In this document: in pieces, positions 1-24,281 of the stretch
Layout: the number at the start of each line of letters is the position of its first letter
How positions within the stretch are numbered: the first letter of the stretch is position 1
Virus record (IMG/VR): IMGVR_UViG_2675903394_000002
Location: 1 to 24,281 of that record
Reading direction: 5' to 3' (one strand)
Length of the DNA: 24,281 bases
Source of the DNA: a virus
Taxonomy: Duplodnaviria > Heunggongvirae > Uroviricota > Caudoviricetes
Notes under the pieces: generated by a model
Told to the model about the DNA's origin: nothing
The model's database searches: none
The model's input: the letters and a program-made list of their open reading frames with translations, nothing else
Program-made: the position numbers and the translations under genes

Positions 1-3371
<3,371 letters not shown>

Positions 3372-3397
<26 letters not shown>

Positions 3398-3917
3398 TCA
3401 GCAACCCCGGTATCAGTTCATCCAGCGCGGCTGCTTTGTTCATGGCTTTGATGATATCCCGTTTCAGGAAATCAACATGTCGGTTTTCCAGTTCCGGAAA
3501 ACGCCGCTGCACCGACAGGGGGATCCCGTCGAGAATACTGGCAATTTCACCTGCGATCCGCGACAGCACGAAAGTACAGAATGCGGTTTCCACCACTTCA
3601 GCGGAGTCTCTGGCATTTTTCAGCTCCTGTGCATCGGCCTGCGCACGCGTAAGTCGATGGCGTTCGTACTCAATAGTCCCTGGCTGGAGATCTGTCTCGC
3701 TGGCCTGCCGCAGTTCTTCAACCTCCCGGCGCAGCTTTTCGTTCTCAATTTCAGCATCCCTTTCGGCATACCATTTTATGACGGCGGCAGAGTCATAAAG
3801 CACCTCATTGCCCTTGCCACCGCCTCGCAGAACGGGCATTCCCTGTTCCTGCCAGTTCTGAATGGTACGGATACTCGCACCGAAAATGTCAGCCAGCTGC
3901 TTTTTATTGACTTCCAT
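3372..3917 (-). CDS. Nu1: Terminase small subunit gpNu1 (181 aa)
   Basis: The 181-aa ORF MEVNKKQLADIFGASIRTIQNWQEQGMPVLRGGGKGNEVLYDSAAV... matches lambda Nu1 and lies immediately next to cos. Confidence 0.95.
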
Positions 3918-4180
3918 TGTTCATTCCACGGACAAAAACAGAGAAAGGAAACGACAGAGGCCAAAAAGCTCGCTTTCAGCACCTGTCGTTTCCTTTCTTT
4001 TCAGGGGGTATTTTAAATAAAAACATTAAGTTACGACGAAGAAGAACGGAAACGCCTTAAACCGGAAAATTTTCATAAATAGCGAAAACTCGCGAGGTCG
4101 CCGCCCCGTAGCCTGCCGGATCGCTGGAAAGGACCCAGCTACTAGCGAATGCCAGTAGCCAAGGTGGGCTGCGGGCTTAA
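3918..4180 (-). other. cos site (cosB, cosN, cosQ); the cosN 12-nt cohesive-end sequence is at 4095-4106
   Basis: The reverse complement of 3900-4106 reads GGGCGGCGACCTCGCGAGTTTTCGCTATTTATGAAAATTTTCCGGTTTAAGGCG..., the lambda left end up to the Nu1 start. The sequence beyond 4106 matches the lambda right end (cosQ side). Confidence 0.85.
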
Positions 4181-4181
4181 T

Positions 4182-4427
4182 TTAAAGCGGTGTGATTTGC
4201 AACCATTCAGACGCACTAATCTCAAAGCGACGTCCGTTAGACAACTCGATAATCACGGGTAATTCACCTAGCTCCAGCCAGGCGTTTTTTTCCGTTGGAA
4301 AACTAACAGTAGAGATCTGGTAATCCAATACGCTTTCAGCCAGTCGGCAACTTTTAAACACATCACCAAGGGCGGACGCGAAGAATACATTTAGCTCATA
4401 TTCAATCTGCTCTTTAGCAGCTGTCAT
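4182..4427 (-). CDS. Hypothetical protein (81 aa) between cos and the lysis genes
   Basis: ORF in the ORF track; occupies the lambda bor/right-end accessory position. Weak ribosome-binding site; no family recognised. Confidence 0.4.
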   Translation of the reverse strand: MTAAKEQIEYELNVFFASALGDVFKSCRLAESVLDYQISTVSFPTEKNAWLELGELPVIIELSNGRRFEISASEWLQITPL

Positions 4428-4559
4428 GTTTCTGTCTCATCAACTTGAATAGGGTAATCAGGAATGGATGCGAACTACAGGTCGTCTGCACCATCTTTCA
4501 GATTAAAGCAGCGCCACATTTCGTCAGGGTCAGTATTAGCCGACATCTCGTGCACCTGA

Positions 4560-4670
4560 TTAATGTTTGGCGATATTACAACAGGCGTTCAATGAATGCA
4601 TATTGTAAGCCTCTCGCTCAGGAGAACAGAATCGTTCCATTATTGAATTAAATTTCTGCGACTCTTTCAT
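4560..4670 (-). CDS. Small hypothetical protein (36 aa, MKESQKFNSIMERFCSPEREAYNMHSLNACCNIAKH)
   Basis: Strong ribosome-binding site AGGAGG five nt upstream of the ATG at 4670. Part of the 103-aa ORF-track entry 4560-4871; only the distal 36 codons have a good start context. Confidence 0.3.
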   Translation of the reverse strand: MKESQKFNSIMERFCSPEREAYNMHSLNACCNIAKH

Positions 4671-4692
4671 CACAACCTCCTGACAAATATAC

Positions 4693-4712
4693 CGTGCGAC
4701 CGTGGTCGCACG
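4693..4712 (-). terminator. Perfect 8-bp stem-loop (cgtgcgac-cgtg-gtcgcacg), possible terminator or attenuator downstream of the Rha-like gene
   Basis: Perfect inverted repeat seen directly. On the minus strand it is followed by GUAUAUUUGU (moderately U-rich). Confidence 0.3.
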
Positions 4713-4912
4713 CTCCTGAATACATGCCCTGTTTCTTCCACCCTCGCACAGGACTGGCGAGCATGAGGGACAAACCCGCGAATCATTAGCGCGGTAAAAA
4801 CCCGGTGTGCATCGTTTTTGATTATTTCCGCACACTCGCGCAGAAGGAATTCCCCGTCGGGCTACGGTCATGGTTAATGCGGGAATACAGCGACGATGCA
4901 GCGCAAGATGTG

Positions 4913-5461
4913 TCAGGCCTGAATACCTTTATCGAATCCCGGTAATAAAAACTGTCCCTGTCTCTCCAGACGTTCCAGCTTTGCAAGCAATTGAGGTTTT
5001 TTCGTTCTTCCCCAGCGATTGAGCAGACGGCCTGACATGCTGGCGACATCCTTCTCTTTCATGTACTCCAGCATTACGGCGTTACGTTCTGCTTCATAAC
5101 TTTCGCTGAACTTACGGAGTTCTGCTGACATCCAGTTAAACGCATTGATATAGGCTTCTTTAACAGCATCGGCTTTTGCCCCGTTAAATCCCATCACCAG
5201 CATAACGAAGCCGCTAAAATCCATGCGGTAGTAAATCTGCTTCTTATCGAAAATCCCTAAGTCATTGATTTTCTCGACGGCCCAAAAATGGGTTGTCGAG
5301 AATTCCTCAGAACATCGCAAACATTTAATAGCCCTAATCACATGCTGATGGCGTTTACCAAATGCCCTGGCAATCTGGAAGGTGTCAGTTACCGGTTGAC
5401 CTTCTGCTGCGGTAACTAACTGGCGAAAATCGAAGTCATGATTCGCAATTAATTCATTCAT
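4913..5461 (-). CDS. Rha-family phage regulatory protein (about 182 aa from the internal start MNELIANHDFDF...)
   Basis: Contains the segment GKRHQHVIRAIKCL and the motif FVMLVMGFNGAKADAVKEAYINAFNWM, typical of Rha proteins (Rha consensus-like FxGxKAxxxKxxYIxxFNxM). The ORF track gives 4913-5530; I chose the start at 5461. Confidence 0.7.
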   Translation of the reverse strand: MNELIANHDFDFRQLVTAAEGQPVTDTFQIARAFGKRHQHVIRAIKCLRCSEEFSTTHFWAVEKINDLGIFDKKQIYYRMDFSGFVMLVMGFNGAKADAVKEAYINAFNWMSAELRKFSESYEAERNAVMLEYMKEKDVASMSGRLLNRWGRTKKPQLLAKLERLERQGQFLLPGFDKGIQA

Positions 5462-5679
5462 GGCGTAGCCTGCTTCTTTGAAATGAACCTTTGCCGCACA
5501 GGAAACCAGCCCACCGAGGCTCGCCAGCACTAACTGGTATCCTCAAAGGCCCATTCCAAAGGGTCAGGTTCGGTGGTTATTGTGCGCTGCGGTGCGCGGT
5601 GAAATATCTGTACAAAAACGCCCCGCTTCTGCGAGGCATTTTCCTGAAAGTCACTTGTTAAATTTCAGCGAAGTTAAAA

Positions 5680-6147
5680 TTATTTTAAGCACTGCATCCT
5701 GATGTATTCCTGCAACGTCCTTAATGCGGCTTGATCACTGATGATTCCATCTCTGATACCGAGAACGTTTCGTCCAGCAACTGGAGAGAGTTCGACGGTG
5801 GCATCATTGCCCATGCCGGAGGCGCTGGAGGTTTTGGCTGAGGATGGCACAGGACATTTGCCTTTGACGAGCACCCGACCACCATTATTAAGCTTGCGCC
5901 GAAGAGCATCATTTTCAGCTTTCGCATCAGCTAACTCCTTCGTGTATTTAGCATCGAGTGCAGCAACATCACGCTGACGCACCTGCATGTCAGTAATTGT
6001 CGCGTTCGCCAGTTTCAGTTCTCTGGCATTTTTGTCGCGCTGCTCTTTGTAGGAGATGGCGTTATCACGGTAATGATTAACAGCCAACGACAGGCAGACG
6101 ATGATGCAGATAACCAGTGTGGAGATAATCGTGGTAACTCTGCTCAT
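5680..6147 (-). CDS. Rz: Spanin inner-membrane subunit (i-spanin) Rz
   Basis: [55 protein letters not shown]... closely resembles lambda Rz: N-terminal TM helix plus coiled-coil. The start overlaps the endolysin stop (ATGA). Confidence 0.9.
5721..5927 (-). CDS. Rz1: Spanin outer-membrane lipoprotein subunit (o-spanin) Rz1, embedded in Rz in the +1 frame
   Basis: [21 protein letters not shown]...[16 protein letters not shown]: lipobox (VVGC) followed by a proline-rich segment, lying entirely inside Rz, as for lambda Rz1. Confidence 0.8.
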
Positions 6148-6641
6148 TGTTGCCCCCATAAACAGACTTCACGCTCAATCTCACGGCGAGTCATCAGCCC
6201 TTTCCATTGCTTACCGCCAGCGTATGTCCAGCGCCGTAGCTGATCACATGCGCCTTTGATATCGCCCTGGTTTATTTTGCGAAGAAGCGTCGATGTTCTG
6301 AAATTGCCAGCGCCCACGTTGTAAACGAACGAGTAAAGAGCGCCGCGCGTTGTTTCCGGTATATCGACTTTGATGTACGGGTTAATTTGTCTGGCGACCG
6401 TGGCAAGGTCTTTATTCAGGAGGGCTTTGCATTCTGCTTCGGTATACGTTTTACCTGGTATGATGTCTTTTCCGGTGTGTCCGTGACATACAGTCCATAC
6501 ACCAACAATATCTTTGTATGGTATGTAGCTGACACCTTCCAGACCATCGTTACCACTTGGACCAGTGATGAGCACAGACGCTATGGCAACAGCCCCACCA
6601 CCAATAGCAGCAGCAATAGCCTTGCGTAATGATGGCGACAT
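6144..6641 (-). CDS. R: SAR endolysin (lysozyme, phage 21 R-type, 165 aa)
   Basis: N-terminal Gly/Ala-rich signal-anchor-release helix ([18 protein letters not shown]) followed by a T4-lysozyme-like domain; the sequence closely resembles phage 21 R as I recall it. Confidence 0.9.
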
Positions 6642-6856
6642 TATTCACCTCTCGCAGCCTTACGCTTATCTTCTTTAATCTTGAAATAAAGGTTTGTCAG
6701 ATACGTCAGCAAGCCAAATACCAGACTACCCAGCACACCTATTGCCGCCCACTGTGAGGGCGTGACTTTATCGAGCAACTGTAAAAACCAGTACCCGGCA
6801 CTACCTGCTGAGGTGCCATAGGCGACACCCGTTGTTAACTTATCCATGGATTTCAT
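6641..6856 (-). CDS. S: Pinholin, phage 21 S-type (71 aa) with dual-start motif MKSM
   Basis: [71 protein letters not shown]: two TM helices, resembles S21. Ribosome-binding site GAGGTGGAG upstream of the start at 6856. The ORF track extends to 6910. Confidence 0.85.
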
Positions 6857-7123
6857 AACTCCACCTCGCAGATGCGGGTGCAAATTGAGAGAATAAAAAA
6901 TCCCCGACAATTCCAGATGTCAGCGGCCTTAAATATAAAAACAGGCAAATGCCGAGGCCCGCTAATCGTTGCCACTATGAGCGCTGCGACGCCATTTCAT
7001 CCAGACAAGCTATCAGATACGGAAGCCGTGCTGCCGCTTTTACGGCATTGTATTCACTATACTTATCTATTCTGATATCGTTAAATCAACAGAAATAACC
7101 AATATCAGAAGGAACGCATTAAT

Positions 7124-7672
7124 ATGGCGAACAATCTTTTTTATACACTTGACAGGCAGCGCACACTGAAGTCAGGCATGAAAATTGAATTAGCAGAACC
7201 GTACTGCCCAATCGTTCCACTTCAGGCTCATACGAGCTCATTGTTTTCCGACGGTGTATCCCGGCATGCAAATAATCTTTTTTTCAACTACCACATAAAC
7301 CTCGTCAGCTCAGACGAACGATTTGGAGCAATAATAGAAATACTACTGGAAGAACGAAGGAAATCACACTTCCCTGAAAAACCATCACGCTTCCAATCAA
7401 TTTTTGCATGTGAGTCTGTAAAAGAAACCGCCTGGTTCAGAGGCTTTTCAAAATCCCCACTTGACACCCCAATATTTCAAGTCAGCTCATCGTCGAACTA
7501 TCATAGAGGTGATATGAATTTGTTAAATCTGAACTGCTCCCCAGTAGAAGTATCTCAGAGGCTGGATCTTTACTGGAAGGGTGAAACAACACAGATTTAC
7601 GAAGGGTATCAACCATTCTGGGAAGTGCTCATTCCATTGCCAGTTATTATTGGTGAAAGAATTATCGAATAA
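7124..7672 (+). CDS. Hypothetical soluble protein (182 aa), first gene of the inverted insertion between S and Q
   Basis: ORF on the strand opposite to the late operon in an AT-rich insert. No TM segments and no family recognised. Confidence 0.6.
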   Translation: MANNLFYTLDRQRTLKSGMKIELAEPYCPIVPLQAHTSSLFSDGVSRHANNLFFNYHINLVSSDERFGAIIEILLEERRKSHFPEKPSRFQSIFACESVKETAWFRGFSKSPLDTPIFQVSSSSNYHRGDMNLLNLNCSPVEVSQRLDLYWKGETTQIYEGYQPFWEVLIPLPVIIGERIIE

Positions 7673-7862
7673 TGGCTCTGACACCAGAATCATTTCCATA
7701 GCCGAACTGACGCTGACAGATTTTTAATTCGCTTATGGCTTTCTCCATTGCTAATAGCGCGTCTTCAGTACGGTAGCAATCAACCTCAAGAACAAACGTT
7801 TTGAGATTGCTACTATCATTCCCGGCGAAAAGCGCATAGCTGGGTTGACCAGTCTGATTCAT
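7662..7862 (-). CDS. Possible small antisense ORF (66 aa) whose start abuts a G9 tract
   Basis: ORF-track entry; the start ATG at 7862 is immediately preceded on the minus strand by GAGG plus a run of G. It converges on and overlaps the 3' end of the 7124-7672 gene by 11 nt. Could be spurious. Confidence 0.25.
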   Translation of the reverse strand: MNQTGQPSYALFAGNDSSNLKTFVLEVDCYRTEDALLAMEKAISELKICQRQFGYGNDSGVRAIIR

Positions 7863-8014
7863 CCCCCCCCCTCAAACGACGAAACCCGCTCGACGGCGGG
7901 TTTAAGCCACGTGACAAAGTAACCACTCTTAACACGATACAATAGTTTTTGCGTACGCGTTAGCATTTTTGTTAAAGTATAAAAATGTAATTAAACCAGT
8001 ATGTCATCACTACA

Positions 8015-8899
8015 ATGAAATGCATCCGAAAACATCCAGCAATAGCTTATACAGTAATTATTTTAGTTTTTGCCTTAATATACAATTTCACTTGGAGCGT
8101 CAATCCAGATTCTTTCATTAAAAACAACGTTCTCAACTCTACACCTGTATATGATGCCGTTAATTTAGCATATGCGAACAATGAGGTAAAAAAAGAAGCT
8201 CCTGTCAGTGTTTCGAGGGAAGTATTTGCAGAGCAAATTTTAACACTTACAAATCAATTCAATAAGATAATAATTGAAAACTTAGAACTTGAAAAAACAT
8301 TATCTCAGCAGCAAGAAAAATTAAAACAAATTAGTGAAAGACAATCAATAAAGTGGGGCGAAAACACCAAAAAATACATAGCAGACAGTTTGAAAGATTT
8401 ACACAAAACGCTTATCACTAAAAATAGTGAACGTACTGCCATAGCATCTTTAAAAAACAAAACAAATGAAAGTCAGATTAACACTATGCTGGCCGACAAA
8501 GATGAAGAAATAGCCAAAATAAACCTTGAAATAGCGTATAAAGAGTATGATGCTAATGTCTATATCTTATCTCATGTCGGCGACTTTAACGATCCAATAA
8601 TCGTTAATGAGCTTGACGCAATCAATAAAGAAATTGAGAAAACAAGAACAAAAATAATAAACAACAAAAAGAAAATAATGGAGATAAGGAATAAATCTCA
8701 ATCTATGCTGGAGAAACTCAAAAAAGATGACCTTAACTTTTTGGATTTCTTATTTTATAGCATAGGAATATCTACAACGACCACCTTTGGTGATTTGTTA
8801 GCAAATTCAAGACTTATCAGACTGATAGTTTGCGTGCAACTTTTACTATCAATTATAGTTTTAGCTAACGTAACTCAAAGATTTTTATCAAAAAAATAA
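8015..8899 (+). CDS. Hypothetical membrane protein (294 aa): N-terminal TM helix, Lys/Glu/Asn-rich coiled-coil domain, C-terminal potassium-channel-like pore helix/filter/TM module
   Basis: Hydrophobic segment AIAYTVIILVFALIYNFTW at about aa 9-27; heptad-like K/E/N/I-rich middle; C-terminal NFLDFLFYSIGISTTTTFGDLL (nt 8726-8794) followed by TM helix LIRLIVCVQLLLSIIVLANV. Very AT-rich codon usage. Confidence 0.7.
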   Translation: MKCIRKHPAIAYTVIILVFALIYNFTWSVNPDSFIKNNVLNSTPVYDAVNLAYANNEVKKEAPVSVSREVFAEQILTLTNQFNKIIIENLELEKTLSQQQEKLKQISERQSIKWGENTKKYIADSLKDLHKTLITKNSERTAIASLKNKTNESQINTMLADKDEEIAKINLEIAYKEYDANVYILSHVGDFNDPIIVNELDAINKEIEKTRTKIINNKKKIMEIRNKSQSMLEKLKKDDLNFLDFLFYSIGISTTTTFGDLLANSRLIRLIVCVQLLLSIIVLANVTQRFLSKK

Positions 8900-8906
8900 A
8901 AAACAA

Positions 8907-8926
8907 AGCCCTCAAAAATGAGGGCT
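8907..8926 (-). terminator. Rho-independent terminator hairpin (agccctca-aaaa-tgagggct), strongest on the minus strand just downstream of Q; also positioned to terminate the plus-strand 8015-8899 gene
   Basis: Perfect 8-bp stem with 4-nt loop. On the minus strand it is followed by UUGUUUUUUAUUUUUUU; on the plus strand by AAUUUAAA. Confidence 0.6.
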
Positions 8927-8936
8927 AATTTAAACC

Positions 8937-9281
8937 TTAAGATAAGAACGATAAAATCCCGTCCAAAAATCCTAGTGCAGTTTGCAATTCCTTTCTAATC
9001 GTGCCATCTGAACACCTTCTCTTCTTGGCAATAGTGCGTAATGAGATACCAATAACAAAGTGGGCAATTAGTAGCTCATATTCTTCTGGCTTATATTTAC
9101 GCAACCTCGCCACACATCCATCAATCATAAGACCTTCATCATCATCACACTGCATCCGGGACTTTTTGCCATGAGGTAAAAGCCCCTTGAAGCCTGCTGC
9201 TATCGGCTGCCAATCCACACTACTGTTATCTGCTGCAGCCCATGCTCCCCAGCGGTCCAAAACTTCATACATGTCACGCAT
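8937..9281 (-). CDS. Q: Late-gene antitermination protein Q (DLP12 QuuD-like, about 114 aa)
   Basis: MRDMYEVLDRWGAWAAADNSSVDWQPIAAGFKGLLPHGKKSRMQCDDDEG... resembles DLP12 QuuD as I recall it. Ribosome-binding site GGAGAAAG upstream of the ATG at 9281. The ORF track extends to 9335. Confidence 0.8.
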   Translation of the reverse strand: MRDMYEVLDRWGAWAAADNSSVDWQPIAAGFKGLLPHGKKSRMQCDDDEGLMIDGCVARLRKYKPEEYELLIAHFVIGISLRTIAKKRRCSDGTIRKELQTALGFLDGILSFLS

Positions 9282-9365
9282 CAACTTTCTCCACAAAATC
9301 AGGCCAGCACGCCAATTACAAGCAAAAATCAACAAAACAGTATTAGTTGATTGTTATCTCTGACT

Positions 9366-9506
9366 TCATACTCCTGCTCCTGTCAGGGTTTTGGCGTAAT
9401 TCTTCAGTATTCGGTAATCGGTCAAAACAGAACCGGGGAAACGATATAAGCGCAGACGCCCCCAGCGGTGGCGAAGAAGTTCTGCTATATTAAACTCAAA
9501 CATCAT
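9366..9506 (-). CDS. ylcG: Small nin-region protein YlcG-like (46 aa)
   Basis: Manual translation gives [46 protein letters not shown]. The start overlaps the rusA stop. Below the ORF-track size cutoff. Confidence 0.65.
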
Positions 9507-9865
9507 TCATTCCCCATTTCGGTGATGGTCAGTTCCAGCCTCCCACCTTTGGTAACAGGCATCTTCACAACGCGGTAATCAACGACCTGAGCATCATCCA
9601 GCCAGAAACCTGCTTTAGTGAGTGCGTCAAAAGCGGCTTTTTGCAGATTATCCAGGTCACGGCGACGGCGATCCGGCATGTGGCACTCAATGCGGATTTT
9701 CACAGGCATAGCCAGGCCGATATCCAGCATTGCGCTTTTAATGATTCGGGCGACGTTATCGCGGTATGCCTGCCCTTCTGCACTGACGTGCGTGCGCCCG
9801 CGATTATGGCGGTAATAGCGATTATTGCTCGGAGGCCAGGGTAATGTGATACTGTAGGTATTCAC
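9503..9865 (-). CDS. rusA: Holliday junction resolvase RusA (120 aa)
   Basis: [43 protein letters not shown]... is near-identical to DLP12 RusA as I recall it. Confidence 0.9.
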
Positions 9866-10152
9866 GCCTTAATAACCCCCTCTTTCAGCCAGATAACCTG
9901 TGTTCTCGCCATACCTTCCAGCGCGCATTCTTTTGCATATGCAGCATCGACAAAATGTGTGCGGCGGTCGATTTCGTCGTGGCAGGCAGAACATGCAATG
10001 GTGGCAATCAGGTCTGGCGGTTTGATACCGGTACCGCACAATCCAGCCAGCCGGATATGTGCCAGTACAGACGTTTCAGAATTGCCATTACATACGCCAG
10101 GGATTCTTACCTGGCATTCCCGACCACGCGCTGCTTTTCTCAAATCAGCCAT
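9862..10152 (-). CDS. ybcO: YbcO-like nin-region protein (96 aa, Cys-rich putative nuclease)
   Basis: [42 protein letters not shown]... matches DLP12 YbcO. The ORF track extends to 10191. Confidence 0.85.
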
Positions 10153-10315
10153 GATTCCTCCTTGCTGCCAGTCGCAACCATTTTTTATCAACCAGGCTAG
10201 CGGTATATCCGAGCAGTGTTGGTATTTCGGATGGCTTCAGCTCAGGCTTACGCTTACGACGATTTGATACTCTGTAGATGTGTCCGTTCATGACACGAAT
10301 AAGCGGTGTAGCCAT
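10145..10315 (-). CDS. ninE: NinE (56 aa)
   Basis: Codon-by-codon manual translation gives [56 protein letters not shown], ending at a TGA at 10147-10145. The start overlaps the ybcN stop (TAATG). Confidence 0.75.
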   Translation of the reverse strand: MATPLIRVMNGHIYRVSNRRKRKPELKPSEIPTLLGYTASLVDKKWLRLAARRNHG

Positions 10316-10770
10316 TACGCCTCCTGCTTGTCGCGGAGCAGCTGGAACTCGCAGCTCTGCGGAATAGTCAGGTGGCAGCCAATATTCACCGCCCAGGCTT
10401 CAACCTTACACAGGAAGACATACATCTCTCCGGTATCAAGATCGGAGGTATGGCGTAACGACTGGATAGTGGTGATATCACCGGTTACGACATCAACCAG
10501 GTCTTTGGTTTCATAACCGAGATATGTGTGTTTGAGAGCATCTTTTACCCAAGCTGGAGTGGCGAACGTTTTACCCCTGCTGATGAGGTATTCACTGATT
10601 TCGCTGTACCACATGTGGCTGAGTGCATTCTGGGAAAGACTGCGTTTCTCACGCCACGGTTTAAGCACCATGCGAAAGCATTTGCCCTCCTCCAGATAAG
10701 GCTGGATCTGCCGACCGATAGCGGTGAAGTTGCCGCGATGTAATTTGATGCCGTCTTGTGAGAGGTTCAC
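10315..10770 (-). CDS. ybcN: YbcN-like nin-region protein (151 aa)
   Basis: The 151-aa ORF has the size and position of DLP12 ybcN. Ribosome-binding site GGAGGTG six nt upstream of the ATG. Confidence 0.8.
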
Positions 10771-10891
10771 GCTTCACCTCCGCAGAGGTCAAACGCTAGA
10801 TGCAAAGAATTGCAGGTGCATTTCTGCATCTGTGAAGGGAGAAGAGAGTTTGGATTGTATGTGCGCATAAACGTCCCCGTTTAGCGCAGAA

Positions 10892-10920
10892 GTCACCGGA
10901 GTTGTTCAGGCTCCGGTGAC
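10892..10920 (-). terminator. Perfect 10-bp inverted repeat (gtcaccggag - 9 nt - ctccggtgac) between ybcM and ybcN; stem-loop, possible terminator or attenuator
   Basis: Seen directly. Neither strand has a strong U tract after it, so its function is uncertain. Confidence 0.35.
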
Positions 10921-10984
10921 ATAATTATGCCGTGTTGATTTCCCAAAATCAAAATCGATAGAATTGCTCCTTCTTAAAACACTT

Positions 10985-11782
10985 TTACTCTCTGGAAGCT
11001 TTTCTTATCTCTCTTGGTGTTATATTAAAACGATTATGAAATCTTTCTGTAAAACGAGAAGGACACTTATAACCATTTTCTCTGGCAATCTCGCTTATAG
11101 GTTTTACCGTCGTTTGTATAGCAGACAACGCATTATTTAACCTCACATCGTCCAGTATACTTTGGAAACTTACCCCCTCGCTTGCTAGACGGCGATGTAA
11201 TGTAGAAACAGAAATGTAGAGATATCGAGCAACCTTGTTTGCTGTCCATTTTGTGCCGGGTTCGGATAGCAGCAGGTTATAACAACGACTTATCAATGAT
11301 TGTTTACTATATGATAAAAGTAAATGATTAACATGATTCACTCCTAACGAAAGTAGAACGCCCATTGCTAAGTGCTCCTGAATTTTAGTTGAGAAGCCTC
11401 GGGAAACAGATGTTTTTAGTTGCTCCCAACAATATATTAACTCAGGATTCTGAGGTAAAAAGAAACTTGTTTTGTTACGTATTTGATCAGTTACCGTATA
11501 AAGTTTTTGGAAACTCTCAATTAAATCAATGGGTAAGTAAAGCATTTCTGCAAGATAAAGCCCTGCTTCAGGATAATTCTCAATATAAAATTCATAACCA
11601 CAAGGAAATAATATTATTTGATTATTATCAACAGTTAAAGTATGCGTCTCCCAATTGATAACTTTCTTTCCCTGACGGATACGACACAAAGCTGGCATAA
11701 GAGGCTTAACCCTATGAATCTCATGATGTTTATGCATCCGTATTTCTTCGATCTTTAAGTTAGTCTTACCTCTTGCCAGCAT
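10985..11782 (-). CDS. ybcM: AraC-family transcriptional regulator (265 aa)
   Basis: C-terminal AraC-type HTH region (…[41 protein letters not shown]…); size and position match DLP12 ybcM. Confidence 0.85.
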
Positions 11783-11791
11783 ACTCTCACC

Positions 11792-12343
11792 CTACTTTAT
11801 CTCATAAACTGGTGTTATCTCAGCGGTTGCGATTTTATTAGCATTAAGCATATAACCAACTAACGCTCCGCTGGAGTTAGAATCTACAGGAATCTTTTCA
11901 GTTTTTAGAGCCCATACTTTAAACTGGTAATGATGTGGTTTATCTCCTTTAGGAGGACATGCGCCACCAAACCCAGCATAGCCAAAATCATTTCGGCCTT
12001 GAACAGCACCAGTCGGCAGTTTTGTTCCATCACGTCTCCCTGCATCAACGGGCAAATATGTTATTGTTGCTGGAATATTAACAACAGTCCAATGCCACCA
12101 ACCACTGCCTGTAGGTGCATCTGGATCATATACAGTTACGGCAAAGCTTTTGGTACCTTCAGGAACACCAGACCAGGTTAATGAGGGCGATGTATTACCA
12201 CCTTCACACCCAAATCCAGAAAAGACATGAGACGTTGTAAGTTGCTCTCCTGTTTTTATTTCATTACTAGTGACCTGAAATGCTGCAGCCTGCGCAGAAA
12301 ATGTTATGAATGCCAATACAGTTGAAACGATAAGTGTTTTCAT
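11792..12343 (-). CDS. ybcL: Secreted PEBP/YbcL-family protein (183 aa) with signal peptide
   Basis: N-terminal signal peptide MKTLIVSTVLAFITFSAQAAA; resembles E. coli YbcL. Confidence 0.85.
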   Translation of the reverse strand: MKTLIVSTVLAFITFSAQAAAFQVTSNEIKTGEQLTTSHVFSGFGCEGGNTSPSLTWSGVPEGTKSFAVTVYDPDAPTGSGWWHWTVVNIPATITYLPVDAGRRDGTKLPTGAVQGRNDFGYAGFGGACPPKGDKPHHYQFKVWALKTEKIPVDSNSSGALVGYMLNANKIATAEITPVYEIK

Positions 12344-12559
12344 AAAAACCTCTTTGTTATGATCTATCGTTATTTTATTTGATATTCCTTTATCTCATTA
12401 TGCATAAAGGCGCAATGTTTATGCAAAAGCAATCACAATTGTACCCCCAACCCAATTATTTGCCACAATATACACAAAGCACATTGATACTATCTAAAAA
12501 CCCTGCTTTATTATTAGTAATACCTACGAAAGTCGGTGTTATTTTTTAACCTACCATTC

Positions 12560-12609
12560 AAAATACGTGACATACACCATTTTGCTCATAATAATTTGTC
12601 ACGTATTTT
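12560..12609. repeat. Perfect 13-bp inverted repeat (aaaatacgtgaca ... tgtcacgtatttt) with a 24-bp AT-rich spacer in the ybcK-ybcL intergenic region
   Basis: Arms at 12560-12572 and 12597-12609 are exact reverse complements. Confidence 0.6.
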
Positions 12610-12807
12610 CAGTATTTGAATCTGCGACCAAGAGTTCTCACCTAACAAATGATTAAGATTGTATAGCTCATTTACTACCCCAATACAGCCGTACAAAACT
12701 CGCTTGTGGGAGCAAACAAAGTAATTACCCATTAAGTTTCGTCAAAGATAATTAATTCTGTCTTGCACTTTATCACCATAGCATAACTTAAAATCCGAGA
12801 TCATTAT

Positions 12808-14334
12808 TTAGAAATAAATCTCACCATCAACCATATATTTGAGAGCACTTATCGCCTGCTGGGCGGATATTACTTTCATTAAAGGATAGTGTTTAAAAAC
12901 AATGCCATTCATAAAATAGATACCACAGGTTTTATTATCCGTATTAATTATGATTTTTTCGAATGTTTTATAGGCAAGTGTACGGCATAACTCTCGTCCA
13001 TTTTTACTGGTTAAGTCAATAGCATAAAAATCACTGAATGAATTTACACCTTTACTCTTCAAAGTTTTCAATGATACCGAAGCCCTTCGTAATTCCTTAT
13101 CTAATAGTCTTATTTTCTCTGCTATAGCGGTAACTTCAGGCGCGACAGACAATGCAACGATTAAATTATTAATTTTCATCTGAAGCTCAATAATTTTTAA
13201 CTCTAAAGTTTCATTAGCATCTTTCTTGTTTTCAACTGGTTGAATTTTGCTACAATTAAAAAGCAATTCATTAATGATATTATAATCAACCAAATCTCTT
13301 TTTATTGATGGCCTGTCACATCGATGTAATCTTCTCATCGGACAAACATAATAGCCATGCAAACTTCCAGATACCGCATGAACAATCATGGTATTACCAC
13401 AAGCCTCACACTTCATAACTGTTCGAAGTAGATTTATTAGCATAGGATTCTTGCTACTATTGCTAATACCAAAAGGTGCCAACCGAATTTCCTGTACAGC
13501 GTAAAACAAATCATCTGATATAACTCTGGGATAATAGCCAGCGATTTCACTTATCCCTTTCCCTCTTGCACGATATGAAGGTACGCATATACCTATCAGA
13601 GCTTTATTCGCTAATAATTTTTCAATTACAGAAGGTCCCCATGCACTTTCTTTTCCTGAGAAATTCTTTACAGCATGATCATTTAAATACTTGGCTATTG
13701 CATTCAATGAGCGCCTTTCCATCCTGAGTTTAAAAATTAGCTCAATAGTTTTCACCCTGTCGGGGTCTGGAACAAAAGCCGTTCTTTTGTCATCTAAGGA
13801 GAGCCATCTCGGACAAGACGCCGTCATAATCGTACCTGATTCCATTGCATCCTGCCGTTTTTTCTTCCATGATAATTTAACCCGACTTGACTTTATCTCG
13901 CTTTCTTCATTTGCCCTTTGTGCTATAAGTATGGCTTTTATTAATGAATATGGCTCATTCAAAGAGTCAATATTATAGACTGTATTGTCGCAAAGAGTTA
14001 TAACATCAATACCGTGATTCAAAATCAATTTCAGACGTTCAATCGCTTCACCGACTTTTTCTCTTGAAAGTCTGTCCAGACTTTCAACTAACAATGTAGT
14101 TCCTGGCAATATATAACCATGCTCTATAGCATCTAAAAATTCCGAAAAAGCTCCTGATTGTGCATGCTTTCCTTTGAATGCACTTAATCCTAAATCTTCA
14201 TATGTTATGGTATCAAGATAATAATCACTATTTACCTTTAACCATTCAGCAATAAGTCTTCTCTGTCGGTTTAATGAGTCACCAGACATCTGACCTGGTG
14301 ATGAAAATCGCATATATGCTATGGCTTTTTTCAT
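12808..14334 (-). CDS. ybcK: Large serine recombinase (508 aa)
   Basis: N-terminal resolvase-type catalytic motif AYMRFSSPGQ and a Cys-rich region (CPRW…C…CEACG…CPMRRLHRC) typical of large serine recombinases; size matches DLP12 YbcK. Confidence 0.85.
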   Translation of the reverse strand: MKKAIAYMRFSSPGQMSGDSLNRQRRLIAEWLKVNSDYYLDTITYEDLGLSAFKGKHAQSGAFSEFLDAIEHGYILPGTTLLVESLDRLSREKVGEAIERLKLILNHGIDVITLCDNTVYNIDSLNEPYSLIKAILIAQRANEESEIKSSRVKLSWKKKRQDAMESGTIMTASCPRWLSLDDKRTAFVPDPDRVKTIELIFKLRMERRSLNAIAKYLNDHAVKNFSGKESAWGPSVIEKLLANKALIGICVPSYRARGKGISEIAGYYPRVISDDLFYAVQEIRLAPFGISNSSKNPMLINLLRTVMKCEACGNTMIVHAVSGSLHGYYVCPMRRLHRCDRPSIKRDLVDYNIINELLFNCSKIQPVENKKDANETLELKIIELQMKINNLIVALSVAPEVTAIAEKIRLLDKELRRASVSLKTLKSKGVNSFSDFYAIDLTSKNGRELCRTLAYKTFEKIIINTDNKTCGIYFMNGIVFKHYPLMKVISAQQAISALKYMVDGEIYF

Positions 14335-14588
14335 GGTGACACCTGCTAACGTATGCTTTTATAAACCTTAGTGGTGGGATATAATTTTTGTTTAATTTTT
14401 ATTTAAAAAGACAATTAAGGTCACATTATCTTGAATATACAACAATAATCGTATTGCAATTTTCTTACGCCATAATCTTGAAAGCACAAAAGAATACATA
14501 AAAAATAAAGACATTAACAAAAAGCATAAAACGAGGCTCATATAAATATAAGAGCCTCCATATTTTAGTCGTTTAGAAACAAATTATT

Positions 14589-14921
14589 TTAATGTGGTGT
14601 GCTTCGTGACAATAAATTAATAACCAACACACCGGCACAAATCAACATCATGCCTATAATGGCTGGCAGGTCCAGCCGTTGGCCGAAAAATCCCCATGAC
14701 AGTAAACTAATCAGGACAATACCGACTCCTGACCAGATAGCATAAGCAATCCCTGTAGGAATATAAGCCAGCGTCTGAGCTAATAACCAGAATGATGCAC
14801 AATAACAAATAATTGTACCAACAGATGGCCATAACCGTGTAAAACCTTCTGAAAACTTCATTAAGGTTGTACCAATGACCTCTGCAAGTATTGCACCACC
14901 AAGATAAATATAAGGGTTCAT
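14589..14921 (-). CDS. emrE: Small multidrug resistance (SMR) efflux transporter EmrE (110 aa)
   Basis: MNPYIYLGGAILAEVIGTTLMKFSEGFTRLWPSVGTIICYCASFWLLAQTLAYIPTGIAYAIWSGVGIVLISLLSWGFFGQRLD... is near-identical to E. coli EmrE with four TM helices. The ORF track extends to 14975. Confidence 0.9.
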   Translation of the reverse strand: MNPYIYLGGAILAEVIGTTLMKFSEGFTRLWPSVGTIICYCASFWLLAQTLAYIPTGIAYAIWSGVGIVLISLLSWGFFGQRLDLPAIIGMMLICAGVLVINLLSRSTPH

Positions 14922-14988
14922 AGCATATTCTTTCCTGTTCAAACTGGAGAGAATTGTACTACAGTTTGAACTCAACTCACCTGTTTCA

Positions 14989-15291
14989 TCATTGTGTTCC
15001 CATTGATGTTCTTTTATATACCCTCAATACCCGTTTCATCGCGGCACTCTGGCGACACTCCTTAAAAATCAGATTCGTGCTCACCTTTCCTTCCCGTTCT
15101 TCTCTGGTAGCGAACCGGTAATACACCGTTCGCCAGACCTTACCATCAACGACCAGGATTCCTGCCCGCGCCATTTTAGCCGCAGCCTGATTTATGCTGG
15201 TTACGGTTGCGCCTGTTACCGCGGCAACGTCCTGTGCACAGAAGCTCTTATGCGTCCCCAGGTAATGAATAATTGCCTCTTTGCCCGTCAT
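14989..15291 (-). CDS. ren: Ren protein (100 aa)
   Basis: MTGKEAIIHYLGTHKSFCAQDVAAVTGATVTSINQAAAKMARAGILVVDGKVWRTVYYRFATREEREGK... matches lambda Ren. Confidence 0.85.
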   Translation of the reverse strand: MTGKEAIIHYLGTHKSFCAQDVAAVTGATVTSINQAAAKMARAGILVVDGKVWRTVYYRFATREEREGKVSTNLIFKECRQSAAMKRVLRVYKRTSMGTQ

Positions 15292-15989
15292 ACACTTGCT
15301 CCTTTCAGTCCGAACTTAGCTTTAATTTCTGCGATCTTCGCCAGAGCCTGTGCACGATTTAGAGGTCTACCGCCCATAACAGGAAGTTGTTTTACTGGTT
15401 CAGGTATCGTCTCACCACGGTTAATTCGCGCTGTCATACAGGTCAGTTCATCGGCAGCCTTGCGCCGTAATTCCGCGTCAGTCAGCGCATTGGCCCGCAT
15501 GTTCTGGTACAAGTTGGTAACCAACCAGTAATGCGCGTTCGATTTCCACGGATAAGACTCTGCATCCGGATACAGGCCACGCTTCCGGCAATACTCGTAA
15601 ACCATATCAACCAGCTCGCTGACGTTTGGCAGCCCGGCGTTAACAGATGCTTCTTCCCGGCACCAGGCGACAAACTGCCCGGGTGATGGCAGGAATGGTC
15701 GATTCTGCCGACGGGCTACGCGCATTCCAGCGTTAACCTGTTCCATTGTGGTGATCCCGTTTTCCCGGAAAGCCAGAACCCACTGGCGGCGGATTTCGTT
15801 CAGTTCATTCTGGTCACGGTTAGCCAGGCTCGCCGGGAAAGTTGCCAGTAACTGGCTTAACACACCGTTGATGATCTGCGCTACCTGCTGTACCTGTGGC
15901 TTTTCGTCGTACTGTTCCGGCATGTTGTTGGCGATCCGGCGCATCTGCTCACAGTCAAAGTTAACCATCTGTGCGGCGATGTTTTTCAT
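15288..15989 (-). CDS. P: Replication protein P (DnaB helicase loader, 233 aa)
   Basis: MKNIAAQMVNFDCEQMRRIANNMPEQYDEKPQVQQVAQIINGV... is colinear with lambda P; start overlaps the O stop. Confidence 0.95.
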   Translation of the reverse strand: MKNIAAQMVNFDCEQMRRIANNMPEQYDEKPQVQQVAQIINGVLSQLLATFPASLANRDQNELNEIRRQWVLAFRENGITTMEQVNAGMRVARRQNRPFLPSPGQFVAWCREEASVNAGLPNVSELVDMVYEYCRKRGLYPDAESYPWKSNAHYWLVTNLYQNMRANALTDAELRRKAADELTCMTARINRGETIPEPVKQLPVMGGRPLNRAQALAKIAEIKAKFGLKGASV

Positions 15990-16915
15990 AGCTCCACCCC
16001 GTAAATCCAGTCAGTGTTCGTCAGGTCGAGTTTTGGTTTGCCGGCTGTCACGCCAGCCTGTTGCTTGTTTCGGTTGATTTCGAGCTGGGTCCACTTGTCG
16101 CGGAGTTTGGCCGGACTTAGCACGTTACCGGACCAGAAGTTGTCCTGGCATGCCCAGCGGAACAGCACGCACATGTCGCGGTGGTTACGTCCGTCACGTT
16201 CACGCATCAGGCGGATATCGTTAGCCCACCCTGCAAAATTCGGTTTTCTGGCTGATGGCGCGATGGTCTTCACCATGTCAAACATCCACTCTGCGGCGGT
16301 CAGGTCTTCTGCTGTCCCCCACTTGCTGCCGCTCTGAATTGCAGCATCCGGTTTCACCACAGGAAGATCGTTTTCTGGTTGGTCAGAGGATTCGCCAGAA
16401 TTCTCGGACGAAAAAGGTTTTATATTGTCTTTTGTTAGTTTGTCTTTTGTGTTTACCTGATTCGGGTAAACGCCTTTACCTGATTTGGGTAAACTTTTTT
16501 TACCTGATTCAGGTAAATTTACCTCTTTCAGGTAAACTTTATTTTTCTTACCTGATTCGGGTAATGTTGACCATTCACTGACCACATTATTAATGCCGGT
16601 ATTCCGCCCGCTCTGAATAAAAATCCCACGCTTTACCAGAACACTTTTTGCAGCAGAACACTTGTGCGGCAATATCCCGGTTAATTCGGAAAGTTGCTCG
16701 TTGCTAACCCAATCCAGTTTTTTATTAAAGCCATATGTTTTGCGCATGACAGCCAGAAAGACCAGAAGCTGGTGCTGTGTTAATCCGGCCAGCATCACAG
16801 CTTCCAGCAACTCATTTGCAATGCGCGTATAACCATCATCGAGATCTGCCACGCGCGGCTCCTTTTGTGCCGCATCCGGCACTGGAAAATTGAATATCTC
16901 AGCAGTGTTTGCCAT
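15986..16915 (-). CDS. O: Replication initiator O (iteron-binding); about 310 aa from the start at 16915, with an alternative upstream start at 17005
   Basis: From MANTAEIFNFPVPDAAQKEPRVADLDDGYTRIANELLEA... onward it matches lambda O. Ribosome-binding site GGGAGGA upstream of 16915. The ORF-track ORF 15986-17005 carries a 30-codon in-frame extension whose ATG overlaps the stop of the upstream gene. Confidence 0.9.
   Translation of the reverse strand: MANTAEIFNFPVPDAAQKEPRVADLDDGYTRIANELLEAVMLAGLTQHQLLVFLAVMRKTYGFNKKLDWVSNEQLSELTGILPHKCSAAKSVLVKRGIFIQSGRNTGINNVVSEWSTLPESGKKNKVYLKEVNLPESGKKSLPKSGKGVYPNQVNTKDKLTKDNIKPFSSENSGESSDQPENDLPVVKPDAAIQSGSKWGTAEDLTAAEWMFDMVKTIAPSARKPNFAGWANDIRLMRERDGRNHRDMCVLFRWACQDNFWSGNVLSPAKLRDKWTQLEINRNKQQAGVTAGKPKLDLTNTDWIYGVEL
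16454..16567. repeat. Replication origin iterons inside the O gene: five copies of about 18 bp (TACCTGATTCGGGTAAAC and variants), flanked by an AT-rich region at about 16395-16450
   Basis: Direct repeats starting at 16454, 16477, 16501, 16520 and 16550. Each has palindromic ends (TACC ... GGTA), analogous to the lambda ori iterons. Confidence 0.75.
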
Positions 16916-17001
16916 AATTCCTCCCGCAATGAGTGTGTTACGATTTGCACCTGAAAGTCGGTTCTGTTCCAGCAGACCGGCTTTCGCCATTTCTGAACCT
17001 G

Positions 17002-17541
17002 TCATATCGCCCCCAGCATGGTAGTAACCATCGCCATCAATGGACCAGCCAGATCTGGGTCCACACGAAACATCGACACAATACCTTCACTAATTTCCTT
17101 CAGTTTCTGGTGGCGTGGTGCGTTGAGAATGACAGCCTGTTTTGCCTCACTGAGTTCCTTTTCCATTTCAGCCAACCTAGCCATGAAGCTATCCTGCTCA
17201 ACCAGGTAACCGCGATATTCCAGCGGTAGTACCGCCAGAATTGCCGGGGTCAGTTCACGCACGTTATTTCGGTATTTTTCAGAATCGAATTTGTTATCGA
17301 GGAAGCGGAACAGCTTCTGGCGTGCACGGCTGACATCATCAGGGAAATCGATGGTGCCGCCGCCCTGCTCCCGATACTCATTCACAATGAGTGTGGCAAC
17401 GACATCCTGATTATCTACAGCCGACCAGGCGCGGACGGCATCACGGATTTTTTCGTGGCCTGGCACCTGTTTTGTTTGAGAACGATTTATCACCGCAGTC
17501 GGGCTAAATCCGCTAGTCTGTTGGTATGTAAGTGGTTGCAT
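17002..17541 (-). CDS. CII-like/YdaT-family protein (179 aa)
   Basis: Motifs NEYREQGGGTIDF and VRELTPAILAVLPLEYRGYL resemble Rac YdaT as I recall it. It occupies the cII position between cro and O. Confidence 0.7.
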   Translation of the reverse strand: MQPLTYQQTSGFSPTAVINRSQTKQVPGHEKIRDAVRAWSAVDNQDVVATLIVNEYREQGGGTIDFPDDVSRARQKLFRFLDNKFDSEKYRNNVRELTPAILAVLPLEYRGYLVEQDSFMARLAEMEKELSEAKQAVILNAPRHQKLKEISEGIVSMFRVDPDLAGPLMAMVTTMLGAI

Positions 17542-17609
17542 AATTGCTCCTTTAGTTTGAATTGACTGTTAAGTTGATTGCTTATTGTTAAAGAGCGTGA
17601 AATGGAAAT

Positions 17610-17840
17610 TTAAGCTGCGTTCTTTTCGGTGTGTGGAAACAACTTCGGAAGATCCGGGCGAATCTGGTATGCCTTCACTACTCCACCAGTAGCCGTAACA
17701 ATGCTGCCGACATGTTCAGGGGATACCTTTGCTTTGTTGTGAAGCCACTTATAGACGGCCTGCTGTGAAACTTCGCAAGCAGCGCCCAGTTTCTTTTGTG
17801 AACCAACGATATTGATCGCTGTTTTGATAGCTGGGTTCAT
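17610..17840 (-). CDS. Cro-like (YdaS-family) HTH regulator (76 aa)
   Basis: Small HTH protein (…KKLGAACEVSQQAVYKWLH…) transcribed divergently from the repressor. Ribosome-binding site GGAGG five nt upstream of the ATG. Confidence 0.8.
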   Translation of the reverse strand: MNPAIKTAINIVGSQKKLGAACEVSQQAVYKWLHNKAKVSPEHVGSIVTATGGVVKAYQIRPDLPKLFPHTEKNAA

Positions 17841-17944
17841 AACAACCTCCGTGGTTAATTTGAATCAAGATTAAAACTATGGTTGTTTTTAGTCAACAAC
17901 CATTTTCGTTTGATGGAATAAAACCTTGGTTGTACATTTGGACT
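17841..17944. promoter_or_regulatory. Immunity-region operator/promoter region (oR, pR, pRM-like); 9-bp inverted repeat ATGGTTGTT-n7-AACAACCAT at 17879-17903 plus further AACAACC/GGTTGTT half-sites
   Basis: Divergent cro-like and cI-like genes flank 104 bp carrying repeated GTTGTT/AACAAC half-sites. Minus-strand TTGACT (-35 for cro) lies inside the palindrome. Plus-strand TTGATG-17 bp-TACATT ends 6 nt before the cI ATG, implying a leaderless cI mRNA. Confidence 0.5.
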
Positions 17945-18634
17945 ATGAAAACAACACTCTCAGAAAGACTTAAAGAAGCCAGATTAGCGCGAGGCCTTAC
18001 ACAAAAGGCGCTTGGGGATTTGGTCGGGGTTAGCCAGGCTGCTATTCAGAAAATCGAAACAGGGAAAGCTAATCAAACAACTAAAATCGTGGAGATCGCG
18101 AACGCTTTGGGTGTGCGCGCAGAATGGTTATCTTCTGGCGTTGGAAATATGTCAGACAGTACAGTGCAACCAATACAATCAACTGTCAGCCATTCCAAAT
18201 ACTTCAAGATTGACGTTCTTGATATAGAAGTCAGTGCTGGGCCGGGAGTCATCAACCGTGAGTTTGTAGAAGTTCTACGCTCGGTTGAGTACTCGTTTGA
18301 CGATGCTCGTCACATGTTCGATGGTAGGAAGGCGGAAAATATCCGCATCATTAACGTGCGTGGTGACAGCATGTCAGGAACGATCGAACCAGGTGATCTG
18401 CTGTTCGTTGATATCACAGTTAAATCTTTCGACGGTGATGGTATCTATGCGTTTCTGTACGACGACACAGCCCATGTAAAGCGCCTGCAAATGATGAAGG
18501 ATAAGCTGCTGGTCATCTCTGATAACAAAAGCTACTCACCGTGGGACCCGATCGAGAAAGACGAGATGAACCGGGTGTTCATCTTCGGTAAGGTTATTGG
18601 GAGCATGCCGCAGACATATAGGAAGCATGGGTAG
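17945..18634 (+). CDS. cI-like prophage repressor (HTH_XRE N-terminal domain plus S24/LexA-like autopeptidase C-terminal domain, about 229 aa)
   Basis: From MKTTLSERLKEARLARGLTQKALGDLVGVSQAAIQKIETGK... with C-terminal INVRGDSMSGTIEPGDLLFVD...AHVKRLQ (Ser/Lys dyad region). The ORF-track start at 17879 lies inside the operator; I chose 17945. Confidence 0.9.
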   Translation: MKTTLSERLKEARLARGLTQKALGDLVGVSQAAIQKIETGKANQTTKIVEIANALGVRAEWLSSGVGNMSDSTVQPIQSTVSHSKYFKIDVLDIEVSAGPGVINREFVEVLRSVEYSFDDARHMFDGRKAENIRIINVRGDSMSGTIEPGDLLFVDITVKSFDGDGIYAFLYDDTAHVKRLQMMKDKLLVISDNKSYSPWDPIEKDEMNRVFIFGKVIGSMPQTYRKHG

Positions 18635-18754
18635 TACCAATTAAAAATTATCAACTGGGCATTGTGCTCATTCAGTAAAGAACTAATTCCTATCTTTGCT
18701 CTAGGTAGTAATATTAAGCCACCGCAATAATATCTTTACCTAACGGCGTAAGAA

Positions 18755-18786
18755 TCCCGGTCACCGTGCCGGGTTTTCTTTTGCCC
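18755..18786 (+). terminator. Rho-independent terminator downstream of the repressor gene (cccgg-tcaccgtg-ccggg followed by TTTTCTTTT)
   Basis: GC-rich hairpin followed by a T-rich run on the plus strand. Confidence 0.5.
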
Positions 18787-18909
18787 TCCCCTCATCACAC
18801 ACACCGTTAAAAAAACCACCATAACCTCGCTTCAGTTATCGCTATGCGATTCAAGTCACAAAATAAATCCATCCTAAATACAACCAGTTATATCTAAAGC
18901 AATCAATAA

Positions 18910-18952
18910 AACAACTTTTGTTGTTGACGATAAAACAACTATAGTTTTAAAT
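18910..18952 (+). promoter_or_regulatory. Putative pL/oL: palindrome AACAAC-TTTT-GTTGTT (18910-18925) overlapping a -35-like TTGACG, with a -10-like TTAAAT about 17 bp downstream
   Basis: Shares the GTTGTT/AACAAC half-site with the oR region and sits upstream of the plus-strand early-left genes. Promoter hexamers are imperfect. Confidence 0.35.
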
Positions 18953-18956
18953 AAGT

Positions 18957-19008
18957 TCATCGCAACAACACAACGATACGGCAACTACCTGATTCACCGT
19001 TGCGATGA
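18957..19008 (+). repeat. 10-bp perfect inverted repeat (tcatcgcaac ... gttgcgatga) with a 32-nt spacer in the early-left leader
   Basis: Arms at 18957-18966 and 18999-19008 are exact reverse complements; they lie just downstream of the putative pL. Confidence 0.5.
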
Positions 19009-19229
19009 CCGCTTAGATCCGCAGTTTGAATTTCAGCAGGCTTCGGGGAGTGCGAGGGGTGAAACGGACGCGTGAACGTCGGTGTGACCAGCTGAAATTA
19101 ACTCAACATTTCATACCTTAGTCGCTTCAACGAGGCGGCTTAGTTATGACAACCGGCGGCCATCCACCGCCTGAATACGCGCAGAAGTCTCTATATGTTC
19201 AGCAGCCCAGCTTACGGGCAGGAGTTTTT

Positions 19230-19436
19230 ATGGTTCATCAACATTATGGAACGCAGACCGTTAATCGAGGTGCGGTCATGCCAGGAATGCTGGTCAAACA
19301 CAAAGATGGTACCTGGACTGCATCAGCTAATTTACGCGGACGGCTTTATCTGCATCGCGGCATCGAGCGCACTTATACCCGTGATTTGCTCGTGGAAGTT
19401 TTTCTCGACGGACGCGGTAACGGCCTGAATCACTAA
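19230..19436 (+). CDS. Hypothetical early-left protein in the kil/cIII position (68 aa from [14 protein letters not shown]...; the ORF could start at 19146)
   Basis: Strong ribosome-binding site AGGAG five nt before the ATG at 19230. Coding-like codon usage. No family recognised. Confidence 0.45.
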
Positions 19437-19511
19437 TCCCCTTTCCTGTTTTCCTAATCAGCCTGGCATTTCGCGGGCGATATTTTCACAGCCATTTTCA
19501 GGAGGTCAGCC

Positions 19512-19808
19512 ATGAACGCTTATTACATTCAGGATCGTCTTGAGGCTCAGAGCTGGGCGCGTCACTACCAGCAGATCGCCCGTGAAGAGAAAGAGGCAGA
19601 ACTGGCAGACGACATGGAAAAAGGCCTGCCCCAGCACCTGTTTGAATCGCTATGCATCGATCATTTGCAACGCCACGGGGCCAGCAAAAAAGCCATTACC
19701 CGTGCGTTTGATGACGATGTTGAGTTTCAGGAGCGCATGGCAGAACACATCCAGTACATGGTTGAAACCATTGCTCACCACCAGGTTGATATTGATTCAG
19801 AGGTATAA
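19512..19808 (+). CDS. gam: Gam, host RecBCD nuclease inhibitor (short GamS form, 98 aa)
   Basis: [60 protein letters not shown]... matches lambda Gam from its internal Met. Confidence 0.9.
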
Positions 19809-19813
19809 AACGG

Positions 19814-20599
19814 ATGAGTACAGCACTCGCAACGCTGGCAGGGAAGCTGGCTGAACGTGTCGGCATGGATTCTGTCGACCCACAGGAACTGATCACCACT
19901 CTTCGCCAGACGGCATTTAAAGGTGATGCCAGCGATGCGCAGTTCATCGCATTGTTGATCGTCGCCAACCAGTACGGCCTTAATCCGTGGACGAAAGAAA
20001 TTTACGCCTTCCCTGATAAGCAGAACGGCATCGTTCCGGTGGTGGGCGTTGATGGCTGGTCCCGCATCATCAATGAAAACCAGCAGTTTGATGGCATGGA
20101 CTTTGAGCAGGACAATGAATCCTGTACATGCCGGATTTACCGCAAGGACCGTAATCATCCGATCTGCGTTACCGAATGGATGGATGAATGCCGCCGCGAA
20201 CCATTCAAAACTCGCGAAGGCAGAGAAATCACGGGGCCGTGGCAGTCGCATCCCAAACGGATGTTACGGCATAAAGCCATGATTCAGTGTGCCCGTCTGG
20301 CCTTCGGATTTGCTGGTATCTATGACAAGGATGAAGCCGAGCGCATTGTCGAAAATACTGCATACACTGCAGAACGTCAGCCAGAACGCGACATCACTCC
20401 GGTTAACGATGAAACCATGCAGGAGATTAACACTCTGCTGATCGCCCTGGATAAAACATGGGATGACGACTTATTGCCGCTCTGTTCCCAGATATTTCGC
20501 CGCGACATTCGCGCATCGTCAGAACTGACACAGGCCGAAGCAGTGAAAGCTCTTGGATTCCTGAAACAGAAAGCCACTGAGCAGAAGGTGGCAGCATGA
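19814..20599 (+). CDS. bet: Bet (Red-beta) single-strand annealing recombinase (261 aa)
   Basis: [66 protein letters not shown]... is colinear with lambda Bet. Confidence 0.95.
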
Positions 20600-21276
20600 C
20601 ACCGGACATTATCCTGCAGCGTACCGGGATCGACGTGAGAGCTGTCGAACAGGGGGATGATGCATGGCACAAATTACGGCTCGGCGTCATCACCGCTTCA
20701 GAAGTTCACAACGTGATAGCAAAGCCCCGCTCAGGAAAGAAGTGGCCTGACATGAAAATGTCCTACTTCCACACCCTGCTGGCTGAGGTTTGCACCGGTG
20801 TGGCTCCGGAAGTTAATGCTAAGGCGCTGGCCTGGGGAAAACAGTACGAGAACGACGCCAGAACCCTGTTTGAATTCACTTCCGGCGTGAATGTTACTGA
20901 ATCCCCGATCATCTATCGCGACGAAAGTATGCGCACCGCCTGCTCTCCCGATGGTTTATGCAGTGACGGCAACGGCCTTGAACTGAAATGCCCGTTTACC
21001 TCCCGGGATTTCATGAAGTTCCGGCTCGGTGGTTTCGAGACCATAAAATCGGCTTACATGGCCCAGGTGCAGTACAGCATGTGGGTGACGCGAAAAGATG
21101 CCTGGTACTTTGCCAACTATGACCCGCGTATGAAGCGTGAAGGCCTGCATTATGTCGTGATTGAGCGGAATGAAAAGTACATGGCGAATTTTGACGAGAT
21201 GGTGCCGGAGTTCATCGAAAAAATGGACGTGGCACTGGCTGAAATTGGTTTTGTATTTGGGGAGCAATGGCGATGA
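20596..21276 (+). CDS. exo: Lambda exonuclease Exo (Red-alpha, 226 aa)
   Basis: [65 protein letters not shown]... is colinear with lambda Exo; start overlaps the bet stop. Confidence 0.95.
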
Positions 21277-21434
21277 AGCATCCTCACGATAATATCCGGG
21301 TAGGCGCGATCACTTTCATCTACTCCGTTACAAAGCGAGGCTGGGTATTTCCCGGCCTTTCTGTTATCAGAAATCCACTGAAAGCACAGCGGCTGGCTGA
21401 GGCGATAAATAATAAACGGGGGCTGTATGACTGA
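21273..21434 (+). CDS. Small hypothetical protein (53 aa, [53 protein letters not shown])
   Basis: Manual translation. The ATG overlaps the exo stop and the stop overlaps the start of the next gene (coupled arrangement). Below the ORF-track cutoff. Confidence 0.4.
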
Positions 21435-21984
21435 TTTCACCGGAAGCAATACTCCTGCCGAACATCGCGACAGCTGGCGCACACCACCAGAGATTTTTGC
21501 TGCGCTTAATGCAGAGTTCGTTTTTCAACTTGATGCTGCCGCCAGCGAAAAAAACCGACTATGTCGGCTTTTTATCTCACAGGAGCAGAACACATTAACC
21601 ACTTCATGGCCTGAAGCAATGGGATATGCCTCTGGTTATGTCTGGTTGAATCCACCATACAGCAATATTTCCCCTTTTGTGAAAAAGGCAGCCACTGAAA
21701 ACAAATTCAGTAGTGTGGGATGTGTAATGTTATTGCCTGCTGACACATCTGTCGGATGGTTTCATGAAGCGATACAAACCGCCAGTGAGGTCAGATTCAT
21801 CACGGCAGGACGACTGGCATTTATTAACCCACTCACTGAGAAACCCGTCAGTGGAAATAATAAAGGCTCGATGCTCATTATCTGGCACCCATACCCCCGT
21901 ACACACTGCCACTTTACGACCGTTGATCGTGGAGAGTTGATGGCGTTCGGCTCAAGGATTCTTGCCCGTCGGGAGGCTGCATGA
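21427..21984 (+). CDS. Phage orphan DNA N6-adenine methyltransferase (Dam-like, 185 aa)
   Basis: Catalytic NPPY motif (VWLNPPYSN) with an upstream SAM-binding-like region; typical size for a phage Dam-family methyltransferase with no adjacent restriction enzyme. Confidence 0.8.
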   Translation: MTDFTGSNTPAEHRDSWRTPPEIFAALNAEFVFQLDAAASEKNRLCRLFISQEQNTLTTSWPEAMGYASGYVWLNPPYSNISPFVKKAATENKFSSVGCVMLLPADTSVGWFHEAIQTASEVRFITAGRLAFINPLTEKPVSGNNKGSMLIIWHPYPRTHCHFTTVDRGELMAFGSRILARREAA

Positions 21985-22064
21985 CAACCACGGAATGCAT
22001 TTTTCTGGCAGCGGGCTTCATATTCTGTGTGCTTATGCTTGCCGATATGGGACTTGTTCAATGA
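21981..22064 (+). CDS. Possible hydrophobic micro-protein (27 aa, MTTTECIFLAAGFIFCVLMLADMGLVQ)
   Basis: Ribosome-binding site GGGAGG upstream of the ATG at 21981; the stop overlaps the next ATG (ATGA). A single predicted TM helix. Confidence 0.3.
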   Translation: MTTTECIFLAAGFIFCVLMLADMGLVQ

Positions 22065-22276
22065 CACCTCAGCAGGAAAACGCCCTTCGCAGCATTGCCC
22101 GTCAGGCTAATTCTGAAATCAAAAAAGCCAGACAGCAGTTTCCGGATAAAAACGTCGATGACATTTGCCGTAGCGTACTTAAGAAGCACCGCGAAACGGT
22201 AACGCTGATGGGATTCACACCGACTCATTTAAGCCTGGCGATCGGCATGTTAAACGGCGTCTTTAAGGAACGGTGA
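22061..22276 (+). CDS. Hypothetical protein (71 aa from MTPQQENALRSIARQANSEIKK...)
   Basis: Internal start of ORF-track entry 21962-22276; translationally coupled to the upstream micro-ORF. Confidence 0.5.
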   Translation: MTPQQENALRSIARQANSEIKKARQQFPDKNVDDICRSVLKKHRETVTLMGFTPTHLSLAIGMLNGVFKER

Positions 22277-22298
22277 ACATGAAAAGCAAAATCATCAG

Positions 22299-22319
22299 GG
22301 AGCTACAGGCTCCTTTTTT
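22299..22319 (+). terminator. Short hairpin (ggagc-tacag-gctcc) followed by TTTTTT; weak terminator or attenuator inside the early-left operon
   Basis: Seen directly; the 5-bp stem is short, so confidence is low. Confidence 0.3.
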
Positions 22320-22374
22320 ATTGTTCGCATTCATCCTCAAGCGTATTAACCAACAATTCAGGGATTAATGGAAG

Positions 22375-22593
22375 ATGGCAGACATCATTGATTCAGCATC
22401 AGAAATCGAAGAATTACAGCGCAATACAGCAATAAAAATGCGTCGTCAGAACTACCAGACTGTATCCGCAACTCATTGTTGTGAGTGTGGCGATCCGATA
22501 GATGAGCGAAGACGCCTGGCTGTTCAGGGTTGTCGGACTTGTGCAAGTTGCCAGGAGGAGATCGAACTTAAGAACAAACAATGGGGACTGTGA
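22375..22593 (+). CDS. TraR/DksA-family C4-type zinc-finger protein (72 aa)
   Basis: CxxC-n17-CxxC motif (CCECGDPIDERRRLAVQGCRTCASC) in a small acidic protein, typical of phage and plasmid TraR/DksA-like proteins. Confidence 0.8.
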   Translation: MADIIDSASEIEELQRNTAIKMRRQNYQTVSATHCCECGDPIDERRRLAVQGCRTCASCQEEIELKNKQWGL

Positions 22594-22640
22594 TGGCCTC
22601 AAAGCAGCAAATTTCAACATCGTCCAACTGAGGTGTAAAA

Positions 22641-22919
22641 ATGTTCAGAATCATTTTTCCTAACACCTGGTACGTCGACCACCACGGCACTCCCTGCAAA
22701 ATCCTGCGTTCTACCCACAACAAAGTTCACTACATCCGAAAAGGCAGAACATGTATCGCCAGCATGTTCCGCTTTAATCATGACTTTGAACCTGTGAATA
22801 AAGCTGATGCAGATCGGATAGCAGAAGAGATCGAAACGGCAGAACACATTAAGAAGTTACGTGACATGCGTTCAAAAAGCAGAGGTAACCATGGAATCAT
22901 ACAGCCTCACACTCGATGA
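22641..22919 (+). CDS. Hypothetical protein (92 aa)
   Basis: ORF-track entry upstream of xis; no family recognised. Confidence 0.4.
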   Translation: MFRIIFPNTWYVDHHGTPCKILRSTHNKVHYIRKGRTCIASMFRFNHDFEPVNKADADRIAEEIETAEHIKKLRDMRSKSRGNHGIIQPHTR

Positions 22920-23262
22920 GGCCTGTCAGTTTCTTAAGATATCCAGACCAACCGCCACCAACTGGATACGAACAGGCCGCCTACAGGCAACACGTAAAGA
23001 TCCAACCAAGCCAAAATCTCCTTACCTCACAACACGGCAAGCCTGCATTGCGGCGCTTCAGTCTCCGCTGCATACTGTCCAGGTGAGCGCGGGTGATGGC
23101 ATAACAGAGGAAAGAAAATGTCACTCTTCCGCAGAAATGAAATATGGTATGCCTCGTATTCGCTCCCGGGCGGGAAACGAATTAAGGAATCTCTTGGCAC
23201 AAAGGACAAGCGGCAAGCTCAGGAGTTGCACGACAAGCGAAAAGCAGAACTCTGGCGAGTAG
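22891..23262 (+). CDS. xis: Excisionase-like DNA-binding protein (HTH; about 124 aa if it runs to the stop at 23262)
   Basis: [31 protein letters not shown] is an excisionase/AlpA-type HTH; it lies immediately upstream of int and overlaps it by about 145 nt. Confidence 0.5.
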
Positions 23263-24281
23263 AAAAGCTAGGGGATTTACCTGATGTCACTTTTGAAGAG
23301 GCCTGCCTAAGATGGCTTGAGGAAAAAGCTGATAAAAAATCTCTCGATTCAGATAAAAGCCGGATTGAGTTCTGGCTTGAACATTTTGAGGGTATAAGGC
23401 TTAAAGATATCTCGGAGGCAAAGATTTACTCTGCTGTAAGCAGAATGCATAACAGAAAGACGAAAGAAATATGGAAACAGAAAGTTCAGGCCGCCATCAG
23501 GAAAGGTAAAGAACTGCCTGTTTATGAACCAAAGCCAGTATCAACTCAGACAAAGGCAAAGCATCTTGCCATGATAAAGGCCATTCTCCGTGCTGCAGAA
23601 CGCGACTGGAAGTGGCTGGAAAAAGCGCCTGTCATCAAGATACCAGCGGTCAGAAACAAGCGAGTCAGATGGCTGGAAAAGGAGGAAGCAAAACGCCTTA
23701 TTGATGAGTGCCCCGAACCACTGAAATCTGTCGTCAAGTTTGCGCTGGCAACTGGTCTGAGAAAGTCGAACATCATAAATCTGGAATGGCAACAAATCGA
23801 CATGCAGCGACGAGTTGCCTGGGTGAATCCAGAAGAGAGCAAATCAAACCGCGCCATTGGTGTGGCGCTGAACGATACCGCCTGTAAAGTGTTGCGTGAT
23901 CAAATAGGCAAGCATCACAAATGGGTGTTTGTACATACCAAGGCGGCTAAGCGAGCAGATGGAACATCAACGCCTGCGGTCAGGAAGATGCGCATCGACA
24001 GCAAGACATCATGGCTATCAGCTTGTCGTCGTGCAGGAATTGAAGATTTCCGTTTCCATGACCTCAGACACACCTGGGCAAGCTGGCTGATTCAGTCAGG
24101 CGTCCCATTATCAGTGCTTCAGGAAATGGGCGGATGGGAGTCCATAGAAATGGTTCGTAGGTATGCTCACCTTGCGCCTAATCATTTGACAGAGCATGCG
24201 AGGAAAATAGACGACATTTTTGGTGATAATGTCCCAAATATGTCCCACTCTGGAATTATGGAGGATATAAAGAAGGCGTAA
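23118..24281 (+). CDS. int: Tyrosine integrase (DLP12 IntD-like, 387 aa)
   Basis: [36 protein letters not shown]... with C-terminal catalytic residues (…[13 protein letters not shown]… …MVRRYAHL…); stop at the last three bases of the window. Confidence 0.95.

Follow-up and report, generated by a model that had tools for sequence, protein, structure and literature searches.

The window, a 24,281-nt stretch of viral DNA, is an integrated lambda-like prophage with its late operon on the minus strand. The features within and around the interval considered here, listed from the lysis genes toward the terminase genes, are as follows.

6641-6910, minus strand: holin gene (S), a lysis gene
6144-6641, minus strand: endolysin gene (R), a lysis gene
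5680-6159, minus strand: Rz/Rz1, lysis genes (S, R, and Rz/Rz1 together span 5680-6910)
4913-5530, minus strand: gene for a Rha-family/ORF11CD3 regulator (Pfam PF09669 and PF10549, PHROG 518, TIGR02681)
4724-4904, minus strand: conserved, putatively structured non-coding element of ~180 nt, part of the late operon
4693-4712, no strand: perfect palindrome CGTGCGAC-CGTG-GTCGCACG, with an 18-bp core at 4694-4711
4560-4681, minus strand: AGGAGG ribosome-binding site (RBS; 4681-4676) and 36-aa open reading frame (ORF; 4670-4560), the 5' stump of a phrog_2571-type cargo gene
4136-4614, minus strand: rare cargo module of ~480 bp between a junction at 4615 and cos-proximal sequence, found in 2 of 5426 E. 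coli genomes
4182-4427, minus strand: ORF81, for an 81-aa acidic protein (pI 4.4), a late-operon accessory gene
4095-4106, minus strand: cosN 12-nt cohesive end GGGCGGCGACCT (late strand), read directly from the sequence and bounding the region
3372-3917: Nu1, a terminase gene
1472-3397: gpA, a terminase gene

With the lysis genes on one side and the cohesive end and Nu1/gpA on the other, the interval occupies the accessory position at the right end of a lambdoid prophage, as an earlier note made from the letters of this DNA had proposed. The sequence GGGCGGCGACCT at 4095-4106 is identical to the lambda cohesive end. The Rha-family gene is the last gene before the RNA element, and its stop codon lies ~10 nt upstream of it. 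Elsewhere, the window encodes lambda O/P, a cI-like repressor, and a tyrosine integrase (23118-24281). The stretch of the prophage from the replication genes to the late region also contains genes for a large serine recombinase with Resolvase, Recombinase, and Zn-ribbon domains (12808-14334, minus strand) and an AraC-family regulator (10985-11782, minus strand). Just upstream of the holin gene, on the plus strand and thus opposite to the late operon, are a gene encoding a DUF2441 protein (7124-7672) and one encoding a 294-aa protein with no Pfam match (8015-8899), and the Q-S moron site may have received both as cargo.

The interval is a patchwork. In a megablast search of 5426 complete E. coli genomes, window positions 4101 to 4614 were rare, being covered in only two, whereas positions 4615 to 4933 were found in 3178 genomes and in 261 phage records. 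The BLAST similarities end in a nested fashion at 4615, 4693, ~4715, and ~4730, and in pairwise BLAST the similarity to the N15-like phage YDC107_1 picks up again at 4136-4101.

The most widespread component is the ~180-nt element at 4724-4904, which the earlier note overlooked, having read through it as part of a mechanical ORF. BLAST places the element in 3178 of the 5426 complete E. coli genomes, in 428 phage records, including lambda, and in 627 plasmids. The lambda copy has an inferred position of about 46868-47034 (46.86 to 47.03 kb), between bor and lambdap78. A full copy in K-12 MG1655 (579010-579176; L266 3511-3677) occupies the borD-ybcV spacer of DLP12, where no feature is annotated. 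Stx phages also carry the element; P22 and N15 do not, and hence it is not universal. Its setting is fixed: across 138 loci with 141 copies, all matches to lysis genes lie upstream of the element and all matches to terminase genes (lambda Nu1/gpA, 933W type, and HNH plus TerS types) lie downstream of it, always on its own strand and without exception. The small terminase gene starts 290 to 2175 nt after the element, and bor, where present in these loci, is upstream of it on the opposite strand. A search with nhmmer added a copy that is ~60% identical by eye, located in an enterobacterial prophage just before a distant homologue of ORF81. A contig scan with the G+C-rich 16-mer CCGTAGCCCGACGGGG gave only chance matches in high-G+C genomes, and the corresponding loci, L135 to L254, were disregarded.

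Two ORFs cross the block, and both were rejected as genes. The 103-aa ORF has a match to phrog_6954 ("Rz-like spanin"), but copies of the element carry 1-nt indels that break the frame and many lack the ATG, so the element is not coding. On the plus strand, an ORF that some genomes have annotated (for example, WP_171002536.1) meets a TAG at 4787-4789 in the window. In public annotation, the block appears as an "Rz-like spanin" in phage PA2 (L256 2535-2738, which underlies phrog_6954) and elsewhere as a "hypothetical protein" on either strand (L003 1561-1737; L002 165-347; window ORF 4560-4871). These protein annotations are probably wrong.

The comparison of copies points to four helices.

4809-4899, minus strand: H1, a long interrupted hairpin with a 7-bp outer stem, an 11-13-bp inner stem, an asymmetric internal loop, and an apical sub-hairpin
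4776-4794, minus strand: H2, a short middle hairpin (CCGCG/CGCGG) with a freely variable loop and moderate support
4757-4761 with 4743-4747, minus strand: H3, a possible pseudoknot stem that overlaps H4, the 3' domain being 4726-4761
4748-4754 with 4726-4732, minus strand: H4, a 3' hairpin with a near-invariant purine-rich GGAAGAA in its loop

From 63 distinct copies, RNAalifold predicts H1 and H4, and we added H2 and H3 to this model before pairs were counted. Among these copies, 97.8% of cells are paired, a share that falls to 31 to 63% if the partners are slid. Double changes are seen in 62 cells, compared with 19 in shuffles, and none of 500 shuffles reaches 62, although many of the 63 copies are closely related, so that the cell counts overstate the number of independent events. 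In six diverse copies, 15 of the 35 H1/H4 pairs show compensatory changes, compared with 5.2 ± 1.8 in shuffles (0 of 500 as high). The L013 copy, ~60% identical by eye, supplies most of the 13 H1 pairs with two-sided changes in this six-sequence alignment.

Support differs among the helices. H1 is paired in 99% of cells of the 63 copies; lambda shows a compensatory C-G to G-C change within it, and two Stx-phage copies (L257 and L258) have lost the apical part of H1 and kept the stems. The H2 stem is kept across differing loops, with one sequence type having CUGUG/CGCAG, and is paired in 90% of cells, the alignment being shifted for some types. At pair 158-180 of H4, UA is found 34 times, GC 23 times, and GU 3 times, and the H3 pairs change from CG to GU (14) and from CG to AU (9), with UG, UA, and CG also seen. 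Both H3 and H4 covary in most sequence types and are interleaved in the manner of an H-type pseudoknot whose third loop, GGUGGAAGAA, is rich in purines. The lambda/DLP12 type shows no evident H3, and a naive search for the stem (S1) did no better than shuffled flanks; the H3/H4 pseudoknot is thus tentative. Folding stability of the window copy is no better than that of dinucleotide shuffles (z = -0.13), and therefore covariation alone carries the case for structure. With compensatory substitutions and strand-specific G.U pairs in H1 and H4, the element bears the sequence hallmarks of a structured RNA.

Pairing is also asymmetric between strands: 99.1% on the late strand compared with 88.6% on the opposite strand, with 240 G.U and 10 A.C cells. 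This excess points to an RNA that is part of the late transcript. The same figures bear on whether the 180-bp block might instead be a feature of the DNA with no RNA function, such as a homology "linker" maintained because mosaic phages recombine frequently, a protein-binding site, or a cruciform site. Mosaic junctions do cluster at the edges of the element, N15-like phage-plasmids carry a cargo gene between two copies, a fragment of the element has moved with iss/bor onto ColV plasmids, and H1 is an inverted repeat at the DNA level too. However, a ratio of G.U to A.C of 24 to 1 on the late strand is not produced by a double-stranded DNA site or a cruciform, compensatory changes keep the helices in a copy with only ~60% identity, and the orientation of the element relative to the late operon is invariant. 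A linker would leave the strand-specific covariation unexplained, and we consider a purely DNA-level role improbable.

The block also recurs in other contexts. In N15-like phage-plasmids, two copies flank a phrog_2571-type cargo gene, as in YDC107_1 (L004, 2168-2347 and 3101-3289), and further flanking pairs occur in L016 (5058-5246 and 6000-6178) and L026 (10785-10861 and 12450-12638). N15-type palindromes lie at the boundaries of the duplicated copies, giving a cassette-like layout that may reflect unequal recombination. On the ColV plasmid pVM01 (L263), the H1 part at 2501-2596 is ~170 nt upstream of iss (2039-2329), a homologue of bor. The H1 part is found beside iss on ~520 conjugative IncF-type plasmids, where it looks like a lambda-derived relic.

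Searches for a known family gave no candidate. Rfam 15 had no match at the gathering threshold anywhere in the window, and searches of the element and its lambda copy at E ≤ 10 gave noise-level snoRNA matches only. The prophage small RNAs (sRNAs) AgvB, AsxR, Esr41, and STnc100 were considered and rejected, being in Rfam without a match to the element, as were PasA to PasD, with PasB mapping between tail genes I and J. The records inspected contain no RNA annotation of the element, and searches of the open literature (borD, ybcV, and rzoD as well as the literal sequence) returned no paper on it or on the borD-ybcV spacer. The element is credible as a new family of structured RNA.

Published data from K-12 bear on its transcription. 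Term-seq detected a bicyclomycin-sensitive (Rho-dependent) 3' end at 579345 on the strand of the element (PMC7815308, supplement file 2). This position is ~170 nt downstream of the K-12 element, and a late-strand transcript therefore crosses the element in K-12. In lambda, deletions of lambdap79 are viable, indicating that the region is at least partly dispensable there (bioRxiv 10.64898/2026.09.04.749371).

One way to read these results is that the late transcript, or its 3' untranslated region, gives rise to a free form of the element with a role in trans, be it that of a regulatory sRNA, of a sponge for a protein, or of a decoy for a host defence. Lambdoid phages often have prophage sRNAs (PMC4104026; bioRxiv 10.64898/2026.05.13.724894), and the purine-rich loop GGAAGAA is almost invariant. 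The accessory region also hosts anti-defence genes, with an Acb2/Tad1-like gene in the slot of L007, and lambdap79 triggers the Vulcan system (bioRxiv 10.64898/2026.09.04.749371). Against this, the element matches none of the known prophage sRNAs, whether those in Rfam or PasB, which lies elsewhere, and the features expected of an Hfq-dependent sRNA did not emerge. There is no promoter-like site in 3900-5700 and no clear terminator within the element; in uninduced EPEC, the genes flanking the spacer are nearly silent, and the portion of the EPEC Hfq RIL-seq supplements covered holds no entry for this spacer. An action in trans thus has a low probability in our judgment.

We favor an action in cis. 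Because the element has a fixed strand and a fixed place between lysis and packaging genes, is without promoter-like sites nearby, and contains a two-turn interrupted hairpin, we infer, partly by analogy, a processing or stability signal that acts on the late transcript. H1 would be a processing site, a 3'-stabilizing site, or both, and would separate or stabilize the lysis and packaging parts of the message. RNase III cleavage at H1 is only an analogy of shape. That 4724-4904 represents an undescribed family of late-operon RNAs, with lambda and DLP12 among its members and a specific job at the lysis/packaging boundary, is to us slightly short of an even chance. Such a job would be to have the 26-kb late transcript processed or cleave itself, to control terminase and cargo expression, or to act as a decoy.

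Beyond the element, at 4693-4712, is the perfect 8-bp hairpin that the earlier note had described, at the place it gave. The pattern occurs once in the window, compared with 0.01 occurrences expected by chance. On the late strand, its 18-bp core, GTGCGACCACGGTCGCAC, is identical at 18 of 18 positions to the N15 centromere sites IR1 and IR4, and the palindrome conforms to the consensus GTGCGACC-NN-GGTCGCAC of IR1 to IR4. The sequences of these four sites have been published, and N15 SopB binds them (PMC7205306, Table 4). The N15 genome carries four copies of the palindrome, of which IR4 lies between the late accessory genes and cos, and N15-like phage-plasmids have several copies per genome. 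Here, there is a single palindrome in 24 kb, not several dispersed copies, and no homologue of a cognate Sop protein or protelomerase was found among the ten large ORFs of the window that were scanned. In 22 of the 141 related loci, the palindrome occurs in 34 places with differing flanks, usually 3 to 6 nt after the RNA element. Its center (4701-4704) is inverted among copies, the late strand reading CCACGG in the window and CCGTGG in others (L003, L004, L008, and L010 compared); the differences among N15 IR1 to IR4 are likewise confined to the central two bases.

As judged from its sequence, the palindrome is an orphan N15-type centromere-like site in an integrated prophage and is thus already known as a sequence. 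The simplest account of its origin is recombination with an N15-like phage-plasmid. With no cognate SopB among the window ORFs scanned, its role would go no further than that of an RNA hairpin or weak terminator, or of a sink for SopB if such a plasmid were present.

The emphasis could be reversed, with the palindrome serving mainly as an RNA hairpin or intrinsic terminator that bounds the RNA element and insulates the cargo gene, the match to N15 being historical. A scan for terminator patterns flags it (8-bp stem, six G-C pairs, tail GTATATTTGT), the N15 record annotates IR4 as a putative rho-independent terminator, and the palindrome follows the RNA element by 3 to 6 nt in ~20 loci. However, the U-tract is weak (tail GUAUAUUUGU) and differs between contexts, and the three terminator-like sites in the 1.8 kb scanned are as many as expected from shuffles (2.3 ± 1.4). 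Q-modified polymerase, which reads through terminators in the established biology of lambda, would also pass through this one. We regard a mainly terminator-like role as rather unlikely.

Next to the palindrome is the 36-aa ORF, which is where the earlier note had placed it, with its AGGAGG RBS 5 nt before the ATG at 4670. In frame, it makes up the last part of the mechanical 103-aa ORF at 4560-4871. When aligned, a 286-aa gene of E. coli EC12 and a 198-aa gene of YDC107_1 both begin at the position of this ATG. In pairwise BLAST, the homology to these longer cargo genes is limited to 4700-4615, comprising the hairpin, the RBS, the ATG, and 18 codons at 87 to 88% DNA identity, and the sequence past 4615 is unrelated to them. 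The N-terminal PHROG match is weak (phrog_2571, E = 0.041), and in place of a full-length phrog_2571 cargo protein of ~200 to 290 aa, there are 18 homologous residues and a stop after 36 codons. Since only the hairpin, RBS, ATG, and 18 codons match and everything beyond 4615 is unrelated, the ORF is a gene stump at a recombination junction at 4615 rather than an independent gene family. The strong RBS belonged to the lost cargo gene, and the stump may still be translated.

The alternative put forward in the earlier note was that the interval holds two independent small protein genes, of 81 and 36 aa, and an anonymous hairpin, equivalent to bor or ybcV/ybcW. Both ORFs are intact, the 36-aa ORF has a near-ideal RBS, and it is intact in L001 and in L008 to L012 as well, so that a micropeptide could be made. 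Those loci are 95 to 97% identical in DNA, however, so intactness tells little, and homologues exist only for the first 18 codons, where a gene of 198 to 286 aa begins. The hairpin has a known identity as N15 IR1/IR4, and the conserved 180-nt block is left out of such an account, which we find decidedly improbable. Between the stump and ORF81, in the rare module, there is a further ORF of 23 to 26 aa (4475-4555, minus strand; MSANTDPDEMWRCFNLKDGADDL from an internal ATG).

ORF81, the other small ORF named in the earlier note, is present at 4182-4427 on the minus strand and is of a different nature from the stump. It ends 75 nt before cosN, and RefSeq lists the equivalent ORF as a hypothetical protein (WP_000122986.1). 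The earlier note had recognized no family for it and had named a lack of conservation in related prophages, together with a lack of any translation signal, as grounds for dismissing it. Profile searches agree with the first point, finding no match in Pfam, PHROGs, NCBIfam, or PADLOC, and related prophages do conserve the ORF. Ten homologues, 72 to 99% identical, are all 81 to 82 aa long, with an almost invariant C-terminal half. The dN/dS value is 0.25 when the 72%-identical copy is compared and 0.20 when a closer one is. Among 1.84 billion representative proteins, a profile search turned up only three further small relatives (82 to 87 aa); two immediately precede terminase genes, which differ considerably in type, and one is among head genes. 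The AlphaFold model is confident (pLDDT 83.6) and has an alpha+beta fold in which the helix at the N terminus packs against a small sheet. Searching the PDB by sequence gave nothing below E = 0.16, and Foldseek found no neighbor at E ≤ 0.001 in the PDB or BFVD. Relationships to lambdap79 (no BLASTP alignment), to P22 Orf80 (by comparison), and to Bor (PF06291, Lambda_Bor) or DUF1398 (YbcV) proteins (no Pfam match) were considered and rejected.

Because the homologues are equal in length, dN/dS is ~0.2, and distant phages have the gene in the same pre-terminase slot, ORF81 is a real, late-transcribed accessory gene under purifying selection. It makes up a new small family of a known sort, the late-operon accessory genes. 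In L007, a metagenomic phage with the 72%-identical homologue, the same lysis-terminase interval encodes an Acb2/Tad1-hairpin-family protein at 4979-5272, and this family is a known class of anti-defence sponge. Lambdap79, for its part, triggers the Vulcan defence system (bioRxiv 10.64898/2026.09.04.749371). ORF81 would be a late-expressed moron, most likely coding for a host- or defence-modulating protein; such a role is only a guess from the position of the slot, made because the slot holds the Acb2/Tad1-like gene and lambdap79 elsewhere.

Taken together, the interval is proposed to be a mosaic right-end accessory region, a Q-dependent stretch of the late operon between lysis and packaging. 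Transcription would pass through the ~180-nt RNA element, the N15-type palindrome, the RBS with its 18-codon stump, and the ORF81 module, in that order. We think it reasonably probable that this combination of a mosaic slot, a cis-acting RNA element, an orphan N15-type palindrome, a gene stump, and an ORF81 moron is the best explanation of the whole. Of the earlier reading of the interval, the accessory slot and the ORF81 gene stand; the 36-aa ORF as a gene and the hairpin as an anonymous one do not, and 4724-4904, brought out by homology and covariation, had been missed.

Lambda and K-12 are among the most closely annotated genomes, yet a 180-nt element with conserved helices is unannotated in both. 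Its presence in more than half of the complete E. coli genomes points to an unstudied step in the handling of the long late transcript. ORF81 would add a small conserved family to a slot in which defence-related phage genes are now being found, and the orphan N15-type site suggests sequence traffic between integrated prophages and phage-plasmids and could affect plasmid incompatibility.

Several known systems resemble parts of this interval. H1 resembles T7-type RNase III processing hairpins and intercistronic mRNA stabilizers in being an interrupted hairpin of ~20 bp that has an asymmetric internal loop and lies between functional blocks of a long phage transcript. Unlike the T7 sites, H1 has a further sub-hairpin at its apex, and two other conserved hairpins come after it; there is no sequence similarity. 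The prophage sRNAs (AgvB, AsxR, Esr41, STnc100, and PasA to PasD) are likewise non-coding RNAs at conserved positions in lambdoid prophages; they differ in being short Hfq-binding RNAs, encoded either between tail genes or downstream of PR'/Q.

The N15 IR sites share an identical core with the palindrome, and N15 IR4 is in the equivalent slot, from the late accessory genes to cos, but N15 has four dispersed copies and its own SopAB, whereas here a single copy is found in an integrated prophage. The phrog_2571-type genes of EC12 (286 aa) and YDC107_1 (198 aa) share the hairpin, RBS, ATG, and 18 codons; their other 180 to 268 codons are missing here, with unrelated sequence instead after 4615. 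A further parallel is the right-end moron region of lambda and DLP12 (bor/borD, lambdap78/ybcV, and lambdap79/ybcW), which likewise lies between Rz and cos and has cargo that behaves as a mosaic in the same way. ORF81 is unrelated to Bor, DUF1398 (YbcV), and lambdap79, and the Rha-family gene here replaces bor, whereas the RNA element is common to all three, lying between bor and lambdap78 in lambda and in the borD-ybcV spacer in DLP12.

Follow-up and report, generated by a model that had tools for sequence, protein, structure and literature searches.

Two independently mobile cargo modules, parted by a conserved, putative late-control element, between the antiterminator and lysis genes of a Q21-type lambdoid prophage

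Genes and features between Q and holin S

The stretch analysed here, 24,281 nucleotides in length and referred to as the window, belongs to a DLP12-like lambdoid prophage of Escherichia coli with an antiterminator Q of the Q21 type. Pfam matches placed Rz, R, S and Q all on the minus strand, as a preliminary description made from the letters alone had proposed for the late operon, and the two plus-strand genes that it reported between S and Q were present where it put them. It had missed two features: a 66-aa ORF on the late-operon strand and a conserved minus-strand element of ~100 nt at 7872–7974, between ORF1 and ORF2. The features of the region are as follows.

5680–6159, minus strand: Rz (strong Pfam match)
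6144–6641, minus strand: endolysin R (strong Pfam match)
6641–6856, minus strand: holin S of the P21 pinholin type (Pfam Phage_holin_2_1, E 3.8e-35), the left flank of the cargo
6935–~7881: module B, a mobile cassette with ORF1 and the convergent 66-aa ORF
7124–7672, plus strand: ORF1, 182 aa, soluble, DUF2441/BC2332-like, with an ADP-ribosyltransferase fold
7662–7862, minus strand: 66-aa ORF, phrog_10826 (E 2.4e-40)
7872–7903, minus strand: intrinsic terminator, putative tR', with stem AAACCCGC / GCGGGTTT followed by CGTCGTTT
7927–7963, minus strand: conserved core of 37 nt, CTAACGCGTACGCAAAAACTATTGTATCGTGTTAAGA, putative pR' with Q-loading site
7975–8958: module A, the ORF2 cassette, between Q and the putative pR' element, with the final ~7 codons of Q and a hairpin of its own
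8015–8899, plus strand: ORF2, 294 aa, K+ channel superfamily, the only gene of module A
8907–8926, minus strand: hairpin AGCCCTCA-loop-TGAGGGCT inside the ORF2 cassette (terminator scan: 8 pairs, tail TTGTTTTTTA)
8937–9281 (callable to 9335), minus strand: antiterminator Q, PF06530, Q21/933W type (Pfam Phage_antitermQ, E 3.8e-45)

Q is related to the Q21 structure 6P18 (E 4.9e-4), and its homologues in relatives are called as 114 aa. PF06530 is given for both the Q21 and the Q82 families in the Q21 preprint, apparently as a typographical error, and the family was settled through similarity to the Q21 structure. For holin S, a TTG start would carry the ORF to 6910; MKSMDK is the likely start. 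All three ORFs of the region (ORF1, the 66-aa ORF and ORF2) are under purifying selection, with dN/dS of 0.05–0.38.

Two modules parted by a conserved element

The Q-to-lysis-gene region is a genuine cargo slot, as had been suggested, and the cargo in it is truly foreign. The further claim that ORF1 and ORF2 arrived as a single two-gene insertion is contradicted by the element at 7872–7974: because this conserved stretch stands between them, there are two modules rather than one insertion, and alignments showed a mosaic region in which the two cargo modules move independently. Locus L014 agrees with the window as far as 7974 and again from 8959, with a different 636 bp in between; in L014 and L016 alike, S, ORF1 and the 66-aa ORF are 100% identical as protein (~96.6% as DNA) and ORF2 is replaced by that other 636-bp cassette. 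L004 has 7882–9323 of the window in common at 95%, and L007, whose Q is of the DUF1133 type and whose holin is likewise of another type, aligns at 91% over 6935–7902, its common sequence stopping at the terminator. The AT-richness ascribed to both genes holds for the ORF2 cassette, whose GC of 0.306 is the lowest of any ~1-kb stretch of the 24-kb window (z −2.4), but not for module B. There GC is 0.431 and the mean of the window 0.464 (z −0.5), and 25% of windows equal or undercut the module's value.

The preliminary description had paired the two proteins as a soluble sensor and a membrane effector in one abortive-infection system like lambda RexAB. They are neighbours on the same strand, both foreign to the late operon, and two viral contigs of the same prophage type carry both. 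Those two contigs are, however, the only cases among 49 ORF1-family loci; the other 47 have no ORF2, and none of the other ORF2-family loci has ORF1. Near-identical copies of each also occur apart: at least 22 places in E. coli prophages have an ORF2 98% identical to that of the window and no ORF1, and another phage has a 93%-identical ORF1 and no ORF2. Between the two genes stand the conserved element and a minus-strand gene, the genes differ in GC (0.42 versus 0.31), and their modules recombine separately. A Pfam scan (E<=0.1) matched neither ORF1 nor ORF2 to the RexA and RexB families, and PADLOC also gave no match. The one-system claim fails as the two genes do not co-occur, which the preliminary description had itself named as grounds for refutation, and we regard such a system as extremely unlikely. 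That genes lie side by side in a mosaic phage region says little about whether they form a system, and the pairing of ORF1 with ORF2 is best seen as a recombination accident.

Judged by its position, the conserved element is probably the late promoter and terminator, pR'/tR'. It lies directly downstream of Q, the late-control position in lambdoid phages, and varies together with the Q family: wherever a contig reaches far enough upstream, the core is preceded by a Q that is 76–99% identical to that of the window. Searches recovered the core from 61 IMG/VR contigs, from about 190 of the 5,426 complete E. coli genomes, and from the phages SfII and Stx2a_WGPS2; none of these E. coli genomes and phages has it annotated. 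The hairpin and T-run of the putative tR' are kept in seven of eight aligned phages, and the leader there folds at −27.1 kcal/mol (z −2.7). Scanning the whole window for Rfam families (at gathering thresholds) and for tRNAs returned nothing, so the element is not a known RNA family. A sigma-70 scan called no promoter within the element or for ORF2, and reading by eye was unconvincing too; we thus infer both the pR' assignment and expression in the lysogen from position. The core sequence was not found in the literature, and papers on the Stx pR' region (PMC6266700) describe neither the core nor inserted opposite-strand genes.

ORF1 and its convergent partner

ORF1 has no hydrophobic segment and belongs, by both sequence and fold, to the DUF2441/BC2332-like family (PDB 2aua; Pfam ADP-ribosyl clan; SCOP d.166.1.6), for which an ADP-ribosyltransferase fold is supported by published work (PMC7955679, PMC3000352, PMC3024214). 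Active ADP-ribosyltransferases carry an H-Y-E or R-S-E motif at the NAD+ pocket; the invariant polar residues of ORF1 are R89, H127, D130, Y150 and E167. To our knowledge, no activity or substrate has been demonstrated for this family.

On the evidence of sequence, the real two-gene module at this locus is ORF1 with the 66-aa gene, its conserved partner. The two ORFs are convergent, the smaller overlapping the 3' end of ORF1 by 11 bp, and all 14 viral contigs that carry the 66-aa ORF also have ORF1. A convergent small ORF lies −11 to +20 bp from the ORF1 stop codon in ~38 of 50 ORF1-family loci, and the partners of ORF1 homologues of ~40% identity are significantly related (E 4e-6 and 1e-5; the best decoy among 1,000 shuffles reached 9e-3). 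The 66-aa ORF itself has a pN of ~0.2 versus a pS of ~0.85. In the remotest relatives of ORF1, only the position of the small ORF is kept, and in Klebsiella phage KP12 the ORF1 homologue is co-directional with the holin. None of the papers found speaks of the tight tie between DUF2441 and a convergent small ORF in lambdoid prophages.

The convergent arrangement is not that of a type II toxin–antitoxin pair, which is a co-directional bicistronic operon. An identity as a HicB-like antitoxin, suggested for the 66-aa ORF by a sequence pattern, found no support in Pfam, and PADLOC-DB 2.0.0 had no match for this ORF or for ORF1.

The 66-aa ORF is the first past the putative tR' on the late strand. 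We tentatively propose, at rather less than even confidence, that ORF1 is an NAD+-dependent ADP-ribosyltransferase produced in the lysogen. When Q turns on late transcription, the 66-aa protein would be made and ORF1 would be transcribed in antisense, which would turn the enzyme off or redirect it during the prophage's own lytic growth. Alternatively, ORF1 might serve counter-defence or host takeover, as AcrIF11 and T4 Alt/Mod do, or act as a virulence toxin, with no part in defence or toxin-immunity; this we consider unlikely.

ORF2: channel fold, cargo slot and a possible role in defence

ORF2 has two transmembrane segments, TM1 (9–27) and TM2 (266–288), and a charge of +3 at each terminus. 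Between the segments lie a helical hairpin (68–237), a pore helix (242–253) and the filter sequence TTTTFGD (254–260). The succession of TM1, pore helix, filter and TM2, with a Pfam Ion_trans_2 match, is that of the 2TM/P-loop K+ channels, and in a structure model of the monomer the pore elements superposed on canonical members (KcsA, Kir/KirBac and NaK) at 2.0–2.2 Å over 80–87 residues, with pore helix and filter aligned in register. Profile match, filter alignment and superposition together bear out the earlier reading of the protein as channel-like. Unlike the canonical channels, ORF2 has ~200 residues between TM1 and the pore helix, including a helical hairpin of ~170 residues that is inserted in the outer turret loop and predicted to be periplasmic, and it has no cytoplasmic gating domain. 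Its filter differs from the canonical T(V/T)GYGD as well: the signature T-x-G-[YF]-G-D is absent, and the family-invariant TTTTFGD aligns to TTVGYGD with an invariant Thr at the first Gly of GYG. K+ selectivity is doubtful for this reason, and the Thr-for-Gly filter could make for a non-conducting or differently selective pore.

Below-threshold matches of ORF2 to phage Alc, DUF5647 and CBP66 (Pfam), to EscU (NCBIfam) and to PDC-M68B (PADLOC, E 0.045) all fell on its coiled coil and were set aside; the last was the only hit in PADLOC-DB 2.0.0, which gave no significant match. The preliminary description, too, had recognised neither ORF1 nor ORF2 as a named defence component.

The slot that holds the ORF2 cassette is bounded by the stop codon of Q and by the conserved element. 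In L106, L114 and L116 it is empty, the core beginning 15 bp past the stop codon, and occupied gaps fall into discrete classes from 624 to 1920 bp with GC of 0.31–0.38, the ~972-bp class of the ORF2 cassette comprising six loci. There are at least eight cassette types (ORF2 and at least seven others), all AT-rich and all on the opposite strand, and most are unannotated pairs of a soluble and a multi-TM protein. One type, present in SfII and 10 other loci, matches PADLOC PDC-M53A/B (E 2e-32 and 2e-54). This cassette (SfII_49/SfII_50 type) sits in exactly the same Q-to-pR' slot and shares the AT-richness and strand of the ORF2 cassette, but its two genes, for a 340-aa soluble and a 194-aa multi-TM protein, have no sequence relation to ORF2, and it is itself only a candidate system. 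Foreign genes between Q and the lysis genes are familiar from stx in Stx phages, as seen here in Stx2a_WGPS2, and from nmpC in DLP12 of E. coli K-12. Both stx and nmpC are Q-dependent late-strand genes downstream of pR'/tR', whereas the ORF2 slot lies upstream of the putative pR'/tR' and carries its genes on the other strand.

A terminator had been proposed to close the region at 8907–8926. The hairpin is there, but its T-run is on the minus strand, so it suits the Q direction better than ORF2; it probably ends transcription coming from Q and insulates ORF2.

We inspected ~8 genomic contexts of the ORF2 family, which comprises ~165 clusters; most of these contexts are defence islands or prophage defence hotspots. 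One relative lies with nSTAND3, HD and OLD-TOPRIM genes and another with Mrr-nSTAND1, CRISPR I-F and an RT gene; relatives in P2-like prophages adjoin ogr, with TIR_2 nearby, and in L164 a HalA-like gene lies 3.4 kb from the ORF2 relative. A Serratia relative sits among ordinary chromosomal housekeeping genes. A pattern-based contig scan for ORF2 returned only five loci, too few for statistics. No conserved partner gene of ORF2 was seen across the inspected contexts; a 226-aa gene upstream of the Vibrio relative, considered as a general partner, is lineage-specific and has no identity in Pfam, PHROG or PADLOC.

Given the cargo slot, the channel fold and the defence-rich contexts, it is reasonable to regard ORF2 alone as a candidate for an undescribed membrane-effector defence gene. 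We propose that the lysogen would express ORF2 from its own promoter, that the product would form a tetrameric inner-membrane cation channel with its hairpins in the periplasm, and that a phage-dependent trigger would open it, so that membrane potential is lost and the superinfecting phage is aborted or excluded. A single protein would then be both sensor and effector, comparable in function to Hailong HalA or RexB and homologous to neither. We hold this mechanism to be nearly an even prospect.

ORF2 might instead be a lysogenic-conversion ion channel that alters host physiology (K+/cation homeostasis, osmotic or acid tolerance, or membrane potential) and has no anti-phage role. Membership of the K+ channel superfamily, the housekeeping setting of the Serratia relative and database names that say simply 'ion channel' or 'potassium channel family protein' would suit such a channel. 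The other contexts, mostly prophage hotspots or defence islands, speak against it, as do the candidate defence pair carried by the same slot, a filter without the first Gly of GYG, which does not favour a conventional K+-selective housekeeping channel, and a patchy, mobile distribution (ORF2 is absent by megablast from the 5,426 complete E. coli genomes). We judge it improbable.

Pinholins and SAR-type endolysins respond to membrane depolarization, and in the window the holin is a P21-type pinholin and the endolysin has a hydrophobic N-terminus (SAR-type), so ORF2 could be imagined to tune or trigger the prophage's own lysis by depolarizing the membrane. It is, however, encoded on the opposite strand and upstream of the putative pR', which puts it outside the late transcript, and the same gene occurs beside lambda-type holins (Phage_holin_3_1), in P2-like prophages and in non-phage islands. 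A role in lysis is thus very unlikely.

Taken as a whole explanation, two independent modules, with channel-based defence proposed for ORF2 and a Q-controlled enzyme for ORF1 and the 66-aa gene, has our qualified preference. A bolder version, which we put forward as doubtful, is that of a stand-alone anti-phage pore of the ORF2 type in a defence hotspot. The periplasmic hairpins above the pore mouth would sense envelope breach or phage genome entry and provoke a non-selective cation leak that aborts or excludes the infection, and the Q-to-pR' gap of Q21-type lambdoid prophages would be an undescribed defence hotspot with at least eight interchangeable cassettes. As a second element of this version, the DUF2441 ADP-ribosyltransferase and the 66-aa late-strand gene may form a self-immunity switch, in which an effector of lysogeny is neutralized by the first late gene.

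The Q-to-pR' slot offers a simple anchor for mining prophage cargo, namely the 37-nt core beside a Q21-type Q gene, and the pair of DUF2441 and a small ORF gives a handle on an ADP-ribosyltransferase-fold family with a crystal structure from 2005 and no assigned function. If ORF2 does defend, it would do so with no partner enzyme and with its extra domain in the periplasm, where phage entry happens, and sensing of infection by a single membrane protein would become directly testable.

Like lambda RexAB, which is expressed in the lysogen and has been proposed to depolarize the membrane, ORF2 is prophage-encoded; the lysogenic expression and depolarization proposed for ORF2 would extend the likeness. 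RexB is a four-TM protein and not a P-loop channel, and RexA and RexB form an obligate co-transcribed pair in the immunity region; ORF1 and ORF2, in contrast, do not co-occur and lie between Q and S.

Channel effectors in anti-phage defence have a precedent in Hailong (PMC13434031, PMC13586616), which is found in P4 hotspots (PMC13586616). According to the account of Tan et al. 2025 in PMC13434031, its K+-channel-type pore effector HalA depolarizes the cell, carries a cytoplasmic crown of pentapeptide repeats and is closed by oligo-dA from the adjacent nucleotidyltransferase HalB. ORF2 resembles HalA as a K+-channel-type pore on mobile-element hotspots with, in its case, a proposed anti-phage role. 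It differs in having no pentapeptide repeats (no Pentapeptide Pfam match), no significant BLASTP similarity to the HalA-like protein of L164 and no nucleotidyltransferase beside it, its neighbours being Q and the putative pR' element; its extra domain is instead a helical hairpin, predicted to be periplasmic. If it is a defence gene, ORF2 would be a second, structurally different K+-channel pore used as an immune effector, after Hailong HalA.

Two modules that move independently

The window looks like an intact lambdoid prophage of E. coli, of DLP12 type. Pfam matches were found for an integrase, RecT, a cI-type repressor, O, P, a large serine recombinase, Q, holin, endolysin, Rz, Rha, Nu1 and the large terminase subunit, and the ybcL-ybcM-ybcN-ybcO-rusA block shared 99.4% identity with many E. 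coli chromosomes. The minus strand carries the late genes. Between holin S and Q lie the following genes:

7124–7672, plus strand: ORF1, 182 aa, without a hydrophobic segment
7662–7862, minus strand: 66-aa ORF, just after the terminator hairpin of the conserved element described below, overlapping the 3' end of ORF1 by 11 bp and missed in the preliminary description
8015–8899, plus strand: ORF2, 294 aa, with two hydrophobic segments (residues 9–27 and 266–288)

Coordinates and strands of ORF1 and ORF2 agreed with the preliminary description, as did its view of ORF1 as soluble and ORF2 as a membrane protein. The hairpin that it reported at 8907–8926 is present, but its T-run sits on the minus strand. 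AT-richness, ascribed to both genes, held for the ORF2 cassette (GC 0.306, the lowest ~1-kb stretch of the window) but not for the ORF1 module (0.431, within the normal spread).

A second low-GC island, ybcM (AraC-type) and ybcL (PEBP) (10985–12343, GC 0.39), is common to DLP12-like prophages. The prophage may carry further cargo in a 508-aa large serine recombinase (12808–14334, minus strand), which lies between replication gene P and ybcL, and in a protein of the YdaT_toxin family (17002–17541, minus strand), which adjoins the O gene and is divergent from the cI-type repressor. In the lysis cassette (6144–6910), a P21-type pinholin is accompanied by an endolysin that, from its hydrophobic N-terminus, looks like the signal-anchor-release type; pinholins and endolysins of these types both respond to membrane depolarisation.

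ORF1 and ORF2 had been proposed to form a single RexAB-like system of sensor and membrane effector. This was wrong by the proposal's own measure, as the genes do not co-occur, and neither gave a RexA, RexB or PADLOC match. Loci were gathered for each family and each set was searched with members of the other: ORF2 was present in 2 of 49 ORF1-family loci, both of the window's own prophage type, and ORF1 was absent from all other ORF2-family loci collected. A 98%-identical ORF2 occupied at least 22 prophage sites in E. coli, flanked by Q on one side and by a 67-aa ORF, a methyltransferase and a lambda-type holin on the other, with no DUF2441 gene at any of them. Conversely, a 93%-identical ORF1 was carried by a phage with a DUF1133-type Q, a different holin and no channel gene.

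Pairwise alignments with the window placed the boundaries. Locus L004 shared 7882–9323 (ORF2 and Q) and L007 shared 6935–7902 (ORF1 and the 66-aa ORF), while L014 matched up to 7974 and resumed at 8959, a different 636 bp standing in for ORF2:

L014, 3639–4202: 187-aa protein with an N-terminal transmembrane (TM) segment and coiled coil, phrog_31367

Outside this cassette the L014 prophage had ~96% DNA identity to the window, with identical S, ORF1 and 66-aa proteins. L014 is thus a natural cassette swap, usable for isogenic comparison, and the two modules move independently.

A variable cargo slot beside a putative late-control element

In a megablast search of 5,426 complete E. coli genomes with 6911–8936, ORF1 and ORF2 had no match. 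An unannotated ~110-nt stretch between them (7861–7974) was present in 190 of the genomes, as well as in the phages SfII and Stx2a_WGPS2. The order was constant in annotated cases: minus-strand Q, differing plus-strand genes, the element, then late genes. Read on the late strand, the element comprises:

Core, invariant: CTAACGCGTACGCAAAAAYTATTGTATCGTGTTAAGA
Between core and hairpin: a short leader
Hairpin: AAACCCGC / GCGGGTTT, followed by a T-run

The core was found in 61 contigs by IMG/VR search, and wherever enough upstream sequence was available, the upstream Q was 76–99% identical to that of the window (PF06530, a distant relative of the solved Q21 protein). From its position, its association with a single Q family and the presence of a terminator downstream, we infer that the element comprises the late promoter of a lambdoid phage together with the Q-loading site and tR'. 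A promoter scan called no sigma-70 consensus in it, and the core sequence was not found in the literature.

The distance from Q stop codon to core fell into discrete classes of 15 (empty; L106, L114 and L116), 624, ~972 (ORF2), 1399, 1632, ~1657, ~1669 and ~1920 bp, with a still larger cassette in E. coli FT130. At least eight alternative cassettes share the slot between a Q21-type Q and the core; all are AT-rich (GC 0.31–0.38), with genes on the strand opposite to Q. Several encode unannotated pairs of a soluble and a multi-TM protein (273 + 160, 343 + 179 and 340 + 194 aa). The commonest, the ~1669-bp class (11 loci), is of SfII_49/50 type and matched the PADLOC candidate PDC-M53A/B; the remaining cassettes had no PADLOC or Pfam identity.

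L001, 2656–4270: SfII_50 and SfII_49, hypothetical proteins of Shigella phage SfII (PDC-M53B/A, E = 2e-54 and 2e-32)

The gap between Q and core is therefore a recurrent, variable cargo slot. This was observed at 7872–7974 of the window and in loci L069–L129 and L001–L004 (conserved core of 37 nt). In Stx2a_WGPS2 a different pair, gp26/gp27, fills the slot upstream of the stx2 late region.

ORF1 and its 66-aa partner

ORF1 barely passed the DUF2441 threshold in Pfam and strongly matched phrog_5663; 2aua was also found by sequence with the ORF1 family profile (E = 2.7e-6). DUF2441 is already assigned to the ADP-ribosyl clan of Pfam (PMC7955679) and to SCOP d.166.1.6 (PMC3000352), and BC2332 had been predicted to resemble diphtheria toxin (PMC3024214). 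The ADP-ribosyltransferase (ART) fold class of ORF1 was thus already known.

ORF1 is linked to the 66-aa ORF, being present in 14/14 viral contigs that carry the latter. A convergent small ORF lay at −11 to +20 bp of the ORF1 stop in ~38 of 50 ORF1-family loci, including those of relatives at 33–42% identity. Small ORFs beside ~40%-identical ORF1 homologs were significantly related to that of the window (E = 4e-6 and 1e-5; best decoy among 1,000 shuffles, 9e-3), and in the most distant groups the small ORF was conserved in position and size only. The 66-aa ORF is strongly constrained (pN ~0.2 vs pS ~0.85), matches phrog_10826, has no Pfam domain and transfers with ORF1 as one block between phages of different Q and holin types. 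This partner gene seems to be unrecorded. In Klebsiella phage KP12, whose record is classified under Vequintavirinae, an ORF1 homolog of 38% identity (L157, 2992–3558) lies just upstream of the holin and, unlike in lambdoid prophages, is co-directional with the lysis genes.

We tentatively propose, as somewhat less probable than not, that the lysogen produces ORF1 as an ADP-ribosylating enzyme. Late transcription that depends on Q would yield the 66-aa protein first and would also pass antisense through ORF1, so that the partner could shut the enzyme down while the prophage itself grows lytically.

The ORF2 channel and its neighbourhoods

Existing database labels are 'ion channel' for ORF2 and 'DUF2441' for ORF1, and both belong to known superfamilies. 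Residues 239–290 of ORF2 passed the Ion_trans_2 gathering score in Pfam. In the family alignment, GISTTTTFGD was invariant and the N-terminal TM segment, which bears a PDSFIxNxxLNxxP motif, was conserved. A PDB profile search with the C-terminal pore module alone matched K+ channel pores exclusively and in register (Lmo2059 first, E = 3.1e-4, followed by AKT5, NaK-type, K2P and KAT1), with TTTTFGD aligned on TTVGYGD. A canonical pore is thus made up of TM1 and the P-loop/TM2, and ORF2 has a channel fold.

Helices 68–144 and 152–237 are a long hairpin inserted in the turret, which is periplasmic in canonical channels. With a +3 charge at both termini, the positive-inside rule predicts a periplasmic location for the hairpin. 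In this family an invariant threonine takes the place of the first glycine of GYG, which, by what is established about K+ channel filters, makes strict K+ selectivity unlikely. The family is a discrete set: at E ≤ 1e-30 it comprises 165 clusters, almost all of 280–330 aa and matched full-length, and it is under purifying selection (dN/dS 0.17–0.38); no relative was encoded in any deposited phage genome.

Neighbourhoods of ORF2 relatives were as follows:

P0027 (56% identity, Enterobacterales): between an nSTAND3 NTPase, an HD/HD_assoc protein and an OLD-type TOPRIM ATPase
P0068 and P0060 (~25%): end of P2-like prophages, directly after ogr, with a TIR_2 gene near one
P0085 (Vibrio): adjoins an Mrr_cat-nSTAND1 protein, type I-F Cas genes or a reverse transcriptase
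P0094 (Shewanella): 3.4 kb from an Ion_trans_2 and pentapeptide gene resembling Hailong HalA
P0013 (Serratia): ordinary chromosomal genes
L139–L142, 4331–5011 (Vibrio): 226-aa TM and coiled-coil protein (232 aa from an alternative start), always preceding the ORF2 relative
L164, 10282–11229 (Shewanella): the HalA-like gene, Ion_trans_2 with pentapeptide repeats

The inspected contexts (about eight) held no partner gene common to the whole family, and the pattern would be as expected of a defence gene. The overlapping upstream gene was confined to the Vibrio lineage, which suggests a lineage-specific two-gene version; its product had no Pfam, PHROG or PADLOC identity. The Shewanella island, given the HalA-like gene so close to the ORF2 relative, holds two different channel-type genes.

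In the sources searched, we found no description of the turret insertion with variant filter, of an ORF2-type channel alone in immune neighbourhoods, of the Q-to-pR' insertion slot, or of a predicted ART with a small-ORF module.

ORF2 would be made by the lysogen and form a tetrameric inner-membrane cation channel, which phage infection would open, collapsing the membrane potential. A defence role of any kind is a serious possibility, falling a little short of an even balance; that the hairpin specifically performs periplasmic sensing is improbable. Hailong HalA, a tetrameric effector of K+-channel type, depolarises the cell once a phage nuclease destroys its inhibitor, the oligo-dA produced by HalB (PMC13434031; also PMC13586616). 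We rejected ORF2 as a HalA ortholog: unlike HalA, it has no pentapeptide repeats and no NTase neighbour, and the two share no significant similarity. HalA provides a precedent for the role proposed for ORF2.

Follow-up and report, generated by a model that had tools for sequence, protein, structure and literature searches.

DUF2441 is a protein family whose structure has been solved since 2005 and which is without a known function. The family is a member of the ADP-ribosyltransferase (ART) clan in Pfam (PMC7955679), and the 'BC2332-like' family of the SCOP classification carries the designation d.166.1.6 (PMC3000352). The catalytic triad of ARTs is drawn from strands 1, 2, and 5 and reads H-Y-E, R-S-E, or H-H-h (PMC7955679). 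A ProFunc template search likened the surface of 2AUA, the structure of the founding member BC2332, to the catalytic site of diphtheria toxin (PMC3024214). The literature that was searched mentions DUF2441 without any study devoted to the family. ARTs such as AcrIF11 and the T4 enzymes Alt and Mod modify host defence or core proteins. In temperate phages, antisense cargo genes that have their own promoter are usually expressed in lysogeny. A prophage defence with a cognate self-immunity during the phage's own lytic cycle has been described for BstA of Salmonella BTP1 (PMC8585504).

Here, we analyze a DUF2441 gene in a stretch of viral DNA of 24,281 nucleotides, referred to in full as the window, which is a DLP12-like Escherichia coli lambdoid prophage on the - strand. 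The product of the gene, its genomic setting, and its conserved neighbour are described and compared with known systems.

Family, fold, and conserved residues of the DUF2441 protein

The gene and its translation start comprise two features.

7124..7672, + strand: gene of the DUF2441 / ADP-ribosyltransferase-fold protein, an ORF with an ATG start encoding 182 aa, soluble
7109..7113, + strand: ribosome-binding site AAGGA of the DUF2441 gene, 10 nt ahead of the ATG at 7124, by direct reading

Judged from its sequence, the ORF is clearly a genuine gene, far beyond a chance ORF. The identical protein is encoded on four viral contigs, and its homologues form 21 clusters at 49-93% identity from Salmonella, Yersinia, Cedecea, Sodalis, Arsenophonus, and metagenomes. 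The original prediction of a 182-aa protein devoid of transmembrane segments is borne out, as the protein has no hydrophobic segment (maximum Kyte-Doolittle 19-residue mean of 1.06 versus 2.41 in the channel-like protein encoded at 8015..8899) and a confident globular model. This AlphaFold2 model, computed from an input of 22 sequences, is a compact alpha/beta domain with a mean pLDDT of 92.3 and a pTM of 0.86.

The same prediction could assign neither a family nor a motif to the protein, and this part is now superseded. The protein passes the gathering cutoff of the Pfam family DUF2441 (PF10386) with 26.7 bits against 25 (E 6.2e-6, residues 62-152 of the query), and PF10386 is precomputed on all 21 of the 21 close homologues. 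It also matches PHROG 5663, a family of unassigned function, at 1.8e-58. The DUF2441 family profile in turn matches 2AUA (E 1.4e-6), the model has the same fold as this founder structure, and the split beta-sheet of the ADP-ribosyltransferase superfamily is present in it. Remote-homology and structure-prediction searches, which had been suggested as a check, have thus given the protein both a family, DUF2441, and a fold, that of ARTs. The gene product is a cytoplasmic single-domain protein with an ADP-ribosyltransferase-type fold. 'DUF2441 domain-containing protein' is also the RefSeq label for plasmid-borne relatives.

A family profile search of 1.84 billion proteins recovered 1,210 DUF2441 representatives at E<=1e-3, mostly of 165-200 residues, where each of the approximately 1,200 representatives stands for one cluster at 50% identity. 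Across 165 representatives, conservation is complete (100%) for E76, R79, and R89 and reaches 98% for E167, followed by S88, Y150, W151, D10, R11, H48, D130, and M131 at 86-98%. R89 lies three residues ahead of the first core strand (92-96), and E167, part of an F-W-E motif, stands at the start of a late strand (166-171). By the order of secondary structure elements in the model, R89 and E167 would occupy the sites of the Arg and the catalytic Glu of R-S-E-type transferases (PMC7955679). On strand 117-122, neither a conserved Ser nor a conserved Tyr was seen. On the basis of the modelled fold and the conserved residues, the DUF2441 protein is predicted to be an active NAD+-using enzyme, which we consider likely.

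Searches of defence and structure resources returned no functional name. The query and 22 DUF2441 family members gave zero matches to known or candidate defence models in PADLOC-DB v2, NCBIfam and PADLOC together contained no known defence family for either protein of the cassette described below, and the viral fold search in BFVD matched unnamed phage homologues only. A DUF2441 gene of S. Typhimurium 14028 is listed in an RNA-seq table and may belong to another subfamily; it was left out of the evidence on expression.

The mobile cassette and the neighbouring channel-like gene

The gene lies in the late region of the prophage among the following features.

8937..9335, - strand: Q antiterminator, prophage late region
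8907-8926, both strands: two-way terminator after Q, by terminator reading
6641..6910, - strand: phage-21-type holin, prophage lysis region
6935..7902, no strand assigned: two-gene mobile cassette of about 970 bp, delimited by blastn, with a control region, the DUF2441 gene, a convergent ORF, and a terminator hairpin

Read along the - strand, the order is Q, the terminator at 8907-8926, the antisense channel-like gene, the stretch 7861-7975, a small ORF, the antisense DUF2441 gene, and the holin, and the window also contains a lysozyme and an Rz-like gene. The cassette at 6935-7902 falls into the Q-holin gap, opposite in direction to late transcription. Over 9400-12400 the backbone is 99.9% identical to E. 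coli ST2747 (DLP12-like), and the segment 9400-15000 carries ybcM, ybcL, ybcN, ybcO, and rusA, identified by match to E. coli, together with ybcK- and emrE-like genes identified by Pfam domain. In ST2747 itself, the gap between Q and the holin is filled by an antisense porin gene, nmpC/ompC. A search of 5,426 complete E. coli genomes, the distant search mode included, found the cassette in none of them, although the backbone around it is that of an ordinary E. coli prophage.

Homologous loci define the extent of the cassette. A locus with a 91.5% match (L001) aligns with the window by blastn at 6935-7902, with an additional 67-nt piece at 6850-6916, and another (L025) aligns in a single block at 6850-7902 with 87.8% identity. 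Both have a Q type (DUF1133) and a holin other than those of the window. The DUF2441 gene is the core of a discrete cassette found, by sequence comparison, in phages with different Q and holin types. The suggestion that it might be an independent cargo gene therefore stands: it travels in a discrete cassette of about 970 bp, and its steady neighbour is a 66-aa ORF, not the channel-like gene.

The neighbouring channel-like protein has one N-terminal and one C-terminal hydrophobic segment, a match to Ion_trans_2, and a TTTTFGD motif; its family, which goes by the annotation 'ion channel / potassium channel family protein', comprises 108 clusters, and PADLOC gave nothing for it beyond noise. The original prediction saw in the soluble protein a sensor or regulator of this membrane protein, and the two together could be pictured as a two-gene system like RexA/RexB. 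The arrangement that invited this reading is real, since both genes lie on one strand with a gap of 342 bp (approximately 340 bp had been stated), both are antisense cargo in the Q-holin gap, and the membrane protein does match Ion_trans_2. Their distribution makes such a partnership highly improbable. Across 67 loci that encode a relative of the DUF2441 protein, the channel-like gene is present in just two, and both of these (L022, L024) are the same prophage as the window. In two other loci (L021, L023), the encoded DUF2441 protein is 100% identical and the DNA matches the window at 5900-7974 and from 8959 onward, but window positions 7975-8958 are swapped for unrelated DNA, so that the channel-like gene is missing. 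The channel-like gene likewise occurs without DUF2441. A 98%-identical E. coli copy (L076, L077) adjoins Q and then a DNA methyltransferase gene, an 81%-identical Citrobacter copy adjoins Q and then HicAB, and a 56%-identical relative lies outside phages in islands beside nSTAND3, ArdC-like, and HD genes. Co-occurrence with the gene at 8015..8899 had been proposed as a check, with independent occurrence counting against the partnership, and independent occurrence is what was found in both directions.

The two genes had also been assigned to the same AT-rich insert, which their composition and distribution contradict. The GC content is 0.436 for the DUF2441 block (6935-7902) versus 0.306 for the channel block (7975-8958), each block is found without the other, and the two are separated by the opposite-strand ORF at 7662..7862 and by a late-promoter/terminator-like unit at 7874-7975. 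The homology block shared with the E. coli channel locus L076 spans 7882-9323 and that shared with L001 ends at 7902; both cassettes therefore meet in the terminator hairpin. In prophages of E. coli and Citrobacter, the channel-like gene forms a stand-alone single-gene cassette, antisense and immediately 3' of Q, and it is to be analyzed separately from DUF2441.

An antisense DUF2441 gene between Q and the holin recurs in many lambdoid backbones. The same Q-to-holin hotspot holds HicA/HicB pairs, which adjoin the DUF2441 cassette in Serratia fonticola (L072, 3305-3939) and the channel-like gene in Citrobacter (L082, 2613-3251). Further DUF2441 relatives are encoded by Klebsiella phage KP12, the Gordonia phages Yeezy (gene 32), JuJu, and Guacamole, Streptococcus prophages, and Rhodococcus plasmids. 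The latter, together with a Cylindrospermum locus (L020), represent non-phage plasmid and chromosomal settings, and the homologues in phages of Gram-positive hosts have unrelated neighbours. In Streptococcus phage Javan642 (L071, 3450-4164), an antisense DUF2441 gene in the early operon overlaps by 26 nt a convergent 59-codon ORF, which has the same geometry as the enterobacterial small ORF and no detectable homology to it. A defence lead from Gordonia phage CarolAnn was dropped, as its RexAB-like proteins gp43/gp44 are unrelated and the corresponding paper is silent on DUF2441 homologues.

The convergent small ORF and the putative elements of late control

The small ORF and the control elements on either side of the two genes are as follows.

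7662..7862, - strand: convergent small ORF of 66 aa, PHROG 10826, from the ORF call; conserved neighbour of the DUF2441 gene
7662..7672, no strand assigned: overlap of 11 nt between the two convergent coding regions, from the sequence
7073..7081, + strand: extended -10-like motif TGATATCGT of the DUF2441 gene, an inferred promoter
7874..7903, - strand: GC-rich hairpin (7882-7903) with a T-rich tail (7874-7884), read from the sequence as a late terminator (tR'-like)
7904..7975, - strand: late-promoter-like and leader region, a pR'-type unit inferred from position and conservation

The small ORF of the window matches PHROG 10826, likewise a family of unassigned function, at 2.4e-40. An opposite-strand small ORF adjoins the DUF2441 gene at its 3' end, or overlaps it there, in 56 of the 67 loci. 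Collapsing the DUF2441 proteins at 90% identity leaves 20 non-redundant groups, 16 of which have this small ORF. It is displaced from the DUF2441 gene in two further loci, in one of them through an IS66 insertion; in Pantoea stewartii (L015, 5753-8310), an IS66-type element with three transposase-like ORFs splits the two genes. A look-up from the side of the small ORF found both of two homologues convergent to a DUF2441 gene. In a prophage on an Enterobacter plasmid that was read as Mu-like (L085), the equivalent ORF is annotated by PGAP and overlaps DUF2441 by 80 nt. In Klebsiella phage KP12 (L070, about 3980-4300, - strand), a small ORF of approximately 105 codons overlaps the 3' end of the DUF2441 gene and is unannotated in the deposited record. 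By sequence, four clusters of small ORFs can be distinguished. Three of them are connected in hhalign comparisons with a probability of 95% (E 2e-8 and 4e-8), and the remaining, fourth one has a weak profile link (E 5e-4). Stop-to-stop distances are -107 to -77 nt, -11 or -10 nt, or +4 to +20 nt, and since they always lie between -107 and +20 nt, no terminator fits between the DUF2441 gene and the small ORF.

The AlphaFold2 model of the small protein is a beta-beta-alpha-beta arrangement of moderate confidence (pLDDT 71) with no informative structural neighbours, and no macrodomain, Xre, or known antitoxin fold was detected in it. A PADLOC search with 19 small-ORF sequences gave one stray weak match and otherwise none.

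Pairwise identities of the DUF2441 proteins and of the small proteins are correlated (Spearman 0.83, 105 pairs), a covariation in sequence that co-inheritance alone could explain. One may accordingly picture mere linkage, with DUF2441 as a lysogenic-conversion or non-catalytic ART-fold protein and the small ORF as a hitch-hiking first late gene. Overlapping or abutting 3' ends make recombinational separation unlikely, so that co-inheritance could produce both the linkage and the mirror-tree signal, and the occurrence of the family in the Cylindrospermum locus, on Rhodococcus plasmids, and among unrelated neighbours in Gram-positive phages points the same way. Against it, synteny and convergent geometry hold down to 27% protein identity across mosaic lambdoid and Mu-like-looking genomes, and the pattern of residue conservation resembles that of an active site. 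We judge mere linkage to be unlikely.

The small ORF is absent in four of the 20 groups. In Cedecea-type loci (L003-L006, L027), the DUF2441 gene is intact with all of its conserved residues, while the small ORF is reduced to its final ~17 codons; because intact DUF2441 persists beside such a remnant, the small ORF is not strictly required. The remnant (in L003 at about 6546-6716) is fused to unrelated sequence beside a Bro-N gene. These loci bear on a toxin-antitoxin pair acting in addiction or abortive infection, in which a constitutively toxic ART or NADase would continuously need the small protein as its antitoxin. The two genes are tightly linked and co-diverging, and HicAB pairs occur in the same hotspot, as such a pair would lead one to expect. 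They are nevertheless convergent and form no co-transcribed operon, a small ORF behind a terminator in a lambdoid prophage should be weakly expressed in lysogens, and intact DUF2441 exists without the small ORF in the four groups mentioned. An addiction pair of this kind thus appears quite unlikely.

All 13 of 13 divergent loci carry the hexamer TGATAT without change about 46-50 nt before the DUF2441 start codon (in the window at 7073-7078, within TGATATCGT), and it is kept in subfamilies whose proteins are just 27% identical to the query and whose flanks are unrelated. By its sequence the motif looks like an extended -10 promoter, which makes it a putative promoter of the gene. An imperfect dyad symmetry surrounds it at 7070-7110 on the + strand, with the arms TTCTGATATCG and CAATATCAGAA; dyads are also found in L003, L034, and L043, with arm sequences that vary by locus. 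The dyad may be an operator and is retained as a candidate. Its interpretation as an RNA element was dropped, as RNAalifold gave no consensus structure.

On the other side of the cassette, the hairpin and T-rich tail are followed on the - strand by GAGG (7870-7873) and then by the ATG of the small ORF at 7862. A GC-rich hairpin with a U-rich tail precedes the small ORF in 8 of the 12 loci that were folded, 10-15 nt before the Shine-Dalgarno sequence and ATG, with stem sequences that vary among loci; the arrangement is shared by L062, a c35-type locus from the weakly linked fourth small-ORF cluster. In 190 complete E. coli genomes, the 114 bp at 7861-7975 have an unannotated counterpart of approximately 87-89% identity, which in E. 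coli H1827/12 sits between antisense cargo genes and the holin. By position and conservation, 7904-7975 and the hairpin constitute a putative unit of late promoter, leader, and terminator (pR'/tR' type). A consensus promoter scan flagged nothing at 7904-7975, and Rfam gave zero matches anywhere in the window and none in 6800-8100 at E<=1. Between the small-ORF ATG and the terminator tail, at 7863-7870, come eight consecutive G residues (within GAGGGGGGGGG) that are specific to this prophage and are able, according to the minimum-energy fold, to base-pair with the left, C-rich arm of the terminator.

The arrangement appears to extend beyond lambdoid phages. In one locus read as a Mu-like prophage (L014), the small ORF ends the lytic operon and DUF2441 is convergent to it. 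In the phage type of Klebsiella KP12 and the Enterobacter plasmid, also read as Mu-like, DUF2441 and the holin are instead encoded in one direction, with the small ORF antisense to the holin. This reversed orientation weakens any model tied specifically to Q; it fits a cassette that is nested antisense in some phage transcription unit.

Proposed function and comparison with known systems

The following working is proposed for the cassette. A constitutive extended -10 promoter of its own (TGATATCGT) would drive the DUF2441 gene, so that the enzyme would be present in the lysogen and soon after infection. It may use NAD+ to ADP-ribosylate some target, or it may cleave NAD+ on it, with a predicted active site formed by the invariant R89, shortly ahead of strand 1, together with E167 at the start of strand 5, and aided by E76 and R79. 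The small ORF lies directly behind the late terminator and should consequently be made only upon read-through by Q-modified RNA polymerase, and Q-dependent late transcription would also cross the DUF2441 gene in the antisense direction. Read-through and antisense transcription combined would let the lytic cycle of the phage itself shut down the enzyme gene and supply the small partner, and the small protein could be an inhibitor of the DUF2441 enzyme or a self-immunity factor against it.

By analogy with described prophage systems, the enzyme may be a putative NAD-using defence or exclusion factor carried by the prophage, with self-immunity provided through late transcription and the small protein. 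This is the reading that we prefer, and we hold it tentatively. In a more specific version, which we regard as somewhat doubtful, the cassette would be an undescribed ART switch that is active in the lysogen, where it could for example exclude superinfecting phages, and is turned off by antisense transcription and an inhibitory first late protein.

The constitutive-looking promoter outside the phage regulatory cascade also accords with an early counter-defence or takeover ART, which would be made as soon as the DNA enters, modify a host defence or core protein, and be off late in infection, with the small ORF as a regulator or an unrelated gene. Homologues on plasmids and in L061, a phage whose replication-type neighbours suggest a lytic lifestyle, lend themselves to this reading as well. 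We nonetheless consider it improbable, as antisense cargo with its own promoter is usually lysogeny-expressed, the match to AcrIF11 covers just 72 residues at 7% identity, and a helix-turn-helix Aca-like regulator is absent.

DUF2441 is a mobile cargo gene of temperate phages of Enterobacterales with relatives in Gordonia and Streptococcus phages, and its cassette keeps active-site-like residues and a conserved small partner that is seemingly wired to the phage late switch. Experiments on the cassette would thus be a concrete and inexpensive way of finding a function for the about 1,200 DUF2441 representatives. What appears to be new is the combination of an ART-fold enzyme and a small cognate gene in a mobile unit, with an undescribed convergent layout that would be coupled to late transcription. 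If the proposed working holds true, an ART-based module with unusual convergent, antitermination-dependent control would join the list of prophage defence and counter-defence systems.

Among the closest known systems is BC2332 of B. cereus (PDB 2AUA), the founder of DUF2441 and d.166.1.6, which shares just 21% identity with the DUF2441 protein of the window. It is encoded on the chromosome of a Gram-positive bacterium, is longer (the solved chain has 224 residues), and has no known function, and neither a phage cassette context nor a small partner is known for it. AcrIF11 (PDB 6kyf), an anti-CRISPR ART of phages and plasmids, is matched over the short stretch given above and shows no sequence-level kinship, and its context differs in that the cassette of the window is antisense in a late operon and has no aca-type regulator.

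The ART or NADase toxin-antitoxin and toxin-immunity pairs DarT-DarG, ParT-ParS, RES-Xre, and Tre/Tri are encoded in co-directional operons, and the toxin is not known to occur without its antidote. In the cassette, by contrast, the genes converge, their 3' ends overlap, and the partner lies behind a terminator, is missing from four of 20 groups, and has no known antitoxin fold. A classification as a type II toxin-antitoxin module by architecture was considered and rejected on the grounds of the convergent genes and the groups that lack the small ORF. The likeness to BstA-aba is one of concept only, with no kinship in sequence or fold to the DUF2441 cassette. The self-immunity element of BstA is reportedly a DNA site, not a protein. 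The nmpC/ompC porin of DLP12 occupies the same Q-to-lysis hotspot in the same antisense orientation as the cargo of the window; here, however, the gap is filled by two independent cassettes, one with the channel-like gene and the other with DUF2441 and the small ORF, which are joined at the late terminator.

Follow-up and report, generated by a model that had tools for sequence, protein, structure and literature searches.

The run of nine C at positions 7863-7871 of the window (i.e., the whole stretch of 24,281 nucleotides of viral DNA analysed here) is a hypervariable homopolymer in the 5'UTR and ribosome-binding site (RBS) of a small gene, a known type of element. On the opposite strand it reads as nine G in front of an ORF of 66 amino acids. 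We consider it reasonably probable that this G tract is the RBS of that gene, the first ORF of a Q-controlled late operon, that its length varies through slippage with graded consequences for translation, and that this variation is a by-product and not an evolved switch. The features on which the argument draws are the following, with the positions of the window.

6641..6856, minus strand: holin of 71 aa, with which the lysis genes of the late operon begin downstream of the cargo pair
7124..7672, plus strand: 182-aa DUF2441 protein with an ADP-ribosyltransferase (ART)-like fold, convergent with the 66-aa gene with an overlap of 11 nt
7662..7862, minus strand: gene of the 66-aa protein, PHROG 10826, no Pfam family; first ORF past a terminator-like hairpin in the late direction
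7863..7871, minus (late) strand, C9 on the plus strand: G9 homopolymer, read as Shine-Dalgarno (SD) sequence plus spacer of the 66-aa gene; G8-G12 in relatives
7872..7884, minus strand: U-rich tract UUUCGUCGUUUGA, 3' of the hairpin on the late strand
7882..7903, minus strand: GC-rich hairpin AAACCCGC-CGUCGA-GCGGGUUU, MFE -14.5 kcal/mol
7904..7974, minus strand: conserved non-coding element, putative phage 82-type late promoter region
7919-7933, minus strand: conserved, almost invariant stretch GTTAAGAGTGGTTAC in the element
7939-7944, minus strand: -10-like TATTGT (a TAnnnT hexamer) in the element
7951-7958, minus strand: palindrome GCGTACGC in the element, QBE-like
8015..8899, plus strand: 294-aa cargo protein; TM segment at the N-terminus, long coiled-coil-like middle part, K+-channel-like pore (TTTTFGD) at the C-terminus
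8937..9281, minus strand: antiterminator Q, 114 aa, Phage_antitermQ (PF06530), of the phage 82 / DLP12 QuuD kind

The plus strand reads ...gattcat-CCCCCCCCC-tcaaacgacgaaacccgctcgacggcgggtttaag... (cat-ccccccccc-tcaaacgacg), so that on the late strand the order is hairpin-UUUCGUCGUUUGA-G9-AUG and the tract itself stands in UGA-G9-AUG. In a census of the window it is the only homopolymer of at least 8 bases; the next longest run of G or C has 5 bases and runs of A or T do not exceed 7. Dinucleotide-preserving shuffles yield a C8/G8 pattern 0.25 times on average, and at least two matches (the observed number, as two overlapping ones) occurred in 4 out of 100 of them. The C9 run is, therefore, unusual for the window, although composition alone does not make this overwhelming. 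The preliminary description of this DNA had placed a nine-C run at 7863-7871 next to the ATG of the minus-strand ORF at 7662-7862, and had this ORF share 11 nt with the 3' end of the 182-aa gene (7124-7672); the exact position, the directly abutting ATG and the overlap are all borne out by the coordinates. The palindrome that it reported (aaacccgc/tcgacg/gcgggttt) does exist, but at 7882-7903, about 3 nt to the left of where it had been placed.

The window represents a lambdoid prophage that over long stretches is 96-99% identical to lambda-like E. coli phages. The best coverage (82%) is with PhiR34_1, the closest deposited phage, and its annotation supplies the gene order on the minus strand, i.e., Q, holin, lysozyme, Rz, Nu1, and terminase A, which constitutes the late operon. 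Positions 6890-9234 of the window have no match in PhiR34_1. The 294-aa gene, on the opposite strand, separates Q from the conserved element; its protein matches Pfam Ion_trans_2 with 24.4 bits against a cut-off of 22.5. In relatives the same slot is occupied by a porin (OmpD/NmpC-like), by a 187-aa protein or by two-gene cassettes, which suggests a hotspot of exchange. A strong hairpin, AGCCCTCA-TTTT-TGAGGGCT with flanking A- and T-runs, is found at 8907-8926, 10 nt after the stop codon of Q and just after that of the 294-aa gene; this has the appearance of a bidirectional terminator parting Q from the convergent cargo gene. On the late strand, Q is thus followed by opposite-strand cargo, by the conserved element with its hairpin and U-tract, and then by UGA-G9-AUG. 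The designation of the 66-aa ORF as antisense in the preliminary description applies with respect to the 182-aa cargo gene only and is misleading otherwise, the ORF being co-oriented with Q, holin, lysozyme, and terminase and hence sense to the late operon. Since it comes after what we read as pR' and tR', it would be the first ORF of this operon.

When positions 7000-9000 were compared with 5,426 complete E. coli genomes, only 7861-7974 (ca. 114 nt) was matched, in 190 genomes and with 87-90% identity. In E. coli prophages, Shigella phage SfII, and an Stx2a phage this element always lies between the Q-side opposite-strand cargo and the late genes, the latter being either the holin or, in the Stx2a phage, methylase-tRNA-stx2AB. 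The first ORF after the element in the Stx2a phage is unrelated to the 66-aa protein. A Klebsiella prophage (L030) lacks Q-side cargo and there the element directly follows the stop codon of Q. Downstream of Q, upstream of the holin or stx2, and on the same strand as these, the element was found in the window and in L001, L002, L030, L031, and L032. Its palindrome is specific to the lineage (GCGTACGC, TACGTACGTA, and TGCGGTCCGCA; TTTACGTACGTAAA at approximately 2893-2906 in L005; at approximately 2889-2899 in L030), and the TAnnnT hexamers and an invariant GTTAAGAGTGG stretch downstream of it are conserved across lineages. A palindrome that changes next to an invariant GTTAAGAGTGG would fit a Q-binding element that co-evolves with the Q alleles.

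According to PMC4914094, phage 82 has its Q-binding element between the promoter hexamers and a -10-like pause element within the region transcribed early, and its Q is believed to bind as a dimer. The element of the window is read as a putative pR'/QBE/pause/tR' module because it resembles this arrangement: a Q of the PF06530 family, a palindrome flanked by putative hexamers, conservation of the initial transcribed stretch, a hairpin plus U-tract, and a position ahead of the lysis genes, or of stx in the Stx2a phage. The window differs from the phage 82 type of leader (PMC4914094) in that opposite-strand cargo splits Q from the element, and in that the promoter, pause, and QBE are proposed from conservation and are not flagged by consensus scans; a sigma-70 consensus scan revealed no promoter with 9 of 12 matching positions in the element. 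A scan of 6800-9400 against Rfam with E-values up to 1 yielded only two sub-threshold chance matches (RyhB-like and a snoRNA).

The hairpin at 7882-7903 is followed by UUUCGUCGUUU and would represent a tR'-like first terminator of the late operon; it might also terminate plus-strand transcription. In 9 out of 10 relatives, folded individually, a stable hairpin (-11.7 to -21 kcal/mol), whose sequence differs, occupies the same place directly before the SD together with a U-rich tract; the latter reads UUUUGUCGUUU, UUUUUCGUUU or UUUUUUUGUGUUU in relatives. A simple terminator scan did not list the hairpin of the window, only 4 of the 8 bases following it being T, and RNAalifold returned no compensatory pairs, the hairpins of distant relatives not being alignable column by column. 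In the haplotype with the porin cargo (L005, L007, and L008) a G-to-T change in the 3' arm (GCGGG to GCTGG) breaks the stem, with a predicted MFE of -6.5 instead of approximately -14.5 kcal/mol, which may render the terminator of this haplotype leaky.

The gene served by the tract is a real one, because its pairwise dN/dS is 0.08-0.16, at dS values of up to approximately 1, in comparison with four diverged homologues (Serratia and three contigs). The start codon and the position of the SD are conserved in the diverged homologues. Its protein matches PHROG 10826 at 2.4e-40, and the AF2 model has a beta-beta-alpha-beta fold (pLDDT 71) with no specific fold or sequence match. The convergent 182-aa protein matches a family of the ART clan and has an ART fold; R11, S46, S88, R89, H127, E142, Y150, and E167 are invariant in its alignment. 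The 66-aa gene is almost always convergently paired with DUF2441 (in Serratia, Klebsiella, Salmonella, and other enterobacterial contigs). DUF2441 also occurs without the small gene, i.e., in the Yersinia locus L036 and in Klebsiella phage KP12. In Serratia fonticola (CP054160.3; L025, 3305-4692) the pair is situated directly downstream of the toxin-antitoxin genes hicA-hicB and their own terminator and upstream of the holin.

Searches with PADLOC and NCBIfam returned nothing for either protein. With tblastn against 50,697 phage records no match at all was obtained for the 66-aa protein and no phi80 match for the 182-aa protein, and the pair was found in none of the deposited phages. It was also absent from all 5,426 RefSeq complete E. 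coli genomes, in which only the 114-nt element is present; a protein index, despite this absence, places the pair in approximately 680 blocks of assemblies. The pair is an uncharacterised, widespread prophage module in the moron slot between tR' and the holin. As a hypothesis only, drawn by analogy, it may be regarded as a reasonable candidate for a toxin/immunity or a defence/counter-defence pair.

SD sites are purine-rich, complementary to the 3' end of the 16S rRNA, and located some 4-12 nt from the start codon. Diverged homologues of the 66-aa gene have an ordinary SD of this kind (GGAGGGGGU, GGAGGCGGU, or AGGAGG) in place of the tract, spaced as in G9, the homologous position reading GGAGGGGGT, GGAGGCGGT, GTGAGGCAGCT, GGAGGTTTGT or AGGAGGACACT. 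The sequences directly before the start codon in five diverged lineages are:

L027: CUGGAGGGGGU-AUG
L028: AUGGAGGCGGU-AUG
L025: GUGAGGCAGCU-AUG
L030: CUGGAGGUUUGU-AUG
L033: CAGGAGGACACU-AUG

GGAGG or AGGAGG occupies the place of the tract in L027, L028, L030, and L033, and GAGG does so in L025; in all five the canonical SD comes directly after a terminator-like hairpin and U-tract. As these homologues have an ordinary SD at the same spot and with the same spacing, the tract is, judged from this comparison, an SD plus spacer turned into a homopolymer. The distance from CGTTT (CGUUU) to the ATG is 11 nt in L027, L028, and the G9 window alike, which implies that GAGGGGGGGGG derived from CUGGAGGGGGU by four substitutions at unchanged length. 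In one enterobacterial lineage an ancestral CUGGAGGGGGU-AUG would thus have become GAGGGGGGGGG-AUG, giving rise to the G9 run, and on the same comparison G9 is the founding as well as the modal tract length. Complementarity to the anti-SD is retained close to the AUG: UGAGGGGG can pair with the anti-SD CCUCCUUA over 8 bp including 2 G.U, and GAGG and G5 registers are also available. The tract accordingly lies within the translation-initiation region of a genuine gene, as the earlier proposal of a role in initiation presupposes. In E. coli prophages and SfII that do not possess the 66-aa/DUF2441 pair (L001, L002, and L031), GGGGCTGGGG is found just after the hairpin, where the window has G9; it may have remained from the same G-rich SD region.

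Runs of G or C of at least 8 bases slip during replication. Tract length was compared among loci with an identical 66-aa protein that were collected from assemblies, viral contigs, and one metagenome and deduplicated to 20 independent contigs, with the following distribution:

G8: 1 contig
G9: 9 contigs
G10: 6 contigs
G11: 3 contigs
G12: 1 contig

The preliminary description had regarded the tract as slippage-prone, and had named invariance among relatives as the observation that would speak against this. Five lengths among 20 contigs with nearly or fully identical flanks leave no such invariance, and the tract is hypervariable, although assembly error may have made some contribution. Unequal tracts were found in spite of 0 mismatches in 2,100 flanking positions (L005/L008, L013 or L017 versus L020, and L020/L029), and all three cargo haplotypes (187-aa, 294-aa, and porin) are polymorphic in tract length. 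Starting from G9, there are 10 expansions against 1 contraction; this excess might reflect selection, but selection is not required if the variability is a by-product. An exact-pattern scan detected no tract-bearing locus in species-representative genomes and one in the metagenome, and a profile scan of the species-representative genomes detected only the Klebsiella homologue.

It could be argued that the RBS is static and that most of the length differences are errors of sequencing or assembly, since several platforms are prone to errors in G/C homopolymers of 9-12 bases and our sources are mixed (Logan and ENA assemblies, drafts, and complete genomes). This pattern is, however, poorly explained by such errors. 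The A7, A6, and T6 runs within 1.2 kb, used as controls, never vary (20 out of 20, 17 out of 17, and 20 out of 20 loci, respectively), whereas the tract has five lengths, and complete genomes are among the carriers of the G8, G10, and G12 alleles. Moreover, non-modal lengths recur independently between identical flanks, G11 in one complete genome, one draft assembly, and the metagenome (L013, L017, and L029) and G10 in three independent sources (L004, L011, and L020). We infer that slippage underlies the length differences and hold error to be improbable as their main cause.

The tract also leaves a trace in gene annotation. Database gene calls with N-terminal extensions (90, 91, and 93 aa) contain poly-Gly junctions that imply further G8, G11, and G10 alleles. 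We rejected these 90-93-aa proteins (P0001-P0005) as real products and regard them as an annotation artefact of the tract: the extensions depend on tract length modulo 3, they begin at TTG or GTG codons inside the promoter/terminator element, and they are absent from the diverged homologues. The tract thus misleads gene callers into 'extended' proteins according to its length. One further protein (P0012, 65 aa, from a single assembly) shares both termini with the 66-aa protein and has an out-of-frame middle, due to either a double frameshift or a sequencing error.

The tract is positioned outside the ORF, so that a change in length does not shift the frame of the 66-aa gene, and no predicted promoter includes it, so that promoter spacing is left unchanged. 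It is, in other words, neither inside an ORF nor between -35 and -10 hexamers, where on/off switching would be possible. A promoter scan revealed no promoter-like pair of hexamers spanning the tract on either strand, and on the late strand both the element and its terminator hairpin precede the tract; the suggestion that it might set promoter spacing can, therefore, be set aside. What length would alter is only the distance between the UGAGGGGG core and the AUG and the pairing of the tract with the CCCGCC arm of the terminator. A G-rich sequence complementary to the anti-SD would remain at every length, leaving no off state by frameshift.

We estimated the effect on initiation with a simplified, home-made model in the style of the RBS Calculator, in which pairing with the anti-SD is assigned to UGAGGGGG, located at the 5' end of the tract, and the remaining G form the spacer. 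The relative initiation predicted from G8 to G12 is 0.18, 1, 1.95, 4.8, and 9.5, values from a model that is accurate only to a few kcal/mol and all of them lower than that for the RBS of the Salmonella homologue. The predicted outcome of slippage between otherwise identical prophages (G8-G12) is graded translation of the 66-aa protein, higher with longer tracts. The earlier idea of a phase-variable switch of translation initiation is consequently upheld as far as slippage and the placement in the initiation region are concerned, but not in its on/off sense, the model predicting graded change only. Based on the modelling, length variation probably tunes the 66-aa gene rather than switching it.

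These data bear on whether the tract is a true contingency locus, i.e., one selected for reversible, high-frequency ON/OFF switching of the 66-aa protein that would create subpopulations with different states of the DUF2441/66-aa module. A G/C run of at least 9 bases abuts a start codon, its length is polymorphic among near-identical prophages in which neighbouring A/T runs are stable, the modelled range between G8 and G12 is approximately 50-fold, and the alleles other than G9 are skewed toward longer tracts; furthermore, an indel in a poly-G 5'UTR alters the translation of espR in M. tuberculosis (PMC11898584). The absence of a frameshift argues against such a locus, as does an SD-like sequence that is at a usable distance for every observed length, with graded predicted changes. 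In addition, the tract occurs in one shallow lineage only and all diverged homologues have an ordinary SD, which points to a recent accident rather than a maintained switch. We judge a selected switch to be unlikely for these reasons. Because of this restriction to one shallow lineage, we regard the variability as being, most likely, the side effect of a homopolymer of recent origin.

Alternatively, the tract might act mainly at the level of RNA or transcription, either because a strengthened downstream duplex enhances pausing or termination or because the RNA pairs with CCCGCC and remodels the read-through leader. The tract begins 11 nt past the stem and would fill the downstream DNA channel of the polymerase at the U-tract. 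In the predicted folding of the read-through RNA, the MFE leader structures pair the G run with the CCCGCC of the terminator's 5' arm, and the energy needed to open the RBS (-12 to +3) rises from 5.7 kcal/mol for G4 to 11-13 kcal/mol for G9-G14. Between G8 and G12, however, this energy changes little and the predicted effect is nearly flat, the z-score of leader folding is unremarkable (-0.74), and the architecture is the same in L003 and L032, which possess the same hairpin and no G run, and in relatives with other hairpins. A primary role of this kind is very unlikely in our opinion, but it is compatible with a function of the tract as RBS. A role on the plus strand, in promoter spacing for the 294-aa gene or as a C-rich context for Rho loading or termination of the DUF2441 transcript, would suit the position of C9 in a C-rich, G-poor RNA stretch just before the hairpin and approximately 190 nt after the DUF2441 stop codon, but is highly implausible given the lack of promoter-like hexamers over the tract on both strands, its location 144 nt upstream of the 294-aa start codon with the hairpin in between, and a homologous position that tracks the SD of the small gene and no plus-strand feature.

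Homopolymer-driven variation in expression is well known from the poly-G/C tracts of Neisseria, Haemophilus, Campylobacter, and Bordetella, and from mycobacteria. To our knowledge, reports from enterobacterial prophages are rare, and so are cases located at a ribosome-binding site. The prophage tract shares with contingency loci a G/C run of at least 9 bases, beyond the approximately 8 required for slippage, in an expression-control region, and a length that varies between close relatives amid identical flanks. It differs from them in lying in neither an ORF nor a promoter spacer, so that there is no binary switch of frame or spacing, and in being confined to one shallow lineage whose older homologues have a normal SD. 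The espR tract of M. tuberculosis, in which a poly-G indel in the 5'UTR raises translation, is a closer parallel, as the prophage tract is likewise situated in a 5'UTR and is predicted to act on translation (PMC11898584).

The layout of the module recalls the noncontiguous operon of phi80, in which the lysogen expresses the opposite-strand immune gene taiEcA and a small late gene, atiEcA, counteracts it (PMC11364771). In the window and in more than 20 relatives the order and strands of the genes are Tai/Ati-like, with opposite-strand cargo interrupting the Q-controlled late operon and paired with a small late gene near its start. Unlike Tai/Ati, the pair in the window is convergent with an overlap of 11 nt, and there is no sequence homology by tblastn. 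Compared with toxin-immunity or antitoxin pairs involving ARTs (DarT-DarG, RES-Xre/ParST, and Rhs TreX-TriX) and with the anti-CRISPR AcrF11, the genes of the window are convergent and not co-transcribed, the 66-aa protein has no detectable similarity to known antitoxins, and DUF2441 is also found without the small gene. A further-reaching scenario, built on these analogies, would have DUF2441 as a toxin or anti-phage effector expressed in the lysogen and the 66-aa protein as a self-immunity or counter-defence factor, with the poly-G RBS as a stochastic rheostat on its dose. We consider this scenario rather improbable; if it were true, cells of a lysogen would differ in their effector-to-inhibitor ratio and consequently in the strength of defence or the outcome of induction.

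Returning to the tract as a slippage-variable RBS, it presents a case in which an ordinary SD (GGAGGGGGU) was apparently converted into a hypervariable tract by a few substitutions. If tract length indeed tunes the amount of the small protein, as the modelling suggests, it would provide a simple natural example of stochastic dosage tuning in an accessory module of a prophage.

What the first reader, a model, noticed from the sequence alone, without database searches (positions are those of the whole stretch)
8015..8899. 294-aa protein with a potassium-channel-like pore helix and degenerate selectivity filter fused to a long coiled coil
The C-terminal segment NFLDFLFYSIGISTTTTFGD (nt 8726-8794) aligns residue-for-residue with the pore-helix and selectivity-filter consensus of two-TM potassium channels, except that the GYG filter is replaced by TTFGD. 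It is followed directly by a TM helix (LIRLIVCVQLLLSIIVLANV) in the inner-helix position. The expected outer helix is not adjacent: the only other hydrophobic segment is at residues 9-27, separated by about 210 residues of Lys/Glu/Asn-rich heptad-like sequence. A filter lacking the first glycine would be expected to give a non-selective or non-conducting pore, which fits a membrane-depolarising effector rather than a housekeeping channel. This is my own pattern-matching, not a database hit.
Basis: inference. Interest (0 to 1): 0.8.

Follow-up and report, generated by a model that had tools for sequence, protein, structure and literature searches.

The report
Prophage channel protein with periplasmic stalk
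A prophage cargo gene encodes a genuine potassium-channel-type pore whose ion filter is altered in a conserved way and which carries a very long helical stalk predicted to project into the periplasm; it belongs to a rare, unstudied family found almost only in phage and defence hotspots, making it a good candidate for a one-gene membrane-depolarising anti-phage protein.

The parts
8015..8899 (+). Complete ORF, 294 aa plus stop: 2-TM channel-superfamily protein with a turret-inserted helical hairpin
8036..8101 (+). TM1, the outer helix (residues 8-29). Near-invariant F19, Y23 and W27 lie on one helical face (i, i+4, i+8)
   Evidence: helix and hydropathy; conservation; the 82-87-residue superposition on 2-TM channels requires this helix. 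N-flank net charge +2.05 against -0.86 after TM1 across 221 sequences, so the N-terminus is predicted cytoplasmic.
8105..8146 (+). Family signature PDSFIxNxxLNxxP (residues 31-44) directly after TM1. In the model, residues 34-36 form a beta-bridge with 261-263, just after the filter
   Evidence: D32, F34, N41 and P44 invariant in 100 sequences; strands E34-36 and E261-263.
8216..8716 (+). Long antiparallel helical hairpin (residues 68-234): helix 68-145, tip 146-151, return helix 152-234 kinked at about 187-193. Predicted periplasmic; about 115 A long if straight (inference: 78 residues x 1.5 A)
   Evidence: pLDDT 92-97; insert length 193-220, median 214.5, and net charge about -4.8 across the family; structural matches to Smc, chemoreceptor, EmrA, LipC and EnvC hairpins; near-invariant N117, Y121, A174, F191.
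8738..8773 (+). Pore helix (residues 242-253). D244, F245, aromatic pair F247/Y248 and S249 correspond to KcsA W67/W68/S69
   Evidence: S249 in 221/221, D244 in 217/221.
8774..8794 (+). Filter TTTTFGD (residues 254-260), aligned to TTVGYGD of canonical K+ channels: T256 = V76, T257 = G77, F258 = Y78, G259 = G79, D260 = D80 (KcsA numbering)
   Evidence: HMMER alignments to KvLm 4h33, AKT5 and NaK; position 257: T 180, S 16, G 12, A 6, N 5; G259 in 220/221; D260 in 217/221.
8810..8893 (+). TM2, the inner helix (residues 266-293), with near-invariant V272, Q275 and L276. Only about 8 cytoplasmic residues follow, so there is no cytoplasmic gating domain
8907..8926 (.). GC-rich hairpin AGCCCTCA/TGAGGGCT in the 37-bp gap between the convergent channel gene and Q. 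On the minus strand it is followed by a long T-run, so it is a terminator for the Q transcript and a probable insulator of the channel gene
   Evidence: conserved together with the gene in L006.
7862..8014 (.). Upstream region co-inherited with the gene. It contains a roughly 110-nt element (7862-7975) shared with SfII, Stx2a phages and 190 E. coli genomes, with hairpin 7878-7899. The channel gene's own promoter should lie here; my reading is a weak -35 TTGCGT at 7949-7954 and an extended -10 TGtTAAAGT at 7970-7978, which is below the scan's threshold
   Evidence: The promoter assignment is inference only and was not returned.
8937..9335 (-). Phage antiterminator Q, convergent with the channel gene. 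It marks the cargo slot and is not part of the channel
   Evidence: Phage_antitermQ, E 3.7e-45. The same arrangement is seen in L006-L008, L041-L044 and L048.

Best explanation
Shown: the gene encodes a complete 2-TM pore domain of the tetrameric cation-channel (KcsA/Kir/NaK) superfamily. Its turret is replaced by a helical hairpin of about 200 residues. Its filter is the conserved variant TTTTFGD, with Thr in place of the Val and the first Gly of TVGYG. It is a stand-alone cargo gene of a DLP12-type prophage, sitting where relatives carry the nmpC porin. Its family occurs almost only in phage or satellite cargo slots and defence islands. Inferred: four subunits form an inner-membrane pore with both termini in the cytoplasm, and the four hairpins form a stalk of about 115 A in the periplasm over the pore mouth, like an oversized K2P cap. 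By analogy with the GIRK2 weaver mutation, a filter lacking the first glycine would pass Na+ as well as K+, so opening would collapse the membrane potential. There is no cytoplasmic domain and TM2 ends about 8 residues after the membrane, so gating most likely comes from the periplasmic stalk and the invariant PDSFI segment that packs on the filter exit. The proposed role is a one-protein sensor-effector expressed from the prophage in the lysogen. It stays closed until an infecting phage perturbs the envelope, then depolarises the cell and aborts or blocks the infection.
Confidence: 0.5

Rival explanations
1. Superinfection exclusion without ion flux. The tetramerising pore domain is only a membrane anchor, and the periplasmic stalk physically intercepts or mis-targets the DNA-ejection machinery of incoming phages, so cells survive rather than abort.
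For: The largest and length-constrained part of the protein is the predicted periplasmic hairpin. It is prophage-encoded and oriented against the late operon like classical lysogen-expressed exclusion genes. Entry-blocking membrane systems exist, such as Kiwa and SNIPE (PMC13434031). Thr at the first-glycine position might not conduct.
Against: The most strongly conserved residues are the filter and pore helix (TTTTFGD, S249, G259, D260), not the stalk. That is hard to explain if the pore were only an anchor.
Confidence: 0.15
2. A lysogenic-conversion cation channel that benefits host physiology (ion homeostasis, osmotic or pH stress, envelope permeability) rather than acting against phages. 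It would be analogous to the nmpC porin that occupies the same slot in DLP12.
For: The nearest relative carries a porin in the identical position and orientation. NCBI already treats homologs as ordinary potassium-channel family proteins. 12 of 221 family members keep a canonical-looking TTTGYGD or TTAGFGD filter.
Against: Extreme rarity and patchy distribution. Repeated co-location with defence genes outside prophages. No cytoplasmic regulatory domain such as RCK. The filter lacks the glycine needed for K+ selectivity in characterised channels.
Confidence: 0.15
3. A phage lysis-timing accessory (holin- or antiholin-like depolariser) that serves the prophage's own lytic cycle.
For: It lies between Q and the pinholin/SAR-endolysin cassette. 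Pinholins act by depolarisation (general knowledge).
Against: It is transcribed opposite to the late operon and insulated by a terminator hairpin. Homologs sit in the P2 tail-fibre slot, at Ogr edges, in a P4-like satellite and in non-phage islands that have no lysis genes.
Confidence: 0.05
4. The toxin half of an addiction or toxin-antitoxin-like module that stabilises the mobile element, with an unrecognised antidote (a small protein or RNA).
For: A predicted non-selective pore would be toxic. The cyanobacterial copy is directly followed by what looks from sequence like an antitoxin plus PIN-toxin pair (not profile-tested), and Mixta has an antitoxin-like gene nearby. Vibrio copies have an overlapping small 1-TM partner.
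Against: No partner is conserved across contexts. The adjacent toxin-antitoxin genes look like complete pairs in their own right.
Confidence: 0.05

Closest known systems
Prokaryotic and eukaryotic 2-TM pore domains of the tetrameric cation-channel superfamily (KcsA, KirBac/Kir, NaK, KvLm pore module; Pfam Ion_trans_2)
   Same: Outer helix, pore helix, filter and inner helix in the same order and in sequence register. The aromatic pair, Ser, the second Gly and the Asp of the signature are conserved. The model superposes at about 2 A over 82-87 residues.
   Different: Filter is TTTTFGD instead of T(V/I)G(Y/F)GD, with no first glycine. A hairpin of about 200 residues is inserted in the turret. 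An invariant PDSFIxNxxLNxxP block follows TM1. There is no cytoplasmic domain, and the inner helix is short.
K2P (two-pore-domain) channels with their extracellular helical cap
   Same: A helical extracellular structure is built from the linker between the outer helix (M1) and the pore helix (P1), sitting over the pore mouth (PMC4726246, PMC6121469). The TRAAK pore region appears among the profile hits.
   Different: K2P chains have two pore domains and dimerise, whereas this protein has one P-loop per chain. The K2P cap is short, whereas here the helices are about 78 residues long. The NCBI name 'two pore domain potassium channel family protein' on some homologs is a generic label, not an architecture.
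GIRK2 weaver mutant (G156S; human G154S)
   Same: A hydroxyl residue replaces the first glycine of GYG; 16 of 221 family members have exactly Ser there and 180 have Thr. In GIRK2 this gives loss of K+ selectivity, constitutive current and cell death (PMC9001731).
   Different: Weaver is a pathological point mutation in a regulated eukaryotic channel. Here the substitution is the conserved native state, it is accompanied by V76 to T, and its effect is untested.
Hailong HalA (DNA-gated channel effector of an anti-phage system)
   Same: A K-channel-superfamily tetrameric membrane effector carried in mobile defence hotspots, which kills by depolarisation with Na+ inflow (PMC13434031, PMC13586616).
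   Different: HalA works with the nucleotidyltransferase HalB and is gated by oligo-dA on a cytoplasmic crown. A HalA-like gene in L031 has a canonical TTLGYGD filter, a short turret and pentapeptide repeats, and shows no significant similarity to this protein. The window has no nucleotidyltransferase neighbour and no cytoplasmic domain.
Rip1 and other single-protein membrane sensor-effectors encoded by prophages
   Same: One prophage-encoded protein proposed to both sense infection and open the inner membrane; it is non-toxic until triggered (PMC13434031).
   Different: Rip1 is an amphipathic-helix pore former that assembles around phage terminase or portal rings in the cytoplasm, and it is unrelated in fold. 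The sensor proposed here is periplasmic.

Membership tests
Tetrameric cation-channel pore domain (Pfam PF07885 Ion_trans_2) | Profile score at or above Pfam's gathering cut-off | tested here: met
   24.4 bits against 22.5, E 2.6e-5, residues 239-290 matching profile positions 22-73 of 79. Most homologs carry the precomputed PF07885 hit.
Tetrameric cation-channel pore domain (Pfam PF07885 Ion_trans_2) | Fold: outer helix, re-entrant pore helix, filter loop, inner helix | tested here: met
Tetrameric cation-channel pore domain (Pfam PF07885 Ion_trans_2) | Four-fold (or pseudo-four-fold) assembly around a central pore | not testable with these tools
   Only monomer prediction was available.
K+-selective channels | Signature filter T-(V/I)-G-(Y/F)-G with both glycines | tested here: not met
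   The window has T-T-T-F-G. The first-Gly position is T in 180, S in 16 and G in only 12 of 221 representatives; the second Gly is present in 220 of 221.
K+-selective channels | Measured K+ over Na+ selectivity | not testable with these tools
   Needs electrophysiology or flux assays.
K2P channels | Two pore domains per polypeptide | tested here: not met
   There is a single Ion_trans_2 stretch and a single filter motif.
K2P channels | Helical cap formed by the M1-P1 linker | tested here: inconclusive
   The hairpin is at the same insertion point, but it is about 200 residues long and no sequence or structural match to K2P caps was found. It is analogous rather than demonstrably homologous.
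Hailong (HalA/HalB) | Adjacent HalB nucleotidyltransferase gene | tested here: not met
   The neighbours are DUF2441, a 66-aa ORF and Q. None of about 15 homolog contexts has an adjacent nucleotidyltransferase.
Hailong (HalA/HalB) | HalA architecture (cytoplasmic crown or pentapeptide-repeat domain) and sequence similarity | tested here: not met
   There is no cytoplasmic domain. BLASTP against the HalA-like protein of L031 gives only E 0.072, in TM1.
Catalogued anti-phage defence systems (PADLOC v2.0.0) | Match to a defence-protein model | tested here: not met
   Only a coiled-coil-level hit, E 0.045. P0027, P0068 and P0085 have none.
Anti-phage defence gene (generic) | Enrichment in defence islands and in phage or satellite cargo hotspots | tested here: met
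   Qualitatively, about 15 independent contexts are all prophage slots, integrase-linked islets or islands with PADLOC-recognised genes. No background statistic was computed.
Anti-phage defence gene (generic) | Experimentally demonstrated protection against phage | not testable with these tools
   No paper on this family was found.
Holin / pinholin | Part of the late lysis operon, co-oriented with the endolysin | tested here: not met
   It is on the opposite strand to S, R and Rz and is separated by a terminator hairpin. A separate S21-type pinholin is present at 6641..6910 (identification from my own knowledge of the S21 sequence).

The most novel reading that the evidence does not exclude
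A periplasmic 'tripwire' channel. A single protein has a four-hairpin stalk of about 115 A reaching toward the peptidoglycan layer. The stalk detects the physical passage of a phage tail or ejection apparatus, or local cell-wall breach, and mechanically uncaps a naturally weaver-like, non-selective K-channel pore. This would give abortive infection or entry block with extracytoplasmic sensing and no second component. It would be a new class of single-gene immunity and a new way of gating a K-channel-fold pore from the outside.
Probability: 0.2. Interest if true: 0.85.

Novelty: new variant of a known kind. Interest (0 to 1): 0.65.

Why it matters
Potassium-channel-fold proteins have only just been recognised as anti-phage effectors (Hailong). 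This family would be a second, architecturally different case: one gene, no cytoplasmic sensor, a giant turret insertion, and a filter that nature has fixed in the state that makes mammalian GIRK2 non-selective and lethal. It offers a compact test of three things. Can a K-channel pore be gated from the periplasm? What does a hydroxyl-lined TTTTFGD filter conduct? Do the lambdoid Q-lysis slot, the P2 and the P4 hotspots exchange the same membrane effectors? It also shows that an automatic 'potassium channel family protein' label can hide a likely immunity gene.

Tried and rejected
- Full-length Foldseek against the PDB returned only coiled-coil noise, E > 0.04.
- The full-length profile against PDB sequences was likewise dominated by coiled coils. 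This was fixed by cutting out the pore module.
- AlphaFold of the 59-residue pore module alone modelled the filter as helix (pLDDT 75), and Foldseek found nothing, so it was uninformative.
- The idea that the upstream DUF2441 gene is a partner was rejected. It is absent next to 98%-identical copies (L006-L008, L043) and absent from all distant contexts.
- The idea that the Vibrio 226-aa partner is related to DUF2441 was rejected: no shared family.
- Hailong membership was rejected.
- I tried to locate pR' in the conserved 110-nt element by eye and with the promoter scan. There was no convincing sigma-70 match, so I only call it a late-leader or terminator-like element.
- Simple heptad periodicity did not support a canonical coiled coil for helix 68-145.
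- The Hailong primary paper and the supplements of the P2/P4 hotspot paper were not available.

Full report
**1. The observation**

It lies in a low-GC island: 31% GC for 8001-9000 against about 50% in the flanks.

A hydropathy scan finds only two hydrophobic segments, at residues about 3-31 and 260-292. The quoted pore string is residues 241-260, which is nt 8735-8794.

The insert is 34% Lys+Glu+Asn. AlphaFold predicts it as long helices (68-145, 152-191, 194-234) with pLDDT mostly 92-97. A crude 3.5-residue periodicity is clear only for 194-234, so I call it a helical hairpin rather than a canonical coiled coil.

**2. Is it a channel pore?**

Yes, by three lines of evidence.

- *Pfam.* Ion_trans_2 scores 24.4 bits against a gathering cut-off of 22.5, over residues 239-290.
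- *Profile against solved structures.* The full-length profile was swamped by coiled-coil noise. A profile of the C-terminal module alone from 27 diverse homologs (A3) returned 26 sequences with E<1, of which 25 are cation-channel pore modules: KvLm 4h33 at E 6.8e-4, then AKT5, NaK variants, TRAAK, KcsA and KAT1. The alignments are gap-free and in register: ySiGisTTTTFGDiv against wAIVTATTVGYGDIV. In KcsA numbering this gives F247/Y248 = W67/W68, S249 = S69, T254/T255 = T74/T75, T256 = V76, T257 = G77, F258 = Y78, G259 = G79 and D260 = D80.

Only 59 residues lie C-terminal to the insert, so an 82-87-residue superposition must include the N-terminal helix. TM1 is therefore the 'missing' outer helix. 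Consistent with this, TM1 carries a conserved face (F19, Y23, W27 at i, i+4, i+8).

One caveat applies: AlphaFold may be guided by the same motif, so this third line is not fully independent of the first two.

**3. Anatomy**

- *Order of elements.* TM1 (8-29), then the invariant block PDSFIxNxxLNxxP (31-44), then a low-confidence loop (about 54-67). Next come the ascending helix 68-145, the tip 146-151, and the return helix 152-234 with a kink at about 187-193. These are followed by the pore helix 242-253, the filter 254-260, TM2 266-293, and the end of the protein at 294.
- *PDSFI contact.* In the model, residues 34-36 form a beta-bridge with 261-263, so the PDSFI block sits on the filter exit.
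- *Insertion point.* The hairpin is inserted in the turret, the same M1-P1 position from which K2P channels build their extracellular cap (PMC4726246, PMC6121469).
- *Topology.* Across 221 representatives the flank before TM1 is +2.05 and the flank after it -0.86. The insert has a net charge of about -4.8. This predicts N-in with the insert outside, which is the normal K-channel topology. The TM2 flanks are ambiguous (+1.41 and +1.17).
- *Insert length.* It is held to 193-220 residues (median 214.5) although sequence identity falls to about 21-25%, which suggests that length matters. A 78-residue helix is about 115 A long (inference).
- *No cytoplasmic domain.* Nothing beyond about 8 residues follows TM2.

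**4. The filter is a fixed variant, not decay**

In 221 full-length representatives:

| Position | KcsA equivalent | Residues |
|---|---|---|
| 249 | S69 | S in 221/221 |
| 256 | V76 | T 159, N 21, V 16, A 14, S 6 |
| 257 | G77 (first Gly) | T 180, S 16, G 12, A 6, N 5 |
| 258 | Y78 | F 196, Y 18 |
| 259 | G79 | G in 220/221 |
| 260 | D80 | D in 217/221 |

A minority keep the first glycine (TTTGYGD x7, TTAGFGD x1), which ties the family to canonical channels.

Ser at the first-glycine position is the GIRK2 weaver mutation. That channel still conducts, but PK/PNa falls from at least 20 to about 2, it becomes constitutively active, and it kills neurons (PMC9001731). Thr, and the accompanying V76T, are untested.

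**5. The family**

- The word-indexed search found 108 homologs. Nearly all are 280-330 aa and match end to end. They come from Enterobacterales, Vibrio, Shewanella, Psychrobacter, Alteromonadaceae and cyanobacteria.
- An exhaustive HMMER search of 1.84 billion cluster representatives found 994 proteins at E<=1e-3, 329 at E<=1e-10 and 166 at E<=1e-30.
- The family is rare and patchy. It occurs at 5 loci in 185,579 species-representative genomes. No copy was found in 5,426 complete E. coli genomes or in GenBank phages. Eight IMG/VR viral contigs carry it.
- NCBI already labels close homologs 'ion channel', 'potassium channel family protein' or 'two pore domain potassium channel family protein', so the channel resemblance itself is not new.
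- PADLOC v2.0.0 has no model for it, and I found no paper on it.

**6. Genomic setting in the window**

The window is a DLP12-type prophage: 84% of it is 99% identical to the intD/ybcK prophage of several E. coli strains. In the nearest relative, the interval between quuD and essD holds the nmpC/ompC-type porin, on the strand opposite to the late genes.

Here that interval, reading from Q toward the lysis genes, holds:

- Q (8937..9335, minus strand; Phage_antitermQ, E 3.7e-45).
- A terminator-like hairpin at 8907-8926.
- The channel gene, convergent with Q.
- A conserved 110-nt element (7862-7975).
- A 66-aa ORF on the minus strand.
- A DUF2441 gene on the plus strand.
- The S21-type pinholin, SAR endolysin and Rz. 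That lysis-gene identification is from my own knowledge of the phage 21 sequences.

Shigella phage SfII has the same layout, with two unrelated hypothetical genes as cargo. The block from the hairpin at 7878-7899 through the channel gene and terminator into Q is shared at about 99% with another E. coli prophage, L006, which lacks DUF2441. Left of the hairpin the two sequences diverge. DUF2441 is therefore separate cargo, not a partner.

**7. Contexts of homologs**

| Homolog and identity | Context |
|---|---|
| E. coli 98-100%, Citrobacter-like 81%, a 63% relative | Convergent with Phage_antitermQ, next to the lysis genes |
| Proteus, 50% | Between Q and the lysozyme gene, beside a 932-aa AAA_22/SEC-C protein with a faint Cap4-nuclease hit |
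| Klebsiella, 55% | P2-like prophage, between the tail-fibre and tail genes, with a dGTPase |
| Enterobacter, Lelliottia, Pantoea, 27-33% | Directly beside Ogr at P2 prophage edges; one has a ThsB-like TIR gene nearby |
| A 57% relative | Beside a P4-alpha-type primase-helicase |
| A 56% relative | Island with PADLOC PDC-S73 (nSTAND3), ArdC, dGTPase (E 1.7e-109) and an OLD/AAA_15 gene |
| Yersinia, 56% | The same channel/dGTPase pair beside integrases, in two settings |
| Vibrio | Four unrelated settings, including CRISPR-Tn7 cargo and an nSTAND1-Mrr neighbour; always with an overlapping 226-aa 1-TM gene |
| Alteromonadaceae MAG | 32 nt after a PDC-S06 ATPase (E 3e-235), in an integrase/TrwB element |
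| Mixta | Beside a LeoA-like GTPase |
| Cyanobacterial MAG | Followed by what looks from sequence like an antitoxin plus PIN-toxin pair (not profile-tested) |
| Shewanella | With PIN7, SRAP and UmuDC genes, and a HalA-like gene 3.4 kb away |
| Psychrobacter | Beside a P4-type integrase |

No partner gene is shared across these contexts. This is the distribution expected of mobile defence or exclusion cargo. I did not compute a background rate, so the association is qualitative.

**8. Mechanism**

Shown: the pore-domain identity, the conserved variant filter, the turret insertion, the stand-alone cargo status, and the hotspot and defence-island distribution.

Inferred: tetramer formation, the periplasmic location of the stalk, non-selective conduction, gating from outside, and depolarisation-based abortive infection or exclusion.

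The inference rests on three precedents: the weaver channel; Hailong HalA, a K-channel-like effector that depolarises cells with Na+ inflow; and Rip1, a single prophage protein that senses infection and forms a pore. I put about 0.5 on this composite. The fold assignment alone deserves about 0.9.

Four rivals remain open, as set out in the rival section:

- An entry-blocking stalk with a non-conducting anchor.
- A physiological conversion channel.
- A lysis accessory.
- An addiction toxin.

The strongest argument against the anchor rival is that selection is tightest on the filter residues. The strongest argument against the physiological rival is the rarity of the family and the company it keeps.

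**9. Comparison with known systems**

- It belongs to the Ion_trans_2 superfamily by score and by predicted fold.
- It fails the K+-selective signature at the first glycine.
- It is not a K2P channel, because it has one pore loop, although its insert is positioned like a K2P cap.
- It is not Hailong. There is no HalB, no cytoplasmic crown, and no significant similarity to a HalA-like protein, which has a TTLGYGD filter and pentapeptide repeats.

**10. Verdict**

The structural interpretation is supported with corrections: the hairpin is inserted rather than fused, and the filter is conserved rather than degenerate. The functional interpretation is plausible and strengthened by context, but unproven.

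The channel annotation already exists in databases. What appears new is the architecture, the naturally weaver-like filter, and the systematic placement in phage and satellite cargo hotspots. I rate it a new variant of a known kind, with interest 0.65.

Noticed in passing
window 7124..7672 (+): A 182-aa low-GC gene matching DUF2441 (26.7 bits against a cut-off of 25) and phrog_5663 (E 1.8e-58), with a weak PDB match to 2aua (E 8e-4). Pfam places DUF2441 in the ADP-ribosyltransferase clan (PMC7955679). It accompanies the channel gene in the window and in L041/L042, but is absent beside 98%-identical copies (L006, L043), so it is an independent moron of unknown role, possibly a toxin or counter-defence enzyme.
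   Followed up: partly
window 7662..7862 (-): A 66-aa ORF with no Pfam hit. It starts immediately after the conserved hairpin, is preceded by GAGG plus a G-run, and overlaps the 3' end of the DUF2441 gene convergently. It may be the first gene of the late transcript in this phage.
   Followed up: no
window 7862-7975 (hairpin 7878-7899): A roughly 110-nt non-coding element conserved at 88-90% in 190 of 5,426 complete E. coli genomes, Shigella phage SfII and Stx2a phages. It lies between the cargo slot and the late or lysis genes. Its hairpin AAACCCGC/GCGGGTTT is followed in L006 by T7 on the minus strand, making it terminator-like in the late direction. It may be a late-operon leader or tR'-type element. 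No convincing sigma-70 promoter was found in it.
   Followed up: partly
window 8907-8926: A strong hairpin (AGCCCTCA/TGAGGGCT) 10 nt after the Q stop codon and 8 nt after the channel stop codon, with a long T-run on the minus strand. Transcription coming from Q would terminate before entering the channel gene in antisense. This raises the question of where the Q-dependent late promoter lies in this phage.
   Followed up: partly
L009:6001-8401, L024:6001-8374, L034/L035:6001-8376, L046:4995-7368: The 54-56%-identical homologs travel as a convergent pair with a 408-aa dGTPase-type HD protein (PADLOC dGTPase, E 1.7e-109 on the L009 copy). The pair appears in at least four different settings: a defence island, the P2 tail-fibre slot, and two Yersinia integrase contexts. 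It may be a mobile two-system cassette or a functional pairing.
   Followed up: partly
L019-L022: 5331-6011: Vibrio homologs always have an upstream 226-aa gene that overlaps the channel start by 11 nt. It encodes a protein with one N-terminal TM helix and a helical remainder, and has no Pfam family. The pair moves together through four unrelated neighbourhoods, so some branches of the family may be two-component.
   Followed up: partly
L031:10282-11229: A Hailong HalA-like gene (Ion_trans_2 plus pentapeptide repeats, canonical TTLGYGD filter) lies 3.4 kb from the Shewanella homolog. Two different K-channel-fold proteins therefore share one small island.
   Followed up: partly
L002:3563-5926: In an Alteromonadaceae MAG the channel gene starts 32 nt after a 787-aa ATPase matching the PADLOC candidate system PDC-S06 (E 3e-235). 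The two may form an operon, which hints that the channel can be recruited as an effector for an ATPase sensor.
   Followed up: no
window 10985..11782 (-) and the low-GC stretch about 11000-14500: An AraC-family regulator (HTH_18, E 9.5e-17; ybcM in the related genome), the ybcL-like gene and the 508-aa ybcK-type recombinase form a second low-GC block (34-38% GC) of the DLP12-type prophage. This is ordinary for this prophage.
   Followed up: no

Follow-up and report, generated by a model that had tools for sequence, protein, structure and literature searches.

Organization of the Region Between the Early and Late Genes

The stretch of DNA analysed here (the window, 24,281 nucleotides in length) is a lambdoid prophage whose early-right and late genes both lie on the minus strand. 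Along this strand the replication genes O and P are followed by those for a serine recombinase, a PEBP protein and an AraC regulator, then by YbcO and RusA, then by the antiterminator gene Q, and finally by the genes for holin, endolysin and Rz. NinE and YlcG are called at the corresponding places in near-identical contigs, where the order reads NinE, YbcO, RusA, YlcG, Q and holin. Q thus stands at the end of a nin-like early region and ahead of the lysis genes, which is the position typical of its family. The serine recombinase (508 aa), the PEBP-family protein and the AraC-type regulator, to be compared with ybcK/ybcL/ybcM of DLP12, occupy 10985-14334 of the minus strand within the early-right region. 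The immunity region of the window includes an S24-peptidase repressor and belongs to the YdaS/YdaT type, and long open reading frames (ORFs) are present in the packaging region.

The Q gene (8937-9281, minus strand; stop codon TAA at 8939-8937) encodes 114 aa, the same length that gene callers give in other assemblies. Its product matches PF06530 with an E-value of 3.8e-45 and a score of 153 bits against a cut-off of 26, and this Pfam family comprises the Q proteins of phages 21 and 933W (10.1101/651190). It also matches PHROG 79, 'anti-termination protein Q-like', and shows a weak sequence match to the Q21 structures 6P18/6JNX over residues 26-104 (E 5e-4). The window's Q is a predicted antiterminator of the Q21/Q933W family.

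Convergent with Q lies a gene on the plus strand (8015-8899), hereafter the cargo gene, which encodes a K+-channel-like protein of 294 aa. This assignment comes from a match to Pfam Ion_trans_2 (E 2.6e-5) and from the names of its homologues, 'ion channel' or 'potassium channel family protein'. The protein begins with a transmembrane segment, continues with about 180 coiled-coil-like residues, and ends with a pore carrying the K+-channel-like motif TTTTFGD and a final transmembrane helix. Across Enterobacterales there are homologues of about 295 aa, named 'ion channel', and the closest proteins come, by source name, from E. coli (98% identical) and Citrobacter (81% identical). No family match for the 294-aa protein was obtained with PADLOC or PHROGs, no relatives of it were found in the species-representative genomes searched, and the gene is not in E. 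coli complete genomes, where the best match spans 16% of 6600-9400.

The cargo gene, its short upstream region and a hairpin at its 3′ side together form a cassette from about 7965 to about 8935, with a GC content of 0.29-0.33 against 0.45-0.55 in the flanks. Its odd composition, its variable presence in related phages and its own terminator are those of a moron or accessory cassette. A promoter scan and manual reading of 7930-8014 gave no convincing plus-strand promoter for the cargo gene, and only 51 nt separate its ATG from the -35 element of the late module described below. The idea that this module is the cargo gene's own promoter was rejected because 933W and Sp5 carry the module without a reversed cargo gene.

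Between the module and the lysis genes there are two further genes. The first past the module is an ORF of 66 aa on the minus strand (7662-7862), which is called in other assemblies too and belongs to PHROG 10826 of unknown function (E 2.4e-40). A run of nine G on the minus strand (7871-7863) directly precedes its ATG; otherwise identical contigs have 9 or 10 G in this run, and one gene call shifts from 66 to 101 aa. This G run may be a slippage-prone sequence or assembly noise. The second is a DUF2441 gene of 182 aa (7124-7672; Pfam DUF2441, PHROG 5663), which lies on the plus strand, against late transcription, and is fragmented in two assemblies (L012 and L014). The space between module and holin is a second cargo slot, in which a Citrobacter prophage has HicA/HicB (L097, 2113-2751).

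The lysis genes themselves, all on the minus strand and all assigned by Pfam, begin with a holin of the phage 21 S type (71 aa, 6641-6856) and continue with endolysin (6144-6641) and Rz (5680-6159). All three ORFs are full length, and the sequence immediately 5′ of the holin ATG is common to the essD leader of DLP12. A promoter-like match, TTAACG-17-TATAGT (7084-7056, minus strand), faces the holin gene, and after it comes a weak terminator-like hairpin at 6923-6904 with GGATTTTTTA, 48 nt before the holin ATG. This hairpin could shield the lysis genes from stray transcription derived from the cassette.

A Predicted Terminator at the Convergent Junction

A first-pass annotation of this DNA had described a strong terminator right past Q, and this terminator is real. 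On the minus strand, a stem-loop AGCCCTCA-TTTT-TGAGGGCT at 8926-8907 begins 10 nt past the Q stop; its GC-rich stem has eight pairs, five of them GC, its loop has four nucleotides, and it runs directly into the T-rich tail TTGTTTTTTATTTTTTT (8906-8890), in which 15 of the 17 bases are T. The whole feature (8890-8926), found by pattern scan and by folding, has on the minus strand the sequence of an intrinsic (Rho-independent) terminator, namely a GC-rich stem-loop with an immediate U tract. It ranks first among the terminator-like sites of the pattern scan, which number 10 in 6000-10000 against 3.4 +/- 1.7 in shuffled sequences. The 61-nt junction stretch folds with -17.8 kcal/mol (z = -4.8), a value that none of 200 shuffles equals. 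The junction hairpin is a real, predicted intrinsic terminator, far beyond what chance would give. A search of 6000-10000 against Rfam (E <= 1) returned two matches, one to a snoRNA model and one to RyhB. The terminator hairpin accounts for the RyhB match, which scores 23 bits where the gathering score is 55; the snoRNA match, too, is far under its gathering score, and both were taken as chance.

The stop codon of the 294-aa ORF is at 8897-8899 of the plus strand, 7 nt from the hairpin and inside the T-rich run. Its last codons (..KK*) are therefore the antisense of the U tract, and the hairpin lies between two convergent stop codons. The plus-strand tail of the hairpin is AAUUUAAACC, a poor U tract with 3 U in 10 nt.

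To which of the two genes does the hairpin belong? A Citrobacter prophage, whose cargo protein is 81% identical and sits in the same slot, keeps the same hairpin (GGCCCTCAAAAATGAGGGCT) while the flanking bases and the last Q codons differ, and the hairpin is absent after a 56%-identical cargo homologue in a non-phage context. For these two reasons the hairpin is considered to belong to the phage-borne cassette and not to Q. The exact hairpin sequence had no match in the species-representative genomes.

The C-terminal 5-7 residues of Q (8937-8960 of the window, minus strand) vary with the cassette, reading ..DGILSFLS in the window, ..DGVLSML in mEp460, ..DGVLRMV in Stx2a_1447 and ..NGTLLLL in Citrobacter, and DNA similarity to most relatives stops about 20 nt before the Q stop. 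The exchange junction therefore lies inside the Q tail.

A Predicted Late Promoter Module Downstream of the Cargo Gene

About 1 kb 3′ of Q, at 7970-7872 of the minus strand, is a module of promoter, leader and hairpin which is homologous to that of the Stx phages 933W and Sp5, the latter being near-identical to 933W. By homology to the annotated pR' of 933W, the predicted late promoter (7934-7970) consists of an A-tract at 7970-7966, a -35 element CTAACG at 7963-7958 and a -10 element TATCGT at 7939-7934. For the transcription start one can rely on Sp5, in which dRNA-seq placed the pR' start 258 nt upstream of the tR' 3′ end (Sy et al., PMC7547250). Counting back on the Sp5 sequence, this mapped start falls in AAGAG, which corresponds to 7930-7926 of the window, and the start here is most likely A7927, seven bases past the -10 hexamer. 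Start and initial transcribed region, again predicted by homology, are contained in 7911-7930 with the sequence AAGAGTGGTTAC. This 12-mer has one exact copy in the window (7930-7919), starts 1006 nt past the Q stop, and is present in 7/7 comparison loci. A -10-like hexamer in the initial region, TACTTT at 7921-7916 (+7 to +12), could act as a sigma-dependent pause element. In most relatives it reads TACTTC, without the final T, and in 933W TACATT.

The spacer of the promoter contains an 8-bp palindrome, GCGTACGC (7958-7951, minus strand), as a candidate Q-binding element. In phage 21 the Q-binding element lies within -40 to -1 of pR', which is compatible with the spacer palindrome and is no proof of it. 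QuuD of DLP12 and the Q of 933W are each about 48% identical to the window's Q. The window-type Q goes with the palindrome GCGTACGC, QuuD of DLP12 with TACGTACGTA (L004, about 4712-4721) and the 933W Q with TACGATCGTA (L007, about 1169-1178), and such change with the type of Q would fit a binding element that co-varies with its protein.

Alignment of variants together with folding places a leader hairpin, the predicted first terminator, at 7872-7903: the stem-loop AAACCCGC-CGTCGA-GCGGGTTT at 7903-7882 and then an interrupted U tract, CGTCGTTTGA. Since the U tract is interrupted in the window (GGGTTTCGTCGTTT), and shorter than in 933W or DLP12, the leader hairpin may terminate poorly. No strong second terminator is evident in the window, where a single weak one stands at 6923-6904. 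In Sp5, the mapped 3′ end is at the second terminator, 258 nt from the start (PMC7547250), from which it follows that the conserved hairpin may be a partial terminator only. In both 933W (L007, 1227-1249) and Sp5 (L096, about 770-795) this conserved hairpin carries seven T and is situated about 26-48 nt past the start. Termination at the first hairpin of these phages may be partial; alternatively, the short RNA that ends there may be missed by RNA-seq.

The conservation of the module was read from an alignment of 29 distinct variants. The -10 hexamer is TAnnnT throughout, with T1, A2 and T6 invariant and positions 3-5 free (TATCGT, TAATCT, TAAGCT, TAATGT, TATTGT, TATGCT and TATCAT were seen), and a pattern with these three positions fixed and the middle free is the signature expected of a -10 element. 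The -35 is weak, being CTAACG with an 18-nt spacer in the window and TTTACG with 16 nt in 933W and DLP12. The upstream A-tract occurs in most variants, even beside unrelated cargo DNA. GTTAAGAGTGGT is nearly invariant, and the leader hairpin is found, in variant form, in nearly all of the 29 (L046 is the exception), with its T run kept despite sequence change and with some variants differing on both stem sides. In all, a stretch of about 100 nt, CTAACGCGTACGCAAAAA.TATTGTATCGTGTTAAGAGTGGTTACTTCGCCACACAGCTTAAACCCGCCG...GCGGGTTTT, recurs 3′ of unrelated cargo genes; its copy in the window is at 7963-7872 of the minus strand and retains every position that is invariant among the 29 variants. We place the predicted late promoter at 7963-7934 with its start near 7927, the promoter activity being ascribed to it by homology.

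The first-pass annotation had argued that no late promoter stands beside Q and that it must be sought elsewhere, with 6857-7123 and 7680-8014 of the minus strand as examples. A simple sigma-70 scan indeed finds no minus-strand site in 8937-9335, and there is no copy of the module there. What cannot be kept is the argument that lack of room next to Q settles the matter, because in 933W the annotated pR' extends over the final 12 bp of the Q gene. Of the two proposed intervals, the second contains the predicted module promoter (7963-7934), and the first holds only a generic promoter-like match. It was homology that found the module; the simple scan listed the match at 7084-7056 and did not list the pR' site itself. 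Two manual candidates, TTAGAA-18-TAGGAT in Q and TTGAGT-15-TATAAT at the 3′ end of the cargo gene (8878-8852), were set aside as weak or badly spaced and as showing no conservation beyond coding need.

Generality of the Displaced Layout

How common is such a separation of Q from its promoter? Viral contigs with a Q at least 85% identical (80 in number), contigs with the exact cargo protein and annotated records were put together to give 97 loci, in which the module was located by a profile of its sequence. In 93 of these loci the module is found on the Q strand, 616-2960 nt past the Q stop, and the remaining four are contigs that end within 1 kb and are too short to tell; a module adjoining Q is seen in none of the 93 informative loci of this Q clade. 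Among the relatives with the displaced layout are isolated phages in GenBank, for example mEp460 and vB_EcoS-569R4. DNA searches from the Q region brought up many phages and prophages; in these two, in Stx2a_1447 and in two E. coli prophages, Q is followed almost immediately by one or two reversed genes. The block of Q, cargo, module and lysis genes found in the window is repeated in many assemblies.

About 23 junction classes can be told apart in the DNA between Q and the module; its ORFs are mostly reversed and its GC content is 0.31-0.48. In about 18 of these classes a GC-rich hairpin starts between -3 and +25 nt from the Q stop, with a sequence that differs from class to class. The Q strand bears the better U tract in the window's class, in that of mEp460, in L020, L022 and L069 and in the Citrobacter copy, and the cargo strand bears it in L034, L087, L094 and DLP12. 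Since the strand carrying the U tract changes from cassette to cassette, the site as such does not determine which strand is its main target.

Probable Insertion of a Cassette Between Q and the Late Promoter

The reading which we consider likely is that insertion of a cassette split Q from an otherwise intact late module, that the hairpin past Q is the cassette's terminator at a convergent junction, and that late transcription starts about 1 kb downstream. Its observed basis is the hairpin, the inheritance of this hairpin together with the cargo, the homology and conservation of the module, and the displaced position that the module has in every informative close relative. According to this model, an AT-rich cargo cassette would have been inserted between Q and its late regulatory module. 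On the Q strand, the hairpin would stop, just past Q, early-operon polymerase that is without an antitermination factor, and this would spare the cargo gene antisense transcription and also prevent an onward run toward the late genes. For the cargo mRNA, too, the hairpin is probably the end point, reached before the transcript enters Q as antisense, with less efficient termination on this strand. The lambda early operon is N-antiterminated; if the same were true of the window's early operon, the hairpin would be bypassed in lytic growth and be relevant mainly at low or basal transcription.

Late transcription would begin near 7927 from the pR' with its -35 at 7963-7958 and its -10 at 7939-7934. 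In the conserved initial transcribed region polymerase would pause and take up Q, which acts in trans. Once modified by Q, it would pass the leader hairpin (7903-7882) and continue across the 66-aa ORF and the reversed DUF2441 gene to reach holin (6856), endolysin and Rz. It had been supposed that late transcripts would have to read antisense through the cargo genes. This would not hold for the 294-aa gene, since pR' is downstream of it, and it would hold for the reversed DUF2441 gene (7124-7672), which the transcripts would cross.

It may be asked whether the hairpin chiefly serves the cargo gene, forming and stabilising the 3′ end of the plus-strand mRNA. The T run on the Q strand would then be there only because the AT-rich gene ends in A-rich codons (KK*). 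Its location 7 nt past the cargo stop, its inheritance with the cargo gene and the better U tract on the cargo strand in L034, L094, L087 and DLP12 would all suit such a function. The plus-strand tail AAUUUAAACC nevertheless has 3 U only, and in the Citrobacter copy, whose flanks have diverged, it is again the Q strand that bears the longer T-rich tail (TTATTTATTTTTT). We regard a primarily cargo-serving hairpin as unlikely, although it deserves more credit than the alternatives that follow.

A second possibility is that late expression is impaired, which the first-pass annotation had raised as well; the insertion would then have uncoupled Q from its promoter and left a defective prophage. The interrupted U tract of the module hairpin, the reversed gene between promoter and holin, and the defective state of DLP12, which has the same layout, might be taken as signs of it. 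Q acts in trans on its binding site, as is established for lambda Q, so a gap of 1 kb from the promoter should not matter; the displaced layout is present in 93/93 informative relatives, including the isolated phages mEp460 and vB_EcoS-569R4; the block recurs in assemblies; and the window has full-length lysis ORFs, long ORFs in the packaging region and all invariant positions of the module. With no support left for impairment, we consider it very improbable.

It is hardly conceivable that the hairpin is instead the equivalent of tR', served by a late promoter inside the 3′ coding part of Q with a very short leader RNA. The precedent for this is 933W, whose annotated pR' overlaps the last 12 bp of Q with a hairpin within 50 bp. 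In the window the minus strand has no promoter-like site in 8937-9335, the single copy of the module is at 7930-7919, and the 3′ end of Q is without conservation beyond coding need, its last codons being dependent on the cassette. Equally implausible is the match at 7084-7056 as the late promoter: the promoter scan lists it with 9/12 matches, but 13 such matches were obtained against 8.3 +/- 3.9 expected by chance, the upstream region of the DUF2441 cassette that contains the site is not conserved, no mapped pR' is homologous to the match, and the weak hairpin at 6923-6904 intervenes between it and holin.

The preferred reading, a cassette inserted between Q and an intact module, gives a place to the most likely origin of late transcription in this prophage, and the layout turns out to be a fairly ordinary one, seen also in DLP12 and many other related prophages. 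To find a terminator directly after Q does not point to a defective or unusual late switch. For annotation, placing pR' directly after Q fails across this Q clade, including some Stx2a and Stx1a phages, and a better landmark is the conserved module itself: CTAACGCGTACGCAAAAA, about nine variable bases, TAnnnT and GTTAAGAGTGGTTAC.

The Gap as a Site of Accessory Genes

The gap between Q and the promoter is also a handy place in which to seek new prophage-borne defence or conversion genes. Cassettes found between Q and the module in other phages have PADLOC matches to PD-Lambda-5_A (L021, 3.9e-24), NsnA/PD-T4-2_A (L033, 9.8e-46), a caspase-like protein (L068, 1.2e-17), an MBL-fold protein (L090, 1.6e-11) and PDC-M53A (L005, 1.6e-31). 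Judging from sequence, the slot looks like an anti-phage defence hotspot. As a tentative extension, which we put forward without counting it as probable, the gap might be a hotspot for exchange of reversed, terminator-capped accessory cassettes, the channel-like protein of the window might be a membrane-depolarising gene product for abortive infection or exclusion, and the terminator might guard against antisense early transcription. The literature searched contains no description of the Q-to-pR' gap as an insertion hotspot, which is no proof that none exists.

Comparison with Known Systems

One known late switch is the Q-pR'-tR' (6S RNA) cassette of lambda, in which a constitutive promoter is followed by a nearby site for pausing and Q loading, then by a terminator and the late genes (10.1101/651190). 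The window would follow the same logic, but in lambda the promoter is directly after Q with no gene between. The lambda Q protein is itself a member of a different family, PF03589.

In the manner by which the foreign gene is accommodated, the window resembles phage morons, in which an AT-rich, independently transcribed gene with a terminator is inserted between two phage genes, and it also resembles the shared terminators of convergent genes in having one hairpin between two convergent stops. In contrast to morons, the slot here is upstream of the late promoter and not inside the late operon, the cassette is reversed, and its terminator faces the early operon.

A known system of the same layout is DLP12 of E. 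coli K-12, a defective prophage, where quuD is followed by a reversed nmpC, the module and then essD, rrrD and rzpD. Both share the order of a recombinase/PEBP/AraC block, ybcO, rusA, ylcG and Q, with a phage 21-type holin next. The cargo of DLP12 is the porin gene nmpC, interrupted by IS5, and that of the window is a channel-like gene. The hairpin of DLP12 starts 33 nt past the quuD stop with its T-rich tail on the nmpC strand, and, unlike the window, DLP12 has no second cassette between module and holin. Lambda hybrids that carry the qsr' substitution of DLP12 are viable, and their viability would mean that such a layout works.

In the elements of the switch themselves, the closest counterparts are 933W and Sp5, whose Q is of the same Pfam family and whose pR' region gives rise to the StxS RNA. 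Their promoter is homologous to that of the window in the -35, the A-rich spacer and the TAnnnT -10, their initial transcribed region differs very little from the window's (TAAGAGTGGTTAC.TTGCCAC), and the AACCCGCCG...GCGGGTTT hairpin that comes next is shared. In 933W, pR' is annotated as TTTACG-16-TATCAT and stands, with qut and terminator, directly after Q. The Q proteins of 933W and the window are only about 48% identical, and the spacer palindrome is TACGATCGTA in the one and GCGTACGC in the other. At 258 nt from the start 933W possesses a second terminator, of which the window shows no evident counterpart. The main difference is one of place: the pR' of 933W and Sp5 overlaps the Q stop codon, and that of the window is about 1 kb away behind a reversed gene. 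In all but its adjacency to Q the module of the window matches the 933W/Sp5 type, with the pause element and the first terminator as candidates, and it is in its distance from Q that it departs from the textbook arrangement.

Follow-up and report, generated by a model that had tools for sequence, protein, structure and literature searches.

The 24,281-nt window analyzed here (the whole of IMG/VR virus record IMGVR_UViG_2675903394_000002, class Caudoviricetes) holds a prophage with two recombinases of different types, a tyrosine integrase at one end and a large serine recombinase, YbcK, inside an AT-rich block of the nin region. The question raised by this locus is what the second enzyme does there, and whether it delivered, delimits, or rearranges the block around it. 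The original prediction had placed four genes in the block, namely, emrE, the serine recombinase, a PEBP-family protein, and an AraC-family regulator, and all of them lie on the minus strand where they had been located. The position of the island stood as well, although its proposed end at 14975 belongs to an over-extended open reading frame with a TTG start that exceeds the annotated emrE, and the gene list was correct as far as it went but missed two small annotated genes, ylcJ and ylcH. The features of the locus are as follows.

10315-10770: ybcN
10767-10868: ylcH, a small annotated gene
10935-10952, no strand: palindrome TTGATTTCCCAAAATCAA (TTGAT-N8-ATCAA), marking the constant limit of the hypervariable site toward ylcH
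10954-15024, minus strand: cargo island, a variable block between conserved phage backbone (blastn breakpoints and G+C content)
10985-11782, minus strand: ybcM, AraC-family transcription regulator (Pfam HTH_18; annotated in strain S10 and K-12)
11792-12343, minus strand: ybcL, periplasmic PEBP/RKIP-like protein (Pfam PBP, NCBIfam, and PDB matches)
12344-12498, minus strand: ybcLM upstream region, which travels with ybcL-ybcM and is also in the fliE-adjacent copy lacking ybcK
12499-12766, no strand: 268-nt piece of spacer, restricted to the DLP12-type arrangement (ybcK then ybcLM)
12560-12609, no strand: 50-nt element whose two perfect 13-nt arms, AAAATACGTGACA and TGTCACGTATTTT, are inverted around a 24-nt spacer (inverted-repeat search)
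12808-14334, minus strand: ybcK, 508-aa integrase-type large serine recombinase (Pfam domains, invariant residues, fold, and dN/dS)
14392-14541, minus strand: ylcJ, hydrophobic small protein of 49 aa within the ybcK untranslated leader (translation and annotation)
14533-14558, minus strand: terminator-like hairpin (GAGGCTC...GAGCCTC) with a T-rich run behind it, 31 nt past the emrE stop codon
14589-14921, minus strand: emrE, SMR-family multidrug efflux transporter of 110 aa (Pfam and NCBIfam)
14989-15291, minus strand: ren (annotation)
23118-24281, plus strand: intD, tyrosine integrase, the last gene in the window (NCBIfam tyrosine-recombinase models)

The true limits of the variable block, 10954 and ca. 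15024, were located by blastn against five other loci and 33 IMG/VR contigs that have ren, and its G+C content of 36.2%, against 48.8% for the remaining window, bears out the AT-richness that had been noticed. Between ylcH/ybcN and ren, the minus-strand order is ybcM, ybcL, ybcK, ylcJ, and emrE. The long intergenic spacers are real, with 464 nt separating ybcL from ybcK and 254 nt, in which ylcJ sits, separating ybcK from emrE. At the opposite border, the last ca. 12 codons of ren (14989-15024) fall in the variable block, as assessed by comparing Ren C-terminal tails, and homology with loci carrying other cargoes restarts at 15025. The tyrosine integrase expected at the other end is IntD, whose gene in strain S10 adjoins argU (annotated as intD and then tRNA-Arg), so that the serine recombinase is surplus, as had been argued. 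The island itself is already catalogued and its arrangement is not new; the likeness to DLP12 was correctly pointed out, with 99.6 to 99.9% identity over 4.6 kb to DLP12 of K-12 and strain S10 (99.6 to 99.7% for K-12) and the same annotated genes.

The neighbors of ybcK were assigned by profile and structure matches. Residues 185 to 261 of YbcM match PF12833 (HTH_18, E = 9.5e-17), the C-terminal double helix-turn-helix of AraC-type regulators, and YbcM has been found by ChIP-exo to bind upstream of ybcLM, which it autoregulates (PMC8464067). YbcL matches Pfam PBP (PF01161, E = 7e-42), NCBIfam PRK09818 (399.8 bits, cutoff 277), and, over residues 20 to 183, PDB 1FUX (E = 2e-112); a match from residue 20 onward fits a signal peptide that is probably cleaved. 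EmrE is an SMR-family member by Pfam Multi_Drug_Res (PF00893, E = 3e-35) and NCBIfam SMR_efflux_EmrE (NF042984, 240.6 bits, above the cutoff of 226). The hairpin at 14533-14558, whose 11-nt inverted arms were recovered by the repeat search, resembles an intrinsic terminator and may function as one, with a consensus scan giving no call. Expression of ylcJ has been reported (PMC6001520), as has a Rho-dependent terminator, t_ybcK, in the ybcK untranslated leader (PMC4150792). YbcM, YbcL, YbcK, EmrE, and Ren gave no matches to PADLOC models at E ≤ 0.01.

The position of the island turned out to be informative. It is that of a hypervariable site for cargo genes in lambdoid phages, which the island occupies, and this is among the new findings. 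The backbone is common to all cargo variants up to 10953, and the palindrome, with a single match in the window, recurs in 98 of the 99 IMG/VR contigs that were usable, 44 cargo-start clusters diverging 1 to 2 nt past it. One palindrome arm coincides with the -35-like hexamer of a sigma-70-type promoter-like match (TTGATT-17-CATAAT, 10952 to 10924 on the minus strand). Cargo length ranges from 774 to 4,747 nt among the 33 IMG/VR contigs having ren, ybcK is found in only 10 of the 57 contigs that reach 4.5 kb or more beyond the anchor, and other occupants are a YajG-like lipoprotein, an esterase, and SIR2-domain and DUF4041 proteins. Such a fixed backbone position with many unrelated gene sets is what characterizes a cargo hot spot. 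The idea that the borders of the island are a product of the recombinase is not supported by this pattern, since the same borders bound a general site with dozens of unrelated cargoes that are free of recombinases.

Inside these borders, the island is modular and mosaic. At least 80% of the island query is held by 670 E. coli genomes. The 268-nt spacer occurs in 675 of 5,426 genomes, in single copy every time, and is absent from four compared loci (L002 to L005); 670 of these 675 genomes have at least 80% of the island at one co-linear place. Homology to two other loci (L002 and L101) spans 10768 to 12498. By extrapolation from 15 listed examples, ca. 2,800 of the 5,426 genomes would carry emrE-ybcL-ybcM without ybcK, as a remnant adjoining fliE, and in the fliE-locus copies position 12498 of the window is joined to 14582 with 4 unaligned nucleotides between. 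The downstream partners of emrE-ylcJ-ybcK also vary (ybcLM, an esterase, a P22AR fragment plus a hypothetical gene, or nothing), homology in the E. coli variants stopping 41 to 67 nt past the ybcK stop codon, with a third breakpoint beyond 146 nt. The spacers with and without ybcK represent old, diverged lineages that are ca. 70% alike. In every E. coli case, ybcK is linked to emrE, and the segment never appears away from it, which would not be expected if the mosaic were purely random.

YbcK appears to be a complete integrase-type large serine recombinase. Residues 4 to 161 are a Resolvase domain (PF00239, E = 5e-19), and matches to Recombinase (PF07508, E = 2e-14) and Zn_ribbon_recom (PF13408, E = 8e-8) complete the set. 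The AlphaFold2 model (pLDDT 78.5) has long helices at 373 to 397 and 401 to 427, and Foldseek gave full-length matches to serine integrases (best given E = 1.9e-18, 9dxd; also 9tep, 9iu2, and 4kis). Together these make up the layout of large serine recombinases, a catalytic domain with a recombinase domain and a zinc ribbon bearing an inserted coiled coil. An inactivated catalytic serine, which had been named as one of the findings that would undo a role for the enzyme, was not encountered: R9, S11, D87, R88, R91, and E143/E144 are invariant in 19 aligned family members, as are the zinc-ribbon cysteines C309, C312, C331, and C339, and YbcK is probably catalytically active. The best NCBIfam match, excision recombinase XisF, scored 47 bits, far under its cutoff of 375, and an HMMER sequence search gave no match between the YbcK family and solved serine integrases; because the family is unlike them by sequence alone, site preferences are not transferable from known enzymes.

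The gene is also under strong purifying selection (dN/dS of 0.05 to 0.09 at dS up to 0.17). The open reading frame is intact in 79 of 80 IMG/VR phage contigs, and ybcK is carried by the isolated phages PhiR70_1, PhiR68_2, 4A7, and 1W. Disrupted copies comprise an IS2 insertion (H35), a deletion fusion of ybcK and emrE (L207), and a premature stop (L258). In the literature searched, ybcK figures only as a “putative recombinase,” a locus silenced by Rho and Hfq, and a sabinene-tolerance gene (PMC4150792, PMC10954037, PMC7181518, PMC5426353). No recombinase activity or assay is reported there for YbcK, in agreement with the earlier statement that its function is not established. In BL21(DE3), ybcK overexpression raised sabinene tolerance by 128% and knockout lowered it (PMC7181518). 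This phenotype, obtained by T7-driven overexpression, has no obvious link to recombination.

YbcK belongs to a family of Enterobacterales phages, with full-length orthologs of 41 to 61% identity in other genera, some of them also at the nin position (Atlantibacter and Pantoea). In Atlantibacter, Erwinia, Ewingella, and two Yersinia species, a relative is the last prophage gene after the tail-fiber chaperone, adjoining host genes, and one such terminal relative converges on the tmRNA gene (ssrA) with the geometry that intD and argU have here. Position and geometry are what suggest an integrase in these contexts. Relatives from Atlantibacter with 59% identity occur in two distinct phage contexts, their homology beginning only ca. 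66 nt upstream of the gene, and no conserved non-coding flanks were detected between ybcK orthologs.

It had been suggested that YbcK could invert or excise the island, and we consider such an activity on all or part of it, as a Gin/Pin/Hin-like switch or a SpoIVCA/XisF-like excisionase, scarcely plausible. Other serine recombinases do invert DNA, e.g., PinQ of the Qin prophage (PMC12529663), XisF is the best profile match despite its low score, and the 50-nt element, 199 nt downstream of ybcK, is significant (folded as DNA, -9.9 kcal/mol, z = -4.1, equaled by 0 of 200 shuffles, with a chance expectation within the island that we estimate at ca. 0.01). However, the repeat search for att-like or invertible-segment repeats found no direct or inverted pairs around the whole island, ybcK alone, or any gene of the cargo, and even the best pairs over long range (15 to 27 nt, 70 to 80% identity) are no better than chance; gene order and orientation are identical in 80 of 80 IMG/VR phage contigs, with no inverted arrangement, and the E. 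coli genomes are co-linear as described above. A 508-aa integrase-type protein with a coiled coil is also not an invertase of ca. 190 aa. Nor does the locus look like a nested element, which would have att repeats at both ends and the recombinase at one of them, ybcK being internal in the island. An unlikely variant is that the 2,083-nt ylcJ-ybcK segment (12499-14581) is, or was, a self-mobile unit that inserted itself between emrE and ybcL, a gene-sized cassette moving between phages. The clean presence/absence polymorphism with its nearly exact fliE junction, the two phage contexts of the Atlantibacter relatives, and the loss of homology shortly past the ybcK stop codon are as such a cassette would have them, but in 26 family loci neither terminal inverted repeats nor motifs common to the flanks exceeded shuffled controls, orthologs lack common flanks, and in E. 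coli the segment stays with emrE. The downstream breakpoints fall at three distances (41, 67, and >146 nt), so there is no single crossover site, and, given the age of the two spacer lineages, an ancient deletion could account for the polymorphism just as well.

The other part of the original proposal was the remnant of a nested element. That ybcK is such a leftover, now decaying and without present function, is very improbable, and the selection data go most of the way to refuting it. Its redundancy with intD, its place in silenced AT-rich DNA (PMC4150792, PMC10954037), and the occasional broken copies would suit a leftover; the low dN/dS, the nearly universal integrity of the gene, the invariance of all catalytic and zinc-binding residues, the orthologs retained across genera, and the carriage by phages isolated as viable particles do not. 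Selection could instead be explained by a role other than recombination (DNA binding, regulation, or stress tolerance), to which the sabinene phenotype and the lack of a known recombination substrate would point. We regard this as quite unlikely, since S11 and the full catalytic set are invariant in 19 of 19 members, which is unexpected if catalysis were dispensable, and the phenotype, from T7-driven overexpression, comes with no mechanism.

The explanation that we favor as a whole, and hold to be probable rather than secure, combines a mosaic DLP12-type cargo cluster with a selected, probably working YbcK whose targets would lie off the island borders. The anatomy of the block, its modularity, the intactness of ybcK, the selection on it, and its genomic contexts are shown by the data, and the activity of YbcK, the timing of its expression, and its sites of action are deduced from them. 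The block is a DLP12-type cargo (“moron”) cluster in the general hypervariable site between ren and ylcH/ninB, a mosaic of three or more self-contained units: emrE, seemingly with a terminator hairpin of its own, ylcJ-ybcK behind a leader with a Rho-dependent terminator, and the YbcM-autoregulated ybcLM operon. Phage-phage recombination would have joined these units, the serine recombinase having presumably neither delivered nor delimited them. YbcK would be an accessory phage gene product, most likely a working site-specific recombinase maintained by selection. In the lysogen, Rho termination and the binding of Hfq and polyphosphate to the AT-rich DNA would keep ybcK silent, and upon induction it would be transcribed as part of the antiterminated early-right operon. 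YbcK would then act, as an integrase or excisionase, on DNA targets away from the borders of the island. Against this explanation, no genome comparison revealed a YbcK recombination site or reaction product, ybcK is constantly linked to emrE in E. coli, and the sabinene phenotype is not obviously tied to recombination. A more specific version, which we put forward as doubtful, is that the YbcK family consists of selected accessory serine integrases, expressed early-right, that give phages with tyrosine integrases a second site-specific reaction, be it integration or excision at a secondary site or the rearranging of DNA of the host or of a competitor, the 50-nt element at 12560-12609 being a possible target in the DLP12 type.

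The island is textbook content of E. coli K-12, and its existence is no discovery. YbcK, however, is not a fossil, being intact, constrained, present in viable phages, and found in other genera also at integrase-like positions, and its “unknown function” becomes a tractable question, i.e., which sites are targeted by a probably active large serine integrase. An enzyme of this type could serve as a genome-engineering tool, and the fixed borders of the ren-ninB site make it handy for mining phage accessory and defense genes.

Among known systems, the closest is DLP12 of K-12 (emrE b0543, ylcJ b4733, ybcK b0544, ybcL b0545, ybcM b0546), which has the same genes, order, orientation, and spacers, the same position between ren and ylcH/ybcN, and likewise intD at argU. 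The window prophage looks complete, with O, P, an intact ren, and lysis and head genes, whereas DLP12 of K-12 has lost its replication genes and has renD interrupted by IS3. With the integrases of PhiC31, Bxb1, A118/LI, and TP901-1, YbcK shares architecture, catalytic residues, and full-length structural matches, but ybcK is not at the phage-host junction, and this phage integrates by a tyrosine integrase. Pin (e14), PinQ, PinR, and Gin (Mu) are, like YbcK, prophage-borne serine recombinases surplus to integration, and some YbcK relatives lie directly after tail-fiber chaperone genes, the classic invertase position. Small serine invertases are proteins of ca. 190 aa with a C-terminal helix-turn-helix that act on inverted repeats flanking a short segment; YbcK differs in its size and integrase-type build, and neither flanking inverted repeats nor inverted variants were found for it. 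With other moron or cargo hot spots, the island has in common the fixed borders around many unrelated cargoes, AT-rich DNA, and autonomous transcription units, and it differs from them only in carrying a recombinase gene.

The original prediction placed four minus-strand genes in the island, and the ORF list and profile searches found all of them there, as ybcM, ybcL, ybcK and emrE. Its gene list had overlooked two small annotated genes, ylcJ and ylcH, and its end at 14975 was wrong for emrE, as it corresponds to an upstream TTG of an over-long ORF. The genes are as follows.

10767-10868: ylcH, small annotated gene
10985-11782, minus strand: ybcM, AraC-type regulator (HTH_18, E = 9.5e-17, profile search)
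11792-12343, minus strand: ybcL, PEBP family (E = 7e-42), matching PDB 1FUX over residues 20-183
12808-14334, minus strand: ybcK, 508 aa, domains Resolvase, Recombinase and Zn_ribbon_recom
14392-14541, minus strand: ylcJ, small annotated gene for a 49-aa hydrophobic peptide
14589-14921, minus strand: emrE, 110 aa, real extent of the gene
23118-24281, plus strand: intD, tyrosine integrase, final gene of the window

The description as AT-rich DNA with long spacers was borne out, with a G+C content of 36.2% in the island (10954-15024) against 48.8% in the remaining window, and spacers of 464 nt (ybcL-ybcK) and 254 nt (ybcK-emrE); the tyrosine integrase does lie at the other end. The start of the 1FUX match at residue 20 fits a predicted cleaved signal peptide in YbcL. 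The hydrophobic nature of the YlcJ peptide ruled it out as a recombination directionality factor. Island proteins searched against the PADLOC models gave no match, and a defence-system assignment was rejected on this basis; the island spacers had no Rfam match at E ≤ 0.1. The prophage has a further cargo locus in a second AT-rich stretch (7600-9000, G+C 0.30-0.39), where a porin gene (nmpC/ompD-like, ca. 7611-8708, plus strand) is flanked by Q and the lysis genes.

The island as first described is already known, as was expected from DLP12. The region is 99.6 to 99.7% identical to DLP12 of E. coli K-12, where the genes are annotated as emrE, ylcJ, ybcK (“putative recombinase”), ybcL, ybcM, ylcH, and ybcN, and 99.9% identical to a complete-looking argU prophage in E. 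coli S10. In the latter, ylcG is annotated as frameshifted (10668-10807 of the S10 locus, window ca. 9367-9506). Among 5,426 complete E. coli genomes, at least 80% of the island was present in 670, the DLP12-specific spacer in 675, and ybcK in 1,427; ybcK also occurs in the isolated phages PhiR70_1, PhiR68_2, 4A7, and 1W.

Borders and modules were defined by blastn of the window against other loci. On the ylcH side, the conserved phage backbone stops at 10953/10954 in every variant, and on the ren side homology resumes at ca. 15025, within ren and 36 nt short of its 3' end. Variants bearing ybcK share with the window only 12767-15400, that is, emrE-ylcJ-ybcK plus 41 nt beyond the ybcK stop codon. 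What follows ybcK varies: ybcLM in the window, an esterase in one compared locus (L003) and in phage 4A7, a P22AR fragment with a hypothetical gene in another (L004), and nothing in a third (L005), which adjoins icd and has its own tyrosine integrase. The 268-nt piece 12499-12766 was found only where ybcLM comes after ybcK. Homology past ybcK ends at 41, 67, or >146 nt in different variants, and because these breakpoints are unequal, integron-like capture at one site 3' of the gene was rejected.

About 2,800 of the 5,426 genomes match at 90 to 95% identity; all 15 listed examples are a lambdoid phage remnant adjoining fliE, as are the two inspected surroundings, locus L002 and strain HH45 (98% identity). 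This remnant (6001-8153 in L002; 4001-6154 in the second locus, L101) contains ylcH-ybcM-ybcL-emrE and a ren stub, without the 2,083-nt ylcJ-ybcK segment (12499-14581). In HH45 the coding parts are 97 to 99.5% DLP12-like while the spacer stays of the fliE type, a pattern suggestive of gene conversion between these loci. Taken together, the island is a cargo cluster of mosaic make-up that fills a hypervariable lambdoid-phage site; its autonomous units are emrE, ybcLM under YbcM control, and ylcJ-ybcK, whose leader contains a terminator.

To follow the borders, a backbone sequence close to the edge (10884-10908) served as an anchor; it was matched in at least 120 IMG/VR contigs, 99 of them usable. 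In 98 of the 99, the backbone extends as far as a palindrome, TTGAT-N8-ATCAA (10935-10952), past which the sequences diverge within 1 to 2 nt into 44 unrelated cargo clusters. Among the 33 contigs with a recognizable ren, the cargo is 774 to 4,747 nt long and the ren-side border recurs at 15025. The C-terminal tails of Ren stay alike at the protein level, so that this border reflects homology decay, and an insertion point there was ruled out. On the minus strand, a promoter-type match (TTGATT-17-CATAAT) has its -35-like hexamer in one palindrome arm; exact conservation of the backbone up to the palindrome would follow if the arm acts in this predicted promoter. Among the 57 contigs that extend far enough, just 10 have ybcK. 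The ren/ylcH junction is thus a general hypervariable cargo site of lambdoid phages, and the island borders are those of a site that swaps cargo without any recombinase.

Other occupants of the site include a 646-aa SIR2-domain protein (L017, 3755-5695), a YajG-like lipoprotein with a hypothetical partner (L006, 3262-4271), and a DUF4041 protein (one further E. coli genome match), possibly defence or surface-modifying cargo. Just upstream of ylcH, a G+C-rich hairpin conserved in the backbone (10884-10934, minus strand, GTCACCGGAG...CTCCGGTGAC, z = -4.5) overlaps a 9-codon mini-ORF, MSPEPEQLR; it is possibly a terminator or attenuator, located where lambda has tR2.

The original prediction had considered the recombinase a possible remnant of a nested element, or else a driver of inversion or excision of the island. 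A decaying remnant is contradicted by pairwise dN/dS values of 0.05 to 0.09 (at dS up to 0.17) among E. coli alleles and by an intact 508-aa ORF in 79 of 80 IMG/VR copies. Inactivated copies do exist and are rare: a deletion that leaves the 3' half of ybcK fused with a portion of emrE (L207, an IMG/VR contig, 1265-2233 nt rightward from the anchor match), an early stop at codon 31 (L258), and an IS2 within ybcK in one genome. The catalytic serine, S11, has not been lost; together with R9, D87, R88, R91, E143/E144, and the four zinc-ribbon cysteines, it is invariant in an alignment of 19 relatives, 41 to 61% identical. Sequence-only PDB searches gave nothing meaningful, so structure comparison was needed, and the AF2 model (pLDDT 78.5) matched full-length serine integrases (9dxd, E = 1.9e-18).

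A rival reading has YbcK as an invertase or excisionase of the island. The search for att-like or invertible repeats yielded only chance-level pairs, direct or inverted, bracketing either the island or ybcK, and the order P, ren, emrE, ybcK, (ybcL, ybcM), ybcN was kept on one strand in all 80 IMG/VR loci. One candidate is a 50-nt element in the ybcK-ybcL spacer (12560-12609), with perfect 13-nt inverted arms around a 24-nt spacer and a DNA fold z score of -4.1. Its likeness to serine-integrase att sites is one of size alone; it occurs only in the DLP12-type spacer (675 genomes), is followed by no T-run on either strand, and inverted repeats of ca. 50 nt found 3' of other family genes have arms at chance level only. 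A self-mobile ylcJ-ybcK segment is another reading, and the fliE remnant and the window differ by a presence/absence junction precise to 4 nt. The ybcK-bearing and ybcK-less spacers are no more than ca. 70% alike, so the difference is old; no terminal inverted repeats above shuffled controls were found within 150 nt of the gene in 26 family loci, nor conserved non-coding flanks among ybcK orthologs. An 18-nt stretch of a Yersinia flank matches ssrA (E = 0.01), but this match is weak and wrongly oriented and was set aside.

A non-catalytic role of YbcK has also to be weighed: sabinene tolerance rose when ybcK was overexpressed and fell when it was deleted (PMC7181518). As for other published work, Hfq binds ybcK DNA in a polyphosphate-dependent manner (PMC10954037), and ybcK is listed among 16 site-specific recombinases of K-12 and was not needed to excise the H47 island (PMC5426353). 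Further papers place a Rho/NusG-dependent terminator in the ybcK leader, with de-repression in rho and nusG mutants (PMC4150792), and describe YbcM as binding upstream of ybcLM and affecting peroxide survival (PMC8464067). No recombination activity of YbcK is reported in the papers found on ybcK and on DLP12 with serine recombinases, in line with the original view that its function is not established.

Close relatives of ca. 505 to 522 aa were found in Atlantibacter, Yersinia, Pantoea, Erwinia, Kluyvera, Ewingella, and Citrobacter; IMG/VR matches comprised the E. coli copies and two Yersinia contigs. The relatives occupy three recurring contexts. In lambdoid prophages of Atlantibacter and Pantoea, some share the nin location of ybcK, with the replication genes on one side and Q on the other. 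In Atlantibacter, Erwinia, Ewingella, Y. rohdei, and Y. enterocolitica, some end the prophage, following the tail-fibre chaperone and adjoining host genes, lepA in Erwinia and nrfA in Y. rohdei. The third context is plasmid-like or conjugative-element-like regions. Position and geometry in the terminal context suggest a true integrase role. In “Candidatus Pantoea alvi” (L035, 9256-12865), an intact and a stop-riddled copy of replication gene P flank a relative encoded on the opposite strand; insertion into P was ruled out, the two copies being different and one a pseudogene, and two phage genomes seem to be joined in this region.

The most likely explanation is that ybcK is an accessory gene for an active enzyme of the integrase type. 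We show how the island is built and how modular it is, that ybcK is intact and under selection, and in which contexts it occurs; the activity of YbcK, the timing of its expression, and its targets we infer. In lysogens the gene would stay silent, and since it shares the orientation of O, P, ren, and Q, it would be open to transcription from the antiterminated early-right operon; the targets of YbcK would lie elsewhere than the island borders. What is added here is that the recombinase is not a fossil and belongs to a phage family with integrase-like contexts, which makes this known unknown of K-12 testable. Its predicted fold resembles PhiC31, Bxb1, and LI over their full length, coiled coil included, and a 59%-identical relative ending an Atlantibacter prophage with Mu-type tail genes (L011, 8001-10432) converges on the tmRNA gene ssrA, 539 nt off, with the geometry that intD and argU have here.

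Follow-up and report, generated by a model that had tools for sequence, protein, structure and literature searches.

Between the gene of a large serine recombinase and an operon controlled by one of its own products, the E. coli prophage DNA considered here carries a perfect inverted repeat, and we asked what, if anything, this repeat does. The DNA is a stretch of 24,281 nucleotides (IMG/VR record IMGVR_UViG_2675903394_000002, referred to as the window throughout) from a DLP12-type lambdoid prophage of E. coli, with 99% identity to K-12 MG1655 over the region of the palindrome. A first-pass annotation, made from the sequence alone, had described a 13-bp perfect repeat with a 24-bp spacer, too long to be expected by chance, and had put forward three functions for it: a binding site for an AraC-family or other regulator, a recombinase recognition site, or a bidirectional terminator. 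We therefore examined the geometry and rarity of the repeat, its distribution, the proteins and promoters mapped around it, and the RNA structures that it can form.

A perfect repeat in an AT-rich prophage island

On the minus strand of the window, the genes are ordered ren, emrE (14589-14921), ylcJ (14392-14541), ybcK (12808-14334), ybcL (11792-12343), ybcM (10985-11782) and ybcN/ninB, with an intergenic spacer of 464 bp (12344-12807) separating ybcK from ybcL. The transcriptionally upstream neighbour of the palindrome, ybcK, is identified by its Pfam domains and by the K-12 annotation as encoding a large serine recombinase (LSR) of 508 amino acids, with the full domain set of such enzymes (Resolvase, Recombinase and Zn_ribbon_recom). 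Its downstream neighbour, ybcL, is the first gene of the ybcLM operon, which is regulated by its own product YbcM, an AraC-family regulator (PMC8464067). The cargo island at this locus (~10900-15000) has a G+C content of 29-45%, against ~52% in the flanking phage DNA.

The palindrome consists of a left arm, AAAATACGTGACA (12560-12572), an asymmetric 24-bp spacer, TACACCATTTTGCTCATAATAATT (12573-12596), and a right arm, TGTCACGTATTTT (12597-12609), i.e. 50 bp of sequence AAAATACGTGACA-TACACCATTTTGCTCATAATAATT-TGTCACGTATTTT (12560-12609) with its centre between G12584 and C12585. The two arms are exact reverse complements, with 13 of 13 positions paired across 24 nt. Dyad symmetry ends sharply at the arms: no pairing is seen between the bases that flank them on the outside, and within the spacer symmetry holds at only 3 of 12 positions. 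In the direction of transcription, 199 nt separate the ybcK stop codon from the palindrome, and another 216 nt separate the palindrome from the ybcL start codon. In MG1655 it corresponds to ~570,627-570,676 (NC_000913.3) or 569,850-569,899 (NC_000913.2). For these conversions, the NZ_CP184745.1 position was taken as 583237 minus the window coordinate, and NC_000913.2 positions were brought to NZ_CP184745.1 with an offset of +778, verified on mdlA and on the ybcL start.

When the window was simulated with a first-order Markov model, 0.025 inverted repeats with perfect 13-nt arms and a spacer of 3-60 nt were expected per window, and the probability of finding one or more was 0.0175; for the AT-rich island alone, this probability was 0.0065. 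The palindrome is rarer than chance would provide in one window, although a whole-genome scan would still meet a few such repeats by chance. The G+C content around it is 0.33-0.34. Thus, the description of an exact, improbable repeat in AT-rich intergenic DNA between the serine recombinase gene and ybcL is borne out. One other such repeat is present in the window, at 3942-3998. Matches to the arm motif number 13 in the window against 8.0 +/- 2.9 by chance, so that additional copies are not above chance.

Known families offered no counterpart. An Rfam search at gathering scores returned no match at the palindrome, a permissive Rfam scan returned only matches with E > 1 to animal miRNA and snoRNA models, and when the literature was searched for transcription factor motifs matching the arms, only a common siRNA control was retrieved. 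A REP/BIME element, MITE or IS remnant was also considered; we rejected it because the palindrome is single-copy, with one copy per genome in 675 genomes and no further copies in the window. The palindrome is an unannotated example of a familiar kind, namely the inverted repeats that lie between genes of AT-rich prophage DNA. A 48-aa open reading frame on the minus strand (12586-12732) overlaps the right arm and half of the 24-bp spacer. The annotation of phage PhiR70_1 lists this frame as a hypothetical protein, and no obvious ribosome-binding site precedes it; its peptide matched no Pfam family and was not mentioned in the literature searched.

Distribution of the palindrome and its relation to YbcK

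The palindrome lies in a joint segment of ~240 bp (~12500-12745), which is restricted to loci with the ybcK and ybcLM modules side by side and is without homologue elsewhere. This segment (12500-12737) is found in 675 of 5,426 complete E. coli genomes, always once, complete and at least 98% identical, and also in three phages (PhiR phages). In the same set of genomes ybcK is present in 1,424, of which 1,398 at 80% coverage or more; therefore, at least 723 E. coli genomes carry ybcK without the palindrome. On the other side of the joint, emrE is directly joined to ybcL-ybcM, with neither ylcJ nor ybcK, in 2,631 of the 5,426 complete genomes as well as in E. coli Nissle, and in the 2,631 genomes with such EcN-type loci ybcLM occurs without the palindrome. 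This commoner emrE-ybcL-ybcM locus, devoid of the ~2-kb segment, is located near fliE.

Homology between the window and the EcN-type ybcLM locus extends from ybcL to ~12498-12500 and resumes at ~14583-14592, at the emrE stop codon. The ~2-kb indel between these points contains the palindrome, ybcK and ylcJ. A short A/T-rich direct repeat lies at each edge, TTATTTTTTAA (12540-12550) on the palindrome side and TTATTTTAA (14584-14592) at the emrE stop codon. The indel could have arisen by insertion or by microhomology-mediated deletion, both of which fit. When its two ends were compared in both orientations, their resemblance was at chance level, and we accordingly discarded terminal repeats or att half-sites at the indel ends, end-to-end similarity being no better than chance. 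One gain from the comparison is that ybcK, ylcJ and the palindrome are now seen to form a single ~2-kb indel, by which this locus differs from the much more frequent emrE-ybcL-ybcM arrangement.

A matching boundary is seen from the ybcK side. In the phages Perceval and Turner, as in L122 and other chromosomal prophages, emrE-ylcJ-ybcK is present with 96-99% identity and the palindrome is missing. In Perceval and Turner, homology of the ybcK module with the window stops at ~12738-12746, ~65-70 bp past the ybcK stop codon, after which unrelated genes follow. Identity between the window and Perceval falls from near 100% to ~90% over the last ~200 nt of ybcK (~12830-13010), which correspond to positions ~1630-1890 of the alignment, a drop that probably marks a second mosaic boundary, inside ybcK.

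When IMG/VR and 185,579 species genomes were searched for both exact arms spaced 24 bp apart, this combination was found only in the E. coli ybcK-palindrome-ybcL context, the carriers being IMG/VR prophage contigs, the three PhiR phages and two E. coli species representatives. Contigs of Opitutae/Verrucomicrobia metagenome-assembled genomes (L049-L110) are rich in ATACGTGACA-N(18-39)-TGTCACGTAT, which varies in spacing and occurs many times per genome. These were not retained as homologues of the palindrome: the spacings differ, and they appear to form an unrelated repeat family that shares 10-mer arms. Lack of conservation in otherwise identical islands, together with lack of binding by YbcM and YbcK, had been named in the first-pass annotation as evidence that would speak against a function. 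As regards conservation and YbcM, this is largely what we observe: the palindrome is confined to one joint and is missing from the many ybcK and ybcLM genomes counted above, and the mapped YbcM site, described below, lies elsewhere.

Within that joint, the sequence hardly varies. Positions 12555-12614, the left arm included, are identical in 672 of the 675 genomes with the joint segment. Among 43 copies, 17 sites are variable in the 464-bp intergenic spacer and none in the 50-bp palindrome, where 1.83 would be expected (P(0) = 0.16). All copies are recent descendants of one sequence, and therefore this conservation neither shows nor excludes selection. The perfection of the arms would fit a recent mutational origin better than a long-maintained function, and we infer that the palindrome is not under selection.

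These distributions bear directly on the suggestion of a recombinase site. In its most specific form, this explanation holds that the palindrome is an attP-like recognition site of YbcK, retained in the DLP12-type arrangement only, such that ybcK and the palindrome would constitute a self-contained recombination module. The palindrome falls within the ~2-kb ylcJ-ybcK indel, 10 bp from one of its edges, and a complete LSR gene ends 199 bp upstream of it. Its 50-bp span, with strongly symmetric, 13-bp perfect outer arms around an asymmetric inner 24 bp, is of attP-like size. The attP sites of phiC31, Bxb1 and A118 are similar in size and layout, at ~50 bp with symmetric outer blocks, an asymmetric centre and an LSR gene nearby, a likeness that serves as a lead only. 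Unlike these sites, however, the palindrome does not travel with its presumed recombinase: at least 723 genomes, Perceval and Turner have ybcK and lack it, and YbcK relatives at 41-61% identity show neither a comparable repeat nor DNA similarity to the intergenic spacer. Recombination products are likewise not seen. Split halves of the attL/attR type were sought in the 5,426 E. coli genomes and in IMG/VR and only intact sites were found, all 675 genomic matches covering at least 80% of the joint segment at one place each; in L112 the contig seemed to end within the spacer, which was dismissed as an artefact of the stored stretch, since a second stretch of the same contig (L158) is intact. The dissimilarity of the two indel ends also argues against this explanation. 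Finally, serine-integrase sites require an asymmetric central dinucleotide for polarity, and that of the palindrome, GC (G12584-C12585), is self-complementary and set in an inner 24 bp without dyad symmetry. Together, these results make recognition by YbcK very unlikely.

We know of no substrate for YbcK, and it is for this reason that the palindrome would gain interest only if YbcK acted on it. Were that so, ybcK and the palindrome would represent a compact recombination module carried as lambdoid-phage cargo, and would offer a first handle on the function of the widespread "moron" YbcK-family enzymes. A further gain of the survey is that recombinases of this family are found repeatedly, each as a lone cargo gene, in prophages unrelated to one another. 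Relatives with 55-61% identity occur in this way (L114, 3001-5432; L116, 3001-4530; L117, 3001-5020; L120, 308-1837), some of them in lambdoid nin regions. At this level of identity, an Atlantibacter relative is located at the end of a Mu/P2-like prophage, adjoining ssrA and smpB, and a Yersinia enterocolitica relative lies beside a P2-like ogr gene and an apparent tRNA 3' fragment; the latter was judged by eye, and ARAGORN found no tRNA there. Relatives with 41-51% identity are found on Pantoea and Duffyella plasmids.

Regulators and promoters around the palindrome

AraC-type regulators can act from distal sites by looping. The suggestion of a regulator-binding site therefore takes its most direct form in YbcM, which is encoded in the adjacent operon and autoregulates it, the palindrome being a distal site that loops to a promoter-proximal one. 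The position of the latter is known: in ChIP-exo under paraquat, the strongest YbcM peak (S/N 357) is at 570015-570048 (NC_000913.2), where RNA polymerase is bound as well (PMC8464067). This site corresponds to 12411-12444 of the window (minus strand), by the ybcLM promoter, leaving 116 bp between this site and the palindrome. The ChIP-exo list of the same study contains no second ybcL-associated YbcM peak and none at the palindrome (PMC8464067). A RegulonDB-type transcription start site (TSS) of ybcL at 570070 (NC_000913.2) falls at ~12389 of the window (PMC4448311). With the TSS at this position, the YbcM site spans ~-22 to -55. Such a location is usual for AraC-type activators. The palindrome shares with this mapped operator the intergenic region and a place upstream of the regulator's own operon, but differs from it in that its centre is at ~-195, ~195 bp upstream of the TSS, with no peak called. 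The ybcLM loci of EcN type, in 2,631 genomes, moreover lack the palindrome. YbcM binding is thus mapped at the promoter and not on the palindrome as had been proposed, and a looping function of the kind described is barely credible. What the mapping does provide is a clean layout of a much-used K-12 locus, including the position of YbcM binding relative to the ybcLM promoter.

Several other signals have been placed in this region. A promoter-like sequence, GTGGCA-17-TACAAT (12438-12466, minus strand, with its -10 element at 12443-12438), was assigned to ybcLM as constitutive by RpoD genomic SELEX, and the ybcK-ybcL intergenic spacer is flagged as H-NS-bound (PMC3946193). The start of ybcLM differs by source, being given by the TSS at 12389, by a weak Cappable-seq TSS at 12365 or by the -10 element of the RpoD SELEX promoter. 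In the + strand part of the Cappable-seq table, no sense-strand TSS is entered between 568538 and 570094 (NC_000913.2), hence none at the palindrome (PMC4782308). The nearby PhoB and sigma-54 sites lie inside ybcK and emrE, away from the palindrome.

The palindrome itself contains a second promoter-like sequence, GTGACA-17-AATAAT (12567-12595, + strand), antisense to ybcK. It may be asked whether the palindrome is simply a sigma-70 promoter, spurious or real, that directs antisense transcription from ~12602. AT-rich, H-NS-bound DNA is known for promoters of this kind. The match, as a consensus match only, reaches 10 of 12 positions with a 17-nt spacer, and RpoD holoenzyme binds the intergenic spacer in genomic SELEX (PMC3946193). 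Against this, the island holds 17 promoter-like matches where shuffling predicts 16.9, exactly the chance rate, and a promoter would leave the palindromic symmetry unexplained. We give very little credence to a promoter as the explanation of the palindrome.

More generally, each arm could be one half-site for some protein besides YbcM; candidates would be regulators of phage or host origin, or a nucleoid protein. Perfect Watson-Crick symmetry is limited to two 13-bp blocks, which lie upstream of a regulated promoter, and a similar geometry is found elsewhere in the window in what is presumably a protein-binding site. This is the other perfect repeat mentioned above, a 16-nt inverted repeat with a 25-nt spacer, AGAAAGGAAACGACAG ... 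CTGTCGTTTCCTTTCT (3942-3957/3983-3998), which directly precedes the Nu1 terminase gene (3372-3917, minus strand). We take it to be the known cosB of lambda-type phages, whose R elements are bound by gpNu1. Both are perfect inverted repeats of 13-16 bp with spacers of 24-25 bp. Their sequences, however, are unrelated, and cosB adjoins the gene of its binding protein and is conserved in lambdoid phages, whereas the palindrome is conserved within one lineage only. The arm centres are 37 bp or 3.5 helical turns apart, which places the arms on opposite faces of the DNA, and this, like the distance of ~195 bp between the centre and the ybcL TSS, does not favour a half-site pair. Nor do the number of arm-motif copies in the window, which is at chance level, the restriction of the motif in E. 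coli to the ybcK-ybcL locus, and the published YbcM, PhoB, sigma-54 and RpoD sites, all of which are elsewhere. No protein is known to us to bind the palindrome, and we consider a half-site pair unlikely.

Hairpin formation and transcription termination at the joint

We then considered the palindrome at the level of RNA. The sense (minus-strand) RNA of 50 nt is predicted to fold at -17 kcal/mol (z = -4.9) into a 13-bp stem with a 24-nt loop, within which a weak inner helix of 6 bp, including three G-U pairs, forms on the sense strand only. The antisense RNA folds at -14 kcal/mol (z = -5.8) with an open 24-nt loop. The stem is composed of a 9-bp core with 4 G-C pairs extended by 4 A-U pairs, resulting from an A4 run upstream and a U4 run downstream. 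After the core, the RNA reads UUUUGAAU on the sense strand and UUUUCAGU on the antisense strand, with 5 U in 8 positions, four of which can pair with the upstream A4.

Could these structures be what the palindrome is for? The corresponding explanation is that it is a selected, functional intrinsic terminator or insulator, possibly bidirectional, at which ybcK transcripts would end short of the ybcLM promoter and antisense ones would be halted from the other side. The palindrome does sit between two same-strand transcription units, and a stable hairpin with A4 upstream and U4 downstream is predicted on both strands, with the inner helix as an extra on the sense strand. Moreover, canonical terminators occupy the equivalent place after relatives of ybcK: compact GC-rich hairpins follow the recombinase gene in L004 (5580-5614), L003 (~5846-5875) and L114 (4919-4946), and the terminator of Perceval at this position reads AGCCCGC-N6-GCGGGCT followed by a T-run. 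These terminators imply that transcription normally ends at this position. In addition, the sense RNA of the intergenic spacer is G-rich and C-poor (GC skew of -0.25 to -0.33 on the + strand) and would therefore be a poor substrate for Rho, so that some intrinsic stop in the spacer would make sense.

Several observations point the other way. The loop of a typical intrinsic terminator is 3-8 nt long, against 24 nt here, and a terminator scan accepted the stem and the U-count but rejected the loop length, leaving the palindrome uncalled. The U-tract is merely UUUU, and the palindrome is dispensable for both neighbours in most genomes. As to transcript 3' ends, by which the first-pass annotation had proposed to examine termination, the accessible part of the Term-seq tables of PMC7815308 shows none at 570,62x-570,69x, which covers the hairpin and the positions next to it, whichever strand is considered, and its only ybcK-tagged 3' end is 568940, near the ybcK 5' end; the locus is silenced and sensitivity there is low. 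A Rho-dependent terminator precedes ybcK (PMC4150792). With silencing by H-NS and Rho, transcripts that reach the palindrome are expected to be rare, which makes the negative 3'-end result weak evidence.

Of the known systems to which the palindrome was compared, it is most like a moron-boundary intrinsic terminator, yet its loop is too long for that class. In common with such terminators, it is an intergenic hairpin that would end one unit ahead of the next promoter, it has an A-run before its stem and a U-run after it, which makes it alike on both strands, and its position is the one used after ybcK relatives. It differs from them in its 24-nt loop, its AU-rich core with 4 G-C pairs, its four U and the missing mapped 3' end. 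Of the bidirectional terminator proposed earlier, the hairpin with its A4/U4 flanks and the terminator position in relatives hold, while the 24-nt loop and the lack of a recorded 3' end go against it. A terminator is the least-bad of the three functional options first put forward, and as a selected function we regard it as possible but doubtful.

The interpretation that we prefer, though with somewhat less than even confidence, is that the palindrome is an orphan and dispensable feature of one mosaic joint, without a dedicated protein partner, and at most a weak, leaky hairpin. In this model, the joint would be a ~240-bp connection, AT-rich and bound by H-NS, between two modules, the emrE-ylcJ-ybcK cargo and ybcL-ybcM. 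A rarely made ybcK transcript (minus strand) would run through the palindrome and fold into the 13-bp stem and 24-nt loop, followed by UUUU. The resulting hairpin may act as a weak, leaky intrinsic stop or as a structure that protects the 3' end, ~95 bp upstream of GTGGCA-17-TACAAT; any termination at the palindrome is probably weak. The arms themselves are assumed to be of mutational origin, for example by template switching at the joint. What weighs against this orphan interpretation is the simulated expectation of 0.025 such repeats per window, which makes pure chance uncomfortable. As it stands, the palindrome matters little, being a hairpin-forming repeat in silenced K-12-type prophage DNA that both modules can do without.

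A further hairpin was observed at the far side of ybcLM, where the AT-rich island ends. This GC-rich structure, GTCACCGGAG-N9-CTCCGGTGAC (10892-10920), lies ~65 bp 3' of the ybcM stop codon and, with a poor U-tract, is a candidate for the end of the ybcLM unit.

Follow-up and report, generated by a model that had tools for sequence, protein, structure and literature searches.

It has been known since about 1980, from lambda, phi80, 82 and P22, that an origin lying inside the initiator gene itself can have different iterons matched to different O N-termini. Within the window (the whole 24,281-bp stretch of phage DNA analysed here), a group of direct repeats inside an O-family gene raises the question of whether a functional origin of this kind is present and, if so, whether its repeat sequence confers a specificity of its own, as an earlier note on this DNA had proposed. 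The repeats and the adjoining AT-rich stretch very probably form a vegetative (theta-mode) origin, with the build of the lambda ori, that belongs to an intact DLP12-type lambdoid prophage.

The prophage and its O gene

Against E. coli chromosomes, 84% of the window aligns at 99% identity, and what lies there is an entire lambdoid prophage, sited at argU/fimZ, with the order intD ... bet/exo ... cI, cro, O, P, emrE, ybcK ... rusA, quuD, lysis, terminase, portal. Judged by gene content and order, the element is an intact DLP12-type lambdoid prophage. An AT-rich cargo block between ren and the nin region (12808-14975) carries emrE (an SMR efflux pump), ylcJ, and ybcK, which encodes a 508-aa protein of the serine-recombinase family; the block is also found in the sequenced phage Lambda_4C10 and is therefore mobile phage cargo and no peculiarity of K-12. 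A near-identical prophage in ST2747 has a gene annotated as the porin OmpC (1083 nt; L034, 7749-8831), flanked by quuD, the Q-like antiterminator, and by the lysis genes, at a place corresponding to about 7600-8700 of the window and to the nmpC locus of K-12 DLP12.

The genes and candidate signals around the repeats are as follows.

15986-16915, minus strand: gene for an O-family replication initiator, 309 aa counted from the lambda-aligned ATG at 16915
15986-17005, minus strand: longest O open reading frame, which is the database annotation (1020 nt, 339 aa, start at 17005)
15288-15989, minus strand: P gene (DnaB helicase loader), matched by Phage_lambda_P (Pfam, E = 2e-60) and overlapping the O stop
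16890-16918, plus strand: candidate pO-like antisense promoter, TTGAAT-17-CATAAT with TG upstream, sigma-70-like, from a consensus scan

The early operon runs cI(+) / cro-like, YdaT-like, O, P, ren-like, the last five all on the minus strand. Upstream of O, a YdaT-family gene takes the cII position, accompanied by a YdaS/Cro-like gene and a divergent S24/HTH repressor, and an ORF 3' of P occupies the ren position; this order would place the origin in the early rightward operon, past the cro and cII positions, where transcription would cross it. The divergent cI/cro control region contains a palindrome with a 9-bp stem (ATGGTTGTT...AACAACCAT) at 17879-17903, where the repressor ORF has its first in-frame ATG, that may be an operator, and in a near-identical genome the repressor ORF is annotated about 60 nt shorter.

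The O reading frame matches Phage_rep_O (PF04492, E = 1.1e-33) over the full model (1-95), which identifies the N-terminal winged-helix domain. The ATG at 16915 is preceded by GGAGG (GGGAGGAATTATG), the residues GGAGGAATTATG align with the start of lambda O, and O relatives in other genera also start at MANTAE; from the start at 17005, the O frame overlaps the YdaT-like gene by ATGA. The true start of O is probably the ATG at 16915 and not 17005, and the 30-residue N-terminal extension of the annotated protein is, on the same comparisons, probably an annotation artefact. The -10 hexamer of the pO-like candidate overlaps this start codon on the opposite strand, a position that corresponds to those of lambda pO and the annotated P22 oop promoter, though the consensus scan found one site against 1.9 expected by chance and is weak evidence. 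A convincing terminator for the candidate transcript was looked for and none was found, and an Rfam scan of the whole window returned zero matches and therefore no recognizable oop-like RNA.

Five iterons and an AT-rich stretch within O

The elements of the predicted origin, given from the N-terminal side of O onward, are:

16548-16564, minus strand: iteron 1, the extra upstream copy, O-sense TTACCCGAATCAGGTAA, 29 bp from iteron 2
16519-16535, minus strand: iteron 2, aligned to lambda ITN1, the most divergent copy, TTACCTGAAAGAGGTAA
16500-16516, minus strand: iteron 3, aligned to lambda ITN2 (repeat finder, motif search and lambda alignment)
16476-16492, minus strand: iteron 4, aligned to lambda ITN3 (the same three sources)
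16453-16469, minus strand: iteron 5, aligned to lambda ITN4, abutting the AT-rich stretch
16410-16452, minus strand: AT-rich stretch, presumed unwinding element, A-rich on the O-sense strand, ACACAAAAGACAAACTAACAAAAGACAATATAAAACC
16333-16409, minus strand: right flank of the origin, including GAGAATTCTGGCGAATCCTCTGACCA, where near-identity to lambda starts

The five direct repeats of about 18 bp with palindromic ends that had been described inside O are present as five 17-bp cores at 16453-16564, all in the middle of the coding sequence. The repeat finder returned one unit in five copies (16452-16573), whose starts lie 23, 24, 19 and 29 apart on the plus strand (29/19/24/23 in the O direction), so that iteron 1, at 29 bp from its neighbour, is off the roughly two-turn phasing. 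On the O-sense strand the consensus is TTACC-YGAATCA-GGTAA (17 bp) and every core is an imperfect palindrome with arms TTACC/GGTAA; because each unit is itself a palindrome, many inverted-repeat pairs were also reported among the five copies. A search with TTACCTGATTCGGGTAA at up to three mismatches gave eight matches in the 24,281-bp window, which are the five sites, three of them matched on the other strand as well, compared with a mean of 0.04 in shuffled sequence, where eight matches were reached in 0 of 100 shuffles. No more copies were found in the window outside 16453-16564 within three mismatches.

Directly downstream of iteron 5 is the AT-rich stretch (GC 0.32-0.33) that the earlier note had placed next to the repeats, and across 16380-16580 the GC content is 0.32-0.38, compared with 0.5-0.6 in the flanks. 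Its predicted duplex stability is low, not extreme, falling within the least-stable 3-6% of 40-60-bp windows in this DNA, which lends it some support, and with no stand-out relative to the nearby AT-rich emrE/ybcK cargo. The span given in the earlier note (16395-16567) extends from the repeats through the AT-rich stretch into the beginning of the lambda-identical right flank.

Alignment to the lambda ori, which had been suggested as a check, was carried out against lambda 39,000-39,260 and places iterons 2-5 in register on the annotated ITN1-4, with 16410-16452 homologous to the lambda AT-rich region through the core ACACAAAAGACA. The proposed lambda layout of an origin within O is thereby upheld, with in-register iterons, a homologous AT-rich stretch and a lambda-like P as the next gene. 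At the DNA level, identity to lambda is about 50% left of 16453, in the iterons and the N-domain, then 82% in 16452-16393 and 95-100% beyond; this step in identity at 16453/16393 therefore marks a mosaic joint at the AT-rich stretch, one that would separate an origin-specificity module from a P-interaction module. The repeats had further been said to encode the inter-domain linker of O, and the peptide quoted for it, LPESGKKSLPKSGKGVYPNQVNT, is found in the O translation between the Phage_rep_O and C-terminal domains (linker and module boundaries were taken from Pfam limits and module swaps).

Conservation of the repeats and co-variation with O

Relatives of the O N-domain were collected from one genome per species, plus Klebsiella phages, and the same iteron core was present in 16 loci, from E. 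coli, Klebsiella, Enterobacter, Kluyvera, Pseudocitrobacter, Xenorhabdus, Pantoea, Providencia, Arsenophonus and Sodalis. When 13 of these 16 loci were aligned by codon, the conservation of third codon positions was 0.63 for the folded N-domain, compared with 0.89-0.93 over the iterons and 0.90 over the AT-rich stretch. Among codons with an invariant amino acid, the third base was also invariant in 4% of those in the N-domain (n = 51), 69% in the iterons (n = 16) and 100% in the AT-rich stretch (n = 9). Synonymous positions thus vary far less within the repeats and the AT-rich stretch than within the folded domain, so that it is the DNA that is under constraint. In a profile built from the 81 iterons of the 16 loci, the arms and the flanking TT/AA are 95-100% conserved, compared with 33-63% at the positions just outside the 17 bp; together with the third-position conservation, this profile rules out a repeat maintained purely at the level of the peptide.

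The number of iterons varies among the relatives. Loci from Xenorhabdus, Pantoea and Providencia have four, lacking iteron 1, and those from E. coli, Klebsiella and Enterobacter have five, with iteron 1 present; seven occur in Arsenophonus (L018, Arsenophonus nasoniae) and Sodalis, and nine in Kluyvera sichuanensis (L007, 2850-3070), where the array has grown by in-frame repetition of a 48-bp unit of two iterons (29 + 19). The three AT-proximal intervals are always 19/24/23 in the four-, five- and nine-copy loci, while Arsenophonus and Sodalis differ. In the Klebsiella phages, the N-domain (about 79% DNA identity) is accompanied by five iterons at identical spacing and, past the AT-rich stretch, by an unrelated O C-domain and an AAA+ loader.

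More distant N-domains are accompanied by other iterons, though the geometry and the ACAAAAGACA core of the AT-rich stretch are retained in relatives of every iteron class. In addition to the class found here (class A), relatives carry P22-type iterons (TTACC-N5-GGTAA; P22 gene 18 and relatives in Pectobacterium and Serratia), HK97-type iterons (TTAGCC-N5-GGCTAA; HK97 O and several enterobacterial relatives), Aeromonas-type iterons (AACCC-N7-GGGTT), lambda iterons (TCCCT-N7-AGGGA) and, at one locus, TTAGC-N7-GCTAA. Across about 30 relatives, the iteron class co-varies with O residues 78-95, which read LTGILPHKCSAAKS here, LTGMAPTKCSTAKN in P22, MTGIHHTHVCAAK in HK97 and ITKLPVKRCNEAK in lambda. 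Two natural chimeras from Enterobacter sichuanensis and Klebsiella grimontii (L015 and L017) are of class A at residues 1-77 and P22-like at residues 78-115; both are without class-A iterons and have other repeats (TTTC..CCGT...GGAAA) preceding the same AT-rich element. The co-variation and the chimeras, in which segment and repeats are exchanged together, bear out the proposed match between the iterons and the O N-terminal domain and narrow the specificity determinant to residues 78-115. The same two loci (L015 at 2501-3595) carry an inserted T5orf172 domain (Pfam E = 7e-8), which follows the winged-helix domain and precedes the iteron/AT-rich region.

A single-sequence AlphaFold2 model of O has a mean pLDDT of 41, with helices at 72-79 and 87-95, too poor for a fold search or for placing a recognition helix, and was therefore used as a hint of secondary structure only; a PDB sequence search with O gave no match and no solved relative. 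From the co-variation and this poor model, it can be inferred that residues 78-95 may form the recognition helix of a helix-turn-helix. In a Methylobacter MAG (L033, 2800-3000), a distant Phage_rep_O gene contains perfect tandem repeats of about 33 bp that encode TKRGDIQAPLW and include a GGGGGG...CCCCCC palindrome; these are presumably a further class of iterons lying within coding sequence.

The 206-bp origin is present in 2,451 of 5,426 complete E. coli genomes (45%). At 97-100% identity it is also present in sequenced, propagating phages. O is 97-99% identical in 15 sequenced phages (among them PhiR34_1, Lambda_4C10/4A7 of the genus Bievrevirus, Perceval and Turner), for several of which the host is given as E. 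coli K-12 or C. This distribution makes it very likely that the origin is active. The reading of the repeats as a relic, out of use in this genome because the prophage is defective, has in its favour that the DLP12 prophage of K-12, at the same chromosomal site, is known to be defective and that the window by itself gives no proof that this copy is inducible; yet O and P are intact ORFs, the lambdoid gene order is uninterrupted from int to portal in the window, and O is 99.2% identical to that of PhiR34_1 and other isolated phages, with the N-domain and iterons 100% identical in PhiR34_1. A relic is accordingly considered very improbable.

Anatomy, homology, DNA-level constraint and co-variation are all demonstrated for the repeats, and it is against these that other explanations of their presence have to be weighed. 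A mere tandem peptide repeat (LPESGKK-like) in a disordered O linker, with no function for the DNA, would fit units that are in frame, that encode LPESGKK, LPKSGKG and YPNQVN and whose copy number varies in frame from four to nine, but is made highly improbable by the better conservation of synonymous positions noted above, by the palindromic form of every unit, which is needless for a peptide repeat, by the alignment of the repeats with the experimentally defined iterons of lambda, and by the other classes, which keep the geometry yet encode different peptides. The palindromes could instead act as hairpins in RNA or single-stranded DNA (for translational pausing, mRNA stability or as a priming signal) and not as duplex sites for O dimers, a suggestion that gains from the coordinated change of the two arms from class to class (TTACC/GGTAA, TTAGC/GCTAA, AACCC/GGGTT, TCCCT/AGGGA), by which pairing potential is preserved. 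The stems, however, would be just 5 bp with 7-nt loops, the changes in the arms co-vary with a segment of the O protein, no Rfam family is matched, and it is established that lambda O binds its iterons, which are inverted repeats (Tsurimoto and Matsubara 1981; Zahn and Blattner 1985, both cited in PMC8022706 and PMC7466680). Hairpins are thus a very doubtful account of the repeats, and the origin reading is retained.

Predicted mode of action and comparison with known origins

In the lambda model, O dimers assemble on the iterons, the DNA is bent, the AT-rich region opens and P-DnaB is recruited through the C-domain of O (PMC7466680, PMC3349717, PMC8022706). By homology with lambda, O would be expected to bind these iterons, promote unwinding beside them and set the specificity of the origin. 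Dimers of the O N-terminal winged-helix domain would bind the dyad-symmetric TTACC-N7-GGTAA iterons, with the four that adjoin the AT-rich stretch forming the core of the O-some, and the wrapped, bent DNA would destabilize the neighbouring A-rich stretch at 16410-16452. The lambda-identical O C-terminal domain would then recruit P bound to host DnaB, host chaperones would afterwards release the helicase, and rightward transcription from a cro-side promoter would pass through the origin. Because the flexible O linker is itself encoded by the iterons, origin and DNA-binding domain move together as one specificity module, which is joined at the AT-rich stretch to a module of lambda-type O C-domain and P.

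The iteron class (TTACC/GGTAA with a 7-bp centre) is unlike those of lambda, P22 and HK97 and should therefore form its own origin-specificity group. In its full form, the proposal is that the TTACC-N7-GGTAA iteron and the O segment ...LTGILPHKCSAAKS... constitute a separate group, the most widespread in E. coli (45% of complete genomes), that shows no cross-reaction with either lambda O or P22 gp18, despite sharing the P22 arm sequence and departing from P22 in nothing but a 2-bp difference in half-site spacing; the case for it is about evenly balanced. If true, the natural classes and chimeras would give a readable recognition code for O-family initiators, and the relatives would show in-frame growth of the iteron array from four to five to nine copies via duplication of the 48-bp two-iteron unit. 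The comparative series is in any case a clean and cheap system for the co-evolution of an initiator with its embedded binding sites, and also suits the study of recombination of origin-specificity modules at the AT-rich joint.

A search of the accessible literature for the iteron string found no paper printing the TTACC-N7-GGTAA iteron, searches on the origins of phage 82 and phi80 gave nothing useful, and the origin is annotated in none of the phage, plasmid and genome records inspected. Phage 82 reportedly has five iterons and is related to DLP12 in the nin region, and the origin described here might therefore be the classical ori82 of that phage. The value of the locus is mainly one of annotation, as the origin is unlabelled in thousands of E. 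coli genomes and several phage records label just the O gene.

With the lambda ori, this origin shares the location in the middle of O, dyad-symmetric iterons of 17-19 bp, the AT-rich core ACACAAAAGACA and a near-identical right flank (GAGAATTCTGGCGAATCCTCTGACCA), and the core four iterons are spaced 19/24/23 here compared with 20/24/23 in lambda. P is 97% identical to lambda P, while the identity of O to lambda O is 49% in the N-domain, 26% in the linker and 98% in the C-domain. As the earlier note had claimed, the iteron sequence differs, with arms TTACC/GGTAA here and TCCCT/AGGGA in lambda; there are five iterons instead of four, the extra copy lying 29 bp upstream, and the gene in the cII position, of the YdaT family, is unlike that of lambda. 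The rep-lambda specificity group (lambda, 434 and the Stx phages) is defined by iterons ATCCCTCAAAACGAGGGA, which this origin lacks. The lambda-type origins of the Stx phages (933W, P27) resemble it in having extra iterons upstream, on the N-terminal side, of four core copies (six in total), and their O C-domain and P are about 95% identical to this locus at the DNA level, but their iterons are of lambda-type sequence, bound by lambda O, and those here belong to another sequence class. The upstream extra iterons of the Stx phages are weakly bound yet required for efficient replication (PMC7466680).

HK97 O and its ori have the same architecture and AT-rich element as this origin and differ in the iterons (TTAGCC-N5-GGCTAA), the helix segment (MTGIHHTHVCAAK) and the DnaB-like helicase partner. 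Among the classical phages checked, the closest N-domain is that of P22 (59% identity), whose ori lies in gene 18 and is annotated as rep_origin in NC_002371. The P22 ori shares the arms TTACC/GGTAA and the AT-rich ACACAAAAGACAATA element with this origin, but it has four copies with the arms 5 bp apart (7 here), a putative recognition segment that reads LTGMAPTKCSTAKNELIRM (here LTGILPHKCSAAKSVLVKR), and a DnaB-type helicase (gene 12) as the partner of its initiator, where this locus has a lambda-type P. Lacking both the N5 centre and the DnaB-type helicase partner, this origin falls outside the P22 gene 18 type. No existing idea is overturned by these comparisons, which describe an ordinary lambda-style origin with a different repeat sequence.

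Follow-up and report, generated by a model that had tools for sequence, protein, structure and literature searches.

An early-left leader lacking N, nut and put in a common Escherichia coli lambdoid prophage lineage

How does a lambdoid phage express its early-left operon when no N antiterminator gene lies between the repressor gene and that operon? Processive antitermination by lambda N at nut sites is the textbook mechanism, and the put RNA of phage HK022 is the known alternative. N proteins are typically about 90–130 amino acids (aa) long, carry an N-terminal arginine-rich motif and have their gene immediately after PL and nutL. A nut site combines boxA, of the CGCTCTT(T)A type, with boxB, a short G–C stem bearing a GNRA-like, purine-rich penta- or hexaloop. 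By contrast with this protein-based system, put is a two-stem RNA of about 70 nucleotides (nt) just downstream of PL, which causes terminator readthrough in cis and is blocked by mutations in the zinc-binding domain of rpoC. The window analysed here, a 24,281-nt stretch of a Caudoviricetes genome (IMG/VR record IMGVR_UViG_2675903394_000002), comes from a DLP12/Bievrevirus-like phage lineage and has a leader identical to that of phage PhiR34_1. A sequence-only reading had described positions 18635–19229 as a non-coding leader of about 0.6 kb without N, in a prophage that was either N-independent in its early-left transcription or had lost N. Here we describe the anatomy and distribution of this interval, which, taken as a whole, we explain with moderate confidence as the boundary at which the immunity region gives way to the early-left operon in a lambdoid lineage built without N.

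The interval holds, in order, an empty cargo site, the cI terminator, OL/PL and a leader of about 270 nt that runs into kil–gam–bet–exo (features lie on the plus strand unless stated otherwise). Immediately upstream, a 229-aa cI-type repressor gene (17945–18634; phrog_4, E = 3e-72; phrog_6201, CI-like, E = 2e-46) encodes the repressor annotated as cI in PhiR34_1 and PhiR47_2. The first 120 nt after cI (18635–18755) are an empty cargo site and lie outside the leader; alignment with a relative resumes at about 18700, within this interval. Relatives carry defence-type cassettes at the same position: GevT/GevA in PhiR47_2, a HipA-family kinase with a DUF3037 protein in CFIAFB20180540, a SIR2 protein in O157 F6321 and two-gene cassettes in PhiR68_2 and 4A7. 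The terminator that had been noted after cI was recovered as an intrinsic terminator of the cI (PRM/PRE) transcript (18756–18783), with a stem of six pairs, five of them G–C (CCCGGTCACCGTGCCGGG, 18756–18773), followed by the T-run TTTTCTTTTG; it is kept in PhiR47_2.

The promoter-like element with operators was likewise found. Two 17-bp OL operators (18906–18948, not assigned to a strand) form a direct repeat (ATAAAACAACTTTTGTT at 18906–18922 and ATAAAACAACTATAGTT at 18930–18946) with inverted matches to OR (17871–17917), and are 95% complementary to the OR operator at 17871–17889. They overlap both hexamers of PL (18924–18959; −35 TTGACG at 18924–18929, a 17-nt spacer and −10 TTAAAT at 18947–18952), which faces away from the 3′ end of cI. 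The locus thus has the hallmark of a lambdoid OL/PL, repeated operators common to OR that overlap a sigma-70 promoter. Because TTAAAT lacks an A at position 2, PL was missed by a consensus promoter scan, and its assignment therefore rests on homology and on a register that, in alignment, equals TTGATA-17-TATTAT in PhiR68_2 and 4A7 and TTGACT-17-TATTGT in O157. Transcription from PL would start at about A18959, exactly where homology between immunity types begins. The transcribed leader (18959–19229) is accordingly about 270 nt, rather than the 0.6 kb given in the earlier reading, and with a conserved mini-ORF starting at 19146 it is not simply non-coding either.

The first early-left gene after PL is kil, not N. 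It encodes 68 aa (19230–19436; ATG start, Shine–Dalgarno (SD) sequence AGGAG at 19220–19224), matches phrog_294, ‘Kil protein for bacterial septation inhibition’, at profile positions 13–80 of 83 (E = 1.3e-37), and is 85% and 78% identical to the Kil proteins of HK225 and KO-TP1, respectively. A kil gene of 207 bp is also annotated by RefSeq in prophages, and the start at 19230 corrects the previous boundary of 19229/19231. The locus resembles lambda in its repressor gene, a cargo slot at the position of rexAB, the terminator, PL-overlapping operators common to OR, the leader and kil–gam–bet–exo. It differs from lambda in lacking nutL (boxA and boxB), the N gene and tL1, in having kil first after PL and in its empty cargo slot.

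The absence of N was examined at the level of both protein and RNA. As the sequence-only reading had stated, 18635–19229 contains no ORF of N size: wholly internal ORFs reach at most 36 aa, and the sole longer frame, a 96-aa ORF from 19146 inside the leader, runs in frame into kil. Searches of the early region with Pfam and PHROGs found no N family in any leader frame, in a 128-aa read-through frame, in sORFs of 31 and 36 aa or in 18 other early ORFs. Within 18635–19229 there was no boxA match to GCTCTTTAACA with up to two mismatches and none to the pattern [CT]GCTCTT[TA], and enumeration of all leader hairpins with stems of at least 4 bp yielded none of the boxB type, so neither half of a nut site is present in the PL leader. 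With no N family, no boxA and no boxB, early-left transcription is therefore N-independent, the first of the two options raised previously.

The leader shows no resemblance to the put class. A covariance model built from eight put RNAs (HK022 putL and putR, HK639, UPF_BP1, phiEt88, CobraSix, S9-5 and PdC23) recovered HK022 putL at 95 bits, HK022 putR at 55 bits and HK639 putL at 94 bits, but with filters off it gave at most 5 bits (4.9) anywhere in 17300–19600 and had no hit inside the leader, so that the put hypothesis was rejected. True puts thus score 55–95 bits in a model in which the leader stays at or below 5, and the conserved put motifs GAACGGCGCG and GGCGGGTTCAGGATGAACGGCAATG are absent from the leader. 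What it shares with HK022 and HK639 is the layout of an N-less lambdoid phage with a conserved RNA segment directly after PL; HK639, CobraSix and S9-5 also bear, further downstream, the hairpin/mini-ORF element described below. Rfam produced no match at gathering thresholds in the whole window, and a permissive search of 17300–19600 gave only chance-level matches (E ≥ 0.8).

One short frame in the leader superficially supplies an N-like ORF: an arginine-rich sORF with a GTG start (19059–19121; MKRTRERRCDQLKLTQHFIP). Read as a miniature or remnant N, its product (MKRTRERRCDQ...) would bind a leader hairpin through its arginine-rich motif, and KRTRERR is indeed similar to the lambda N motif TRRRERR. 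A GGAG lies 9 nt 5′ of the GTG; among 93 distinct sequences, 79 start with GTG and 14 with ATG, and an A/G polymorphism at 19064 is synonymous. However, the peptide has only 20 aa (20–31 aa among its forms) against about 100 aa for known N proteins, and its polymorphisms show no coding constraint: they fall on codon positions 1, 2 and 3 at 7, 2 and 5 sites, without third-position bias, and replace arginines by cysteine (19071) or tryptophan (19065) in some variants. At the stop codon, 35 of the 93 distinct sequences (38%) have TAG and 58 (62%) have CAG, which turns the 20-aa peptide into a fusion with Kil. The sORF has no PHROG match, tblastn of the peptide found this phage group alone and no N protein, and the leader offers no boxB-like target; the A–U to G–U and C–G to U–G changes fit an RNA stem, 19064–70/19077–83, instead. 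On the polymorphism pattern, the variable stop and the lack of homologues we discarded the N-like reading; the sORF is probably not a gene, and the chance that it is a miniature or remnant N is very small. We also rejected the 128-aa frame that PhiR47_2 annotates as ‘Kil’ and that reads through from 19050 into kil: it is broken by the TAG/CAG polymorphism and by 1–2-nt indels, and the Kil profile spans only its last 77 residues.

The second option, that the prophage has lost N, finds no support in the distribution of the leader. It occurs in 16 deposited phage genomes, being identical in PhiR34_1 and of the same type in 15 others, including 4A7, Perceval and Turner, and it is present in 2,238 of 5,426 complete E. 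coli genomes (41%), with kil–gam–bet–exo intact. Its conservation begins exactly at +1 across three immunity types. PhiR34_1 is deposited as a complete phage genome with E. coli K-12 MG1655 in the host field; we found no paper describing it, and its viability is therefore inferred from the record. A defective derivative, in which nutL, N and tL1 were deleted and the lytic programme disabled, might be suspected from phi80, HK225, KO-TP1, ENT1 and HK639, in which the hairpin/mini-ORF element follows a block of genes (called N in phi80) and the intrinsic terminator tL1. Both the block and the terminator, which lie between PL and the element in those relatives, are missing in the window, and a boxA in the cro–cII interval could have been left over from an ancestral immunity module that depended on N. 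Against such a history stand the identical leader in a deposited complete phage, its recurrence in the further phages and in the E. coli genomes, and the intact cI, cro, cII, O, P, Q, terminase and integrase genes of the window, which make a defective origin very unlikely. From these sequence comparisons, the N-less leader appears to be a common design and not the outcome of defect or decay.

If the lineage was built without N, the question becomes whether it needs an antiterminator at all. RNA polymerase leaving PL would encounter none of the predicted strong intrinsic terminators on its way to kil, gam, bet and exo; the first on the sense strand lies beyond exo, at 22297–22315, in a prediction that covers terminators of the intrinsic, Rho-independent type. 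An antiterminator would therefore be unneeded for kil–gam–bet–exo, whose expression from PL most likely proceeds without one. The terminator at 22297–22315 separates exo from the DksA-like, xis and int genes, so that excision functions would require either readthrough from PL or another promoter. On the other arm, the absence of N had been expected to bear on the expression of Q and the late genes, but the predictions placed no strong intrinsic terminator between PR and Q on the sense strand. The PR transcript carries an rrn-type boxA, CGCTCTTTAACAA, in the cro–cII interval (17586–17598, minus strand); GCTCTTTAACA is matched exactly nowhere else in the window, and inspection by eye showed no stable hairpin after this boxA. 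This boxA hints at Nus-factor involvement on the PR arm. It is absent from the 30-nt cro–cII spacer of PhiR68_2 and therefore belongs to the immunity module, not to the phage group; since PhiR68_2-type immunity lacks it, we rejected it as a group-wide nutR.

The first part of the leader sits where putL or nutL would be, and an RNA acting there has to be considered. The 10-bp inverted repeat noted earlier (TCATCGCAAC/GTTGCGATGA, 18957–18966 and 18999–19008) was confirmed, and within the PL transcript it forms a 5′-terminal stem-loop (18959–19006) with an 8-bp stem (18959–66/18999–19006) and a 32-nt C-rich loop. The stem is preserved in 61 distinct variants, with A–U to G–U and C–G to U–G changes, whereas the loop varies, carrying an 8-nt insertion in L170 and being replaced in the O157 type; the fold has a z-score of only −1.4. 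A stem that begins at +1 would probably act as a 5′ stabiliser. The loop also contains a half-iteron, TACCTGATTCA, that matches five ori iterons in gene O, which we treated as chance because it is only a half-site in a variable loop. The central, G-rich segment (19007–19108) is confined to this E. coli phage group, with no homologue in genomes of other species. Its fold (19024–19104) has a z-score of −2.1, and the stems 19029–40/19088–99 and 19064–70/19077–83 are compatible with the observed polymorphisms. Homology of the 5′ leader to that of phi80 and HK225 looked plausible in a MAFFT alignment and was dismissed, as the local score was 18 against a shuffle mean of 17.3.

Could 18959–19108 be a new cis-acting antiterminator RNA, put-like in action but unrelated in sequence, that allows readthrough of, for example, 22297–22315 towards xis and int? 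The position directly after the PL start, the conservation from exactly +1 in phages with three immunity regions, the moderately stable central fold with stems that tolerate polymorphisms, and the strong terminator before xis/int would all suit such a role. Put-type antitermination has also been suggested for another N-less lambdoid phage, LLS, which the authors propose ‘may’ use put (PMC12315714); literature searches yielded this remark on LLS and no description of the present leader. However, the segment bears no likeness to the put model and occurs only once in the window, without a repeat in the PR operon. The entire 150 nt are no more stable than shuffled sequences (z = +0.5), the predicted hairpin 19041–45/19053–57 is disrupted in about half of the variants, and the sharp +1 boundary could also mark a recombination point where the immunity module ends. 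When GTDB genomes were scanned with Kil as the anchor, diverged copies of the 5′ segment were found at none of 26 loci (the 3′ element was found at three), and its known copies diverge too little for covariation to speak for an RNA fold. We consider an antiterminator RNA in this segment unlikely, and expression of kil–gam–bet–exo without antitermination remains our preferred reading.

Downstream of this group-specific segment lies a widespread structured element (19109–19175) composed of the motif CATACC, a hairpin (A) and a mini-ORF. Extended hairpin A (19111–19149) has a stem at 19120–28/19132–40 with flanking CAUA/UAUG pairing, and its predicted fold occludes both the SD (GAGG, 19132–35) and the AUG (19146–48) of the mini-ORF. 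The region 19105–19180 folds at −25.4 kcal/mol (z = −4.4), and none of 200 shuffled sequences was as stable. Among 33 distinct sequences, six of the nine pairs are changed on both sides while 96% of cells remain paired; the covariation score is 0.462, compared with 0.175 in shuffles (reached in none of 500) and at most 0.083 when the pairing is slid. The mini-ORF begins with MTTGGHPPP... (19146–19175) and is in frame with kil here, so that a 96-aa form of Kil starting at 19146 is possible. Across 172 distinct contexts, the commonest peptides are MTTGGHPPPIETLNKCVEVLY (21 aa), MTTGGHPPPISAEVLY (16 aa) and the Kil-fused form. Codon 9 varies between CCT, CCC and CCA, and in 6 of 71 distinct variants the frame is shifted by 1–2 nt or the ATG is missing. 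A second hairpin (B; GGCGG-CCATCCA-CCGCC, 19155–19171) lies inside the mini-ORF; it is invariant, but it served as the search anchor, so its invariance is no measure of conservation. In HK639 a T-run follows hairpin B, which is annotated as a terminator, whereas the window has no T-run.

Comparison with relatives separates this element from the rest of the leader. CATACC, hairpin A and ATGACAACCGGCGGCCATCCACCG are common to phi80, HK225, KO-TP1 and the window; kil lies downstream of the element in HK225 and KO-TP1, and the phi80 record M11919 places the element within the ‘tL1 regulatory signal’. In these phages a leader of about 300 nt containing the boxA-like TGCTTTTTAACAA comes first, followed by between one and three genes and then, ahead of the element, by a strong intrinsic terminator; in the window, 150 nt of unrelated sequence stand in their place, and the 5′ ends share no significant similarity with those of phi80 and HK225. 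Translation start sites gated by structure occur in the PL operon of lambda, with alternative structures in cIII mRNA and an RNase III site in the N leader. The element resembles these in principle only, in that a stable stem-loop covers the start signals (SD and AUG) of a small ORF in the early-left operon; unlike cIII, the mini-ORF is unrelated, and there is no match to Lambda_thermo or any other Rfam family. By hiding the SD and AUG of the MTTGGHPPP... ORF, hairpin A would probably set its translation level, and that translation would in turn set the amount of a long form of the toxic Kil, the shielding of the leader from Rho, or both.

Alternatively, the leader could be mainly a Rho-dependent attenuator. 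Its untranslated, C-rich 5′ region would load Rho, and transcription would go on into kil and the recombination genes or stop according to translation of the mini-ORF, which hairpin A would control and the PPP codons might slow. The first 40 nt contain 14 C and 5 G and are rut-like, about 190 nt are untranslated ahead of the mini-ORF, the covarying hairpin covers the SD and AUG of the mini-ORF, and the PPP motif is conserved in most variants. Polyproline stalling and uORF-controlled access of Rho are established mechanisms. However, the G-rich stretch 19019–19078 is unfavourable to rut function. The GGHPPP frame is lost in those 6 of 71 variants, and the element of the relatives stands in another context, where a gene that is translated and an intrinsic terminator come before it. 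A leader that works mainly as a Rho attenuator is therefore unlikely, and the likelier reading is that of a leader in an N-less lineage that would deliver transcripts into kil–gam–bet–exo without antitermination.

The covarying hairpin/mini-ORF element, which has no match in Rfam release 15, precedes a toxic division inhibitor and Red-type recombination genes, and could account for the restraint of kil. There is some chance, although a low one, that the leader carries a novel regulatory RNA, either as a put-unrelated antiterminator or anti-Rho RNA in the 150 nt from +1 that replaces N, or as a hairpin/mini-ORF element that acts as a translational or transcriptional switch for kil and the recombination genes. 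About 41% of complete E. coli genomes carry this leader type, which has neither N/nut nor put. If antitermination is needed in these prophages, an unknown mechanism would have to reside within 150 nt of RNA; if no early antitermination is needed, the lambda paradigm would be less general among natural lambdoid prophages than is usually assumed.

The window is a DLP12/Bievrevirus-like lambdoid prophage or phage that shares 99.9% identity with Escherichia phage PhiR34_1 across 17500-19600, the two being identical over 18900-19240. The minus strand carries cro (17610-17840), a cII-like gene (17002-17541), beyond it O, P, ren and several cargo genes, and a Q-like antiterminator gene (8937-9335). 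On the plus strand lie cI (17945-18634), kil (19230-19436) and gam (19512-19808), followed in order by bet, exo and genes for a methyltransferase, a DksA-like protein, an excisionase and an integrase, the last of which ends with the window. The PhiR34_1 record (locus L001, 19697-19930) leaves kil unannotated and annotates as a hypothetical protein a 77-aa ORF overlapping it in the +1 frame (MFSSPAYGQ...; window 19195-19428, plus strand), which is probably a mis-annotation.

The sequence-only reading had described about 0.6 kb of non-coding leader (18635-19229) with no ORF of plausible size, and ORFs wholly inside this interval indeed reach at most 36 aa. The terminator that it placed after cI corresponds to a terminator-like hairpin at 18756-18773 (5/6 pairs G-C) followed by a T-run. 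Its promoter-like element was also borne out: the PL hexamers, TTGACG and TTAAAT with a 17-nt spacer, are overlapped by two 17-bp operator copies (18906-18922 and 18930-18946) that repeat each other directly and match the OR operators (17871-17917) in inverted orientation, with complementarity of up to 95%. PL was missing from a consensus promoter scan because TTAAAT has no A at position 2; the same exact register recurs in phages of two other immunity specificities (TTGATA-17-TATTAT and TTGACT-17-TATTGT). The 10-bp inverted repeat is exact, at 18957-66/18999-19008. The length of the leader needed revision: 18635-18755 precedes the terminator and falls outside the leader, and the transcribed part is only about 270 nt (18959-19229), with kil beginning at 19230, which corrects an earlier boundary. 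Between cI and the terminator (18635-18755), where rexAB would sit, is a hotspot for cargo, empty in the window and occupied in relatives by GevT/GevA, a HipA-family kinase with a DUF3037 protein, a SIR2 protein or other two-gene cassettes (relatives' loci L002 4205-5633, L008 689-2262, L009 549-2150, L006 844-2299 and L007 879-2295).

The early-left leader region is without N, nut and put, as no N family, boxA/boxB, put-model or Rfam match was found. In phage PhiR47_2 the longest leader-spanning frame stays open for 128 aa and is annotated 'Kil'; it has no match in Pfam, and its PHROGs match is to the Kil family alone, over the last 77 residues only. N-type family matches were likewise absent for the remaining small ORFs of the leader and for 18 more early ORFs. 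The leader contains no boxA and, with all short hairpins enumerated, no boxB-type hairpin. The N-profile and boxA/boxB checks proposed with the sequence-only reading both came back negative. A put covariance model, built from HK022 putL and putR, HK639 and the put-like sites of UPF_BP1, phiEt88, CobraSix, S9-5 and PdC23, recovers true puts at 55-95 bits; run over 17300-19600 with filters off, it gave at most 4.9 bits anywhere and no hit in the leader. Rfam gave no match, and no leader segment has a second copy within the window.

One candidate for an N-like gene was weighed separately. A GTG at 19059, in frame with kil, opens MKRTRERRCDQLKLTQHFIP, which resembles the N arginine-rich motif. Its variation was followed in 93 distinct IMG/VR sequences collected with an 18-mer anchor and in 117 collected with the kil start as anchor. 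Polymorphic sites are distributed 7/2/5 over codon positions 1/2/3, two arginines are replaced in variants (R to C at 19071, R to W at 19065), and the stop codon is TAG in 35/93 and CAG in 58/93 distinct sequences, an alternation that yields either a 20-aa product or a Kil fusion. Homologues of the peptide were found by tblastn in this phage group only, and several of the polymorphisms leave an RNA stem at 19064-70/19077-83 intact. The short ORF is therefore probably not a gene, with some residual doubt from its start codon, which is polymorphic between GTG and ATG.

A simple scan found no strong sense-strand intrinsic terminator between PL and exo, or between PR and Q. The first on the PL transcript, at 22297-22315 (plus strand; AGGGAGCTACAGGCTCCTT then TTTTATTGTT), separates the exo-side genes from the DksA-like, excisionase (xis) and integrase (int) genes; PL transcripts would have to pass it without N to reach xis and int. 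Another strong terminator (8907-8926, minus strand; AGCCCTCATTTTTGAGGGCT then TTGTTTTTTA) lies directly 3' of the Q-like gene and adjoins an oppositely oriented OmpD/NmpC-type porin gene (8015-8899). On the PR transcript, a consensus, perfect rrn-type boxA, CGCTCTTTAACAA, lies between cro and cII (17586-17598, minus strand), 12 nt past the cro stop, with no boxB-like hairpin after it by eye. It is specific to the immunity module of the window, because PhiR68_2 (L019), of the same phage group but a different immunity type, has a 30-nt cro-cII spacer without boxA. This boxA could recruit NusB/NusE without N.

The alternative that the prophage has lost N, possibly compromising Q expression, had also been raised. 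Sixteen deposited phage genomes carry the leader, as do 2238/5426 complete E. coli genomes. Among phages and prophages that differ in cI, cro and operators, the shared sequence starts exactly at 18959, the inferred transcription start, upstream of which those of different immunity are unrelated in sequence. Gene order was the same in all relatives examined: cI, variable cargo, terminator, OL/PL, leader, kil, gam, bet, exo. Together these observations leave the lost-N alternative unsupported; the N-less leader is not a defect.

The two parts of the leader differ in distribution. The 5' part (18959-19108) was found in this E. coli phage group only; a scan anchored on Kil and covering one genome per species turned up 26 loci, all of them lacking the 5' part. 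The kil gene on two contigs, L021 ('Bacillota' MAG) and L030 ('Atopobium' MAG), is 85-100% identical to the enterobacterial gene; both are probably mis-binned enterobacterial phage contigs. Homology of the 5' part to the phi80-type leader was considered and rejected, the apparent similarity being no better than chance. The first 40 nt are C-rich, and Rho might act on them. A stem starting at +1 is conserved despite variation in its loop, which fits a putative 5'-terminal stabilising hairpin. The whole 150-nt 5' part has a predicted fold no better than shuffles, and it has diverged too little for covariation to be tested. Gene O contains five ori iterons, TTTACCTGATTCGGGTAAA (16450-16570), and a half-iteron 11-mer, TACCTGATTCA, occurs in the loop of the leader's 5' hairpin (18986-18996), probably by chance.

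The 3' part matches more widely. Positions 19109-19171 match phi80 DNA just past the 'N' gene and its terminator (in record M11919, inside the 'tL1 regulatory signal'), DNA past other small genes and a terminator in HK225, KO-TP1, ENT1 and one E. coli prophage, and likewise in the put-using phages HK639, S9-5 and CobraSix. The element reads CATACC, hairpin A (19120-28/19132-40, plus strand), TTAGTT and then ATG ACA ACC GGC GGC CAT CCA CCG CC, a stretch enclosing hairpin B (19155-59/19167-71, plus strand). Among 33 distinct sequences, both sides of hairpin A have changed in 6/9 pairs, with pairing in 96% of cells; it scores 0.462 for covariation, compared with 0.175 in shuffles (0/500 as high) and at most 0.083 with the partners slid. 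Its G-U pairs fall on the plus strand, and the folded molecule is therefore plus-strand RNA. The predicted fold of 19105-19180 (-25.4 kcal/mol, z -4.4) lengthens hairpin A through CAUA/UAUG pairing, so that the Shine-Dalgarno sequence (GAGG) and AUG of the mini-ORF would both be occluded; GAGG is nearly invariant despite its position inside a covarying stem. Hairpin B is invariant, but it served as the search anchor, so this is no proof of conservation. In HK639 (L300 1369-1397), hairpin B runs into AGCATATTTTT, and the annotation lists it as a second terminator; the T-run is absent in the window (19155-19171) and most relatives.

The mini-ORF peptide begins MTTGGHPPP and continues in relatives as ...IETLNKCVEVLY or ...ISAEVLY. 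Synonymous variation at codon 9, and two short classes that differ by an in-frame 15 nt, argue for its translation. The frame is shifted or the ATG missing in 6/71 distinct variants, so the exact peptide may be dispensable. In this phage group the mini-ORF is mostly in frame with kil (19146-19436), and a 96-aa, N-terminally extended Kil could arise from the occluded AUG besides the 68-aa form; about 10/60 distinct contexts break the fusion.

The region is thus a lambdoid OL/PL early-left junction of known kind, in a variant with neither of the two known early antitermination devices. HK022 and HK639 are also N-less lambdoids, but use put, and the authors describing LLS, another N-less lambdoid, suggest that it may do so too (PMC12315714). 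Phages phi80 (L004 1775-2000), HK225 (L005 1240-1450) and Klebsiella phage KO-TP1 (L016 845-1060) have in common a roughly 300-nt PL leader that contains a boxA-like TGCTTTTTAACAA. Different genes come after it, phi80 'N' versus unrelated small proteins, and the same junction, CCGCATCAGCGGGTAAC-ACAGAGGGTAAGG, precedes each; phi80 'N' has no N-terminal arginine-rich motif. No description of our leader or its hairpin/mini-ORF element was found in the searchable literature or in Rfam.

This lineage is without the gene block and terminator that precede the element in other carriers. We propose that PL transcription therefore reaches kil-gam-bet-exo unhindered by any predicted strong intrinsic terminator, and that an antiterminator would be unnecessary for these genes. 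The leader would then probably serve mRNA stability and gated translation ahead of a toxic gene. The N-less lambdoid early-left layout is a very common phage design, about which the present analysis offers a sound negative observation, together with one unexplained conserved 5' segment and one well-supported conserved RNA structure.
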